Virus record (IMG/VR): IMGVR_UViG_3300043179_000050 | Span: 1-48,205 of that record | From: a virus | Lineage: Duplodnaviria > Caudoviricetes | Direction: 5' to 3' (one strand) | DNA: 48,205 nucleotides | Part shown: positions 1 through 48,205 of the stretch, piece by piece | Position numbering within the stretch: the first letter of the stretch is position 1 | How the letters are laid out: every line of letters starts with the position of its first letter | Made by a program: the position numbers and the translations under genes | The notes under the pieces: model-generated | Database searches by the model: none | What the model was told of the DNA's origin: nothing | What the model saw: the letters and a program-made list of their open reading frames with translations, nothing else

Positions 1-86
1 GCAATCGCGGCTCTCTTTTTCGCCTCTTTAGCCGCGATCCCTTTCGCAATCAGCCTATCGCGCGTCTTTACGTAGTCAGCCGGCAT
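1..86 (-). CDS. hypothetical phage protein, N-terminal part (runs off window start)
   Basis: ATG at 86 with AGGTG RBS just after the stop of the upstream gene; open to base 1 (MPADYVKTRDRLIAKG...). Confidence 0.6.
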   Translation of the reverse strand, partial: MPADYVKTRDRLIAKGIAAKEAKKRAAI

Positions 87-93
87 GTTTCAC

Positions 94-837
94 CTACGCA
101 ACGAATAGCGACTGCAACCCCTCGGCCGGGCGGAGATACTTTGAGACCAGGTAGTCCTTCAGGTTGTTCTTGTCAGCCGCCACGTAGGCGTTATAGAACG
201 CGATCTCGGCAATCTCAAACCCCAGCCTGGAGCCAGCGTACAATCCGCCCAAGACCATGTTTTCGGACATGTCGCTCGTGTCGCCGCTTGCCATCGAGAC
301 CGTTGATCGATCTACGGTGGTGTGAGAAACCTCTATAAAGATGCTGCCTCCGGTGTGGTAAGCGATAACCACGAGTGCGCCATGTGCCAGGATATCAAAA
401 GAATCAAGCAGATCGTCCGTGGCTCCGTCGTTGTTTCTTACGTGGATATTCCTGGAGTCAGGGGTGGCATGGCCTCCCATGGCAAGCGTGTACCAGCTCG
501 TCACGTTCGCGGCGGAACATATAGCCTGCTCGTTGCCGGCACCAGCGCTCGCCGGAATCACCACCGCGCCAGTCACCTTCGCCCCCGCCGCCCAGTAGTT
601 GCTAAGGGCGTTTCCGGTCATCAAATCGTCGGTCGCATCAAACTTGAGCGACTTGTGTCCCTTGAATCCGGCAGGCGCCACTTGAAGGAGCGGCCTGGCC
701 GCGCCAGAAGCCGTGAAATCCCCACCTCCAGATCCTGCCGACTTGGCCCAAGTTCCAATTGGATCCTGGTCCGCGCCAGACACGTCGTCCGCGACAAAGG
801 CGCCTTTCAGGTTGTCCGTAGGTCCGTTGAACGGCAT
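94..837 (-). CDS. virion protein with LamG/concanavalin-like jelly-roll domain
   Basis: Start re-picked at MPFNGP (837, RBS AAGGGG). Motifs 'GHKSLKFDATDD' and 'EIAEIAFYN...LKDYLVSKY' resemble phage LamG-like tail/virion domains; lies in the structural operon. Confidence 0.6.
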   Translation of the reverse strand: MPFNGPTDNLKGAFVADDVSGADQDPIGTWAKSAGSGGGDFTASGAARPLLQVAPAGFKGHKSLKFDATDDLMTGNALSNYWAAGAKVTGAVVIPASAGAGNEQAICSAANVTSWYTLAMGGHATPDSRNIHVRNNDGATDDLLDSFDILAHGALVVIAYHTGGSIFIEVSHTTVDRSTVSMASGDTSDMSENMVLGGLYAGSRLGFEIAEIAFYNAYVAADKNNLKDYLVSKYLRPAEGLQSLFVA

Positions 838-848
838 GAGTCCGCCCC

Positions 849-2087
849 TTATTGATTGTAGGCAAGGAAGTCTTCCAGCGGTTTCAGATATTGCATCACC
901 AGCACCCTGACAACCGGATTCAACCCGCCGCTGTTGGTGGCCTGGTCCACGATCACTCTCATGCGGGCGTCCGTGATAGTCGTTCCATGTCCGGCCGCAA
1001 AACACCGATAGCGGTACGTTCCGTCCGGCGCCGCGTCTGCTTCGGCGGCGCTTTGAATTTGGGGCCTGGTAGAGAAAGCGGACTGCCACGCGGAGCCATC
1101 CCAGTGGTCCAGATCCACAATCATAGCTGTAGACCCCGCAGCGCTCTCGGCGTCTATAGCCACGCTCTTAATGAGTGCCGGGCGACCAAAGCGGAACCTC
1201 TTCTCCGTGCCGGCCGCCACCGGTCCACCAGAAAATGGAAATGCCAAGCTCCCCACTTGCTTCAGCGAGGGAATATGCCAGTTGGGGGCGAAGTCCGAGT
1301 AAAGAAGCGTCGGCCCGGAAAACCAGGCGGTTCCGCTGGACGCCACCTCAAGCCCGAAATGGAGCTTTGACGCCGTGGCAGACACCTGGTGAACAAGCTG
1401 GCTCTGGTCGGCCTTGACCGAAAGGAACTCCCACCCGGGCGTGCCGCTGTGGAACTTGCTCTGCGTCGGTGTTCCGCCGTCGTCCAAATAGACCCTGGCG
1501 TGACTGGCGATGGTGGCGTAGACCCAGCACCCAAACCCGAACTTGGTGCTCTTGAAGATCGCGGCGCTGGAATCGGTAAATTGGGCCGCCGGAATGACCT
1601 TCTGCTCGACCTTACCCCCGTTGGTCATCGCCAGCGCGTACAACCCGGCTTTTTGCTTGTCGTTCGGGCTCGCAATGCCCGCGCCCGACCGGGCGTAGGT
1701 CGCGCCCGCCGCGGCCTCGATCCAGCCTGCTGGCAAAGCCGCGTCTCCAGCCGGCCAAATAAGGAACGTGTCGTTCTCCAGAAGGTTGACAGCGCCAAGC
1801 TGACTTCTGAGCTGCGTGACGGTGACGGCGGAGCCGGGCAACTTGATGCTCCCGTCTTCCTCCATGCCCACGTCGAGTCGAGCATCAAGACTCGATTTGC
1901 TCCCGCGGGCCGCCACCACCTCATCTATGATGGTCTTGCATTTGATGCTCGGGTTGGCGGTGCTATGCAGCAAGTCCTCGATGGCCGCCTTCTGCACGTC
2001 CCAAACGTTGGTTTTGTTGATCACCGTTCCGGTACCCGGAACGCCGGTGGAGTCGGTGATGGAAGGCCAGAGCTCAAGCTGTGCCAT
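849..2087 (-). CDS. tail fibre/tailspike-like virion protein with CBM-like domain
   Basis: 412 aa with AGGAG RBS; 'EVVAARG..SLDARLD' anchor-like motif; 'NLLEN..F..W' and 'HSG..GWEFLSV' are typical of carbohydrate-binding modules. Confidence 0.6.
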   Translation of the reverse strand: MAQLELWPSITDSTGVPGTGTVINKTNVWDVQKAAIEDLLHSTANPSIKCKTIIDEVVAARGSKSSLDARLDVGMEEDGSIKLPGSAVTVTQLRSQLGAVNLLENDTFLIWPAGDAALPAGWIEAAAGATYARSGAGIASPNDKQKAGLYALAMTNGGKVEQKVIPAAQFTDSSAAIFKSTKFGFGCWVYATIASHARVYLDDGGTPTQSKFHSGTPGWEFLSVKADQSQLVHQVSATASKLHFGLEVASSGTAWFSGPTLLYSDFAPNWHIPSLKQVGSLAFPFSGGPVAAGTEKRFRFGRPALIKSVAIDAESAAGSTAMIVDLDHWDGSAWQSAFSTRPQIQSAAEADAAPDGTYRYRCFAAGHGTTITDARMRVIVDQATNSGGLNPVVRVLVMQYLKPLEDFLAYNQ

Positions 2088-2099
2088 GCACCAACTCCT

Positions 2100-2738
2100 T
2101 TAGGGCGTTTCGGGTTCGTCTTCAGGAACAATGTCCACCCCCAGTGGCGGCTCCGGCGGCACCGACCGGATGAGCTCCAGATCCTTCTGCATCTTGGCAA
2201 TCATGGCCATAGACGCGGCAAGCTGCGCCTCAAGCGCAGCGGCCTTGTCTACCGGTTCCTCGATCCGCTCCTTCTTCTGGAACAGGTCGGTGAAGTCCTT
2301 GATGCCAAGAACTTCGCCCAGCCGCTGCTGGACTTCAGGCGAGCTGAGCACACCTTCCAGGACGAACTTCGTCTTCGATTCCTGGATCGTACGGACCTCT
2401 GCATCCACGTCAAAAATCTCGATGCCGTAGTTGTCAACGCTCTCGATGATGAGCACATCGCCTATGTCCTTAGCAATGAAGCGACCCTGCCTGAACTGGA
2501 TGTAGCTTTCACCGCCAGGCTGTCGGACCTTGAACTCATTGTACGAGTCGAGAACCGACCAGCGGTGAATCCGCAGGTCGCTGATGGTCGAACGGAAGGT
2601 GCGCGGCAGGTACGTCTCCCTGCCCAGCCTGGGCGCCATCGCCTTATTCTCAGCAACGCTGTAGTTCGGCTGATCCTCCGGCGTCAGAACGCTCCGGTTT
2701 GCCATCACCGGGCCGGTAATCACCTGAGTTTCTGTCAT
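2100..2738 (-). CDS. hypothetical protein in head operon
   Basis: Start re-picked at MTETQV (GGAGG RBS); C-terminal coiled coil. Confidence 0.7.
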   Translation of the reverse strand: MTETQVITGPVMANRSVLTPEDQPNYSVAENKAMAPRLGRETYLPRTFRSTISDLRIHRWSVLDSYNEFKVRQPGGESYIQFRQGRFIAKDIGDVLIIESVDNYGIEIFDVDAEVRTIQESKTKFVLEGVLSSPEVQQRLGEVLGIKDFTDLFQKKERIEEPVDKAAALEAQLAASMAMIAKMQKDLELIRSVPPEPPLGVDIVPEDEPETP

Positions 2739-2758
2739 AGAAAGACCTCCACTTCTTG

Positions 2759-2815
2759 GAAAAACCGCGAGGTGGCGGGGAAGGCGTTCAAAAATAGCCA
2801 CCCCCGCCCCTCGCG
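2759..2815 (-). terminator. long GC-rich hairpin followed by U-tract after the capsid/post-capsid genes
   Basis: Minus strand CGCGAGG-GGCGGGG...CCCCGCC-A-CCTCGCG then GTTTTT; the loop is large for a classical intrinsic terminator. Confidence 0.55.
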
Positions 2816-2824
2816 AGGACCAGG

Positions 2825-3730
2825 TTACCGGTACTCGTACTCGCGCCCGCTCACAACCACCGAAGGCGAGGTCATGGCGGCCGAGTTGTCCAGCTTAACT
2901 ACTAGCTTAGCTCCTTTTTCAGCAAAGACGCCGTAAGGCCCGAAGTCGGTAAAGACCTTCAGAACCTTTGCGACGGTCGTCGCCCCGCCGGCCACGGAGT
3001 AGACCTTGGTCGCCACCTCCGTGTAGGTCCGGTCGGCCTTAAACGTTCCCACAACCGAGTACACGTCGATGGTGCTGGTGCCGGAGCCGTAGGTGCTCGT
3101 GAACGTTCCAAACTCGAGGCTCGCCTGATAGTCCTGGAACGGGTTCTTGAACGGAACCAGTGCAAGGCCCGGAGTAGAGCTTCCACCAAAGTAGTCGGCG
3201 GCGCTCTTGAACTGCGTGAGCGCGATGCTCACCTCAAAGGTAACCGTAGACTCCCCCTTCAAGATGAGTCCCTCTGCTTTTTGAACATCCTGCGTCGCGG
3301 CCTGGGTGAAGAGCGTGTTGTTCGAGCTGTCGGCCGCCAGAGCACCAAGCAAAACAGCGCGCCAGCTAGCCGACTTGTTGATCACGTCCAACACCTCGCC
3401 CAACGTGTCGCAATCGGCATGCGAAACGTCGATGATCCCGCCGAGCGCGCCGGAAACAGGGCATTCCAGCTCTGTCGAGGCCGTGGTGCCGTCGGTGTCG
3501 TCCTGCGTGAAGGTTAGATCCCCGGTCGTTGCGTCCACCGCCAACTTGGCGAACTTGTTCGCTCCGGCAAACTTCACCAGAAGCGCTTCGTTCGTGTCCA
3601 GGGCGGTAATGCTCTTCCCGAGAACGGTCGAGCGATCCCCGTAAAACTTGTCGAGGAACCCCTGGCCGAAAACCACCGCGGTCAGCCCAAGACTGAGGGC
3701 CGCGGCAAGTGCAAATGCTCGCTTTCTCAT
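2825..3730 (-). CDS. post-capsid protein with Sec-type signal peptide (possible decoration or exported protein)
   Basis: Start MRKRAFALAAALSLGLTAVVFG (RBS GGAGGG); beta-rich mature region; directly downstream of the MCP gene. Confidence 0.7.
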   Translation of the reverse strand: MRKRAFALAAALSLGLTAVVFGQGFLDKFYGDRSTVLGKSITALDTNEALLVKFAGANKFAKLAVDATTGDLTFTQDDTDGTTASTELECPVSGALGGIIDVSHADCDTLGEVLDVINKSASWRAVLLGALAADSSNNTLFTQAATQDVQKAEGLILKGESTVTFEVSIALTQFKSAADYFGGSSTPGLALVPFKNPFQDYQASLEFGTFTSTYGSGTSTIDVYSVVGTFKADRTYTEVATKVYSVAGGATTVAKVLKVFTDFGPYGVFAEKGAKLVVKLDNSAAMTSPSVVVSGREYEYR

Positions 3731-3752
3731 GTTGCTACCCTCCCTCCCGGCC

Positions 3753-4970
3753 TTACGACCGCACCCTGTGGTTCTTGATGATGCCAAACGCAGCCTGGTT
3801 CTCAAGCTGCCATCCGGCATCGACCATGTACTCGACCTCTTCGCCGTCGAAGCTCGGCGACTGGCGGTTCGCGTAAAGCTTCAGGCTCCGGCCCTGGTGA
3901 TTGACCCGCTTGAAGTGGGCCAGATCCATCACGAATCCCCATCCCGAGTGCTTCCCGGTGAACTGAGGCTGCCTGATGATGTTCAACGTCCCGTGAGTTG
4001 AGCTGAACTGCGCAGCCCGCATCCCAATCTTGCTGGAAAGCGGCTCATAGCGCAGTTTGTCCCGGGCGAAAAACTCAATTTCCGTAATCAGCGAGTTTCC
4101 CGCGAAAAGCCACTTGACGGCGTCGCCGCCCCTATTGATGTACCCGTTGTCGCCGAGCGCCATCACATCCTCCATCCACTCGACCAGCCCCCGCTCGGTG
4201 AGCGGGTTGCCGTTCAAATCCCAAATGTGGGACTTGATAAAGAACTCGGCGCCGCCCGAGAACGTCTGAAGGACGGTGTTGCCTTTGGAGTTGGTCGTGG
4301 TCCGAGTATGCCGCTTGCCGAAGAACGCTCTCCGCTCAAGCCGAATCTTGATCTGCTGCATCGCATCGAACTTGAGCTCCTTCGGTTCCGGCCCGCCGTA
4401 ATAATCGGTGTTGCCCGTTCGACCGCTCCATCCCGCAGGCACGCGGAGGATCTCGGTGAAGTTGAAAATCTCGTTCTCAACCACACTCTTGATCACCCCA
4501 ATCTCGTCTGCCTCGGGATGAATGGTACCCTGCAAATCGAACGTGTCACCGACCGCAACGTCGGCGCCTCCCCCGCCAATCGCTCGCGCGATGTTGGCGA
4601 AGGTATCGGAAGCCGGCGTTTCGGTGAGCAAAATCTGCTCCCGGGTTCGGGTGTTCATGTACACCTGGTGCTTCGCGGCCTTGTTCTTGTCATTGGTGCT
4701 GAACGCAATGCTGGTCGCGCCGGCCGCTCCCGCGGCGGCCACGGTCAGCTTGTCAGGCTGAAGGTCGCGCTCGAAGAACGAGTACTTGTAGTAGGTGCTC
4801 GTTCGGGTCTTGTTAGCCATGTTCTGTAGAACGATCAGAGGCGTCGCGGACTTGAAAATCCGGATAATCCGGTCCTCAACGTCCTTGACCACCTTGAGCG
4901 CTCCGTCGTCCGCCAGCCGGTCACCAGTTACGATGGTCGGCTCGTCGCGGGGAATCGCTGCGTCGGGCAT
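3753..4970 (-). CDS. major capsid protein (SU10-MCP/DUF5309-like, HK97 fold)
   Basis: 405 aa; 'TPLI', 'FNFTEILR', 'ERRAFFG', 'FSSTHGTLNII', 'EYMVDAGWQLENQAAFG' pattern; follows the scaffold gene. Confidence 0.85.
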   Translation of the reverse strand: MPDAAIPRDEPTIVTGDRLADDGALKVVKDVEDRIIRIFKSATPLIVLQNMANKTRTSTYYKYSFFERDLQPDKLTVAAAGAAGATSIAFSTNDKNKAAKHQVYMNTRTREQILLTETPASDTFANIARAIGGGGADVAVGDTFDLQGTIHPEADEIGVIKSVVENEIFNFTEILRVPAGWSGRTGNTDYYGGPEPKELKFDAMQQIKIRLERRAFFGKRHTRTTTNSKGNTVLQTFSGGAEFFIKSHIWDLNGNPLTERGLVEWMEDVMALGDNGYINRGGDAVKWLFAGNSLITEIEFFARDKLRYEPLSSKIGMRAAQFSSTHGTLNIIRQPQFTGKHSGWGFVMDLAHFKRVNHQGRSLKLYANRQSPSFDGEEVEYMVDAGWQLENQAAFGIIKNHRVRS

Positions 4971-4987
4971 GAGTCACATCCTGCGGG

Positions 4988-6202
4988 TTAAAAGCCCAGT
5001 ACTCCGTCGCCACGGCTCCTGGCGTACGCCTCAAGCTCGTTAAACTCGCGGTCAATCCAGTCTTGCGGCTTCCCGCGAGTCACAAGAGATGGAGTATCGG
5101 AGCCGGAGATGACGTAATCCCGGGGTTCTGCGGTTGACGGTTTCGGTGGACCGTTGGCGAAAGCGCCGGCTCCGGCCTGGGCCTCGCCGTTCACCGGCGT
5201 CGAGGCGGCTCCAGGCTTGTGAGCCTTGATGTCCCTTGCCATGTAGCGCTCCCAATTCTCTGCGTCCAGGTAGGCCAGATGCGCGCCGTACACCCCTCGA
5301 CTCCGCAGGTCTGCGTCTTCGAGGTAAAGCCTTGCCACTCTTGACGCGAAGTCAGCGTCAGCGAGTCTCGGGTACAAGGCATTCCCGGCCGAATCTCGTC
5401 TGGCCTGGAGCTGCTCGAAAGTTTGGACAGTCTCAACGAACAGCTCCTGCTGCTCCTGGTCCTTAAAAACCCGGTCGAGCCGCGGGTCGGGGTCGGGCGG
5501 CTTCAGCCATTCCTCCCTCGCCCCTTTCAGATACTCGTCCACTTTCATGGCCATGTACTGAAAGGCCCTTTTCGGCCCCAGGCTCGGGTCGTCATAGATT
5601 TCCTGGAGCAGGTCGTAGTCCACCAACTCGGCAAACGCCCCCAGGTCTTTCCCTGTCTGGGCGGCGGTCGCCTTCGCGTCGGCTGAAGGACCATGGCTTT
5701 CCGGCGGGGGCCCCTGTTCCTGCTTGTCGAGTCTCGCCTGTAGCTCGTCGTATTGTCTTTTCAGGGCGTCGTGTCGATCCTGCCATTGCTTGACCGAGCC
5801 AAAGTAGCTTCTCCATTGGTGCTCGGCCTGAGCGATGTTATCGAACTCCTGGCCAAGAAAGACAAACTTCTCAGCTCCGGTCTGGCCCGATCCGGCCTGG
5901 TCCGCGGTCGTGGCAACGAACCGGCCCTGGGCATCTCGCGGGCGGCCACCTTCCGCCCTTCCAGCAGCCTGTCCTTGCCCGGCCTCCGGTCCAGTGGAAC
6001 CGGACTTCCCGCCGTCTCCCTGCGCGTCTTCGCTTTTTCCGCTACCCGCGGCGCCGCTTTCGTCCCCGGCTTCCGGGCCGTCGCCCGTGAGGTCCGAATC
6101 CGTCGATCCGGTCCGTCCAAAACCAAGGTCTACGTCGTCGCCTCCGGACTGGTCCGAGCCAGCCGCGCCTGGAACAACCTGGTTCTTGCTCTCGTCAGGC
6201 AT
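4988..6202 (-). CDS. capsid scaffolding protein
   Basis: Start MPDESKNQ (RBS GGAGG); acidic disordered N-terminus, 'RPRDAQGRF' motif, coiled coil; directly upstream of MCP. Confidence 0.75.
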   Translation of the reverse strand: MPDESKNQVVPGAAGSDQSGGDDVDLGFGRTGSTDSDLTGDGPEAGDESGAAGSGKSEDAQGDGGKSGSTGPEAGQGQAAGRAEGGRPRDAQGRFVATTADQAGSGQTGAEKFVFLGQEFDNIAQAEHQWRSYFGSVKQWQDRHDALKRQYDELQARLDKQEQGPPPESHGPSADAKATAAQTGKDLGAFAELVDYDLLQEIYDDPSLGPKRAFQYMAMKVDEYLKGAREEWLKPPDPDPRLDRVFKDQEQQELFVETVQTFEQLQARRDSAGNALYPRLADADFASRVARLYLEDADLRSRGVYGAHLAYLDAENWERYMARDIKAHKPGAASTPVNGEAQAGAGAFANGPPKPSTAEPRDYVISGSDTPSLVTRGKPQDWIDREFNELEAYARSRGDGVLGF

Positions 6203-6249
6203 TTCTTGCCCTCCCCACACAGGCTGATGCCCGTGCTCCAACAAGGAAG

Positions 6250-6278
6250 ATTTTACAGTGTAGGAATTACGCTGTCAA
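6250..6278 (-). promoter_or_regulatory. sigma70-type promoter for scaffold-capsid operon
   Basis: TTGACA-17 bp-TAAAAT on the minus strand in an AT-rich intergenic gap. Confidence 0.8.
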
Positions 6279-6285
6279 GTAAGAA

Positions 6286-6681
6286 TTACTCAGGAGGGCA
6301 GGGTTCTCCGGTGTGTCCGAAGCAGCTCCATCTCTTGTCGCCCAGCTTCCAAAGGATGGCATGCTGGGCTTCGTGCTTGATTACCCCCGGCGTTCCGGCG
6401 TACCACCAGATCGTGGAAATGCCGGGCAAGAAACACCCTACGGCCTCCTCCACCGGACCACATCGAAAGGGTGCTTCGCGTCTCACAAACATAAAGCCGT
6501 CAATCTTTACGCCAAACACGTCACCTTTGATGCCCGGCAACTGGGACAACTCGTTCTGTGCATCATGCCACCAGATCCTCATCCAGGGCTCGATGCCACG
6601 CTCCCATGGCGACGTGTGGGTCGTCCACAGCACAGGACAAGCGGTCGACGCCAGCATCAAAACCAGCAACACCCTGCCCAT
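6286..6681 (-). CDS. exported small HExxH zinc metallopeptidase-like protein (paralog 1)
   Basis: Hydrophobic N-terminus ending STAC; 'IWWYAG...VIKHEAQHAI...GD..W..FGH'. Confidence 0.65.
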   Translation of the reverse strand: MGRVLLVLMLASTACPVLWTTHTSPWERGIEPWMRIWWHDAQNELSQLPGIKGDVFGVKIDGFMFVRREAPFRCGPVEEAVGCFLPGISTIWWYAGTPGVIKHEAQHAILWKLGDKRWSCFGHTGEPCPPE

Positions 6682-6929
6682 TACAACCTCACCACGTCCG
6701 CAACGACCGCGTTGACCCCCAGCTCAGAAGCCTCCGCCACTACCACTGCTTTTATTCGGCTATCCAGTGTTGCTGCCGCCTTCGCGTCAGTTTCCGTGAG
6801 CTCCATGTAGAAGGCGAATTCCCGCTCGCCGCCCTCAATACCAGGATCCACCGCCTTGCAATCAAGCTCAAGGGCCACCCTGCCCGCGTTTCCAAAAGTG
6901 GGCCTCGCCGAAACCACGAAAATCACCAT
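6681..6929 (-). CDS. hypothetical protein
   Basis: Start re-picked at MVIFVVS, after the upstream stop at 6941; 82 aa, coupled to the next gene. Confidence 0.55.
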   Translation of the reverse strand: MVIFVVSARPTFGNAGRVALELDCKAVDPGIEGGEREFAFYMELTETDAKAAATLDSRIKAVVVAEASELGVNAVVADVVRL

Positions 6930-6940
6930 GGGTACCCCCA

Positions 6941-7936
6941 CTACGGAATCAAGTTGGTCACCCCAATTTGAAATCTGAACCAATCAATGAGGCAAGTTCT
7001 GGAATTGGAGCCTAGAGATTTTAAGATACCCCAAATCATAAATAAATTTCGCGTGTTGTCTGGAATGCCGCTGCTGAACGTAGCCTTCAGAACGTCGTCG
7101 ATGTACAAATTAGCAGAATTTCCCCCGGCCGGAATACTGACTTTCAACCTGTAATAGGTATCTGCCGCTACGGTAATTCCGCTATCTACGGGGGTGGCTT
7201 CAACACTGTTGTCCCTAGCCCTGGCCTGCCACTTTCCACCGTTCACGTCATCTCTATAATACCAGAAGATGCCGTTGGCCCCTATATCAGCGCCAGCATT
7301 GTCTCCAAAGCCAAAATAAAGCCTGTACCTATCTGTACCATCCGAAAGGTTCGGATCTGTTTTGATGTCGGCCTCCATGAAGGTTTCTCCTGCTTGCCCA
7401 AGAACAAAGCAGAACGATGTCCCGGAGCTGTTTGTTAGATACTGAGCCCTGCCAGTGCTTGTCGTTCCGGTGGCGAGTTGAGTAACACCAGGTCTCGTCG
7501 GAGTCGTGCTCACCTGTGAAACCGACGATCCTGAGCCAGCTAGGCTTACACCCCATTGTGGGTCACTTTGGTGGGTAAGGTGATGAGTGAAATACCTGTA
7601 AAACTTGGCCGGGTTTTCCCTGTCTTTTGCCCACGCCACCAGTGGGGCCGTGTCTATCGACACCGCCCCTCCGCCCAGGTCTATCAGCCCGAGCGTGGCC
7701 TGATCTACCTCGATCGCCTCAACCCCGCTTACACTCGGCACCCCATCCGCTTCCTTCACCGTCAGCCCGGCCCCGCCTATCGGCGTCCAAACCCCGCCGC
7801 TCAGCACATACCACTTCCTCAGATCCAACCTGTAGAACGGCCAGCCTTCGTATGGCTCAATGTTCTGGTTTGGAAACTCGGTCCCGTAAGGAACCATTGG
7901 AGCCCCGTCAGGAAGCTGCTTCGGGATGATCCACAT
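6941..7936 (-). CDS. tail fibre / receptor-binding-like protein with C-terminal lectin-like domain
   Basis: Start MWIIPK; N-terminal 'FP...P..G..FYR.D....Y....W' fibre-type module; beta-rich lectin-like C-terminus with visibly lower GC. Confidence 0.6.
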   Translation of the reverse strand: MWIIPKQLPDGAPMVPYGTEFPNQNIEPYEGWPFYRLDLRKWYVLSGGVWTPIGGAGLTVKEADGVPSVSGVEAIEVDQATLGLIDLGGGAVSIDTAPLVAWAKDRENPAKFYRYFTHHLTHQSDPQWGVSLAGSGSSVSQVSTTPTRPGVTQLATGTTSTGRAQYLTNSSGTSFCFVLGQAGETFMEADIKTDPNLSDGTDRYRLYFGFGDNAGADIGANGIFWYYRDDVNGGKWQARARDNSVEATPVDSGITVAADTYYRLKVSIPAGGNSANLYIDDVLKATFSSGIPDNTRNLFMIWGILKSLGSNSRTCLIDWFRFQIGVTNLIP

Positions 7937-7938
7937 GC

Positions 7939-8307
7939 CTACCCCCTGAACAACCTCTGCCACCAATTCTGACTCAGTCGCCGCTCAATCATCTTCACCT
8001 CAACCTCTATCCAGTCGAGTTTCTGCTTCACCCCGCCAAGCCCGTTGGCAACCTCGCGCAATTCATCCGCAGTCGCTTTCACAGCACTCGCCGCGGCGTT
8101 CAGCGCATCCACCACTGAGGGCTCCCGCTCTTCTGACGCCCCGACCGGCTCCGCTTCTTCCCTCACAAGACGATACTCGCTTTCGACCGCGGAAATTGCC
8201 CTCTCGTGCTCTACAACCCAAGCTTGACCATTCTGCACCACGAAGTCTCGCCCTGGCACAAGCTTACCGCGCTTGGCTACAATGATCTTGCTCAGCATCT
8301 TCGCCAT
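7939..8307 (-). CDS. coiled-coil protein with C-terminal WWQRLF amphipathic motif
   Basis: GGAGGTG RBS; first gene of the leftward operon. Confidence 0.7.
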   Translation of the reverse strand: MAKMLSKIIVAKRGKLVPGRDFVVQNGQAWVVEHERAISAVESEYRLVREEAEPVGASEEREPSVVDALNAAASAVKATADELREVANGLGGVKQKLDWIEVEVKMIERRLSQNWWQRLFRG

Positions 8308-8325
8308 CAATCACCTCCTGAAGCA

Positions 8326-8354
8326 ATTCTACACCACCACGTCCCGCATCTCAA
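8326..8354 (-). promoter_or_regulatory. sigma70-type leftward promoter
   Basis: TTGAGA-17 bp-TAGAAT upstream of the 8307 start. Confidence 0.7.
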
Positions 8355-8907
8355 TGACTTTTAAGTTGGGTTTAACTAATTAACCTTCTTGTAAGCCCTT
8401 TGCTTGCCACAGTTCCACACAAGGGTCTCACATTTTCTATATTTTTTCCTGAGCGCCGTGAGAGGGGCATCCCTCCTTCGCGCGCGCGCGCGAGGGCGAG
8501 CCGGTTTCGCGGTACCCGGCCCGGCCCGGGCGAGCGGCCAGCCACTCACCCCCACTTCCCGCCGGCTCGGCCTCTACCACTCGCCAGCCACTCAGCCACT
8601 TAGCGCGCGCCGCGCCGCCACACGCCAGGCCGGCGAGAGAGAGGGATCCCCTCCCTCTCTCTCACCACGCCCTGGTGGGGCCTGGGGGGGGCTGGGGGCC
8701 TCGAAGAGGGCGGGAAGCCCTCCCCCTCTCTCACCGCACCCGGGATGGGGGCGCTGAGGCAAGCGGCCGCCAGGGGGTAAAGACACGGGCAGATCACTGG
8801 CAGGCCAGGGCCGCAGGTCGAGGCTTTTGTCCGGCCGGCGGCTGGCACAGCCGCCACGGACCACAATAGGTTATCGCCAAAACCCTGTTGCGGCCTACAA
8901 TTTGCGG
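8355..8907. other. non-coding control region between divergent promoters; palindromes and hairpins (candidate genome terminus/pac site or origin)
   Basis: No credible ORF; (CG)7 palindrome 8478-8493; GAGAGAGAGGGA/TCCCTCTCTCTC hairpin about 8634-8663; repeated CCACT; repeated CCCTCC..CTCTCTCACC. Confidence 0.5.
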
Positions 8908-8936
8908 TTGACAAGAGGAAAAAAAAATAGTAGATT
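8908..8936 (+). promoter_or_regulatory. sigma70-type rightward (probably early) promoter
   Basis: TTGACA-17 bp (A-tract)-TAGATT, followed by RBS and ATG 8959. Confidence 0.8.
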
Positions 8937-8958
8937 AGGGGTAGGAGGCAAGGGAGCA

Positions 8959-9216
8959 ATGGCTACCCCTTCGGTTCATCTCGCGGTCCTCCCTTCCGGA
9001 GCGCACTTCCTCTTCGTCGGTTGCGAATGGATGGGGGTGCACGTGGTACTCAAGCAAACCAAATCCGGCAACACCCTGGTCAAGGCAACAAGCAAGAAGG
9101 AACGCTCCTTCTCTGCCCTGGACAGGCACACAGGGGAGCTCAAGCAGGTCGTCTTTCTGGCCCCCGCCGGAGACGTCTTCGTTGTCAGCGCCGCAAGTCT
9201 CGTGGCGGCCCAGTAA
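8959..9216 (+). CDS. hypothetical early protein
   Basis: MATPSVHLAV..., GGAG RBS, first gene after the promoter. Confidence 0.65.
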   Translation: MATPSVHLAVLPSGAHFLFVGCEWMGVHVVLKQTKSGNTLVKATSKKERSFSALDRHTGELKQVVFLAPAGDVFVVSAASLVAAQ

Positions 9217-9366
9217 ACCTTGGAGACGTCTTCGTTGTCAGCGACGTCTTCGTTGTCAGCGCCGCAAGTCTCGTGGCGGCCCAGTAAACCTTGGAGACGT
9301 CTTCGTTGTCAGCGACGTCTTCGTTGTCAGCGCCGCAAGTCTCGTGGCGGCCCAGTAAACCTTGGA
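9169..9366. repeat. nested perfect tandem repeat (53+71+71 bp; an 18-mer present five times)
   Basis: A=GACGTCTTCGTTGTCAGC and B=GCCGCAAGTCTCGTGGCGGCCCAGTAAACCTTGGA arranged ABAABAAB. Confidence 0.95.
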
Positions 9367-9379
9367 AAGGAGACCGACA

Positions 9380-9886
9380 ATGGAACAGGCAATGGAACAG
9401 GCTATGACCACGCCAAGAATGAGCCGAGAGGAAGTCATCGAATATGCCAGGAGGTGCCTGGGCTTCACTCACTACCTGACCGCTTCTGGCCCGGTCCCGC
9501 TCGAAAGCTTCGGCCAGGGGCCAGCGTCGAAAGGATGGCGCTACGTGATTAAGAAAGACCATGACGGCCGCACCATCATCCTTGACTCGCCCGAAAAGCT
9601 CATAGACGAGCCGTTCGCTCTCAGGGCCTTCCCGCTGGAGCGCTATCCCAAAGGCAACCTGATCGTGGTCACCTGCGCCATCTGCCAGACGCCCTTTGAA
9701 GCGCATCGAAACTGCCAGCTCGTGAAAGAAGGACGCACCTACTGCGAGGCCCACTCGGTCCTTCGCGGTCCGGCCTGGTGGCTCATCTACAAGAAGGCGC
9801 TCTCGCCGGAGAAGGCCGGAGCCTCGAACGCCGAGACCTGGCGCGAGGCAGAGCAGGAATACCGGGCCGACCAGGGGAGGCGCTGA
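9380..9886 (+). CDS. hypothetical protein with Zn-ribbon-like CxxC...CxxH
   Basis: AAGGAG RBS before ATG 9380; 'CAIC...YCEAH'. Confidence 0.7.
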   Translation: MEQAMEQAMTTPRMSREEVIEYARRCLGFTHYLTASGPVPLESFGQGPASKGWRYVIKKDHDGRTIILDSPEKLIDEPFALRAFPLERYPKGNLIVVTCAICQTPFEAHRNCQLVKEGRTYCEAHSVLRGPAWWLIYKKALSPEKAGASNAETWREAEQEYRADQGRR

Positions 9887-9956
9887 GCGTTGCGGGGAGC
9901 AAGCACCTGCCGTACGGTTGCGCGCATTTCAACAGAACTGAAAGGAAGAAACAACA

Positions 9957-10271
9957 ATGACAATAACAATCGAATGGACTCATGACGGCCTGAGCTGTGA
10001 GCATGTGGAATGCACCGATGGCACCGACTGCCCAGCATTCCCCACCGCAAATGACAGAGCCTTACTGGGCCGCGCTTTTTGGGAAGCCTACTACAAAATG
10101 GATGCCGGACAGCAGGTGTCTGAATTCATTGCAGACCTGCTCCTGCAAGAGTGGACGCGCCCGAAGTTAGAACAGGAAGCCAGAGGCTGCACGCGAATCA
10201 TCTTAGCGAAGGCCTCGGGGATCGCCAACACCGACCGCCGCAAGCTGAAGCGACACAAGGACAGGCGGTAA
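9957..10271 (+). CDS. hypothetical protein
   Basis: AAAGGA RBS; operon packing. Confidence 0.7.
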   Translation: MTITIEWTHDGLSCEHVECTDGTDCPAFPTANDRALLGRAFWEAYYKMDAGQQVSEFIADLLLQEWTRPKLEQEARGCTRIILAKASGIANTDRRKLKRHKDRR

Positions 10272-10276
10272 ACCAG

Positions 10277-10486
10277 ATGGACAAGGGAAGCGAAGAAGAA
10301 TTAGCCGTGACGGGAGCCCCCAGCGGAACCAGCCAAAAGTCTGACCTCGCCTGCCGCACCCATGGACATGCTTACGTCGCCTGCTGCCCGGATTGCGACG
10401 CGACCTTGTTCCTCGCCCTCTTCGTGAGCGCCGTACAGCAAGGCCCTCTGCACAAGACGGGCCCGCCGAGGCCCGAGAAGGAGTAA
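10277..10486 (+). CDS. small Cys/His-rich protein
   Basis: ATG 10277 fills the gap between neighbours; 'CRTHGH...CCPDC'. Confidence 0.5.
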   Translation: MDKGSEEELAVTGAPSGTSQKSDLACRTHGHAYVACCPDCDATLFLALFVSAVQQGPLHKTGPPRPEKE

Positions 10487-10487
10487 C

Positions 10488-10925
10488 ATGAGACTGTCCA
10501 CCAAAATCCTGGCCGTCTACGTCTTCTTTTCCACGGTCGAGCTCGCCCGCTGCGAAACCTTCACAGGCTCCGGCCGGCAGGTCGGCCTTTCTGTCTCCCC
10601 CGCCGCCGCTGGTGACGATCACGAAATCAGACTCGCCGCCATCAAGGCACTGCGCGGTTCCGGCATCAGCCTTGGGTTATGGTCGGTAGCGCTCTCCCGA
10701 ATCCACGTCAAGCGGGTACTCGTCCGCGACGAGTGCGCTGACTCCCGCCACCCAGCGGGCTGTACAACCGCCTACGTGCTCCGCGAGACAGGCGAGCCCT
10801 ACGCGGTGATCTGGTATGTCGCCGGCCATCGGGAAAAAGCAAAGGTGCTGCTTCATGAGTTCCGGCACGCAATCGCCTACGTCACCGGCGACCCAGCATG
10901 GGCGGAAAAAGGACACGCAAAATGA
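10488..10925 (+). CDS. exported small HExxH metallopeptidase-like protein (paralog 2)
   Basis: AAGGAG RBS; hydrophobic N-terminus; 'IWYVAG...VLLHEFRHAI...GD..W...GH'. Confidence 0.7.
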   Translation: MRLSTKILAVYVFFSTVELARCETFTGSGRQVGLSVSPAAAGDDHEIRLAAIKALRGSGISLGLWSVALSRIHVKRVLVRDECADSRHPAGCTTAYVLRETGEPYAVIWYVAGHREKAKVLLHEFRHAIAYVTGDPAWAEKGHAK

Positions 10926-10942
10926 AGCCCCGCTTCTTGTCA

Positions 10943-11019
10943 GCCGAAACCAGGGAGGACATCGCCTTCCCTGGTCCGGGGGATCGTTACGGCCGCGCCC
11001 CCGCCGATGAGGCAGGCCG
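10943..11019 (+). ncRNA. type II hammerhead ribozyme with pseudoknot (U4C core variant)
   Basis: Stem II GCC/GGC; GAAA; stem III CCAGGGAGG/CCTTCCCTGG; GUC cleavage triplet 10974-10976; stem I CGGGGG/CCCCCG; core CCGAUGA; loop I CGGCC pairs with 3' GGCCG. Confidence 0.8.
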
Positions 11020-11030
11020 AAACAAGGAGC

Positions 11031-11097
11031 GCTTCGCGGCGCGGTTGAGAAACCCGGGGAACCTGAGGGTTCCCCGGCAACCGGCCTGAAGCGAAGC
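11031..11097 (+). other. extended multi-stem RNA hairpin upstream of the DUF932-like gene
   Basis: GCTTCGC/GCGAAGC, GGC/GCC, CGGTTG/CAACCG and CCGGGGAACC/GGTTCCCCGG are nested complementary pairs. Confidence 0.6.
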
Positions 11098-11110
11098 GAA
11101 GACAAAACCT

Positions 11111-12169
11111 ATGAATCAAGGACAGGGTCTTACTGCACTGGCTCAGGAGCTAGAGCGCCAGCGCGCGGCGAAGCGAGACTACCTCGCACCAACCCGCGAT
11201 CTAGCCTTCGCCCCGGCGACCAGCGGAACCGGCATCAGCCTTGCCGCCTCCGCCGCCATGCCCGAACACGGACTCACGCCGTGGGCGCACAGTCAACTCG
11301 CTCAGTACGCCGGAATCCCAAAACCGTACTATGACCGCATGCTGAACGAAGACCCGGCGCTCTGCGCGGCGAACATCAACTCCTGGCTTCACCGCAAGAA
11401 TGAAACCCGAATGCTCAGGACACTGGACAACAACATCCGGGCCATCCTCTCGCGGCGGTATCGGCCACTGGACAACTACGATCTGGTCGAATCCGCCATT
11501 CCCATCTTGCAGGAAGCCGGTGCCAAGGTCGAATCCTGCCAGATCACAGAGACCAGGCTCTACCTCAAGGCCGTCACGCCCCGCGTCTCGGGTGAAGTGT
11601 CCAAAGGCGACATCTGCTACCCAGGAGTTGTGATTTCCAACTCCGAGCTTGGCAACGGTGCACTGAAGATCGAACAGATGGTCTACCGGCTGGTTTGCTC
11701 GAACGGCATGATCGCCGGCGCGACGCTTCGCCAGTACCACCTTGGCTCCGGCGCGGACAAAGCGGACGAGGTGTACGAGCTATTCTCGGATCCCACTCGC
11801 CGCCTGGACGACGCGGCACTGTGGGCGAAGGTGAAAGACGTTACCCGGGCGGCGCTCTCTGAGACCTCGTTCCGACCAACCCTAAACCGGCTGATCCAGG
11901 CCAAGGAAAAGGCGTTGGTTTCCGACGACGTTGGAAAGATCGTGGAGCGCACAATCCAGGTGCTAGACCTGCCGCAGAGCACCGGGAAGGGGATTTTGAC
12001 CAATCTGGCGAAGGGCGGAGACTACACGGCCTTCGGGCTGGCCCAAGCTGTCACGGCTACCGCCGAAACCACAGACGATTACGAGCTCGCTACCACCCTT
12101 GAGCGCGCCGGCGGGAATATCATCGAGCTCTCGCCGACCGACTGGCGCTCAATCGCCGAGGCGGCGTAA
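11111..12169 (+). CDS. DUF932/DUF945-family phage/plasmid protein
   Basis: 'LTPWAHSQLA', 'RAILSRRYRPLDN', 'ISNSE.G.G.L', 'RLVCSNGMI' motifs. Confidence 0.85.
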   Translation: MNQGQGLTALAQELERQRAAKRDYLAPTRDLAFAPATSGTGISLAASAAMPEHGLTPWAHSQLAQYAGIPKPYYDRMLNEDPALCAANINSWLHRKNETRMLRTLDNNIRAILSRRYRPLDNYDLVESAIPILQEAGAKVESCQITETRLYLKAVTPRVSGEVSKGDICYPGVVISNSELGNGALKIEQMVYRLVCSNGMIAGATLRQYHLGSGADKADEVYELFSDPTRRLDDAALWAKVKDVTRAALSETSFRPTLNRLIQAKEKALVSDDVGKIVERTIQVLDLPQSTGKGILTNLAKGGDYTAFGLAQAVTATAETTDDYELATTLERAGGNIIELSPTDWRSIAEAA

Positions 12170-12284
12170 GCTGGTAGGCGCCCACCGGGAATGAGCCCGG
12201 TCGTCTACGGGTAGGGCTTGAGCCGTTGGTCGGGATAAGAAGCGTCGGCTCAAGCCCCTCCCGGAGGCAAACCAAGGAGAAACC

Positions 12285-12608
12285 ATGACTCTCAAGATCG
12301 CCGTTGCCGACACTTGGGAAGACTACCACAAGATCCCCGGCAATCTAGCCAAGCTCCAGGCCGCCGGCTTCCATTGGGCTTTCCCGCCACGCCCTGGCGA
12401 AGGTGCGTCCATGGCATCCGTGACGATACCGTTCTCGGCTTTCAAGCGAATTTTCAGCTTTCCCGATAAGCGCCCCGCGCCACAAATACTTTGGGACGGG
12501 GCGTGCTGGCCACCACCCAGCAACTTCCTGGCGTACATCCAAGTGCGCCTGATCCCGCTGTGCGCCAAGGCCCTGGCCGAAGCCCTAGCACAGGATCCAC
12601 GAAAGTGA
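12285..12608 (+). CDS. hypothetical protein
   Basis: AAGGAG RBS. Confidence 0.65.
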   Translation: MTLKIAVADTWEDYHKIPGNLAKLQAAGFHWAFPPRPGEGASMASVTIPFSAFKRIFSFPDKRPAPQILWDGACWPPPSNFLAYIQVRLIPLCAKALAEALAQDPRK

Positions 12609-12982
12609 ACCTGCTATTACCGAAGTGGTATCGCGGGGAGCTTGGCCGGGAAACGTTCGCCAGGCCAGGCCGCAAGCGACTCCTGCTCCTGTACGCCTGC
12701 AACTGGCTGCTCAGACTGCGAAGGAGAATCCGGTTGGCCCGGAGGCCCGGCCCGGACCCACGCCAGGGCCCTTGCCCAGGATGTGGCCAACCCACGCGCT
12801 CGACCAGGTGCATCAGATGCCGTATGGCCGCAGAGTGGGCCACAAATCGGCCCCTGATGCTAGCCCGGCTTGCCGGCGGGAATCCCGCCTCGGTCCTGAC
12901 CAATCGTGGCCGCCCACACCGGCCAAAAGGCGGGTGGGCGGCCGCCCGAAAGGCGGGCGGGACCGACCCTCAGGCTACCTGA
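12605..12982 (+). CDS. basic Zn-finger-like hypothetical protein
   Basis: GTGA overlap with the upstream stop; 'CPGC...CIRC'. Confidence 0.45.
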   Translation: MNLLLPKWYRGELGRETFARPGRKRLLLLYACNWLLRLRRRIRLARRPGPDPRQGPCPGCGQPTRSTRCIRCRMAAEWATNRPLMLARLAGGNPASVLTNRGRPHRPKGGWAAARKAGGTDPQAT

Positions 12983-13000
12983 AGAGGTAACACATCAGGT

Positions 13001-14611
13001 CTACCACGGCTGCTCTTGTTGGAGCTCAGCCTCCAAAGCCGCGAGCATCGACTGCTCCGGAGCATCATCGGACTCGATCCCATCAACGGCGGAGTCGATG
13101 ATTCGCCGCTTGTCGAGCATTATCCGGGCCATCCGCTCATCTATCGTGTTTCGGCCGAGCAGGTGAATCACCTGCACCTTCCCCGCCTGCCCAATCCTGT
13201 GTACCCGGTCCTCCGCCTGCTCTTTAGCGGCCGGGTTCCATGGCAGGTCCAGAAAGTAACACGTATCGGCCCTCGTGAGGGTAACACCGGTTCCCATCGC
13301 CATCGTGGAGCAGAGCGCGAACCTCACATGTCCTTCCTGAAACATCTGAACCATCTTGTCGCGCTCGCCCGGGGCCGTCTCACCCGTTAACACCACAGCG
13401 CTCCCCAAGTGTTTCGCCAATAGGCGAAGCGGCTCCACGTGCGAACAGAACACCACAGTGGACAGACCAGGCTCGTTGCGCTCCCGCTGCAAGATGTCTA
13501 CCGCGCTCGAAACCTTGCCAAGCGCGGAGATGCGCCGCAGAGTCATAAGCATGGCGTTCTTGTCGGCCTGCGTGAGCTTCTTCTCTTTCATCACCCGGAT
13601 CATGTGAGACTCGTGGCCCTTATAGCTATCCAGGTCCAGATCGTCCAGATCCACCACAATATCCGTGTAGCGTTTCTCTGGCAGCTCCTTCAAAACGTCC
13701 GCCTTGAGCCTCCGGACCATGAACGGCTGAAGAAGCTGGAAAAGCTCGGCGGCGTGGCTTACACCACGGTAGTCCCACCCGAAACCGTTGTTCCGAGGCG
13801 CACAGAACCGAAATTTGTATGCGTACTCTGCGTCAGGCGCCATTCGCCCGAGCGCGCGCAGCAAGCCAATGAGCTCAATCGGTCGATTCTGGATGGGCGT
13901 CCCGGTCAAAGCGAGCACGCGTTTTGCCCGGCGAGCAATCCTGATAGCCGCCTTAGACCGCTTGGCGCCCGTGTTTTTGATGTAATGCGCCTCGTCCAGC
14001 ACGAAGTGCGCGATTGTTTCTTCCTTGAGCACATCGTACACTTCTTGCCTGGCCAAGAGATCATACGACACAACCAGCCAGTCCCACGCGTTGCTCCGGA
14101 TCTTCGGCCACTCGCCGGTTTTCCCAAGAACCAACACTCGGGCATCACCCAGCATACGCGTGATTTCTCTCTTCCAATGCCACTTAACAACGGACGGGGC
14201 CACCACCACGTTGCGTCCCGGAACACGCTTGCAAGACGCCCATACAATTGCTTGAATCGTTTTCCCTAGGCCAGGCTCGTCGGCAAGTAGCGCGCTGTCG
14301 TGCTGGGAGAGTCGAGCAACGCCTTTCGTCTGGAAGTCCATCAACTGGCAACCCCACTCACACGTCACAGCCTCCCAGCGCTGCGGGTCGAGGTCTCGGA
14401 GAAGGCCCACCCGCTCACCGCTGTCCTCAATCACAGCACCAGGAAACAACCGGAGCACGTGAGTGGAACAGTAAACCGGCACTCGCCATGCCCTCTTTTC
14501 CTTGCTCCAGGCTCTGACCGGGATCGACGCCTTAAAGCGCCGAACCGCAACTTCGCTGTAGGGAAACGTCACCTCCAGAAAACTGCCGGCCTTGAGAATA
14601 CGCACCGCCAT
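13001..14611 (-). CDS. SNF2-family helicase with N-terminal HARP-like domain
   Basis: 'LADEPGLGKT', 'DEAHYIKN', 'LTGTPIQN', 'RRLKADV', 'QAEDRVHRIGQ'; N-terminal 'FPY....W......W' HARP pattern. Confidence 0.92.
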   Translation of the reverse strand: MAVRILKAGSFLEVTFPYSEVAVRRFKASIPVRAWSKEKRAWRVPVYCSTHVLRLFPGAVIEDSGERVGLLRDLDPQRWEAVTCEWGCQLMDFQTKGVARLSQHDSALLADEPGLGKTIQAIVWASCKRVPGRNVVVAPSVVKWHWKREITRMLGDARVLVLGKTGEWPKIRSNAWDWLVVSYDLLARQEVYDVLKEETIAHFVLDEAHYIKNTGAKRSKAAIRIARRAKRVLALTGTPIQNRPIELIGLLRALGRMAPDAEYAYKFRFCAPRNNGFGWDYRGVSHAAELFQLLQPFMVRRLKADVLKELPEKRYTDIVVDLDDLDLDSYKGHESHMIRVMKEKKLTQADKNAMLMTLRRISALGKVSSAVDILQRERNEPGLSTVVFCSHVEPLRLLAKHLGSAVVLTGETAPGERDKMVQMFQEGHVRFALCSTMAMGTGVTLTRADTCYFLDLPWNPAAKEQAEDRVHRIGQAGKVQVIHLLGRNTIDERMARIMLDKRRIIDSAVDGIESDDAPEQSMLAALEAELQQEQPW

Positions 14612-14617
14612 TACACT

Positions 14618-14678
14618 ACAAATCCCTATTCGGCGTCGCGCGTAAATCCGCGCTTGACGATCTTACCCTCTGGCAGGC
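14618..14678. repeat. 61-bp direct repeat, copy 1
   Basis: 57/61 identical to 17053-17113. Confidence 0.95.
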
Positions 14679-15537
14679 AAGAGCCTGCCGAGCTTGCCGG
14701 GTAGTACATTCCAGGGAACTGTGACCACGGCGACCATGCTCGCACGTAGCCAGCGGCGCGGGCATGACCTCCACCACCAAACTGCCTGGCAAAGTCGCCA
14801 CAGTGAAAATCCCCCCGAGACCTCAACCCAAACTGCCACAATCCGTCCCCGCGCTGGAAAAAGTAGCCAGCGACCTCTTCCTCGGGGTGCTGATCCAGGT
14901 ACATGTCACACAGCTCGCTGTAGTAGAGGCTACAATTCGCCATCGGTATCATCCTTCCACCGACAAACCGATGGAGAAACGCCGGGTACTGCGCCTCAAC
15001 CCCTCGCAGCTTTATTTGCTGGCAAGACCTACCTTGCTGGGCGGCGTATTCTACGGTGGTCGCGTTCATCCCAACCTCCCAGAAGGGAAAGTTCTTCGGC
15101 CAAGACTGCAAGAAGGCGTTAATATCGGCGCTGTCCGGCAACGCAAACTTCCACAGGTCACGGTCTTCGATGTACCTAAGCATCGGCGGTATAAAATCGA
15201 GGTCCGGAAAAAAGTAACCCCACGCGAGCACCGCACCCGAGTGCTCCATGTCCATCACCACGTCTGGCTCGCCTTGCAAGTCCTCAGCCGCGGTAGCGTG
15301 GTGGTCAACCACCACTACCCTGGCTTTTTGCCTTAACCGCCTCAGAACCCCTCGCGGGTATGAAAAATCCAAGCACGCCACAACGGCGCCCTCCGGCAAC
15401 TTGGGCGGCGGGTTTCCGTACTGCGCCGGAATGAAAATCAGCTCCCGGTTGAAGTGCCATGCAACCCACGCGGCACCAAAGCCGTCCATGCAATTGTCGT
15501 GGTAGACAACATGGGTAATCGCTTCTGGTAAAATCAT
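14626..15537 (-). CDS. DHH/DHHA1 phosphoesterase
   Basis: 'YH..C.DG', 'LDFSY', 'VDHH', 'DRDLW', 'LRS', 'GGGH..AAG'; ATGA-coupled start at 15537. Confidence 0.9.
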   Translation of the reverse strand: MILPEAITHVVYHDNCMDGFGAAWVAWHFNRELIFIPAQYGNPPPKLPEGAVVACLDFSYPRGVLRRLRQKARVVVVDHHATAAEDLQGEPDVVMDMEHSGAVLAWGYFFPDLDFIPPMLRYIEDRDLWKFALPDSADINAFLQSWPKNFPFWEVGMNATTVEYAAQQGRSCQQIKLRGVEAQYPAFLHRFVGGRMIPMANCSLYYSELCDMYLDQHPEEEVAGYFFQRGDGLWQFGLRSRGDFHCGDFARQFGGGGHARAAGYVRAWSPWSQFPGMYYPASSAGSCLPEGKIVKRGFTRDAE

Positions 15538-15905
15538 TTCTTCTTGCTCCTTTTCCACTTCTCCAACAGCTCGCCGGCCCGGCCCCTTGGCGGTCTGTCG
15601 TCCACGAGGTTCCCAGTCTCAATGGCATCGGCGAGAATGCCCAGGCAGGCTTTGGCGTGGCCGAGGTGCGGCACCTTGCTGTCGCGGGCAAGCTCTTCTC
15701 TGTCGTACCAGGCCAGGAGGTGCCGGAACGCCGCGTCCACGTAGATTGACGCCACAACCTTGTTTTTTCGCCAGTTGTAGCGTCCATACTTTTTTGTTCC
15801 GTCCCACATCCCCAGCGCTTCGTAAATAATAGACGCTGGCGACTGGGCAAGGATAGGCACCTTGTCAAGACCAAGCAGGTCTTTGGGATTTGTTTTCTTT
15901 TTCAT
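15534..15905 (-). CDS. dATP/dGTP diphosphohydrolase domain protein (DUF5664-like)
   Basis: 'NPKD..G..K', 'G..KYG.YNWR', 'Y.DAA.RHL.AW', 'HL.HA.ACL.IL.DA', 'DDRP'. Confidence 0.85.
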   Translation of the reverse strand: MKKKTNPKDLLGLDKVPILAQSPASIIYEALGMWDGTKKYGRYNWRKNKVVASIYVDAAFRHLLAWYDREELARDSKVPHLGHAKACLGILADAIETGNLVDDRPPRGRAGELLEKWKRSKKK

Positions 15906-16372
15906 GTTAGCTGATCGGCAAGCGCCACAACGACTTGAAAGGCCGCCTCAAGAGACGACACGCGGTAGGCGGCCGCCTGCGTAACCATCATGTGGTCATG
16001 AGGGTTGCCCTCGCCCGGCGGCTCCATGACCAGCACGAGCGGCTTGCGATATGCGTGCGCCCAAGCAATCTCCATCACCGTCCCGATGGAAACAGCTTTT
16101 GCGCCAAGCAGGTTCGCTAGGATGATGTCGGAACGAAAACAATCCCAGTGATCCCTGCACAGCACGCCTGCGGGAGCAGATAGCGGTCCGAGGTCCAGAT
16201 ACTCCCTGCCGTGGCCGCTAATGGTTTGCAGGCCGGAAAGGTACTCCTTACCCCGCATCGGCGACAACGCGACGATGTTCCGCCGGTCAAACCACTCTCG
16301 GGCTGCGTCGCGCCAATCCGTCGCCCCTCTGTAAGACAATCCCGTAATCGGTCCAGCCAAGTATACCCGCAT
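15902..16372 (-). CDS. nucleoside 2-deoxyribosyltransferase-like protein
   Basis: 'VYLAGPI', 'RD..D...SD', 'SIGTVMEIAWA....KP'. Confidence 0.85.
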   Translation of the reverse strand: MRVYLAGPITGLSYRGATDWRDAAREWFDRRNIVALSPMRGKEYLSGLQTISGHGREYLDLGPLSAPAGVLCRDHWDCFRSDIILANLLGAKAVSIGTVMEIAWAHAYRKPLVLVMEPPGEGNPHDHMMVTQAAAYRVSSLEAAFQVVVALADQLT

Positions 16373-16381
16373 CTCGTTCTT

Positions 16382-17038
16382 TTACCTCCTCGGAGGGGAA
16401 GAGCCTCCGCCCAAGTACCTAACCAACCGAAGCAGCGCCTGGGCCTCTTTCGCCTTGAGCGCCGGCCTGTCCCGGGCTTGCTCATTCCGGCCGACAGCGT
16501 TAGCAATGAGGTCTTCCTCCGACCAGCCATGAGCGCCCTTGAACTTGCCCTCCGAAAGACGGTTCAACACGGCAGTGGGCAGCTCCTGCAAATAGCCCAG
16601 CGCCTCGGCCGCCCGCGGCCCCAGCCGCTCTGCCATCTTGTAGTTCGCCAGAGCATGCATGGCTTTGTCACCCTTGAGGCCAGGCTGGCCTTTCCCGGCG
16701 CTAGTGACGCGCGCCTCTTCGGCAGACGGTGCGGTATCGTACCGCTCCAGAAAAGGATACTGCTTCCTCTGTGTCGGGTTGGACGTGATGTTTCGCAGGT
16801 CTTCCCCGGTGTAACCGGTGGCGCCCTTGCGCATCACGTTTGCAACGATATGAGCCAGCCCTCCAATTTGTGCGTTCTGGCGCTCGGGGTCGGCGGCCGG
16901 AACAAACCCCCGAGCTTGCGCTTCGGCACCCTGGGTCGACCGACCCACCTGGGCCGCAATCGCATCGAACATGCGCCTCATAGGGCGCAGCACAGGGTTA
17001 TCGTCTTGCTGGTAGGGGAACAATCCACCCAGTGGCAT
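16382..17038 (-). CDS. protein with serum-amyloid-A-like helical domain
   Basis: Start MPLGGLF (GGAGG RBS); 'DKAMHALANY.....G...A......E...EDLIANAVGR' parallels the SAA pattern 'DKYFHARGNY...E...DQ.AN.WGR'. Confidence 0.55.
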   Translation of the reverse strand: MPLGGLFPYQQDDNPVLRPMRRMFDAIAAQVGRSTQGAEAQARGFVPAADPERQNAQIGGLAHIVANVMRKGATGYTGEDLRNITSNPTQRKQYPFLERYDTAPSAEEARVTSAGKGQPGLKGDKAMHALANYKMAERLGPRAAEALGYLQELPTAVLNRLSEGKFKGAHGWSEEDLIANAVGRNEQARDRPALKAKEAQALLRLVRYLGGGSSPPRR

Positions 17039-17052
17039 TTTGCTTTCCTCCA

Positions 17053-17113
17053 ACAAATCCCTATCCGGCGTCGCGCGTAAACCTGCGCTTGACGATCTTA
17101 CCATCTGGCAGGC
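17053..17113. repeat. 61-bp direct repeat, copy 2
   Basis: 57/61 identical to 14618-14678; encodes the C-terminus of the 17061-17240 ORF. Confidence 0.95.
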
Positions 17114-17240
17114 GCACCCACAAAGTCTTCTTGTTGACCTTCACCGTCTCCGCCACAACCTGCCGCCGCCCACCGCTCGTGTCGTTCACCCGGACCCGGA
17201 CGGCAAACCCGCTCGGCCGCACTATCCTCAGCTCGGTCAT
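17061..17240 (-). CDS. small basic hypothetical protein
   Basis: MTELRIVRPS...LPDGKIVKRRFTRDAG; GGTGGA RBS. Confidence 0.55.
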   Translation of the reverse strand: MTELRIVRPSGFAVRVRVNDTSGGRRQVVAETVKVNKKTLWVRLPDGKIVKRRFTRDAG

Positions 17241-17247
17241 TTCCACC

Positions 17248-17379
17248 CTAGGAATCAAACGTACCAGACCTAAAAGCTCTCAGCCAGGCACGAAGAGGGC
17301 GAAGACTCCCGCGAACAATCGACACAAAAAGAAACAGCGGCAAAACCACCAAAAGAAACGCCCTGACGAACAGCTTCAT
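17248..17379 (-). CDS. small membrane peptide (43 aa)
   Basis: GGAGG RBS; MKLFVRAFLLVVLPLFLFVSIVR...; not in the supplied ORF track (translated by hand). Confidence 0.5.
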   Translation of the reverse strand: MKLFVRAFLLVVLPLFLFVSIVRGSLRPLRAWLRAFRSGTFDS

Positions 17380-17489
17380 ACATCCTCCATTTTAGCGTCG
17401 GCCGTCGCTCCCCTTACAGGTCACCGATCCGGTTTCTTCCCCGCCACCAGAGGGCCCGAGGCCCTCATGTCCCAACCCCAGCTTCTCCC

Positions 17490-17825
17490 TCATATGTCAC
17501 CCCTTCCGATCAACGTCTGAGCCAGCAAGCTACTCCCCGGTGCATTGGCCGCGCGCTCGGCCTGCCTGACTCGTGTTTCGTCCACCAAGTTGGCCAGGTT
17601 GGTCAGCTCCTCAAGAAGGCTGACCGAAAGGCCGAGCCCAATTCGGTAGCCTTGCCACCACGACCGGGGATGATCCTTGTCGTCCAGGGCCGCCTCCCCG
17701 ATGCGGCGCTGCGCCTCTCGAAGCAGATCCTTGAGTGCCTCCATGCCCGGGTGTTTCGCGATCTCACGCACCAGGGCAGCCCGCTGGTACTCAGCCGTTC
17801 CGAACAAATCCATGTCGTCTTGCAC
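17490..17825 (-). CDS. small post-portal protein
   Basis: GTG right after the portal stop; 'HPG...L..L...Q', 'QGY' pattern like the small genes that follow podovirus portals. Confidence 0.6.
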   Translation of the reverse strand: MQDDMDLFGTAEYQRAALVREIAKHPGMEALKDLLREAQRRIGEAALDDKDHPRSWWQGYRIGLGLSVSLLEELTNLANLVDETRVRQAERAANAPGSSLLAQTLIGRGDI

Positions 17826-17826
17826 A

Positions 17827-19839
17827 TTACCCTCCCGCCCCGGACGCTGTCCCACCCTGACCTCCAGAGCCGGCGCCCTGTTGCATTTGGGCCAAAGTGG
17901 CCTGTTCCAACATCTTGACGTAAGCGTCCCCCTCTTCGGTAAAAATCTTCTGGACGCCTCGCTCCCCCCACGTTTCAAAAATGCGGCGCAGGATTGCCCG
18001 GAGCTCGGTCGGCGCTGTGACCTTCGCTTGAGCGGCGCGCGAGTACAACTCCCCCAATACCTGCGCTCTGTGTTCCTTGTCGACCGTGTCGGTTGCACCG
18101 CGAAAACGATAGTCGGCCTCCAGCGCCTCAATGAAGTCCAGCTTGCTATACGTTTGGTACGGATCTTTGCCCGGGTCTTCACCGGTCACCCGTACCCGCC
18201 ATTCGGCTGGCGCAAACTGATAACACAGGGCCGCCCATTGCTGAGGGAATTCTGAAAGGTCATCCTCAACCCTAGCAACCCGCTGTTTCTGCCGTGCCAA
18301 GGCTCGCTCCGTCGTCCGTTCAATCTCGCGAGCGGTCGTGCGCGAGAACCTCGCGCCGTGGCCACGCACCATTGCGCCGGTACCAGCCGTCTCGTCGGTC
18401 TCGAACTTGATATCGTCAATCTCCCGGAAAATGGACTCCGGGATCCTGATGTTCTCGTTGAAAGAACGGATTCCGTCGGTGCGAATCACATCCAGCACCG
18501 CACCGGGGACTAGCCGTCGCATGATATCCGGCATGCCAATTTCTTTCATACGGAGAAGAATCGGGATCACCGCCATCGTTACCGCGTCAATTCTGAGCGA
18601 CCGAAGCAGGGCGTACTCCCGATACATCGGCAGGTTCAACGTCATCTCGGCGAGCCCGACGCTGGCACCGGGCAGCAACACGTTGCGCAGGAACCCATAG
18701 GGGTACAACTGGTGCTCGTAAGGCCAGGTCGTTTTCTTATTTACCGCTACCTTGTCGTTTAGGATCACAAGGTACGGGTGCTCCTCGCCCTTACGCCAAA
18801 CCTCCCTCACCAAGACTCGTTTCTGATATCGTGGATCCTGCTCACCGCCCTCCATATCGGGAGTAAGCCCCATCAACCGAGCCAGCTCTTTTTGGTAGTC
18901 GTTCAGCCGGTCCTCGCCGGAAGCAAAGCCGCCGAGAGCGGCTTCCACATTTTCCGGGTCGTATGGGAACTCCGGCCCCGCGCCGGTGCGCGCCATCACC
19001 CAGGCGCGCGGCTTGACGCTGATTTGATGAATAAACGGGAATTCCTGGAGCTCGTCAACGAAAGGATCCCAGCGCAGATTGAAGACCGAGACGTGTTCCC
19101 AGCCAGGCCCCATGTACTGCACCGCCTCGCGGTGGCCGCTGACGGGCGGCTCCGGAATCCGACCATAGATGCCGGCCTGATTCACTAAATCACGCCAGAG
19201 CAGAAAATCGGTCAACGTAGCATCGGCTTGCGGGCCAAGAGGGTTACCATCCGCGTCCACCTGGCCATACCGGGTGTCGCGGGTCTGCCCAAGCGGTGGC
19301 GCCGGCGGAGCGCCCCTGGCCATCGCCTCGATCACAGCCTTGTCGAAAGCGATCTGCTCGTCCTCGGTCGCTTGGTACACAAGCCGCATGGAGCGCTTTC
19401 GCCAAACCGCCTTGCGAACCGCCATTCCCTGTACGCCACTCTCCATCAGCGACACGTCCAGCTTGGACCGAAAACGGTTTTTCCGAAGGATATGATCAAA
19501 AAGCGCCGTCATCTTACCCTGGGCTTCCTCGTCCTCGGTGCCGACGGCGTCAGGCTGAATGATCGGGGATTGAGACGTGAGGATCTCCGACATCACAGCG
19601 ACCTGGGAACTCACAGAAGAATAGGGCCACCCAGGGAAGATGAATGCCCGCCACGACTTCTCGTGTTCCTGCCTCCAGTCGTACTCCTTCATATCGCCGA
19701 AGAATATGTGCCAATTTCTTACCATCTGCCGAAAGTAGGGCTTGAGCTTGTCTGCCGCCCACTGGTCCTGAAGATAGATTTTCTGAACCAGCTTGTCGTG
19801 CTTTTCGTCGCCAACGCGGCCAAGCGCTTCAATGGCCAT
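17827..19839 (-). CDS. portal protein (P22/SU10-like)
   Basis: 670 aa; 'WRAFIF', 'G..V.K..W', 'V.E.W', 'PY', 'PGAV', 'TA.E' portal pattern; downstream of the terminase genes. Confidence 0.85.
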   Translation of the reverse strand: MAIEALGRVGDEKHDKLVQKIYLQDQWAADKLKPYFRQMVRNWHIFFGDMKEYDWRQEHEKSWRAFIFPGWPYSSVSSQVAVMSEILTSQSPIIQPDAVGTEDEEAQGKMTALFDHILRKNRFRSKLDVSLMESGVQGMAVRKAVWRKRSMRLVYQATEDEQIAFDKAVIEAMARGAPPAPPLGQTRDTRYGQVDADGNPLGPQADATLTDFLLWRDLVNQAGIYGRIPEPPVSGHREAVQYMGPGWEHVSVFNLRWDPFVDELQEFPFIHQISVKPRAWVMARTGAGPEFPYDPENVEAALGGFASGEDRLNDYQKELARLMGLTPDMEGGEQDPRYQKRVLVREVWRKGEEHPYLVILNDKVAVNKKTTWPYEHQLYPYGFLRNVLLPGASVGLAEMTLNLPMYREYALLRSLRIDAVTMAVIPILLRMKEIGMPDIMRRLVPGAVLDVIRTDGIRSFNENIRIPESIFREIDDIKFETDETAGTGAMVRGHGARFSRTTAREIERTTERALARQKQRVARVEDDLSEFPQQWAALCYQFAPAEWRVRVTGEDPGKDPYQTYSKLDFIEALEADYRFRGATDTVDKEHRAQVLGELYSRAAQAKVTAPTELRAILRRIFETWGERGVQKIFTEEGDAYVKMLEQATLAQMQQGAGSGGQGGTASGAGG

Positions 19840-19842
19840 GAG

Positions 19843-20244
19843 CTACCACCCTAGAAACCACGTCATCTTTGTAGCAGTTCCCCTTGGCGCGTCCGTGTAG
19901 CTGGCCAGGAACGCCGCGTAAGCTTCCGGATCGTTGTAGTCGCTACGAGGGGCGTAGACCTCCATCGCCTGCAACAGAGACGCCTGGTAAGGGACCACCT
20001 CAGACTTGCCAGATGCCTTGAACCATAGATCCAGGCACAGCGCCGCAAGCCCGTCAAGGGCCGTCTCAAATACCTGCATGCTGCCGTCCCGTTTCAAATT
20101 GCCAGGGTTGTTATGCCGAAACGACACACTGCCCGGCCGCCAACCCTCGTACTGTTGAATGCCCTGCGCCAGCCTGAAGAGCCTTGGAAAGGCCGCCGCC
20201 CACGCACCTACTTGCAGCAGGCCGCGCTCGTATCGCGTGTTCAT
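19843..20244 (-). CDS. lysozyme-like protein (NNPGNL motif); candidate endolysin or virion muralytic protein
   Basis: 'I..YEG...S...RHNNPGNL', 'F.T...G..A', 'YAP..D.ND..AY'. Confidence 0.65.
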   Translation of the reverse strand: MNTRYERGLLQVGAWAAAFPRLFRLAQGIQQYEGWRPGSVSFRHNNPGNLKRDGSMQVFETALDGLAALCLDLWFKASGKSEVVPYQASLLQAMEVYAPRSDYNDPEAYAAFLASYTDAPRGTATKMTWFLGW

Positions 20245-20246
20245 TT

Positions 20247-20426
20247 TTACCGCCCCGATCTCTGGTCGCCCAGCAGCACGTAGAGGTCCGCCACGGTCCC
20301 AAAAAGCTGGTCCACGCGCTCACGATCCAGCCGCGCCTCGGGATGGGCCAGCTTCTTCCTCAAAGCCTCAGACTGGACGACCATTCGGTCCAGGTAGATC
20401 CGAGCGTCTTCGTTTACACTCGCCAT
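20247..20426 (-). CDS. small hypothetical protein
   Basis: MASVNEDARI with GGAGGTG RBS. Confidence 0.55.
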   Translation of the reverse strand: MASVNEDARIYLDRMVVQSEALRKKLAHPEARLDRERVDQLFGTVADLYVLLGDQRSGR

Positions 20427-20512
20427 CTTCGCACCTCCACACACAGGGCCAGTACTACAATTAGTGCCGGCTTGGCGGCCATCAACGCGTAGGCCCACAA
20501 AGGATGGTCCAT
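20414..20512 (-). CDS. possible 32-aa hydrophobic peptide
   Basis: GGGGGAG RBS; MDHPLWAYALMAAKPALIVVLALCVEVRRWRV (hand translated). Confidence 0.35.
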   Translation of the reverse strand: MDHPLWAYALMAAKPALIVVLALCVEVRRWRV

Positions 20513-20530
20513 GCTCCCCCGATCTTTAGG

Positions 20531-20603
20531 AGGCGGCCCCGGGAATCGAACCCAGTTCTCCAGCGCATGAGGCTGGCGTGATGTCCACACTCACTCGGCC
20601 GCT
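20531..20603 (-). tRNA. tRNA with CAU anticodon (Met/fMet/Ile2-like), degenerate
   Basis: Cloverleaf: acceptor GCGGCC/GGCCGC, D stem GTGA/TCAC, anticodon stem CCAGC/GCTGG with loop CTCATGC, T arm CTGGG-TTCGATT-CCCGG; no encoded CCA. Confidence 0.75.
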
Positions 20604-20612
20604 ACCTCCCCG

Positions 20613-20642
20613 ATTTTACTGCAACCCTTACCACCGGGGCAA
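20613..20642 (-). promoter_or_regulatory. possible sigma70 promoter for the tRNA/portal transcript
   Basis: TTGCCC-18 bp-TAAAAT ending about 10 bp before the tRNA. Confidence 0.45.
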
Positions 20643-21623
20643 CCCGAAATTCGCCTCGTCGGCCTGGACGGATACGGCCAGCCTGCCCGCCCAGGATCGC
20701 CGCGCCGGTTCGGCCGGAGGGTTCTCGGCCACCTTGACCACGTTGATCAGCGCGTAGCCGGCAGCCTCGTGCAGGTGTTCGTAAAATCCGTCCTTTTTCG
20801 GGTCGGTGGGCTCCGGGTTGGAATTAGTTGCCTCCGGATAGACGATGCCCCCACCAAGACCCTCGATGAGCAGTGTGCAGGCTGGGTCAATGAACATGCC
20901 CGGCATCCCGTCCTCCCATACCATCATCAGTCGGCGCCAGACATACTCACGAGCAGAAATACGGGTCGCCAGTGCCTGAAGGTGGATCCCGCCGGACCGG
21001 AGAACCTCGACCTCGTTTCGTTCCCGTGACTCACCCTCGATGGATCGGGTCTGAAGCGCCTCGTGGCCGGCATAGTCCACAAACCGCATGCCCGGCTCGA
21101 ACCACGGGGGTTTCGGGTACCGCCAGCGCTTTGAGCTGTGGATTTGATCCACAACCTCTATCGCCCGGTCGCGCTTCATCTGGTACAGGTCGGACAGATC
21201 AAGCTGACCGGAAAGATACCTCACCAGATCCCGAAAGTTATGGGAGTTGATGTTTGCCGGCATAATTTCCCGCAGCAGTCCCACATGCCCGTTCGAGCTC
21301 GGGACAATCCACACACAGGCCGGGTGCTTGTACCCGAAGTCCCAGCCGCGCACAACGGTGCTCCCCATCGGCAGGGCTGAAATGGTCCTTACGCAAACAT
21401 CCCTTACCGAGGCAAACTCCGGGTAGAATGATTCGCCGCTGGCTACAGTCCAGTCCCTGCACTGCTCGCGCCGCCAGGCCCGCTCCGTGTACTTCGGGCG
21501 GACGCGCCGCTCCCATTCGGCATCATGGCTTGGGTCGCACCAGCGGTCCGCCTCTACAATCAAGAAACCCCGACTATTGAATCGGCGGGTGTAGCCTGGA
21601 ACCGGCTGAGCAGGTCCACTCAT
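20628..21623 (-). CDS. terminase large subunit, nuclease (RNase H-like) half
   Basis: Start MSGPAQ (GGGGG RBS); 'W.RE...DW....G..FYPEF', 'GWDFGY.HPACVW', 'PKKDG..EH..EA..Y'. Confidence 0.8.
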   Translation of the reverse strand: MSGPAQPVPGYTRRFNSRGFLIVEADRWCDPSHDAEWERRVRPKYTERAWRREQCRDWTVASGESFYPEFASVRDVCVRTISALPMGSTVVRGWDFGYKHPACVWIVPSSNGHVGLLREIMPANINSHNFRDLVRYLSGQLDLSDLYQMKRDRAIEVVDQIHSSKRWRYPKPPWFEPGMRFVDYAGHEALQTRSIEGESRERNEVEVLRSGGIHLQALATRISAREYVWRRLMMVWEDGMPGMFIDPACTLLIEGLGGGIVYPEATNSNPEPTDPKKDGFYEHLHEAAGYALINVVKVAENPPAEPARRSWAGRLAVSVQADEANFGLPRW

Positions 21624-21645
21624 CGCTACGCCCCCCTCTGCCACC

Positions 21646-21852
21646 TTACCCGGTGCGGCCGCATCCATGGTCGCTCTCGATCCTGCGCTCGCGGGTGCGC
21701 CGGCAAGTCTGGCACTGTTCGACCAACAAATCCGGGGCCTCCACAGGAAAGCTGTTGTCAGGATCCCACGCCCACATATGACCCCACAACCAGCACTGCC
21801 TCGCACAAGCCCCCATCAAGCGCTCAACCAATCGCTGAATCGTCCACATCAT
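21646..21852 (-). CDS. small Cys/His protein (DUF1660-like) between the terminase halves
   Basis: ATGA overlap with the ATPase stop; 'CWLWGHMW...CQTC'. Confidence 0.55.
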   Translation of the reverse strand: MMWTIQRLVERLMGACARQCWLWGHMWAWDPDNSFPVEAPDLLVEQCQTCRRTRERRIESDHGCGRTG

Positions 21853-22607
21853 GTTCTCTCCTCCCGTTCCAGCATCTCCAGAAAGAAACTCGCCCCGGGG
21901 TTCCCGAGCTCCGCGGTTGTGATCGCGATGATCTGGCATTCCAGCGGGATACAAGCCGCAAAGATCCGCTCCAGGAACGGTTGTCTTGCGGCCTCATCGA
22001 TGATGACGCAGCTTGCCGTGATCCCGCGCGCCGCCCGGTCCGCAACGTTCTCCGGCACGCCCACCAAGAGAGAGCCGGTGCGCTTGAACTTCACTCGGTG
22101 CTCCGGCGCCTCGCTGACCCCCATCCACTTCCGGAGCCACTCAGGCATTCGGGAGACGGGAAAGCGGAGCTTGTCCGCGATCATCTCGCATGCGCCTTCC
22201 TGGGTTTGTTTGCTTAGCACGTACCGGCGCGCATCCACGAAGGCGCACTGGTGCAGGCCGTAGAGAAGCGTTGCGGTCGAGAACATGAGCTGGCGAGTCT
22301 TGTCGCACAGAATAATCTCGTGGGCCTGAAGGTCTTCGATCCAGGCTTGCAAGTGGGGCTTGTTGGCAGGGAAAGGTTTGACCGGCTGGTGTCGGTCCCG
22401 TTCATCTTTGGTCCAAATAATGGGTCGACCAGTCATCGGGTCCGTCGCTCTCAGGAAGAGGTAAGGATCCTTCGCCCACTTCTCCAGTGCCATTTCCCGT
22501 TCGTGCTCCAGCACCTGGCGGGGCCCCTCCCGCTGCTCCTGGGGCAGCTTTTGGAATGCTCTTGCGAACCTTTGCAGGCGTTCGACGTTCGGCTTCTTCC
22601 GTTTCAC
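21849..22607 (-). CDS. terminase large subunit, ATPase half
   Basis: GTG with GAGGTG RBS; Walker A-like 'DKTRQLMFST', Walker B 'VIIDEAA', coupling motif 'ITTA'; ends in its own stop codon. Confidence 0.8.
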   Translation of the reverse strand: MKRKKPNVERLQRFARAFQKLPQEQREGPRQVLEHEREMALEKWAKDPYLFLRATDPMTGRPIIWTKDERDRHQPVKPFPANKPHLQAWIEDLQAHEIILCDKTRQLMFSTATLLYGLHQCAFVDARRYVLSKQTQEGACEMIADKLRFPVSRMPEWLRKWMGVSEAPEHRVKFKRTGSLLVGVPENVADRAARGITASCVIIDEAARQPFLERIFAACIPLECQIIAITTAELGNPGASFFLEMLEREERT

Positions 22608-22887
22608 GCGATGCCACCTCGGCAAAGACGGCCGCCAGCTCCTGGAAAGACTGAATCGCCCTGAGCAGCGATGGAGACGACTCACCCTTCGCGGCGCCGC
22701 GCTCAACAGCCTTATACAGAATCTGGAGCAAGACCCCCTGCCGCTCCATGACGTAGTCCACGGCCTCGATGGGGTTCGTTTTCCAGCGCCGGGCGCGCGC
22801 CAACATAGACCGCAACTCTCCTGCGGCGCTCGTCGGCCCTGTAACCGATTCGACCTCTGGCTTGGTTCTGCGCGATGTCATAGGCAT
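22402..22887 (-). CDS. candidate terminase small subunit
   Basis: GGAGG RBS, helical core, position upstream of TerL; disordered tail overlaps TerL by about 200 nt. Confidence 0.4.
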   Translation of the reverse strand: MPMTSRRTKPEVESVTGPTSAAGELRSMLARARRWKTNPIEAVDYVMERQGVLLQILYKAVERGAAKGESSPSLLRAIQSFQELAAVFAEVASRETEEAERRTPAKVRKSIPKAAPGAAGGAPPGAGARTGNGTGEVGEGSLPLPESDGPDDWSTHYLDQR

Positions 22888-22956
22888 CCGCGTCCTCCAG
22901 GTGATTTTGCTCGTACCCGGCCATCTCCATGAAACCCTCCGTTCGGCTCCACCCTC

Positions 22957-23547
22957 CTATTCTACCTCTTCGGGCCGCCTGGCTGCAATCGGCGAGGGCC
23001 CCACAAGATCGCCGGTTGGCCCGGCTATTAAGTCCCTCATACGCTTAAACATACGCCAGTCGCTCTTGCTGAGCTGGTACCGGGCGGTTGTCGCCCTGTT
23101 GCGACGCCGGGGCTTCCCCTTCGGGGGCGGCTTGCGCTCCGGCAGCTTCCTGACCATGCCCAACTCTGACTTCAGGTCAATGTCCATTTTGACCTGTCCT
23201 TCGTAATCCCATAACCGTAGGCGGGTCTGCCACTTAAAGGGGCCAACCTCTAGCCGGTAGGCCAGCGCCGGCTTCGCCCCGATTGCTTTGCAGGTTTGCA
23301 GCAGGATGAGCCTTTCTTGCGGCGCGATCTCGCCGCTGCGCTTGCAGCTTATGTACCAGACCACCGGCACCGCCTTGTTCCTGTGAATCAGCACCAGGTC
23401 TCGGATCCCTTTGCTGCCGGCCGACCTGATGCCCTCGATCAGCACTTTGTACTTCTTGTGCAGCCACGTCTTCATAAGCAAGAGCACCTCTCGCTCGAAG
23501 TCCGCGCCGGCCCGGTATCGAGTATTTCTATTTCCCTTGCTCATCAC
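22957..23547 (-). CDS. Holliday junction resolvase-like PD-(D/E)XK endonuclease
   Basis: 'Y..G..FER', 'RSAGSKG..DLV', 'ISCK' Hjc-like pattern. Confidence 0.75.
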   Translation of the reverse strand: MMSKGNRNTRYRAGADFEREVLLLMKTWLHKKYKVLIEGIRSAGSKGIRDLVLIHRNKAVPVVWYISCKRSGEIAPQERLILLQTCKAIGAKPALAYRLEVGPFKWQTRLRLWDYEGQVKMDIDLKSELGMVRKLPERKPPPKGKPRRRNRATTARYQLSKSDWRMFKRMRDLIAGPTGDLVGPSPIAARRPEEVE

Positions 23548-24401
23548 AGACCTCTTGGAATGAGCTCAGCAATCCCGCGGGCCAGTGTCTCTTTGGCCCG
23601 ATCCGGCCCGACATCATCGATCCAGTTGTCGGCCCCGTAGCCCCGCCGGAGACGCACCATGGAGAGCCACGGGGAAAAGAACTTGCACGTCCAGCGTCCA
23701 TCCGCCGCCAACAACCGAGACGCGTGATGAGCAAGCAACATCCCGGCCTCATCATAATCCGGCATCAAAATAAATGGAGCGTCCGGCAAGAGCACCAGGT
23801 TTGCCCTCCGGATTGAATGGTTCGCGGTCGCGCGGTATCCGAGAGCAATGATTTTGTCCGCCGACAGCTCTGACTCCGGCACAAAAATAGGGCCGGTCAT
23901 CGAATGGAGCTCCGGCAGGCGATAAGGAATCTCGGGGCCGCCTCGGCCGGCGTACATGATCTCGCTCCGGCGGTCGTGGCTGTGGACATAGAACACATCC
24001 TTCCGTCCTTCCCTCCCGACTTTGACCTTCATGTAGCGGACAGTGCGATCCAGCCCACGGTACGGGAAAACGGTGCATTTGCGCGGCAGCTCCACCACTT
24101 TGCAGCCAGAATGATCTGGCCGGTCTTCAGCCTTGGGGAGGCGAACCAGCTTCGGCCTTGGTCCTGGTCTCGCGGCCGGGGCCTCTTGATCCTTGTGCGT
24201 CACCCCGCAAGAACAGGCACCTTCGCTCCGGTGCCGCCAGCCGAGATTGGTAGGCCAAGGGCTTTCCATCCGAGTACAACAAAAATACTTTCCGTCGCGG
24301 TAATAACCCCCAAAGCAACGCACCCCTTTTCCCCTGGCTAGCTGCTCATGGCCCCCACACGCTGGACAAAGCAGGTTTCTTCTCCATCGTACGAAGCTCA
24401 T
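23544..24401 (-). CDS. DNA primase-like protein (Zn finger + TOPRIM-like)
   Basis: Start MSFVRW (GGAGG RBS); 'CPACGG...C...C', 'PYRLPEL', 'F..ESE..AD', 'PDYDEAG', 'GAD.W'. Confidence 0.7.
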   Translation of the reverse strand: MSFVRWRRNLLCPACGGHEQLARGKGVRCFGGYYRDGKYFCCTRMESPWPTNLGWRHRSEGACSCGVTHKDQEAPAARPGPRPKLVRLPKAEDRPDHSGCKVVELPRKCTVFPYRGLDRTVRYMKVKVGREGRKDVFYVHSHDRRSEIMYAGRGGPEIPYRLPELHSMTGPIFVPESELSADKIIALGYRATANHSIRRANLVLLPDAPFILMPDYDEAGMLLAHHASRLLAADGRWTCKFFSPWLSMVRLRRGYGADNWIDDVGPDRAKETLARGIAELIPRGL

Positions 24402-24547
24402 TTCTGCCTCCGCCTCCCAACTTCCCAGGCAAACCGAATCACCCCCCACCACCACAACCCCGTCACCTTCCAGATCGCTACTCGCCACGGAGCCGCCCAA
24501 CGCTTCCTGGGTAACCCCACCCGGAACATGAAACGATCTAACACCAC
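24398..24547 (-). CDS. small Trp/Arg-rich hypothetical protein (49 aa)
   Basis: GGAGGTG RBS, ATGA-coupled to the primase; hand translated. Confidence 0.45.
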   Translation of the reverse strand: MVLDRFMFRVGLPRKRWAAPWRVAIWKVTGLWWWGVIRFAWEVGRRRQK

Positions 24548-24550
24548 CGC

Positions 24551-24976
24551 TCACCTCCACCACTGCCCAAGCCCACCGGGCCAGACGACAATCACGCTGG
24601 AAAACCTGGCACCACTCTTTGCCCCCACATACCTCACCCGAGCTGGTAGATCCCAAACCAGGGCATGCACGTCTCGAACCCACATGCGCCACCAACGAGT
24701 TTCCCGGCTTGCAGGAAGTAGACCGATCCCGGTCACATTCCACTTGTGGCTCTCGAACACAGCCTTGCGAGTGAAATCCGTAAGCCTGGAGAAGGGGGGA
24801 TTCATGTAGAAACGATCATTCCAGTCCTGGGAAAGACCGTTATCTCTTTCCGTGAAATACCTGGGAACCCCAAGAGGGTTATCAGAGGTAGTACACGGGT
24901 CTAGAATGATCGGGCCGAAAGCCCTCTGAATCGCAGCCCAAAGCTCTGGCGGTGTCTGCCAACCGTCATTGGTCAT
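24551..24976 (-). CDS. phage DNA N6-adenine methyltransferase (Dam-like)
   Basis: 'W.TP', 'LDPC', 'DNGL..DW', 'NPPF', 'LLPA..ET.WW'. Confidence 0.9.
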   Translation of the reverse strand: MTNDGWQTPPELWAAIQRAFGPIILDPCTTSDNPLGVPRYFTERDNGLSQDWNDRFYMNPPFSRLTDFTRKAVFESHKWNVTGIGLLPASRETRWWRMWVRDVHALVWDLPARVRYVGAKSGARFSSVIVVWPGGLGQWWR

Positions 24977-25006
24977 ATCGCCCCCATGAAGGATCATCAA
25001 AAAGGA

Positions 25007-25015
25007 AGTATAGCA
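25007..25015 (-). promoter_or_regulatory. possible extended -10 promoter before the methylase
   Basis: TGcTATACT about 30 bp upstream of ATG 24976. Confidence 0.4.
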
Positions 25016-25021
25016 CGCGTT

Positions 25022-25092
25022 GGCTCCTACCCTACTCCCAATGGTGGGCCAGAGAGCGGCTCCTACCCTACTCCCAATGGTGGGCCAGAGAG
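25022..25092. repeat. 36-bp tandem duplication
   Basis: GGCTCCTACCCTACTCCCAATGGTGGGCCAGAGAG(C) x2. Confidence 0.95.
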
Positions 25093-25499
25093 AGAGCGCC
25101 CCCAAACCCCCGGCGTGAATTTGTCGGGAGCGGGGGCGCGCGGGAAGCGGGTTACCCCCAACGGAGCCGCCGTCGCTTCGCTTCGCGTCACCGCGCCTAC
25201 TTTGTTGTTCGGCCGCGGTTCCTCTTTTCTTCACAGAGCTGGATAGTGGACTTCCCGGTGAATAGGGGTCTCAACACCCCATGAGCGTTATGGCCATCCT
25301 GCCGGGCGCCTTCTCCAGGTGCGTCGGGCGATTGCAGCCCGAACCCCTGACTTCTCCCCAGGGGAAACCTGGGCGGGACGGACGTGGGTGGGTCTCATTT
25401 ACGGTTGCCCCCTACGCCCCCTTGTTGGATCGTTTTCTAGCTCTTGCGTTGCTCTCAGCTCGGCTGCAAAGTCCAGCACAAGCTGCTTGTCGGTATTGC

Positions 25500-25721
25500 C
25501 TATTCGTCGAATAGACTCCATTGACGATTTGTTTCCGAAGCAGGCGCAGGCTGGCTCGCAGTCTCGGCAGAGACAGCAGTGTCGGCAGGTTCCAAGAGTT
25601 TGCCGTGCTTCACGCCGCATTTTTGACACCATGTCAGCCTTGCCCAGCCAAAGTGGCAGCCACAACTACACCCGTCTCTTTTGGCCGCTGCTTCGGCCTC
25701 GCTGCTTTTGAAGAAGTCCAC
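25500..25721 (-). CDS. small Zn-finger-like protein
   Basis: GAGGAG RBS; 'CSCGCH...CQKCG'; ends SLFDE. Confidence 0.45.
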   Translation of the reverse strand: MDFFKSSEAEAAAKRDGCSCGCHFGWARLTWCQKCGVKHGKLLEPADTAVSAETASQPAPASETNRQWSLFDE

Positions 25722-26064
25722 GCCCTAGCTCCTCTCTGAGGTAGACCAGAATCCGCTGTGCAACCTCTGCGCTTACCAGGTGGGCTGGTGGAAGCTGGGC
25801 ATATCCACCAGCCTCCGGGTCACCACCCAGCGCCTCAATCTGGCCTCGCATCAGGTGTATCTTCTCCAAGATTCCTGGCTCGGCCTGGCCGCTGCGAAGG
25901 TCGACCAGCCCTACCGGCGCCACAAACGACTCGTAAAGGTCCACATGTCGCCGCGCCACTTCGCAGGCGTAACGTACCGACTCCGGGCTATCAATATCGG
26001 CTTCCCGGTCCACGCCCCATGCGATGTAGTTTTCTGAGTGGTCTTCCAGCTTGAGAGGCTTCAT
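25666..26064 (-). CDS. hypothetical protein
   Basis: TAATG coupling to the helicase stop. Confidence 0.6.
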   Translation of the reverse strand: MKPLKLEDHSENYIAWGVDREADIDSPESVRYACEVARRHVDLYESFVAPVGLVDLRSGQAEPGILEKIHLMRGQIEALGGDPEAGGYAQLPPAHLVSAEVAQRILVYLREELGRGLLQKQRGRSSGQKRRV

Positions 26065-27221
26065 TACACGCCCCCAGCATCGAAAAAGCCGTCGCTGCCT
26101 TGAGTCACAGGCAGTGGCGGCATGAGTGGAGCATGGCGCGCCTTGTCCATTACCAACGTTAACCCTGCCTTTTTGGTGCTTCGGATCTCAAACGACAGCT
26201 CAGCATCGGCCCGGAATGCGGTCGAGCCGCGCATCGCGTGACCACGGTTGTATTCTGTCCTCTTGGCGTTATGGTGAACCAGGAGCAGGGCAAGCTGGTA
26301 CTTGTTCCGAAACTCGTGCAAGCGCTCGGTAAACTGTCGCACCTCGTCGGAGCTGTTCTCCTCAACCTGATGGTAGCGGCTGAAGGGATCCAGGACCAGA
26401 AGCCGGGTGCCCTGCCGGCGTACACGCAGGGATAACTCGGCGAGGTCCGGGTACGTAACAGGCTTCCCTCGGCCGGCCGACTGAGCCAAAAGCATAGACC
26501 GATGAATGACCTCGAAGTTGTCGATGCCAGCCCGGGTGATCCCGCCCCTACTGGCAAGCCGCTTGGCCCGATCCCGAAAAACCTGGCAGGAGAGCTCTGC
26601 CTGGACAAACATCACCGGAACCCCGCCCCCCGGCGTATCGAACCACCGGAGAAGCCGCAATCCAGAGGCCACTGCGCCAGCCAACTGGAGCGCCAGGAAG
26701 CTCTTTCCGGCGCCGTCCTCGCCATGCAGAAAGGCGGAGCCTCCCAGGAAGAGATAGTCGCCCAGGACAGGAGCAGCGGATGCGTCAGGGGCGTCCAGGA
26801 TCGCGGCCAGAGACTCAGAGGCCACGCCCCGCAGGGTTGGAGCATAGTGGGTCTGCATCCGGTCAAGAACGTCTCGAATTTCAGACAGGGTGCGGGCCCG
26901 GGCCAGGCTATCGATGGCGGCCGGCCACTGGCGCTCAAGCCAGGCATCACGAATGGTCCGGGCCGCTACCGCAGGGCTGGCGACCGGTGGAGCATTGCGA
27001 ATCTGAGCGATCACGTCATCCAGGATCTCTTTTGGTACCCCTGACAAAGCTTCTCGCATAGTGCGCTCAGAAGCCGTCCTCCCGGTCGACCGAATGGACT
27101 TGATCGCCGCAGCAACGTCGCGCCATGGGTGGTCAAAAGTGATTGGCGCCGCAACTCCAAGCAGCTCATCAATGTCTTCCTGATGCTGGAGCAAATATCG
27201 CAAAAACTCCGGTTCGACCAT
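26064..27221 (-). CDS. RecA/SF4-type replicative helicase (AAA_25/RepA-like) with DnaB-like N-terminus
   Basis: Walker A 'GEDGAGKS', 'AE', Walker B 'LLVLDP', 'LLVHH..K', 'RGSTA'. Confidence 0.85.
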   Translation of the reverse strand: MVEPEFLRYLLQHQEDIDELLGVAAPITFDHPWRDVAAAIKSIRSTGRTASERTMREALSGVPKEILDDVIAQIRNAPPVASPAVAARTIRDAWLERQWPAAIDSLARARTLSEIRDVLDRMQTHYAPTLRGVASESLAAILDAPDASAAPVLGDYLFLGGSAFLHGEDGAGKSFLALQLAGAVASGLRLLRWFDTPGGGVPVMFVQAELSCQVFRDRAKRLASRGGITRAGIDNFEVIHRSMLLAQSAGRGKPVTYPDLAELSLRVRRQGTRLLVLDPFSRYHQVEENSSDEVRQFTERLHEFRNKYQLALLLVHHNAKRTEYNRGHAMRGSTAFRADAELSFEIRSTKKAGLTLVMDKARHAPLMPPLPVTQGSDGFFDAGGV

Positions 27222-27377
27222 GCATAGCCTTTCACCGTGGAGTTGCCTTTTCTCTTCAGTGTTTTAGCCCTGGTTTGCCTGAGCAAACTTTTGTTTTGCC
27301 TTCTGCACAGCGCATATCTCGCACTGGTAAACCGGGGGTTGGTGGCTGCAAAAGCGTCACGGGACGCATTTTGTATG

Positions 27378-27989
27378 TCATTCGATCCCCCGCTTGGTCA
27401 CCCTGATAACGGCGCCGCCCAGGCGCGCTACGGCCCTGGTGAACCTCTCCAAAAGCTCGGTTCCTGGGTCGTCCGGCCACTCGACTGTGGCCCGAAAGTA
27501 CTTGGCCAGGCTAACCCCCGTCTCCCTGGCATTCTTCGTCAGGGCGAGCTGGCCCTCAAGGTCAGAAGCCGTCCAGGCATTGTCCAGAGCTTTTTGAATC
27601 CAGCCGCTTACCGCCTCCGGGTCTTCACCCATCAACTTTGCCAACTTCAGGTAGTGGGTAAAGGTGAGCCCGGTCTGGCGCATTGGCTTCGGGAACCGTG
27701 ACGCCACCCAGCGGTAGATTTTCAGGCTCTCCTCGGACACCCCGAGCACCAGGCTGGCCTGGGCGTACTTCTCGCCGTAGACGTGCTCACCGTAAATGAG
27801 CCAGTCGCCGATAGCCCATTTGTTGGCGTTGCCCACTGCGCCAAGAACGGAGCCGATCTTTTCCCACGTCCCGTACTCCATGGCGGCGCCGCTCTCCGGA
27901 TCCGGCATGTCCAGCCCAAATTCGGTGACCGTGCACCCCTCTGTGGCAAACAGAACCAGGTCTTTTGCCCTCTCTTCGAGCTCGCTCAT
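27378..27989 (-). CDS. LmbU-like regulator / DNA-binding protein
   Basis: 'W...G..L......WAIGDWL.YGE..YGEKY', 'WVA..F....R...L.F.H', 'W....L'. Confidence 0.7.
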   Translation of the reverse strand: MSELEERAKDLVLFATEGCTVTEFGLDMPDPESGAAMEYGTWEKIGSVLGAVGNANKWAIGDWLIYGEHVYGEKYAQASLVLGVSEESLKIYRWVASRFPKPMRQTGLTFTHYLKLAKLMGEDPEAVSGWIQKALDNAWTASDLEGQLALTKNARETGVSLAKYFRATVEWPDDPGTELLERFTRAVARLGGAVIRVTKRGIE

Positions 27990-29026
27990 TTGCCCCTCCT
28001 GAGTTCTTCCACGGTGTCATCGATGATGGCGTTCATGTTGCGCCCGAAGCCGCCACGCCGAATCGCGTAGTACTGGTCGGACACCTTCCCCATATAGCCT
28101 TTCTCCGGCCGCTTTTCGATGTCCAGCCCCTGCAACCCAAAGCACCACTCGCGGCGGGCGCAAAAGCGGCAATTAAGCCGTAGCTTCCCGTCCCGCGGGT
28201 CGGCGCCATGGTTTGCATCATCCGGCACGGAAGGCGGCAAGCCAGTCGCAACGCTGCTCATGACCTGGTCGTAAATGGCGTCGGCCCTGACCGCGTACTC
28301 GCGCTCGTAAACCCCTATGTGCTCCGCGAGCTCACCGGTGCCCTTTTTGACTGCCACCATGATGAACCGCCGCACCTCAAGAGCGCGCTGGTAGACAGTG
28401 GTCTGACCGCGGTAACCGAAGGTGTCATCCGGCCCCATCGTTCCGGTCACCAGACTCCTGGTGCAACCGGTGTGCCTGTGTCGGCACCCAGAGCCCTGGC
28501 AAGCAAAAAGCTCGAACGGGTACTCGTCCATGGATTTCACCTCCAGAATCAAGTACTCGTCCTTGACCGGAACAGGCTTAAGCCCAACGGCAAGATCCAC
28601 ACCGTACTGCTGCCGGTGCCAGTCGTGATTAAAGTTGAGCAGGCCATCGATATAGCCTGCGCGGCTCTCCTTCTTTGTGCCAAGCGGGACATCGACCTTT
28701 GCGTTGTTCTGCCCGATGCTGTGAGGGGTACCCTGGAAGGCGAGCTGGGCCAGCGCCAAGACACCCAGTTCGAGCAGATCGCCGGTCCAGAACTTGATGA
28801 GGGTCCGCGGGTCAAACGGCTCCGCCGGCGCACCAATCATCTGCCCGTAGTTGGCCCGTGGACACTTGGTTGCTGCGCTCGGGTGATAGCTGCCGGTTGA
28901 CCCGGCCTTCTCTTGCATAAACTGCCGGTGCGTGACCGAAATGAAACGCTTGCCTGCCTCAGCAAGAACCTCTTCATTCATTGCCCGGCTGCCAGCAAGG
29001 TAGCGGTGGATGTAGTCGATAATCAA
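27986..29026 (-). CDS. Cas4-like PD-(D/E)XK exonuclease
   Basis: N-terminal 'S....CPR', 'GYIDG', 'LEVKS', 'Q...Y', C-terminal 'CRFC.....C' (Fe-S-type ligands); TTG start coupled to the upstream stop. Confidence 0.8.
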   Translation of the reverse strand: MIIDYIHRYLAGSRAMNEEVLAEAGKRFISVTHRQFMQEKAGSTGSYHPSAATKCPRANYGQMIGAPAEPFDPRTLIKFWTGDLLELGVLALAQLAFQGTPHSIGQNNAKVDVPLGTKKESRAGYIDGLLNFNHDWHRQQYGVDLAVGLKPVPVKDEYLILEVKSMDEYPFELFACQGSGCRHRHTGCTRSLVTGTMGPDDTFGYRGQTTVYQRALEVRRFIMVAVKKGTGELAEHIGVYEREYAVRADAIYDQVMSSVATGLPPSVPDDANHGADPRDGKLRLNCRFCARREWCFGLQGLDIEKRPEKGYMGKVSDQYYAIRRGGFGRNMNAIIDDTVEELRRGK

Positions 29027-29355
29027 GCGCCGCCCCCAGCCTCTAACCCCCAAACAGGGTCTTCAAGAGTGTTGTTTTGTTTGATTCGCGCCACCAGGTC
29101 TTCAAGCGCCCGGACTACGGCGATGTTGGCGCCCACTGTCAGGTTTGGAACGTCTGTGGCCATGCGCTTAGCGACCCCGAGCCCCTTCTGGCCGAGGTAG
29201 GCGGCCGTGGCTACGGTAAAAACCCCGTTCGTGTACACCTCTACTTGAGGTAGGCCCGGAAAAATGAAACCGGTGCGCTTGTGTACCCGATCACGCAAAC
29301 GCACCAGATCGCGCGTGGCGTCTTTAAGGTCCAGCCTCTGATACACGGTTTTCAC
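29023..29355 (-). CDS. hypothetical protein (dsRBD-like 'G.A.....D......G..IA..RAL' motif)
   Basis: GTG with GGAGG RBS. Confidence 0.55.
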   Translation of the reverse strand: MKTVYQRLDLKDATRDLVRLRDRVHKRTGFIFPGLPQVEVYTNGVFTVATAAYLGQKGLGVAKRMATDVPNLTVGANIAVVRALEDLVARIKQNNTLEDPVWGLEAGGGA

Positions 29356-29504
29356 CTGGCCTCCCGGTGCTCCTTCTTCCAGCGGGCGATCTGGAGCGCC
29401 TGAATCTCTTTGGCGCAATCGGCGCAGTACAACTGCGGCCGCCCGCGCCTCTTGCGAGGGATGGGCTTTCCGCAGCGCCGAACTACGCATCTTGCTTTCA
29501 TCAT
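29352..29504 (-). CDS. small Zn-finger protein (50 aa)
   Basis: Hand translated MMKARCVVRRCGKPIP...RGRPQLYCADCAKE; coupled to neighbours at both ends. Confidence 0.55.
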   Translation of the reverse strand: MMKARCVVRRCGKPIPRKRRGRPQLYCADCAKEIQALQIARWKKEHREAR

Positions 29505-29680
29505 TTTCGTCCCCTCTCCCTCTGCACCCCCAGTTCGGTATAAAGACAGGCAACGTAATGCTGAAGCTCGTCTACACGCGCCCTATTCAGCTTGCCCGTC
29601 TGCTGGTATTTGACATCCATCGAGTGTGCAAGATCCTCGATTCTGTCCAAAAGCACCCGTACGTCGTCTATTACGTCCAT
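29501..29680 (-). CDS. small hypothetical protein
   Basis: MDVIDDVR with GAGGGG RBS. Confidence 0.5.
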   Translation of the reverse strand: MDVIDDVRVLLDRIEDLAHSMDVKYQQTGKLNRARVDELQHYVACLYTELGVQRERGRK

Positions 29681-29965
29681 TACCTTTACCCCCTCTATTT
29701 GGTTGATCTTATTAGGTAGGTGTTCATCCCGTCTCCCCGGAAATTTGTCCCCGCTGCCCAGGGTCTCTCTCCATCGCTGGGCTTTACGTGATCGGCCATC
29801 GACTAGCCATCCGAAGGGGCGGGGGCCTCCTCGCTGCAGAGCGACATTAACCCGCAATCTCCCTAAGCCCCGATTCAATGCCTCGGGGCCACGGCCCCGG
29901 CAAGCCCTGCCGGCGGCCCGGTGTTTCCCGGTCTATCCGGTGTAGACTACTCGGTGTCCGGCCCG

Positions 29966-30223
29966 CTAAAACGGTACATCGTCCTGTGGCTCCGGCCCGC
30001 CCAAAATGTCACCGCCGCTGCTCTGGCCCTGACTGGGCTCGTCGTCCGCCGTTGCAAAGATGAGCAGGTCGGGCGGGTGCTGGGCCTTGCCGCTGCCGTA
30101 CTTGCCAGGCTTCATTACGATGATCCGAACCTTCCCAGGCGCCCAAATGTAGCCGCTGGCTACCACGTCCGGGTTCTTCGACTGCTTGGGCCTCCACAGG
30201 CCGCCAATCTTTTGAATTGCCAT
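29966..30223 (-). CDS. single-stranded DNA-binding protein-like (DUF736-like)
   Basis: 'KIGGLW', 'SG', 'PD', acidic C-terminal 'DDVPF' tail; GGAGG RBS. Confidence 0.7.
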   Translation of the reverse strand: MAIQKIGGLWRPKQSKNPDVVASGYIWAPGKVRIIVMKPGKYGSGKAQHPPDLLIFATADDEPSQGQSSGGDILGGPEPQDDVPF

Positions 30224-30239
30224 TGTCGCCTCCACCCTG

Positions 30240-30268
30240 AATATACTCGACCAGCACAAGCCCGTCAA
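30240..30268 (-). promoter_or_regulatory. sigma70-type promoter for the replication operon
   Basis: TTGACG-17 bp-TATATT with an upstream A-tract. Confidence 0.75.
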
Positions 30269-30277
30269 GTATTTTTT

Positions 30278-31396
30278 TTACCGGACCCCACTGTGTTCCC
30301 AGGTTCGGTAGTACCCCTCATCGTAAAACCGGACAAACTCAGCGCGAACCGAGGATACGACGCCCTGGCTATCGATCTTGATTTGCAAGATCCAGTAGCC
30401 GACGTGAGCCACAATCTGATGCTTTCGCATGAAGATGGACTGGCTCTCCGTCGTCCCGGCCATGAACACGTAAACCTCCCTGTCCATGAACATTCCGGCC
30501 TTGTGGTAGTGACCCTGCACCGTGATCGCCGGCTTCTCGCCGGAGCTCAGCGACTCCACGTATTTCTGCGGCTTGTACGAGTGGGCGTAAGCCGTCCCCC
30601 CACCCGGGTGCATCAGCCGAAGCACGGTCCCCTTAGACCCGCGGCCAGGAAACAGCCCGATGTCTGCTTCGATGTGGCCAAGATAGCGCAGATCCTTCCT
30701 GCCGTGGCGCCGACACATGCCGTCATGAATCGACTTGCTACACACTCTCTTGTCTGTTCCAGCCCGAATGGTCGCACAGGAAAGAGGAATTCTGAACCGG
30801 CTCTCCATGAGGGCGCCGACGTTCAAACCTGACTCTTTCATGTACCAGCCTTCGTGGCAGTCACCAGTAATGAAGTAAGTCGTGATGCCACGCTTCTTCG
30901 GGTACACTCGGCTCGCGTACAGGGTTTGGCTCTCCAAACTGATACCGGCCTCTCGAACCAGCTCATACATGTTGAACCTACTGTAGCCGTCGATCAGGTT
31001 TCCGGCGTGATATACCGTCTCGATCCCTTCCGCGGCGTAGTGTTCGTAAGCGGTCTCAAGCACATCGAGTCGAGACGCCTGGTTCCCGAGCTGGTTGTCG
31101 GAAATCACGCCTACCTTGATCACCCCGCCCCTGAAAAGGCGGTGGTAGTGGCTGACACGGCCAGGTGATGGCGCGGCAGTCGTGAGCGTTCCGTCCCGCA
31201 ACAACAGGGTGTGATGCTCCTGCTTGAGCAGCTCCACACACTCGTCGATGAGGCTCATTGGGGCGTCAATGCGCCTCGCCAGGTCAATCAACGTAACCGG
31301 CTTTTTTGTGGCAGCCAGAATGGCCGCCTTGATCCTGCGACGGTCTCTCTGCTTAACAGTTAGCGTTGCTTCGGCAAGTGCTTTCGCTTTGCGCAT
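30278..31396 (-). CDS. calcineurin-like metallophosphoesterase with N-terminal HTH-like region
   Basis: 'VISDNQLG', 'AGNLIDG', 'ITGDCHEG', 'HPGGG..YA.SYK.QK', 'GHYH'. Confidence 0.8.
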   Translation of the reverse strand: MRKAKALAEATLTVKQRDRRRIKAAILAATKKPVTLIDLARRIDAPMSLIDECVELLKQEHHTLLLRDGTLTTAAPSPGRVSHYHRLFRGGVIKVGVISDNQLGNQASRLDVLETAYEHYAAEGIETVYHAGNLIDGYSRFNMYELVREAGISLESQTLYASRVYPKKRGITTYFITGDCHEGWYMKESGLNVGALMESRFRIPLSCATIRAGTDKRVCSKSIHDGMCRRHGRKDLRYLGHIEADIGLFPGRGSKGTVLRLMHPGGGTAYAHSYKPQKYVESLSSGEKPAITVQGHYHKAGMFMDREVYVFMAGTTESQSIFMRKHQIVAHVGYWILQIKIDSQGVVSSVRAEFVRFYDEGYYRTWEHSGVR

Positions 31397-31626
31397 GTAC
31401 ACACCCCATCCAGGTGGTTCTTGAAGACGCTAATTCGCGCTTCCAACCCAAGTTGTTGAACAGCAAGGGCATGCGCCTTGCTAACACTCACAGGCTCTCC
31501 AGACGCTAACAAATTCTCAAGCTCCAAAACGAACTCTTTCACGTCTCGGTTTGCCTTTCGGAACCAACACACCTGGCTGGCCTTGCGTGCCGTAGCCAAC
31601 ATTTCGGCAAGCAATTTCTTTTGCAA
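31360..31626 (-). CDS. small hypothetical protein
   Basis: TTG with GGGAGG RBS; 'CWF...NH....C' pattern. Confidence 0.5.
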   Translation of the reverse strand: MQKKLLAEMLATARKASQVCWFRKANRDVKEFVLELENLLASGEPVSVSKAHALAVQQLGLEARISVFKNHLDGVCTCAKRKHLPKQR

Positions 31627-32143
31627 GTTTGCCTCCCATGGCCTGCTTGATCGAAATCTTCAGGGTTGTGCGAACAGACCGCCGGAACCTAAGCTGGTCC
31701 AATAGCTTTGCGAAATCCTCTGCGTACAGGTCGTGCGCGTCGTACCAAGTCATCAACGCTTCTGTGAATTCTGGCGGGGCCTCTGACAGGCCGTGCCACT
31801 TCGGGTACGGCGGAGGCTCCCTGAACATCAGCCCGATGGGTGTAACCCACACCGCTTTCCCCACCGGCTCCATCACGACCCGGTATGCCTTCTGCGCCAT
31901 GTCCGCAAACACCCTGCCAACCTCAAGCGGCGCAGGATAGTTCCAGAAGTAGGTCCACTGGAGCACACGATTTCTGGCTGGCACCAAAACTGTCACGCCG
32001 TCTCCCAGGTCTAGCCCAAAGTGCGTACAGCCCTCACATTCGAGGTGCACATACCAGTTGATAGAAATCAAAACCGGCTTTGTCTCGCGCTGCCCAGCCG
32101 TCATTGCGCCAACAAACGCAGCAAACACGGCTGGGGCTAACAT
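31517..32143 (-). CDS. hypothetical protein with hydrophobic N-terminus
   Basis: GGAGGG RBS; MLAPAVFAAFVGAMTAG signal-like. Confidence 0.55.
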   Translation of the reverse strand: MLAPAVFAAFVGAMTAGQRETKPVLISINWYVHLECEGCTHFGLDLGDGVTVLVPARNRVLQWTYFWNYPAPLEVGRVFADMAQKAYRVVMEPVGKAVWVTPIGLMFREPPPYPKWHGLSEAPPEFTEALMTWYDAHDLYAEDFAKLLDQLRFRRSVRTTLKISIKQAMGGKLAKEIACRNVGYGTQGQPGVLVPKGKPRRERVRFGA

Positions 32144-32154
32144 TGGGTACCCTC

Positions 32155-32559
32155 CTAGGCATCGGGCCAGTAGCTCTTCTTTCCCTTTCCGTCGGCCCGT
32201 TCCTGCGCGGTTTCCAGGCGGTCCAAGATATCCTGAGCTCGTACTGCCCTGGCCCGATCTGCGTCTTCTTTAGCGATCTCTTCCGTCAGGATCCGCTTCA
32301 GCTCATCCGGCGTTACCCGGCGGTGCGCGAGAGCGTTTCGGATCGCCTCCAGCGCCCCAGCGCCAAAGCTGGCCAAGAGCGCTGCGGCGACAACGCCGAA
32401 AGGTCCGGGAATAACGGTCACCAGCACCGGCGCGAGCTCGCCAATGAAGTGGTCACTGGCCGCAAGACCGCCAACCGCAAGCGCGGAAAGCCCAGCGACC
32501 CGGACGCCTTTCAAGAACGACTTACTGATCTTAAAAAACGGGTTTGCAACTTTCTTCAT
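32155..32559 (-). CDS. holin-like membrane protein
   Basis: Two hydrophobic segments and a charged C-terminus; 'S..KSFLKG' holin-like start; AGGAG RBS. Confidence 0.55.
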   Translation of the reverse strand: MKKVANPFFKISKSFLKGVRVAGLSALAVGGLAASDHFIGELAPVLVTVIPGPFGVVAAALLASFGAGALEAIRNALAHRRVTPDELKRILTEEIAKEDADRARAVRAQDILDRLETAQERADGKGKKSYWPDA

Positions 32560-32568
32560 GGTCTCCTC

Positions 32569-33876
32569 CTATGTCATTTCTGCGATTGAAAGGTTTGGCG
32601 TGCCAGACCCAGCGATAGCAGAGATCCTGCCGCGGCCGGTTGTTAGCAAGTATTCCTGAATGCCGCTTGGCAGCTCCGCGTCGGTTACCAGCGCCACCTC
32701 AGCGATAAACACATCGTCCAGAAAGAAATGCCCGGCCGGAATCGAGCCAGGTGAGAAACGAACAGTGTAGTAGCGCTCCAGGTCCGACGTAAACGTCTTA
32801 CGCACATCGGTTTTGCTTGTTGCTAGGACGTTGAACCAGTTCTCTGTGGCGGACCAAGAGCCATCAGCCTGAAGCCACTTAATCCCGCCGGAGTCATCGT
32901 CCAGGGTTTCAGTGATGGCGTAGTTGGCGCTCATCAGCGCCGCTGACTCTTTGTGGCCGAAGCCAAGCACGTAGGCGCGCCCAGCCGCGAGCTTGAAGGC
33001 TCCCTGCTGGACCAGCTCGGTTTTGACCTCGCTGAGCGACACCGCGTCCACATTGCCCGCGTCCGCCGCGGTCGGAACGATTACCTGAATCCGAAGATTG
33101 GTCGCCCCGGCCAGCGCCTTGAACCGGATCTCATAGCGTGTAAAAGCGGCATTGGTCCCATCCGTCCAGAGGGCCGTGGTCGCACCGGCCTGCCACACCC
33201 CATTGCTGTCCAAAGACTTGTTGTTGACCGTATCGATGAGGCGTAGCACAACCGTGGCCGGGTCGGAACCGCAGAAACCAAGATACGCCCGGAGCACATA
33301 AACCTTCGTTGCGTCGTCGGGAATGGCAATGTTTTGCAAGATATTGGTCCCGCCGCCAGTGGTCCCGCCGTCAAGTGCGGCCGAACTGGTGCCCTCGACC
33401 TTGTTGGTCGTGTCCTCAACCACTGTTCCGTCACCAACATCGGTCTCGGTCCAGTTGTCCGGCACACCAGCCGTCCAGGCGTTGAGCCCGCCGTTCAGCA
33501 CCTTTTCCGTCTGTGCCTGAGAGATTTTTGCGTCCCGCAGCCCGGTCAGCGGCGCCGTCTTGTTCAGTGTCACGGCGGCCTGGCCGCCCAGCTCCTGCCA
33601 GTTGTTCGGGGGTTCGTTCTCGATACCGACCCGATCCTGGCTCCCCAGCACCGCGCCCTCTGCGTCAGAGGCCCACGTGTACTGAGTCTCAAAACCGGGA
33701 TCGAAAACAGGGTTTGGCGAGTAGCGGTAGTGCACGTCAGCCGCATCCGCAAATATCCGAAGCATACGGCGGCTTTCGGCCTCTTCGCTGTCGTAAGCTG
33801 CGGTGGTAGAAAGCGCAACAATTCTGTGTTTGGTCGGGGTTCCGGCCATCATCAAGGAAACGTATTCTTGGCCCAT
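32569..33876 (-). CDS. virion protein with inserted CBM-like domains
   Basis: 'VFDPGFE', 'VLNGG...W....PDNW', 'LDDV.I' carbohydrate-binding-module signatures. Confidence 0.6.
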   Translation of the reverse strand: MGQEYVSLMMAGTPTKHRIVALSTTAAYDSEEAESRRMLRIFADAADVHYRYSPNPVFDPGFETQYTWASDAEGAVLGSQDRVGIENEPPNNWQELGGQAAVTLNKTAPLTGLRDAKISQAQTEKVLNGGLNAWTAGVPDNWTETDVGDGTVVEDTTNKVEGTSSAALDGGTTGGGTNILQNIAIPDDATKVYVLRAYLGFCGSDPATVVLRLIDTVNNKSLDSNGVWQAGATTALWTDGTNAAFTRYEIRFKALAGATNLRIQVIVPTAADAGNVDAVSLSEVKTELVQQGAFKLAAGRAYVLGFGHKESAALMSANYAITETLDDDSGGIKWLQADGSWSATENWFNVLATSKTDVRKTFTSDLERYYTVRFSPGSIPAGHFFLDDVFIAEVALVTDAELPSGIQEYLLTTGRGRISAIAGSGTPNLSIAEMT

Positions 33877-33889
33877 GTGCTCCTCCTTA

Positions 33890-34309
33890 TTATCCTTGCC
33901 TTCTCTGCGCGCAAACCCTGCCCAAAGCTACCCCTTCGTCTGGAACCTCAAATACCCACCATGAAATTATACCACGCCTCGGCTCTCCTGGCGTCTCCAA
34001 TTCTGCCCAGGAAAGTTGCCCCCTGCGAGGCTCGTTGGGCGTCTCAAACTCGACCCAGGAGACTTGACCTCTACGTGGCTCGTTGGGTGTCTCAAACTCG
34101 ACCCATGAAACCTGACCTCTTCTAGGCTCATCTGGTGTTTCAAACTCCACCCACGAAACTTGACCTCTACGTGGCTCGTTGGGTGTTTCAAGCTCGACCC
34201 ACGAGACTTGACCTCTGCGGTCTGAGTCTTGCTCAAGCAGGTAGACTCCGGAGCCATCTTCCAGTAGGTACCTGTCGGTCCCTGATTCAAGTTGGTATGC
34301 ATCGGCCAT
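33890..34309 (-). CDS. repeat protein (6 x RRGQVSWVEFETPNEP-like) associated with tail fibre genes
   Basis: N-terminal 'LLEDG..LLE' motif followed by 16-aa repeats. Confidence 0.7.
   Translation of the reverse strand: MADAYQLESGTDRYLLEDGSGVYLLEQDSDRRGQVSWVELETPNEPRRGQVSWVEFETPDEPRRGQVSWVEFETPNEPRRGQVSWVEFETPNEPRRGQLSWAELETPGEPRRGIISWWVFEVPDEGVALGRVCAQRRQG
33935..34219. repeat. 48-bp imperfect coding tandem repeat, about 6 copies
   Basis: Repeat units diverge mostly at synonymous positions. Confidence 0.85.
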
Positions 34310-34310
34310 C

Positions 34311-34973
34311 TCACACCAATTCGAGCACCGCGTAGTGGCGCCTGAAGTCTACCGTGGAAGCATTGGTTCCCAACTGCATTGTGACCCTCAACGCCCAGGC
34401 GGCAGTCGTGTCCTGTGTAAACGTACCGTTAGAGGCCATCGGGCAATTCTCTCCAATTTCGTCAGTTGCCTTGTTTCCCAATCCGGTCGTTGCGCCGCCC
34501 GCCGTGTGCTGGAGAAGGATGCCATTGAGGATCATTACGTTGCTGGCGTTTTGCATTCCAAACTCGAACACGTACCTGCCAGGAACTCGACTGGCGTTAG
34601 CGGGCAATGCAAGGCCTGCGTCGGCGTAGCGCACAGTGCCGCCTGTGTACACCCTGAGAGTCGCGGCAGTCTCTGTAGCCCCGGAGTTGTTGAGACGGTC
34701 GTAATGAATGGTAAGCCGCAGCATTCGGTTTGTACTCATCAGGTTGGCTGCAATCGTCTGGTTGAAGATGTCCGTTTCAGCAACAGAGCTAACGATGTTG
34801 ATCAGGGTAACTTCGCGCGCCACTGTCCGGACAAAACCCTCTGTGTCCCTCAGAAACGCGCTCACCTGCGTGAACGTTGCTTTTTTGGATACGGCCGAAT
34901 CGTTCACGGCCAGCTCTTGAGCGCCCACAACAGAGCTTACGGCCGTCAGCGCGCTGATTTTGGTATCCGCCAT
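34311..34973 (-). CDS. tail fibre-like protein
   Basis: 'MADTKISALT...K.T' fibre N-terminus; beta-rich C-terminus. Confidence 0.65.
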   Translation of the reverse strand: MADTKISALTAVSSVVGAQELAVNDSAVSKKATFTQVSAFLRDTEGFVRTVAREVTLINIVSSVAETDIFNQTIAANLMSTNRMLRLTIHYDRLNNSGATETAATLRVYTGGTVRYADAGLALPANASRVPGRYVFEFGMQNASNVMILNGILLQHTAGGATTGLGNKATDEIGENCPMASNGTFTQDTTAAWALRVTMQLGTNASTVDFRRHYAVLELV

Positions 34974-34975
34974 AG

Positions 34976-35419
34976 CTACACCTGATTGGATACTATCCGC
35001 ACAAACAAGTCAGAGTAGTTGGTGATAGCGTCGGCTTCGGCGCCGCTCAGCGTGTAATCGTTTTGCGTGAAGCCGCTACCAACGTTGGTGTGAACGATTT
35101 GTTTGATCAGGGTTCCCTGGGACGCCTCGCTTACATAGCCCTGGCGAAGCTCGACCGTGATATCAACCTGACCACCGGCGGCGGCGTCTTTGCCGTATCG
35201 GTAGCGAAGAACGTGCCCTGTTGATACCAGCGGATCTACAACGTCGGATAGCCTTGCCACGTATACATCGGCCGTTGGCACAAGCGGAGAGCGAACATAG
35301 TCTGCGTCATCGAATGACGTTTCATCGATGGCCTGAAAGATGTCCACCCCGCTACCGGCTTGATTTGTGTAAGAATCCGGATTGTTGAAGTCGTTATCTG
35401 GTCTTGCGAATTGCGCCAT
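34976..35419 (-). CDS. virion structural protein
   Basis: 'MAQFARPD', 'IDE', 'LS..EADAITNYSDL' pattern; tail-fibre context. Confidence 0.55.
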   Translation of the reverse strand: MAQFARPDNDFNNPDSYTNQAGSGVDIFQAIDETSFDDADYVRSPLVPTADVYVARLSDVVDPLVSTGHVLRYRYGKDAAAGGQVDITVELRQGYVSEASQGTLIKQIVHTNVGSGFTQNDYTLSGAEADAITNYSDLFVRIVSNQV

Positions 35420-35582
35420 GCTTCACCCCTTTGATCCTTTTACGCGACCACCCATCGTACAGAGACCATTTGTGTAGAAAGCCTCTGAACGGAATCGCAA
35501 AGCCTGGATTCGGGTAGAGCCGAATGTAAAACAAGTCCCGCTCAAAAGCGATAACACGGTTGAATCGAGACAAGATACGCAT
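35394..35582 (-). CDS. small hypothetical protein
   Basis: Fills the gap; GGTGGG RBS. Confidence 0.35.
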   Translation of the reverse strand: MRILSRFNRVIAFERDLFYIRLYPNPGFAIPFRGFLHKWSLYDGWSRKRIKGVKHGAIRKTR

Positions 35583-35601
35583 CGCCCACCCCCAGCCAAT
35601 T

Positions 35602-35871
35602 TTATTTCAGCAGCCCCCACAGGGCCAGGCCGATCCCTATCAGGGTGACAATCGCCCCAGCGACCAGCTCGTGTGCCTTTGTCCGAGCCAGGGCAGCGCT
35701 GGCTCGACCGTTCGATGTCCGAACCTCGGAAACCAGGGAGGCGATGACCGAGTCCTGCCGCTCAAACATCCGGTTGATCTCCGCCCGATGTGAAGCGAGG
35801 TCTTCCCGGACGATCTCCACCAGTTCCTTGACCAGGTCGATCCGTGCCGTGTAATCTTTGTCTCCGGTCAT
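35602..35871 (-). CDS. coiled-coil protein with C-terminal transmembrane helix (holin/XhlA-like)
   Basis: GGAGG RBS; C-terminal LVAGAIVTLIGIGLALWGLL. Confidence 0.55.
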   Translation of the reverse strand: MTGDKDYTARIDLVKELVEIVREDLASHRAEINRMFERQDSVIASLVSEVRTSNGRASAALARTKAHELVAGAIVTLIGIGLALWGLLK

Positions 35872-35873
35872 GC

Positions 35874-38800
35874 CTACCTCCGCCCTCTGGCCCGCTCGAT
35901 TTCCTCGATGCGCCGGCGAGCGATCCGACCCCGGTACGCCTTCCTGGCGCCGCTTTTAAAGCTTCCCACCTCGAACGCCGGGAACGGGTACCCCCCGGGC
36001 CGGAGCTTGGTGATGGTGAAGGCTCTCCGGGTGGCCCCCACGAGCGCGCCCAGCGGCCCTTTAGCAACCGGCCGGCCAAACGCCTTGGCCCGGCCCTTGA
36101 AGCCCTGCTCTGTGCCCTGCGCGACCGCCTTCAGCTTAGACAAAGACGGGGCAATCTGCTCCACCCTCTGCTCCGCGAACACATCTTCCGCACGGCCGGC
36201 CAGATACTGCGGTAGACCAAGAGTGCCGGCATACGAAAGGTTTTGCAGCGTTCTGATAATCAGATTCGGGCTGCGAGTAGCAGACTGGACCCGGGTCGTG
36301 ATCTGATCGAACACTTGGTTCGTCGACTCCTCCGGACGCCCCATCAGGTCTTCTTTGGAAGGCAGCTCGATGCCCAGGCCGGACAAAAACGCCCTCACGT
36401 CGAGCAACATCTCCCCGGCCACCGTGCCGGCAATCATCATTCCCACCATAGGCTTCACTGCGCGCCCGAACCGTCCCCAGTCTCTCGCGCGCGCGGCCCG
36501 CACCGCGGTTTTGCCCAGCTCCACGTGAAGCCTCGACATCCCGTACATGAAGTGGCCGAACTGAAACATCGTCTTGCCTACTTCGCTACTCCAAAACGCC
36601 GGTAAATTCTCTGTCACGGCTCGAAGCTGGGTCGTGTCGGAAATGTACTTGCCTACCGCTAACAGGTCAGCGTCCGACAGCCGGCCCGAATACTTCCGGC
36701 CGGCAGCTCCCAGCAGCTCGGTCAAGGCCTCGGTGTTGCCCGCCTTTTGCAGGCTTTCGGCAAACAACTCGCCAGACCGCGCCGCAATAACTCGCCCAAG
36801 CTGGTCCACAGTTGGCGCCCCCCACATAAACCCCTTGATGCCACCCCCACCAACCGCTTCGGCCAACTCCGATCTTAGCGCCGGGATGGTTGCCCCGGCC
36901 TCAAGGGCGCGGTTGTAGAACCGCCTCGGGTCGGTCATCACATCTTTAATCGCCCGCAGAAAGTTCCTGGCGCCGGTGAACCCGGGAATTGTGTGCACCT
37001 GCGCCGCCTGTGCCAACGAAGACATCGTCAGAGACGCGAAGGCGGTCAGCTTCCGCACCCCGGTCAAAAACTGCGTGCCGCTATCCGGCGCGCGCTGCCC
37101 GGTAATCCGAGTTACGAATTCCAGGCCCAAATCCTCCGCGCCTTTGCCGTAGCGACCCATCTCCGCCGCGAGTTGGAAAGCATGAGCAAGCTGGTTTCCG
37201 ACCTTGAATTTGCCCTGTGCGTTCAAGGCGCCGAACGCCTCGATCTGCGCAAGCTGCTCGTAAGCGTCAAGCAAATACTCACGAATCACAGCCTTGTCCG
37301 TTCTCCATCCAGCCACGTTGTGAAGGTTACGACTCAGCTCCAGATTGGCCGACATCGCCCTAGAAGGCAACTCAAGCTGCCTGCCTGTACGCGGATCAAG
37401 AGCACCGGCCTTCGCCAGCGCTTCAGCCACTTCAGGCGGCATCCGCTCGAATATGTGCGGAAAATAATTTTTGATGTACCCAATGTCCCATCCGAGCTGG
37501 GCCGCTCTCTGGTGCACTTCGTCTAGAATTGACGCCAATTCCTGCACCACAAGCTTTAGTTTTTCTGGCACCTGGGCGCCAGTATCTAGGGCATGTACGA
37601 CCTGCCGCCACTCAAAATCGGAAAGAGGTTTAATAAGTCGGTCCGCCCGGGCAATCGCGCTGCCAGCCATTCTTTCAAAGGATTCACGGTACACAGTGGC
37701 TCTCCACGCCAACTCACGTCCAGCCTCGCCATACTTGGCCACGGCTCTGCCGAACGGCACAAGCACCCGCTCATATACCTTGGCAAGCGACTTCCCAACA
37801 ACTTTGGCCGCCTTCCACATAGCAGGAAGCGGTAGACCGCCGTACAGCTCGGTGTAACCTTCCGGCGTTTCCCCAAGTAAGCCCTGCGCCTTGGCCTTTT
37901 CAAACTCGCCCTTTTTGAATGCCCGAGAGGGAAGTCGTTCACCCTTTTGGACATCTTCCGCCGACAGTTTTTCCGGACCTTTCGTTTCTGCGGCAACAAC
38001 CCTGGCTGCCGTCTGTGGAGTTATCGGGCGCCGTGCACGCTCAATAAACTTGTCCAGGTTTCTCGTTTTGACCTCGATCATGGCCTTGCCAAGCCTAAAC
38101 CGGGTCCATTCGGGAACGTCATCCTTCCAGAGAACCAGGCCCGACGAATCCTTCATCGGGTTGCCAGCCTCGTCGAGAAGAGCGTACTTTCTCACCTCCT
38201 GCTCGGCGCGCTCCGCAAGGTTGTTCAGCATTTCTTTCTCGGTTTTACCGTCGACCTCGATCACAGGAAACACTTCTCGCTCGGCCCTGGCCGCCGCAGT
38301 CTTTTCAGCCTCGGCGGCCGCTTTGGCGGACGCTTCAACCTTGACAGCCTCTTCGGCGCGAATCTCCTGGTCGAGCACCTCTTCCAGCTTGCGTAGCCGC
38401 TCAACCGGCGCCGCAGAAAACTCGCCTCGTCTGGCCAGCCTTGCAGATTCATCTGCAATGAAACTCCGCAACCCGGCCTGCTCCGCTCGTTCGTAAAGCG
38501 CATCCTCGCGTTTCCGCAGCGCCTCTGAAACACGGGCTTTGATCTCAGGGCTCGTCTTGGCGAACGTCCGCAAGATGCCGGCGGCATTTTCGACAATAGG
38601 CTTGCTCTGCGGGAACCAGCGCCCATCCTGAGTTTGAGCCCCGTACTCAAACTCGATCTCTCCAGACTCCTTCAGCACCCTAATTATCCGCACCTCAGTG
38701 TCTCCGCGGACCGAGCGCAGTACATCCCCCTCGGCCACCCGCCGACTGGCGATAAGAGACCGGCCTTCACGGGCCATGGCCTCTTCAAGCCGGGCCTCTG

Positions 38801-40604
38801 CCTCTGCAAGCCTGGGCGCGGCCTCTCTGGCTGCCCGCCGTGCTTCGGTGTACTGCTTCAGGACATTGCGCACCGATTGAGGAACGTAATTTGGCTCCAC
38901 CCCGGCTTCAACATCGGCAAGCAGCCGCCTTCGCAGTTCTGCCGCCTGGTGTTTTCGCTCGGTTGTCCATTTCGCCACTCTGGCCCCGTGTCCTCTCGGG
39001 TTCTTAGCCTTGACATGGGCGAGAATGGCGTCTTCCAGGTCTCGCTGCAGCAATTCGAGCTGGCGGCCATAATACCGCTCGGTATCAACTTCTCGCTGAG
39101 CCGCCTGCACCGCCTCTCTATCACTTTTTCGTCGGACTAATGCTTCCGCTTCCGCCTCCGCTTTCATCTCAGAAACCTCCGGCCTTTCCGGTCGGGCGGA
39201 TTGGTCCGGCGCCGAGGGGTCGAACCTCGCTTCCCCGGTTATCGGCCGGGCGCCCACTACCGGCTGGCTCGCGCCGGGCTCTTCGGTGTCCACCCTGCCA
39301 AGATCGTATACGTCGGCCTCAATATCAACCTCTCGCGCCCCGCGGGTAAGCTCGTCCGGAAGAACCAGGTCGCTGCCGGTTCCGGAACCAAGCCTGCGAG
39401 CCTCCGCCTGGGCCGCGGCCACCGCCTCTTCCGGGATTTCAACCGCCTTCACCCGCCCGAAAGAAGCTGCTCGCTTCGGGTCGGTCGTCCACCACCTCGG
39501 ATCGGCGCCAGCCCCGCCCGCGGCGCCCTCACCCTGGTAGACGGTCACGGTGCGCGCAGCGGCCGGCGGCGCTTCGGGCTCGGCTCCAGGACCAAGCATG
39601 TACGGGCGCCCACGCGCCGCCTCTGCGGCCTGTTCTGCCGCAAACCCCTCCTCGATATTCTTCCAGTAGCGCAGCGTCTCTTCCGCAGCCATTCTGCGTG
39701 CTACATTCTCCTGCGCCCGGGCGATAGCAGCCTCGTCCATCGCCTGAAAGTCGGCAACGTGATCTACGGGCCCTACGGGCTCGGCCGCACGCGGCGGGGT
39801 GTACAGCGGATCCTGCGGCTCAATTCCGGCCCGCGGGCGCCGCAGCTTCCCGATACCGGTCAAAGCAGGGAGCGCCGCCCCAAGCCCGGCCGCAAGGCCA
39901 GCTTCAGTCAGCGCCTCGGTCGCCCCATGTTCCTGCGCCGTGGCCGCGACGTGCGGCGCCGAGAACATGAGGTTCTCTCCGGCCCCAAGCGCCATCCGGG
40001 CGCCGAGTCCGGTGCCTCTGCCGGCCATGCTGGCAAGACCCAGCGGGCCAAACCCGGCCGCCATGCCCAGGATTTCCGCGAGGTTCTCCTTGGTCCAGAA
40101 CCCTTCTGGCGGCTCCCGATAGAACGGATCTCTCTCACGGTCGGCCTGAAGAAGCGCCTGGAACTCAGGCTCTTCCAGCCTGCGCCCAAGCGCCTTCGTG
40201 GCCAGGTTCCAGAGCTGCCGCTCCCTGTTTTTCTGAAGAATCTCCGCCGTTTCGGGAATAGCTGTCGCTGCGGCCTTGCCGGCCCTTACCGCAAGCTCTG
40301 CAACAGTGGCCGCCTCGCTTTTGCCAGGAATCGGATACCCGGCCTCGATCTCTGGCGGCTGTGGCACTCGCGGCGCCGTGGGGGCGTATCTTGGGAGAGT
40401 CGGCGCGGGGGCACCCACGCGAGCAAGCGCCTCGTCTGGCGTGGTCGAAACGATGAACCTGCCTCCTGGGCCAAGCTCAGCTTCCAGGGCCTCCCAATCG
40501 AATCCTGGCTTTTTCTTGGCACCCAACAGGTTATCAAACTGGCTCCAATCAAACCTGGAGCCCCCAAGAAGCTCATCAAACTGGCTCCACCCTCCCCAGG
40601 CCAT
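35874..40604 (-). CDS. giant internal virion / DNA-ejection polyvalent protein
   Basis: 1576 aa, Ala/Glu/Arg-rich, 'NYFPH' and 'FQF..F' motifs of large podovirus ejection proteins; last of the internal-protein cluster. Confidence 0.75.
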   Translation of the reverse strand: MAWGGWSQFDELLGGSRFDWSQFDNLLGAKKKPGFDWEALEAELGPGGRFIVSTTPDEALARVGAPAPTLPRYAPTAPRVPQPPEIEAGYPIPGKSEAATVAELAVRAGKAAATAIPETAEILQKNRERQLWNLATKALGRRLEEPEFQALLQADRERDPFYREPPEGFWTKENLAEILGMAAGFGPLGLASMAGRGTGLGARMALGAGENLMFSAPHVAATAQEHGATEALTEAGLAAGLGAALPALTGIGKLRRPRAGIEPQDPLYTPPRAAEPVGPVDHVADFQAMDEAAIARAQENVARRMAAEETLRYWKNIEEGFAAEQAAEAARGRPYMLGPGAEPEAPPAAARTVTVYQGEGAAGGAGADPRWWTTDPKRAASFGRVKAVEIPEEAVAAAQAEARRLGSGTGSDLVLPDELTRGAREVDIEADVYDLGRVDTEEPGASQPVVGARPITGEARFDPSAPDQSARPERPEVSEMKAEAEAEALVRRKSDREAVQAAQREVDTERYYGRQLELLQRDLEDAILAHVKAKNPRGHGARVAKWTTERKHQAAELRRRLLADVEAGVEPNYVPQSVRNVLKQYTEARRAAREAAPRLAEAEARLEEAMAREGRSLIASRRVAEGDVLRSVRGDTEVRIIRVLKESGEIEFEYGAQTQDGRWFPQSKPIVENAAGILRTFAKTSPEIKARVSEALRKREDALYERAEQAGLRSFIADESARLARRGEFSAAPVERLRKLEEVLDQEIRAEEAVKVEASAKAAAEAEKTAAARAEREVFPVIEVDGKTEKEMLNNLAERAEQEVRKYALLDEAGNPMKDSSGLVLWKDDVPEWTRFRLGKAMIEVKTRNLDKFIERARRPITPQTAARVVAAETKGPEKLSAEDVQKGERLPSRAFKKGEFEKAKAQGLLGETPEGYTELYGGLPLPAMWKAAKVVGKSLAKVYERVLVPFGRAVAKYGEAGRELAWRATVYRESFERMAGSAIARADRLIKPLSDFEWRQVVHALDTGAQVPEKLKLVVQELASILDEVHQRAAQLGWDIGYIKNYFPHIFERMPPEVAEALAKAGALDPRTGRQLELPSRAMSANLELSRNLHNVAGWRTDKAVIREYLLDAYEQLAQIEAFGALNAQGKFKVGNQLAHAFQLAAEMGRYGKGAEDLGLEFVTRITGQRAPDSGTQFLTGVRKLTAFASLTMSSLAQAAQVHTIPGFTGARNFLRAIKDVMTDPRRFYNRALEAGATIPALRSELAEAVGGGGIKGFMWGAPTVDQLGRVIAARSGELFAESLQKAGNTEALTELLGAAGRKYSGRLSDADLLAVGKYISDTTQLRAVTENLPAFWSSEVGKTMFQFGHFMYGMSRLHVELGKTAVRAARARDWGRFGRAVKPMVGMMIAGTVAGEMLLDVRAFLSGLGIELPSKEDLMGRPEESTNQVFDQITTRVQSATRSPNLIIRTLQNLSYAGTLGLPQYLAGRAEDVFAEQRVEQIAPSLSKLKAVAQGTEQGFKGRAKAFGRPVAKGPLGALVGATRRAFTITKLRPGGYPFPAFEVGSFKSGARKAYRGRIARRRIEEIERARGRR

Positions 40605-41698
40605 TACCGTTTCCCCATCATCCGCCGCATCCGGGCAATCTCTTCCTCGGTAGGCCGCTCCCCGCGAGCACGCTTGGCCCGCATCTGCTCAAGAAACTTC
40701 TGGTCCTGAACCGCCTCCCTGCCCGTGTCAGGTTGCTTGAGGTTGACCGGCTTGGCAACAACAGCCTTTTGCAACTGGAGAGGCCGAGCGCTCGACTGGC
40801 GCTCCCTCTTCTTCTCGGCAGCAATTTGCATCGACACTGCATTCTCGGCCCGCAGGCGGATATCGGGAGGCACGTCTTCCAGCTTCCCGTACGCGGCAAA
40901 CTCCTGCCCCTCCTCACCCACAACCGGCCCGGCGATTTCGTTCGCGTATGCCAGTACGCGGTCTCGGTAAACCGTGCGTTCAAAACTCTTGTCCGCAGCG
41001 GTAGGCCCTCTGTCCCTGGCCGGCACGAAGCCACGCATGATGAAAGCCTCCGCTTCGGCATCGGACTTGAATTCGCCAGCGGCACGCATGGCCTCGGCTA
41101 CGGCCCGCCGCCTTCTGAGCGCGGATTGCTCCTCTACACCCTTGGCAATCTCCTGGACCGTCCTCTGCTGCCGAAGCCGTTCCCCACGGGCCTTCTCCGG
41201 CTGCGCCTGAATCTCGCCTTCCCGGTATCGCCGCAGGGCATCCGAAGCTTCAATATCGGCCGCGCTCTCGCGCTCCCTTCGACCAAACTCCCGAACCTTC
41301 AACAGACGCTCAAAACGGCCCTTCTCAGCCTCTTCGGCTACACCCATTTCGGCGAGGATCTCCGCCCTGGTTTTGCTCGGCGTATGCGGCTCGTCCGGCG
41401 AAAAGTCGTACCGGCGCACCTCCCTACCGTCTTCAAAGGTGGTACTGAATGGCGCTGTTTTGTCCGTAGCGCGCATCCCTGTTCGGGCAAAGTCAGCCGC
41501 CTCGGTAAGCTCGGCTTCGCGGCGCTTGGCCTGCAATGAGAGCATGCGCTCCGCAGCGGCGGCGTTCTGCTCCCGAATGACGGCCTCCCAGTTAGGGCCG
41601 TACCTGTTGTAGGCATCCCATTCGCGCTGGTTCTCCCCAACCCACTTGGCGTACGAACCAAGCGCGTTGTAGATCATCCTGAATGGGTTCTTGCTCAT
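40604..41698 (-). CDS. internal virion protein
   Basis: Helical charged 364 aa, coupled to the giant ORF. Confidence 0.6.
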   Translation of the reverse strand: MSKNPFRMIYNALGSYAKWVGENQREWDAYNRYGPNWEAVIREQNAAAAERMLSLQAKRREAELTEAADFARTGMRATDKTAPFSTTFEDGREVRRYDFSPDEPHTPSKTRAEILAEMGVAEEAEKGRFERLLKVREFGRRERESAADIEASDALRRYREGEIQAQPEKARGERLRQQRTVQEIAKGVEEQSALRRRRAVAEAMRAAGEFKSDAEAEAFIMRGFVPARDRGPTAADKSFERTVYRDRVLAYANEIAGPVVGEEGQEFAAYGKLEDVPPDIRLRAENAVSMQIAAEKKRERQSSARPLQLQKAVVAKPVNLKQPDTGREAVQDQKFLEQMRAKRARGERPTEEEIARMRRMMGKR

Positions 41699-41707
41699 GA
41701 GTCTTAC

Positions 41708-42187
41708 CTAACCACGGGCGGGTGCCCCACTCGGTTTGCCAAACAAAGCGGCTCCACCACCACCAGCAAAATAGCTGCCAACCGATTCTGCAATCGAGCC
41801 AAAGTAGCCTGGGCCGCGGGGGACATCAAACTGAAACCGCCCTGGGCCAGTAACTCCAAACTGGCCAGACCGCAGATTTGCCCTGGCCGTAGGCATAAAG
41901 TCCGGCGCGTTGTAGCCAGGAATGCTGGCATTTTTGAGTCGGGAAAGAAATTCGTCCCCAAACATGTTGTCAAGGCCCCACGCCTTGACAATACCAGCAA
42001 ACATTTGCTGCCTGGCAGCCGTCCCAAACGGAGCCAGCGGAGCAAACTGCTTTTGCTTCATCAGATCCATCAGATACTGGTTGTTCAACATCGCCACAGT
42101 ATCTTTGCCGGCCTCTCGACCAGCACGAGCCCGGCCAATGCCCTGGAATACGGCCCCAATTGGTCCAGCCGCTGCCATTGCGCCCAT
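41708..42187 (-). CDS. internal virion (ejection) protein
   Basis: Gly/Ala-rich hydrophobic termini, as in gp14/gp7-like ejection proteins. Confidence 0.55.
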   Translation of the reverse strand: MGAMAAAGPIGAVFQGIGRARAGREAGKDTVAMLNNQYLMDLMKQKQFAPLAPFGTAARQQMFAGIVKAWGLDNMFGDEFLSRLKNASIPGYNAPDFMPTARANLRSGQFGVTGPGRFQFDVPRGPGYFGSIAESVGSYFAGGGGAALFGKPSGAPARG

Positions 42188-42191
42188 ATCA

Positions 42192-43268
42192 CTACCCTCC
42201 CATCAGGCCGTTGACACCTTGCGTGTAGAGCCACTTCATGTTCGCATCGGCCCGGTCTTGCTCATAAGCGTACTTCTGGAACTCGAACTGCTCTCGGGCG
42301 AGACTAACTCCAGCCCTAGCTGCTCCCGCCTGCATCGCCGCAATTTCCTTACTGGCTGCGATTTGAGCATAGCCGAGCGAAAGCTGCGCAGCGGTCGCCT
42401 CACGCTGAGCGGCAATTTGTTCTTTACCAAGCTCATATTGGCGCCGCGAATCCAGCCACTTCTGCGCCATGTCGAGCGCCTTCATTTTGTCGTTGAACTC
42501 CGCTTCCGCCCGTGCCAGCCTGATTTTCTGCTCGCCGTCTGATATCTGTTTCTCTATTTCGAGATCAATTTCTCTGTATCGTTTGAGCGCGATGTCGCTC
42601 CGATAGATACCGCGCTGGACAGCATCCCGGTCGGCCTGGGCACGAAGCCCAGCCGCCTTGGCCCGGCCCTCGCTCCTGAGTTGCTGGAGCAGAATGTCTT
42701 CCTTTTTCTGCGTAAAGCTCCCATACTCGCCGCTCAGAATCCCCCTAAACTGCTTCTCAATGAGGGCCTCAACACTGTCCCCGCCAGCGCCGCCGGCCCC
42801 GTAAGCAGTGGGCTGGCCGCCGAACCCACCACCTGCGCCGCCGCCACCACCGCCTCCGGTTGGGCTGGGTGGCCCCACATCGCCGCCAGGCCCTTCCCTG
42901 ATGCTGCCCCGTCGCTGCCAGGTGGCGTAAGCCTCGTCCAGGCCCATCCGACCCTGCTCAACCTGAATCTGCAAGTCCCGGGTCATCTCCCGAAACCGGG
43001 GATCGTCCTGAAGCTTGCCGGCTGGCGCCCCTTCGCCACCAGGAACAGGAGCAGGCACCGGTCCCCTGTCCGGCCCGTCTCTGCCGCCAGGACGGCCTCT
43101 GTCTTCTCGGCCCTCGCGGTCAGAAGCTGGTGCCTCTCGGGAACCGCCCTGCGCAGTCGTGGCAGGCGGGGGCCCCACAGGGCCAGCGTCTACCGGGGCG
43201 TCGGTCGTACCTCCGGTTACGCCACCGCGCTGGACCGCGGCCTCGAAGTCCCCTCGGGTTCTTGGCAT
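42192..43268 (-). CDS. internal virion (ejection) protein
   Basis: Gly-rich N-half, 'QRGIYRS' motif and long coiled coil. Confidence 0.6.
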   Translation of the reverse strand: MPRTRGDFEAAVQRGGVTGGTTDAPVDAGPVGPPPATTAQGGSREAPASDREGREDRGRPGGRDGPDRGPVPAPVPGGEGAPAGKLQDDPRFREMTRDLQIQVEQGRMGLDEAYATWQRRGSIREGPGGDVGPPSPTGGGGGGGAGGGFGGQPTAYGAGGAGGDSVEALIEKQFRGILSGEYGSFTQKKEDILLQQLRSEGRAKAAGLRAQADRDAVQRGIYRSDIALKRYREIDLEIEKQISDGEQKIRLARAEAEFNDKMKALDMAQKWLDSRRQYELGKEQIAAQREATAAQLSLGYAQIAASKEIAAMQAGAARAGVSLAREQFEFQKYAYEQDRADANMKWLYTQGVNGLMGG

Positions 43269-43277
43269 GACTGCACC

Positions 43278-43970
43278 TTACTCGCCCGGTTCCGCGATTC
43301 CGAACCGCCCGGTGAATGGGTTAAAAAACATGGAACCGGCCTCTACGGTAGGCTGCGGCGCGTTCGGATCATCTTTACCCGGGTAGAAACCGAACTTCTC
43401 CCGAACGACTTTGGCCTCAAAGTGCCGCTTCGCCGCGTACAGCTCGGGGCTCAGAGACAGCACCTTAACGCTTCCGTCGGCGCCCCGTCGCACGGTCCCT
43501 GAAGGCGTGTTGTAGATGCCCGGGGCCACGCGCTCCATCTCGTCGGCATGCAGATCCCTTACCATCGTCACCTCGGGTAGCTGCGGCTCCGCCACGAGCC
43601 CTGGCACGCCACCCGCCGCCGGTGCCGGCGCCCGCGCCCGCGCTTCTCTGGCCTCAGGCTTCGCCTCCTGTAACCCGGGCGCAGCCTGCGGCGCTTCTTC
43701 GGTCGGCGGCGTCCCCGGTTTCAGCTCGGGTTCCCTGGAGTCCCCTGCGGCCAAGCCAGCACGGCTGGGCGCCGGCGCAGGAGCACCAAGCGGCGTCATC
43801 GCCTGCCCAGTCGGCCCCGGTGCGGCAGCGCTCGGCGCCACAACGGTCAACGCGCCGGGCGGGCGCCCGCCAGCTCCAGCCTGAACCGGATCTTTCTGCT
43901 TGGGTTCAATGGGCAAGCCCTGCGCCCTCACAGGCCTGGGCGGCCCGATCAAATCGTCTCGCTCGGCCAT
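43278..43970 (-). CDS. Pro/Ala-rich hypothetical virion protein
   Basis: Tightly packed in the operon; low complexity. Confidence 0.55.
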   Translation of the reverse strand: MAERDDLIGPPRPVRAQGLPIEPKQKDPVQAGAGGRPPGALTVVAPSAAAPGPTGQAMTPLGAPAPAPSRAGLAAGDSREPELKPGTPPTEEAPQAAPGLQEAKPEAREARARAPAPAAGGVPGLVAEPQLPEVTMVRDLHADEMERVAPGIYNTPSGTVRRGADGSVKVLSLSPELYAAKRHFEAKVVREKFGFYPGKDDPNAPQPTVEAGSMFFNPFTGRFGIAEPGE

Positions 43971-43973
43971 GTG

Positions 43974-44570
43974 TTATCCCTTTGACAGATACGCAGCTAC
44001 TCGGCGCGCCATTTCATCCTCTGAGCTCGGCTGCCCCCCAAGCTGACCAAATCCAGAGCCGGTAGCCCCTACCGACCCTGTACCCACGTCTCCGGCCACA
44101 AGCGGCGCCGCGCCGGCCACCGACAGCCCGGGCGCCAGAATCCGGCTCTGGTCCTGGCCAGGCTCAAACTGCAAAATTTGGCCGGTCCTCGGGTTGATCC
44201 TGCCGAACCTGGCCCGAACCGGTTCCGGAGGCCCAACCTGAGCCATCCTGCCGCTGGCCGGGTCGATCTGGCGCGCCCTGCCCTCGCCGGGCCGACTAAA
44301 TGTTCCGGCCACAGGCGTTTGCGGCCCCTCAGCAACAATGTTTGGCAGGCCCGCGGTCGGCGAACTGACCGAGGGCGGCTCATTGACCGCCCCGGCCGCC
44401 GCCGACGGCGAGGTGGGCGCCCGGCTCGGATCAGGAGTTGGCGCAGCCAATACCGGCTCCGTAGGGGCGCCACCTGGCTCCGGAACAGGCGGCAACGGCG
44501 GCGCGGTTGGCTCCGGAATCCTTTCTCTTGGCTCTCGCTTGAAGACCTCTCCACCACGCTTTTCCGCCAT
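43974..44570 (-). CDS. Pro/Gly-rich hypothetical virion protein
   Basis: GGGGTGAG RBS; low complexity. Confidence 0.55.
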   Translation of the reverse strand: MAEKRGGEVFKREPRERIPEPTAPPLPPVPEPGGAPTEPVLAAPTPDPSRAPTSPSAAAGAVNEPPSVSSPTAGLPNIVAEGPQTPVAGTFSRPGEGRARQIDPASGRMAQVGPPEPVRARFGRINPRTGQILQFEPGQDQSRILAPGLSVAGAAPLVAGDVGTGSVGATGSGFGQLGGQPSSEDEMARRVAAYLSKG

Positions 44571-44579
44571 GACTCACCC

Positions 44580-44993
44580 CTATTCCAACCGCATCCTGAA
44601 GATCGCTGATGCGACGTTGCATTTAGCGAAGATGACATCCTTGTTCCAGGATCCCACATCCGCTGTGTAAATTATACACGCTCGGTCCACGAAATACTTC
44701 CAGAAAACCGGGGTGCGCCCGAGCCCGTGATAGATCGGGAAAACCGTATCCGGCACAGATGGCGTCTCCCCTTCGACCCACTGCTCGTCATAGTTACCGG
44801 CCTGCGTTGCATGCTCCCCAGTTCCTGAGGTGAGCCGGCCGTTGATCTTGCTGGCCACGTCCTGCAGCCAGCCGTTCAACTGTTGAATGAGGCCCAGCGT
44901 GATCTCGCCCTGTTTGCCAAGCACAAGCTGGGGCGGCTGCCCCATCATCCCTACGCCATTAAGAATTCTCGGCCTCTTGGTTGTGACTGCCAT
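44580..44993 (-). CDS. small tail-associated protein
   Basis: 'I.HGLGRTP' (H.LG..P fibre-like motif); typical post-nozzle position. Confidence 0.6.
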   Translation of the reverse strand: MAVTTKRPRILNGVGMMGQPPQLVLGKQGEITLGLIQQLNGWLQDVASKINGRLTSGTGEHATQAGNYDEQWVEGETPSVPDTVFPIYHGLGRTPVFWKYFVDRACIIYTADVGSWNKDVIFAKCNVASAIFRMRLE

Positions 44994-44994
44994 G

Positions 44995-46578
44995 TTACTC
45001 CCTCAGAATGAACACCAGCTCCGGATCGTAGCGAGCCGTGTCCTGCCCAATCGCGTTTTTAGCGTTCACACGGCACCCGAAATAGATCACCACGTGTCGG
45101 ACGCGCAGCGGTACAGTTTCCTGCCGGTCCCACGCCTCATAGTTCCCTGGCACCTCTTTGTGCAGCGACCGCTGGTAGACTCGCACGCCAGCCGCCGTGT
45201 CTACGTAAAGATCCGCCTCAACGATGTCACCGCGGTCGAGCCCTAAGAAGGTTCGGATCTCAACGAGAGAATAGGCGGCACCGAAGTCCACTTCGGCCCT
45301 GCGCGCAAATACGAAATCCTCCGAACCACCACGCACGGTCACCAGGTTTTCGGTCAGATCGACCGTGATGTTCACCAGCCGGTTCTCGGGATCCCGGGTT
45401 ACGGTCACCTTCACCTTGTCGTCCGCAGGCGGAGGGGGCGGCGGGGGAGACGGTGGCGGGGGTGGAGGCGGGGGCGCCCCACCACCAAACTCCTCCCGCA
45501 GCCACTTTTCGAGGATGGTCTCCGGCCGGTCAGGGTCGGAAGCCATACCCTCAAAGTCATGAACACAGAACCCGTACCCGCGGTCCAGGCTGTTCAACAT
45601 GAACTCTCGGTACTTGCTCAGATCGCTGGTGCTGGAGCCCGGACTAAACCAGCCTCGACCCACCGTCGAGTCCCAATCCTTCGGGTCGATAAAGTGCTTC
45701 GACTCGTTGAAGTAGATCGGCAGGTTCTTCCGCCGGCTCAGCTCTTCGATTTCGTCAAACCGCCCGTCAAGCAACCACCATTGACCGCTCCTTGAGGGGT
45801 GCACCACAACCGCGTCGGAGCCGTGGGCGAAGTCTACACTGTACTCAACGTTGTCTCGGCCACCGTGACTCACCCACACGAGGCCCTCCGGCCACTGCTC
45901 GGCGACCCAGTCGGGACCAGGCGAGAAATGCCCAAACCGGGACGGCTCGCCCTCTTTTCTCCAGCGCTTGTGGCGCTTCAGCCTGGCATCAACCCGCGCG
46001 ACATCCAGCTCTTCGTCGTAATGAGCATCGAATTCGTTGGTGAGCTCCACCACAAGATTCAAGCGCCCGTTGACGAGATAGAGATCACGACAGTAAGCCG
46101 AAGTGACTCGGAAACAGTGATCAATGGCGTCCTGGTCCTTCATGCCCTTCAGCGTCGCATCGATGACACCCTCGACCACCAAATCGAACTCTGCGGCCAA
46201 CTTGAGCGTCACCCCAATCATCTCCCGGTTCAGTTTCGGCAACTCCAGAGGCTTCTGGCCCCGCGCCAGCTCCTCATAGTTCCATTCGGCTGGATTCCAC
46301 GGATACACCCCGAAAAAGGGATGGTCCCCAGGCTCCACCGGCGCCTTGGGCGCCCAATCCTTCGTTTCCCAAAACACCCGCACGGCATGGAACCCCTGCC
46401 GCCTAACCCTCTCAAGCCAGCGCCTGGCCTTGTCATACGGGTTGTCTCCGTGCGGCGACCCTTTCAAGTACTCATAGATCCACGAAGGCAACTTAAAGCT
46501 GGTCCGACATCGAAACGGCGACTTCCGCCCGTCCAAAGTGAACGACCGTCCCTCGACAAACGGCTGAACGATGGCCAT
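44995..46578 (-). CDS. clan GH-A (TIM-barrel) glycoside-hydrolase-like protein + poly-Pro linker + beta domain
   Basis: Start MAIVQP (GGGAGG RBS); 'GF..VRVF', 'ELTNE' (acid/base), 'PIYFNES' (nucleophile); PPPPPPPPSPPPPPPP linker. Confidence 0.6.
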   Translation of the reverse strand: MAIVQPFVEGRSFTLDGRKSPFRCRTSFKLPSWIYEYLKGSPHGDNPYDKARRWLERVRRQGFHAVRVFWETKDWAPKAPVEPGDHPFFGVYPWNPAEWNYEELARGQKPLELPKLNREMIGVTLKLAAEFDLVVEGVIDATLKGMKDQDAIDHCFRVTSAYCRDLYLVNGRLNLVVELTNEFDAHYDEELDVARVDARLKRHKRWRKEGEPSRFGHFSPGPDWVAEQWPEGLVWVSHGGRDNVEYSVDFAHGSDAVVVHPSRSGQWWLLDGRFDEIEELSRRKNLPIYFNESKHFIDPKDWDSTVGRGWFSPGSSTSDLSKYREFMLNSLDRGYGFCVHDFEGMASDPDRPETILEKWLREEFGGGAPPPPPPPPSPPPPPPPADDKVKVTVTRDPENRLVNITVDLTENLVTVRGGSEDFVFARRAEVDFGAAYSLVEIRTFLGLDRGDIVEADLYVDTAAGVRVYQRSLHKEVPGNYEAWDRQETVPLRVRHVVIYFGCRVNAKNAIGQDTARYDPELVFILRE

Positions 46579-46588
46579 GATTTCCTCC

Positions 46589-48205
46589 CTACTTGCTCTC
46601 GGGCGGTCTGCCCGTATCCAAAATCTCAAACTTCAAGCCGTTGAACTTGAATGAAGACAAACCATTATACTCCACGCCAACAGAAACGGTCGTGGCCAGA
46701 TCCTTGGCGTTTGAAAGGCCGAGGCGCTTCCACGGCCGCTTGTTCCCCAAGTACAAGGTTTTGCTCTTGAACGGGGTTTCAGACTCGTCGCGGTAGAGCC
46801 GGAACGTAGCGTTTTCCGGAATCAAGGGAATCAGCGCAGACAATTTGCGCATGGCCTTGAGCGTCGCGTGCTCGGCGAAACCAAACTCCTTGCTTCGCCA
46901 CTTACACGTAATCGGCTCACCGTTATCCGTGTTGCCACTTTCGAGCTCGTACAGATGTCCGTCGGTGAACACCGCATAGATTGCCCGCTCCAGGTCCGAT
47001 CCGAACACCTCGTCTGCGTAATAAGCAGACGCCAGGGTACCACGCTTAAACACATCCCATCCCTGCGACCTGAAGTTGTAGACCAGCTCCTTCCCGGAGG
47101 GCAGCGACAAAACGTACCAGCCAATCCGCGGCACAATCCAGCCGATGGCCCGATAGCGGTCTGCAACAGGCTCGGCCTCAAGGATCTTGCGAATCTTGGG
47201 GATCCCGATACCGCGGACAGACTGCCCGTCCGTCATGATAACATCCTCGCCCTCATACCAGAACGCCAGGCCCTCGACCGTTTTCATCGAATAACCCGAC
47301 GCGCACCCATGCTTGTCCGAAAGCGTTCTCAACGCAAAGTCACTCTCGTCGGTCCCGATGATGTAGTGGACCTGGTTCGTTTTCCCGATAAGCATTCGCT
47401 CGCCGTAAGCCAACATCCCGCGAATGGCATGCCCGTCGTCCGCAAATACGCTGATGCGAAACTCAGAATCAAAGCTCTCCGGGAATCCGGTCCGAGACGG
47501 GTAAACATCACGCCCATCGGTCGCAAACAGATGCTCTTTGAACAGCTCCAGAAAGATGACCGAGCTGGGCGGCAATCCGTTGCTGGTGCTCGCCGAGCGC
47601 CCAAGCGCCGTGTCCACAATGTTGCTTGTGAAGGTCGTCGAGAAGTTGTCGGTTATCTCGCTATCGAAAAGGTACTCACCAGAGCTTCCCTTTAGCGTCC
47701 GGAAGAGTCGCCGGCCGTTCACCTGCGGGTTCGGGGATACCGGGACCGCACTGTAGTTGATCTTCTTGTTGGCCCCCAGGGTGAGCTTGTTCGACACCGG
47801 CCCGAAGTCGCTCTCGGCCCCGGTTGTCCGGTTCACAAACTGCACAACGGCCTGGTAGACGCCTGCCTCTATGTCGCCAGAGGCTCCCTCAGAGATCGCG
47901 CAGGCCGTGGTAGGCGCCGCGATACCGGCGGGGCCCACAGTCTGACCATCACATCGCAGCAGGCCACCGCTCCCCTGCCGCCCGAAGTAGGCCACGTTCT
48001 TGTATTGCTTGGCGCTCCACGGAGAAGGATTGGAAGTGAATAGAGCACCGGTGACGTGCGGAATCTGCGTCACAATGTTTCCGTCCAGAAAAAACATCCT
48101 GGTCAGCCCAGGAAGCAGAAGCTGCCAAACCCCGAACGAGGTTTTGTAGGCGAAAATTCCGGTGAGTTGCTCCGGAGCGGCCGTCGAGGTCAGCCTTTTG
48201 GTTCC
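46589..48205 (-). CDS. tail nozzle / DNA-stabilisation protein (P22 gp10 / T7 gp12-like), 5' truncated
   Basis: Frame open to the window end; beta-propeller-like 'S..G.PESF', 'GC.S..S', 'W.SK.F' motifs. Confidence 0.75.
   Translation of the reverse strand, partial: GTKRLTSTAAPEQLTGIFAYKTSFGVWQLLLPGLTRMFFLDGNIVTQIPHVTGALFTSNPSPWSAKQYKNVAYFGRQGSGGLLRCDGQTVGPAGIAAPTTACAISEGASGDIEAGVYQAVVQFVNRTTGAESDFGPVSNKLTLGANKKINYSAVPVSPNPQVNGRRLFRTLKGSSGEYLFDSEITDNFSTTFTSNIVDTALGRSASTSNGLPPSSVIFLELFKEHLFATDGRDVYPSRTGFPESFDSEFRISVFADDGHAIRGMLAYGERMLIGKTNQVHYIIGTDESDFALRTLSDKHGCASGYSMKTVEGLAFWYEGEDVIMTDGQSVRGIGIPKIRKILEAEPVADRYRAIGWIVPRIGWYVLSLPSGKELVYNFRSQGWDVFKRGTLASAYYADEVFGSDLERAIYAVFTDGHLYELESGNTDNGEPITCKWRSKEFGFAEHATLKAMRKLSALIPLIPENATFRLYRDESETPFKSKTLYLGNKRPWKRLGLSNAKDLATTVSVGVEYNGLSSFKFNGLKFEILDTGRPPESK

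Follow-up and report, generated by a model that had tools for sequence, protein, structure and literature searches.

A predicted type II hammerhead ribozyme with a U4C core between two phage genes, with flanks predicted to pair over a Shine-Dalgarno-like word

Hammerhead ribozymes cleave by Mg2+-dependent internal transesterification, which leaves a 2',3'-cyclic phosphate and a 5'-OH end. Pseudoknotted hammerheads of type II are known from bacteria and prophages, where the available text of Perreault et al. (2011; PMC3088659; Rfam family RF02276) places them between prophage genes and reports cleavage for such arrays; the accessible part of PMC8782182 describes three type II hammerheads, located near phage-like genes, that are cleaved in vivo. 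The putative ribozyme considered here, at positions 10943-11019 of a phage genome, shares with those in PMC3088659, as far as that text sets them out, an open stem II, closed stems I and III, a 5-bp pseudoknot, the triplet GUC and a location between small phage genes, but differs from them by a C instead of a U at core position 4, by a 10-bp helix formed between its flanks and by an AAGGAG word with no start codon after it. The same core change is found in a viroid U4C variant, which PMC3088659, in the same available text, cites as slower in vitro and sufficient in vivo, whereas the phage copy resides in a DNA phage, is of type II and has a pseudoknot.

Other parts of the locus recall known devices for translational control. 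Genes 25 and 38 of T4 have split ribosome-binding sites in which, as presented in the accessible portion of PMC3014915, a Shine-Dalgarno-like word also lies far from its AUG with a hairpin in between, and the effective spacing, predicted to be 12 nt in our phage, is 11 nt in T4 gene 25. The T4 sites, however, loop out only about 16-17 nt, as compared with a 69-nt hairpin here, and they come without a ribozyme or an anti-Shine-Dalgarno strand. In the aptazymes of Wieland and Hartig (PMC5367253, to judge from its available text), a helix linked to a hammerhead conceals a Shine-Dalgarno sequence, which is freed on cleavage. Yet these constructs are synthetic and ligand-gated. In the phage locus no ligand sensor was seen, and the helix that masks the Shine-Dalgarno-like word is external to the ribozyme and, unlike in these designs, is predicted to survive cleavage unless it is opened.

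The window, i.e. the whole stretch of DNA that was analysed, is a phage record of 48,205 bases, 63% complete according to CheckV. Its minus strand carries genes for an SU10-type capsid protein, a portal-like protein, a terminase, a primase/helicase and an SNF2 helicase, so that the record is that of a tailed phage. On the plus strand a short gene cluster (about 8959-12608) lies downstream of a sigma-70-type promoter-like site at 8908-8936 (TTGACA-17-TAGATT), which agrees with the consensus at 10 of 12 positions and, as a consensus match only, is a candidate start of an operon; we infer that this cluster forms an early transcript. The hammerhead sits between two of its genes, a 145-amino-acid open reading frame (10488-10925) and a 352-amino-acid DUF932 gene (PF06067; 11111-12169), and thus in the very setting, between two plus-strand phage genes and 5' of the DUF932 gene, that a preliminary description of this DNA had given. 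The upstream frame, the stop of which at 10925 is 6 nt 5' of the flanking helix, looks like a genuine gene: it has an HEFRH motif of the HExxH type, reaches a feature score of 0.92 to unnamed viral clusters and is predicted to fold much as zinc metallopeptidases do, though not closely enough to assign it to a family, while searches of Pfam, PHROG and NCBIfam gave no match. The DUF932 gene is also TIGR03299-like, with a match below the cut-off, and its start at 11111 aligns with M1 of homologues; one DUF932 homologue, P0002, shares 68% identity. Close relatives of the locus were absent from viral contigs searched with both the DUF932 and the capsid protein, a single distant and partial match came from metagenome contigs, and blastn against GenBank phages returned nothing meaningful. 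A look through sequencing runs turned up no RNA data set for the locus. One DNA sequencing run showed no variant letters relative to the window, but this run may be the window's own source and hence not independent.

Several other features of the genome may be recorded here. At 9172-9384 (+) a 71-nt unit is present in three tandem copies with identities of 100, 100 and 82%, which copy the end of the first plus-strand gene together with a portion of the ribosome-binding site that comes next. A real repeat would fit the contig depths (125 and 87 versus 37), again from a run that may be the source of the window. Within this repeat, CTTCGTTGTCAGC resembles the 5' flank of the hammerhead, CTTCTTGTCAGC. 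Divergent sigma-70-like sites at 8326-8354 (-) and 8908-8936 (+) flank a stretch (8480-8760) that is rich in GC, poor in ORFs and made up of inverted and direct repeats; the most stable 69-nt fold of a genome scan is located here. At 20531-20603 (-) there is a tRNA-like gene that scores 37 bits and has the anticodon CAU.

The type II hammerhead fold spans 10943-11019, with 6, 3 and 10 bp in stems I, II and III and a 5-bp pseudoknot. From its 5' end it consists of one strand of stem II (positions 11.3-11.1; 10943-10945), which pairs with G11011-C11013, followed by G12-A13-A14-A15.1 (10946-10949) and by the hairpin of stem III, in which 10949-10958 pairs with 10966-10975 (10 bp, i.e. A15.1-U16.1 plus 9 bp) around a 7-nt loop. 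The GUC triplet G16.2-U16.1-C17 occupies 10974-10976, so that the cut is predicted between 10976 and 10977. Stem I (10977-10982 with 10998-11003; 6 bp) closes a 15-nt loop containing CGGCC (10990-10994), the complement of GGCCG at 11015-11019; the catalytic core CCGAUGA, with C4 at C11005, lies at 11004-11010, and the GGC of stem II, an A and the GGCCG of the pseudoknot follow at 11011-11019. All type II requirements are present, namely C3, G5, A6, G8 and A9, then G12, A13 and A14, the pair A15.1-U16.1, H17 and the pair G10.1-C11.1, as is the topology with stems I and III closed and stem II open; the pseudoknot, seen as complementarity only, has 5 bp where at least 4 bp are asked for. A descriptor scan of both strands identified 10943-11019 as the sole type II match within the window, and when the whole window was dinucleotide-shuffled 100 times, a type II match having at least 6, 3 and 6 bp in stems I, II and III never arose, loose matches occurring at a mean of 0.09 per shuffled genome. 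A type III-like descriptor match at 38356, inside a long open reading frame, was treated as chance. The preliminary description had claimed a complete hammerhead topology, and all the letters it described are indeed there, together with stems I-III and the loop I/tail complementarity.

That description had also proposed the U4C core and a cut after C10976, for which the descriptor match and a covariance model both speak, and had pointed to the Rfam Hammerhead_II model as a check. The latter, RF02276 (cut-off 37 bits), does not match the window: Rfam yielded no hammerhead at gathering score, none at E<=10 in the 601 bases of 10700-11300 and none when RF02276 was used alone, and the only hits in the window and in this segment were at chance level, e.g. 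C4 with 16 bits versus a required 45. Since four of six loci tested from U4C relatives reach the RF02276 cut-off, the miss is particular to the present copy, and it is probably due to its stem III and loop I, both of which are longer than in the RF02276 consensus. A covariance model trained on 22 viral U4C ribozymes, with the window itself left out, scores the hammerhead at 54.5 bits and the next best place at 14.4 bits, although part of the 54.5 bits is built in because the training set was fetched with a pattern from the window's own core. The 14.4-bit match, at 31542-31611 (-), has neither GUC nor a full core and probably arose by chance. As far as its sequence can be tested, 10943-11019 thus qualifies as a type II pseudoknotted hammerhead if the core is defined as CYGANGA, a published search descriptor that allows U4C (PMC13481778, in the part available). 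It is not filed as a canonical CUGANGA hammerhead, U4 being absent (C11005), nor under RF02276, the score of which it does not reach, and Rfam overlooks some U4C copies, this one among them.

How unusual is such a core? IMG/VR was scanned with one pattern in three versions of position 4, covering 25, 7 and 28 of 64 parts. Among the matches listed, and by the same fold test, 38 of 121 U4C loci adopted the type II fold, as compared with 110 of 131 U4 loci and a single one of 120 loci with U4A/G; with stricter stems the numbers folding among the matches listed were 37, 101 and 0, respectively. In bacterial genomes, 24 of 68 U4C loci fold, and the U4C architecture recurs with different stem sequences in these as well as in other phages. 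The CYGANGA class has a pyrimidine at position 4, as does the phage copy, and the comparison of these sequences indicates that U4C is specifically tolerated and recurrent in phage type II hammerheads, where it makes up roughly one in ten of the subclass by rough arithmetic from an estimated 310 or so and 1100 stretches. The preliminary description was right about the variant letter, but the variant is less unusual than it had implied.

The pseudoknot, which was absent from the U4C search pattern, provides an independent test on all 38 relatives: 25 of them can form at least 4 bp, versus a mean of 7.8 (maximum 15) after their tails were swapped, and 19 can form at least 5 bp, versus a mean of 2.8. 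In an alignment of 22 U4C ribozymes 94% are paired and 13 of 19 pairs show compensatory changes, such changes being seen in stems I and III and in the pseudoknot; this alignment comprises 22 of 26 ribozymes preselected for a pseudoknot of at least 4 bp (L010, L039, L064 and L118 being left out) and hence illustrates the structure rather than testing it independently. Our literature search found neither cleavage nor rate measurements for type II ribozymes of phages with a U4C core. The text supplements of PMC3088659 contain one CCGAUGA label, on a type I Aedes construct, while type II ribozymes with U4C may be present among the sequences of its alignment dataset or in its figure panels, and in the accessible part of PMC3376415 nothing on U4C was found. 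Some single contigs (L025/L026, L002, L104) bear several hammerheads, in some cases mixing U4 and U4C copies of one architecture.

The flanks of the ribozyme pair with each other over 10 contiguous bp, in the geometry of a stem III, as the preliminary description had noticed, with one pair more than it had counted. The 5' strand (10931-10940) contains the complement of AAGGAG, and the 3' strand (11022-11031) contains this Shine-Dalgarno-like word itself at 11024-11029. A contiguous flank helix of at least 10 bp is seen in none of the relatives with enough flank (0/37, 0/110 and 0/23, i.e. 0/170), and its chance rate is about 0.5-1%, with 25 cases when flanks were shuffled 5000 times and 47 among 5000 genome pairs of the same geometry; of 20000 random 22-mers, 40 covered AAGGAG equally well. 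By duplex energy the helix is less rare, being equalled in 65 of 5000 flank shuffles, 254 of 5000 genome pairs and one of 147 relatives. In a Gemmatimonadaceae MAG (L641, match at 251-331) the flanks of a U4C hammerhead pair over a purine-rich stretch before a start codon (-17.6 kcal/mol, 6 contiguous bp), which is a weaker possible parallel.

The preliminary description had taken this outer helix as part of a second GUC/GAAA half-site that may give an alternative fold or switch. In a nested double hammerhead of this kind the outer GUC and GAAA would share the core of the inner ribozyme and direct another cut at 10941/10942. The outer helix reproduces the geometry of stem III exactly, with A11022-U10940 and 9 bp more, whereas a comparable stem III in the relatives has 5 bp at best and reaches 3 bp in only 7 of 147, and a stem II of 2 bp (GG-CAGG-CC) is possible. 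But stem I cannot form, since the AGCCG after C10941 is unable to pair with the CCCCCG before the only core, A10942 faces G11003 and next to the site only G10943-C11002 pairs; the second cut site was rejected for this reason. A scan with type I and III descriptors finds nothing at the locus either, and the only other core-like word nearby, CUGAAGC at 11086, lacks A9 and the right register. Moreover, AGCC before GAAA, and GGCC with an A-rich tail, are features of the family: the former is common there, ACAGCC is present in 3 of 38 U4C relatives, and the pseudoknot has a GAAA after it in 4 of 38 and in 12 of 111 relatives. The second GAAA derives from the pseudoknot strand and A-rich tail of the family, and a nested ribozyme is highly improbable. 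That the helix includes a Shine-Dalgarno-like word suggests a role other than the one first assigned to it.

Directly after AAGGAG follows a bulged hairpin of 69 nt (11030-11098, +; -45.9 kcal/mol, z -6.28), then 12 nt and the AUG of DUF932 at 11111. None of 200 shuffles was as stable as this hairpin, and only one of 4186 genome windows was as low. No family or homologue of it was found with Rfam, blastn or pattern searches; among 119 loci retrieved by a hairpin pattern four had a stable inner hairpin and none, by eye, the full architecture, and a tighter pattern retrieved nothing. Inspection by eye against consensus features also led us to reject the idea that 11030-11098 is itself a ribozyme of the hammerhead, hairpin, twister, pistol or HDV-like kind. 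Its 5' arm (11030-11043) is in addition complementary at 13 of 14 positions to DUF932 coding sequence at 11162-11175, a pairing that would enclose the start codon. A nested hairpin recurs in six DUF932 loci (L140, L142, L180, L181, L200, L129) just 5' of the Shine-Dalgarno sequence of the homologue. Its loop is of the GGCA(A)TACC / GACATACC type, it falls within the last 100 nt before the DUF932 start (roughly 1400-1500 in most of these loci), and it may be a separate conserved RNA motif.

The DUF932 AUG itself lacks a proximal Shine-Dalgarno sequence, its anti-Shine-Dalgarno pairing amounting to -1.2 kcal/mol versus -4.9 to -10.2 kcal/mol for the other six plus-strand starts. Of the 38 starts tested in the genome, two others, both among the 31 on the minus strand, are as weak, although the tested starts are those of the ORF list, in which errors are possible, and one of the plus-strand starts was indexed one base off. 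Ordinary proximal Shine-Dalgarno sequences prevail among 80 distant DUF932 loci; with three of the 80 skipped where the match does not begin at the start codon, 4 of 77 starts of homologous genes are as weak and the median is -7.4 kcal/mol, to be compared with -7.2 kcal/mol for AAGGAG. Across the ribozyme family, 109 of 149 members have a Shine-Dalgarno-like word 5-35 nt after A9, and only five of these 109 have no start codon just after it; the AAGGAG of the phage copy thus differs from most in having none. An in-frame TTG at 11045 runs into a stop before the AUG is reached. At the sequence level the order of AAGGAG (11024-11029), hairpin (11030-11098), 12 nt and AUG 11111 fits the layout of a split ribosome-binding site.

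The hammerhead is likely to cleave the plus-strand transcript rather slowly, between C10976 and the next base, and to leave the DUF932 mRNA with a 5'-OH on a structured end. The polycistronic mRNA would thereby release a 3' piece carrying the DUF932 gene, at a rate probably below that of a U4 ribozyme, and the role of the cut could consist in trimming the early transcript to gene-sized pieces. Pseudoknot-blind folding, however, favours an inactive form, by -34.4 versus -30.8 kcal/mol for the hammerhead alone and by -48.2 versus -41.8 kcal/mol with the outer helix, the probability of stem II being about 0; in this form the core lies in a GCC-GAUGA-GGC hairpin and the stem II strand is paired with the tail. 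These energies leave out Mg2+ and the pseudoknot duplex (-10.8 kcal/mol by itself), and natural relatives folded with the same program likewise show low stem II probabilities, with medians of 0.12 and 0.26, so that the preference for the inactive fold is weak evidence and no proof of inactivity. Still, a decayed ribozyme has to be considered, in which U4C and the flanking helix lock the inactive fold, leaving a relic with no useful cutting rate. Besides the calculated preference, such a trapped state would agree with the prediction that in short nascent transcripts the core is also engaged by the 5' flank, with a core-hairpin probability above 0.3 in 11 of 38 U4C relatives versus 7 of 111 and with the lowering of in vitro activity by U4C (PMC3088659, available text). 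Yet all other core letters, all stems and the pseudoknot are intact, and U4C, unlike U4A/G, recurs with intact and covarying stems; we consider a relic unlikely.

The outer helix is predicted to form, to slow folding into the active shape and to hold the cleavage products together. Predicted product binding through it amounts to -13.5 to -15.0 kcal/mol, versus -1.6 to -5.0 kcal/mol without it, and cleavage alone would therefore not free AAGGAG. The predicted accessibility of this word is 0.18 in the precursor (0.01 in a shorter segment) and 0.69-0.87 in the isolated 3' product; masking the bases up to 10934 or 10936 raises it to 0.44 or 0.95, while masking to 10932 does not open it. Positions 10934-10936 are roughly as far as a ribosome might reach when it stands at the upstream stop. 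As an addition to, and not in competition with, cleavage of the transcript, AAGGAG could serve as the Shine-Dalgarno sequence of DUF932, with the 69-nt hairpin reducing its distance from the AUG to about 12 nt and the outer helix hiding it until a ribosome at the 10925 stop opens the 5' strand, whereupon the ribozyme would fold and its cut would make the release permanent. We regard this latched split ribosome-binding site, drawn from sequence and modelling, as a tentative possibility, somewhat more probable than decay of the ribozyme. It would account for a flank helix of a length that none of the 170 relatives attains and that is rare in shuffles and genome pairs, for a Shine-Dalgarno-like word that is among the few in the family without a start codon just after it, for the weakness of the proximal DUF932 signal as compared with AAGGAG and for the predicted rise in accessibility both in the 3' product and on masking to 10934 or 10936; hairpin-split sites, moreover, are in use in T4 genes 25 and 38 (PMC3014915, accessible portion). 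On the other hand, it was noticed after the fact in a single sequence, no close relative that might show covariation was found, and the T4 precedents loop out far less RNA. The flanks are less exceptional by duplex energy, the helix is absent from the family and hence no conserved mechanism, and the two equally weak starts elsewhere in the genome mean that starts without a Shine-Dalgarno sequence may be normal. The products are also predicted to stay bound, so that cleavage by itself leaves AAGGAG covered, as does masking only to 10932.

Hammerheads are no fixed partner of the DUF932 gene, since a descriptor finds one within 400 nt upstream in only three of 80 DUF932 loci, of types I and III and all below the Rfam cut-off, which fits their known loose placement between phage genes. 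The matches directly upstream of DUF932 homologues are at L149:1424-1478, L167:1423-1477 and L188:1378-1444; another hammerhead next to a DUF932 homologue, just upstream of 1501 in L187, was seen by eye only.

As a ribozyme, 10943-11019 is one more member of a class known since 2011. The complete arrangement, in which an anti-Shine-Dalgarno strand is latched round a slow U4C hammerhead, the Shine-Dalgarno sequence is split off across the 69-nt hairpin, an upstream ribosome opens the latch and the cut 3' mRNA stays permanently translatable, would amount to a natural ribozyme-gated ON switch for translation. As a whole it is a shade less probable than the latched binding site, and we put it forward as a speculative model; if true, it would be a natural counterpart of the engineered aptazyme ON switches. 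Self-cleavage has been linked to translation in eukaryotic RNA viruses (PMC13725137, in the part available), and our literature search found no natural case of ribozyme-linked activation of translation in a bacterial virus, which is what the locus would represent if the latch is real. With cleavage, an anti-Shine-Dalgarno helix and translation of the next gene joined in one compact construct, it bears on the question of what purpose hammerhead ribozymes may serve in phages.
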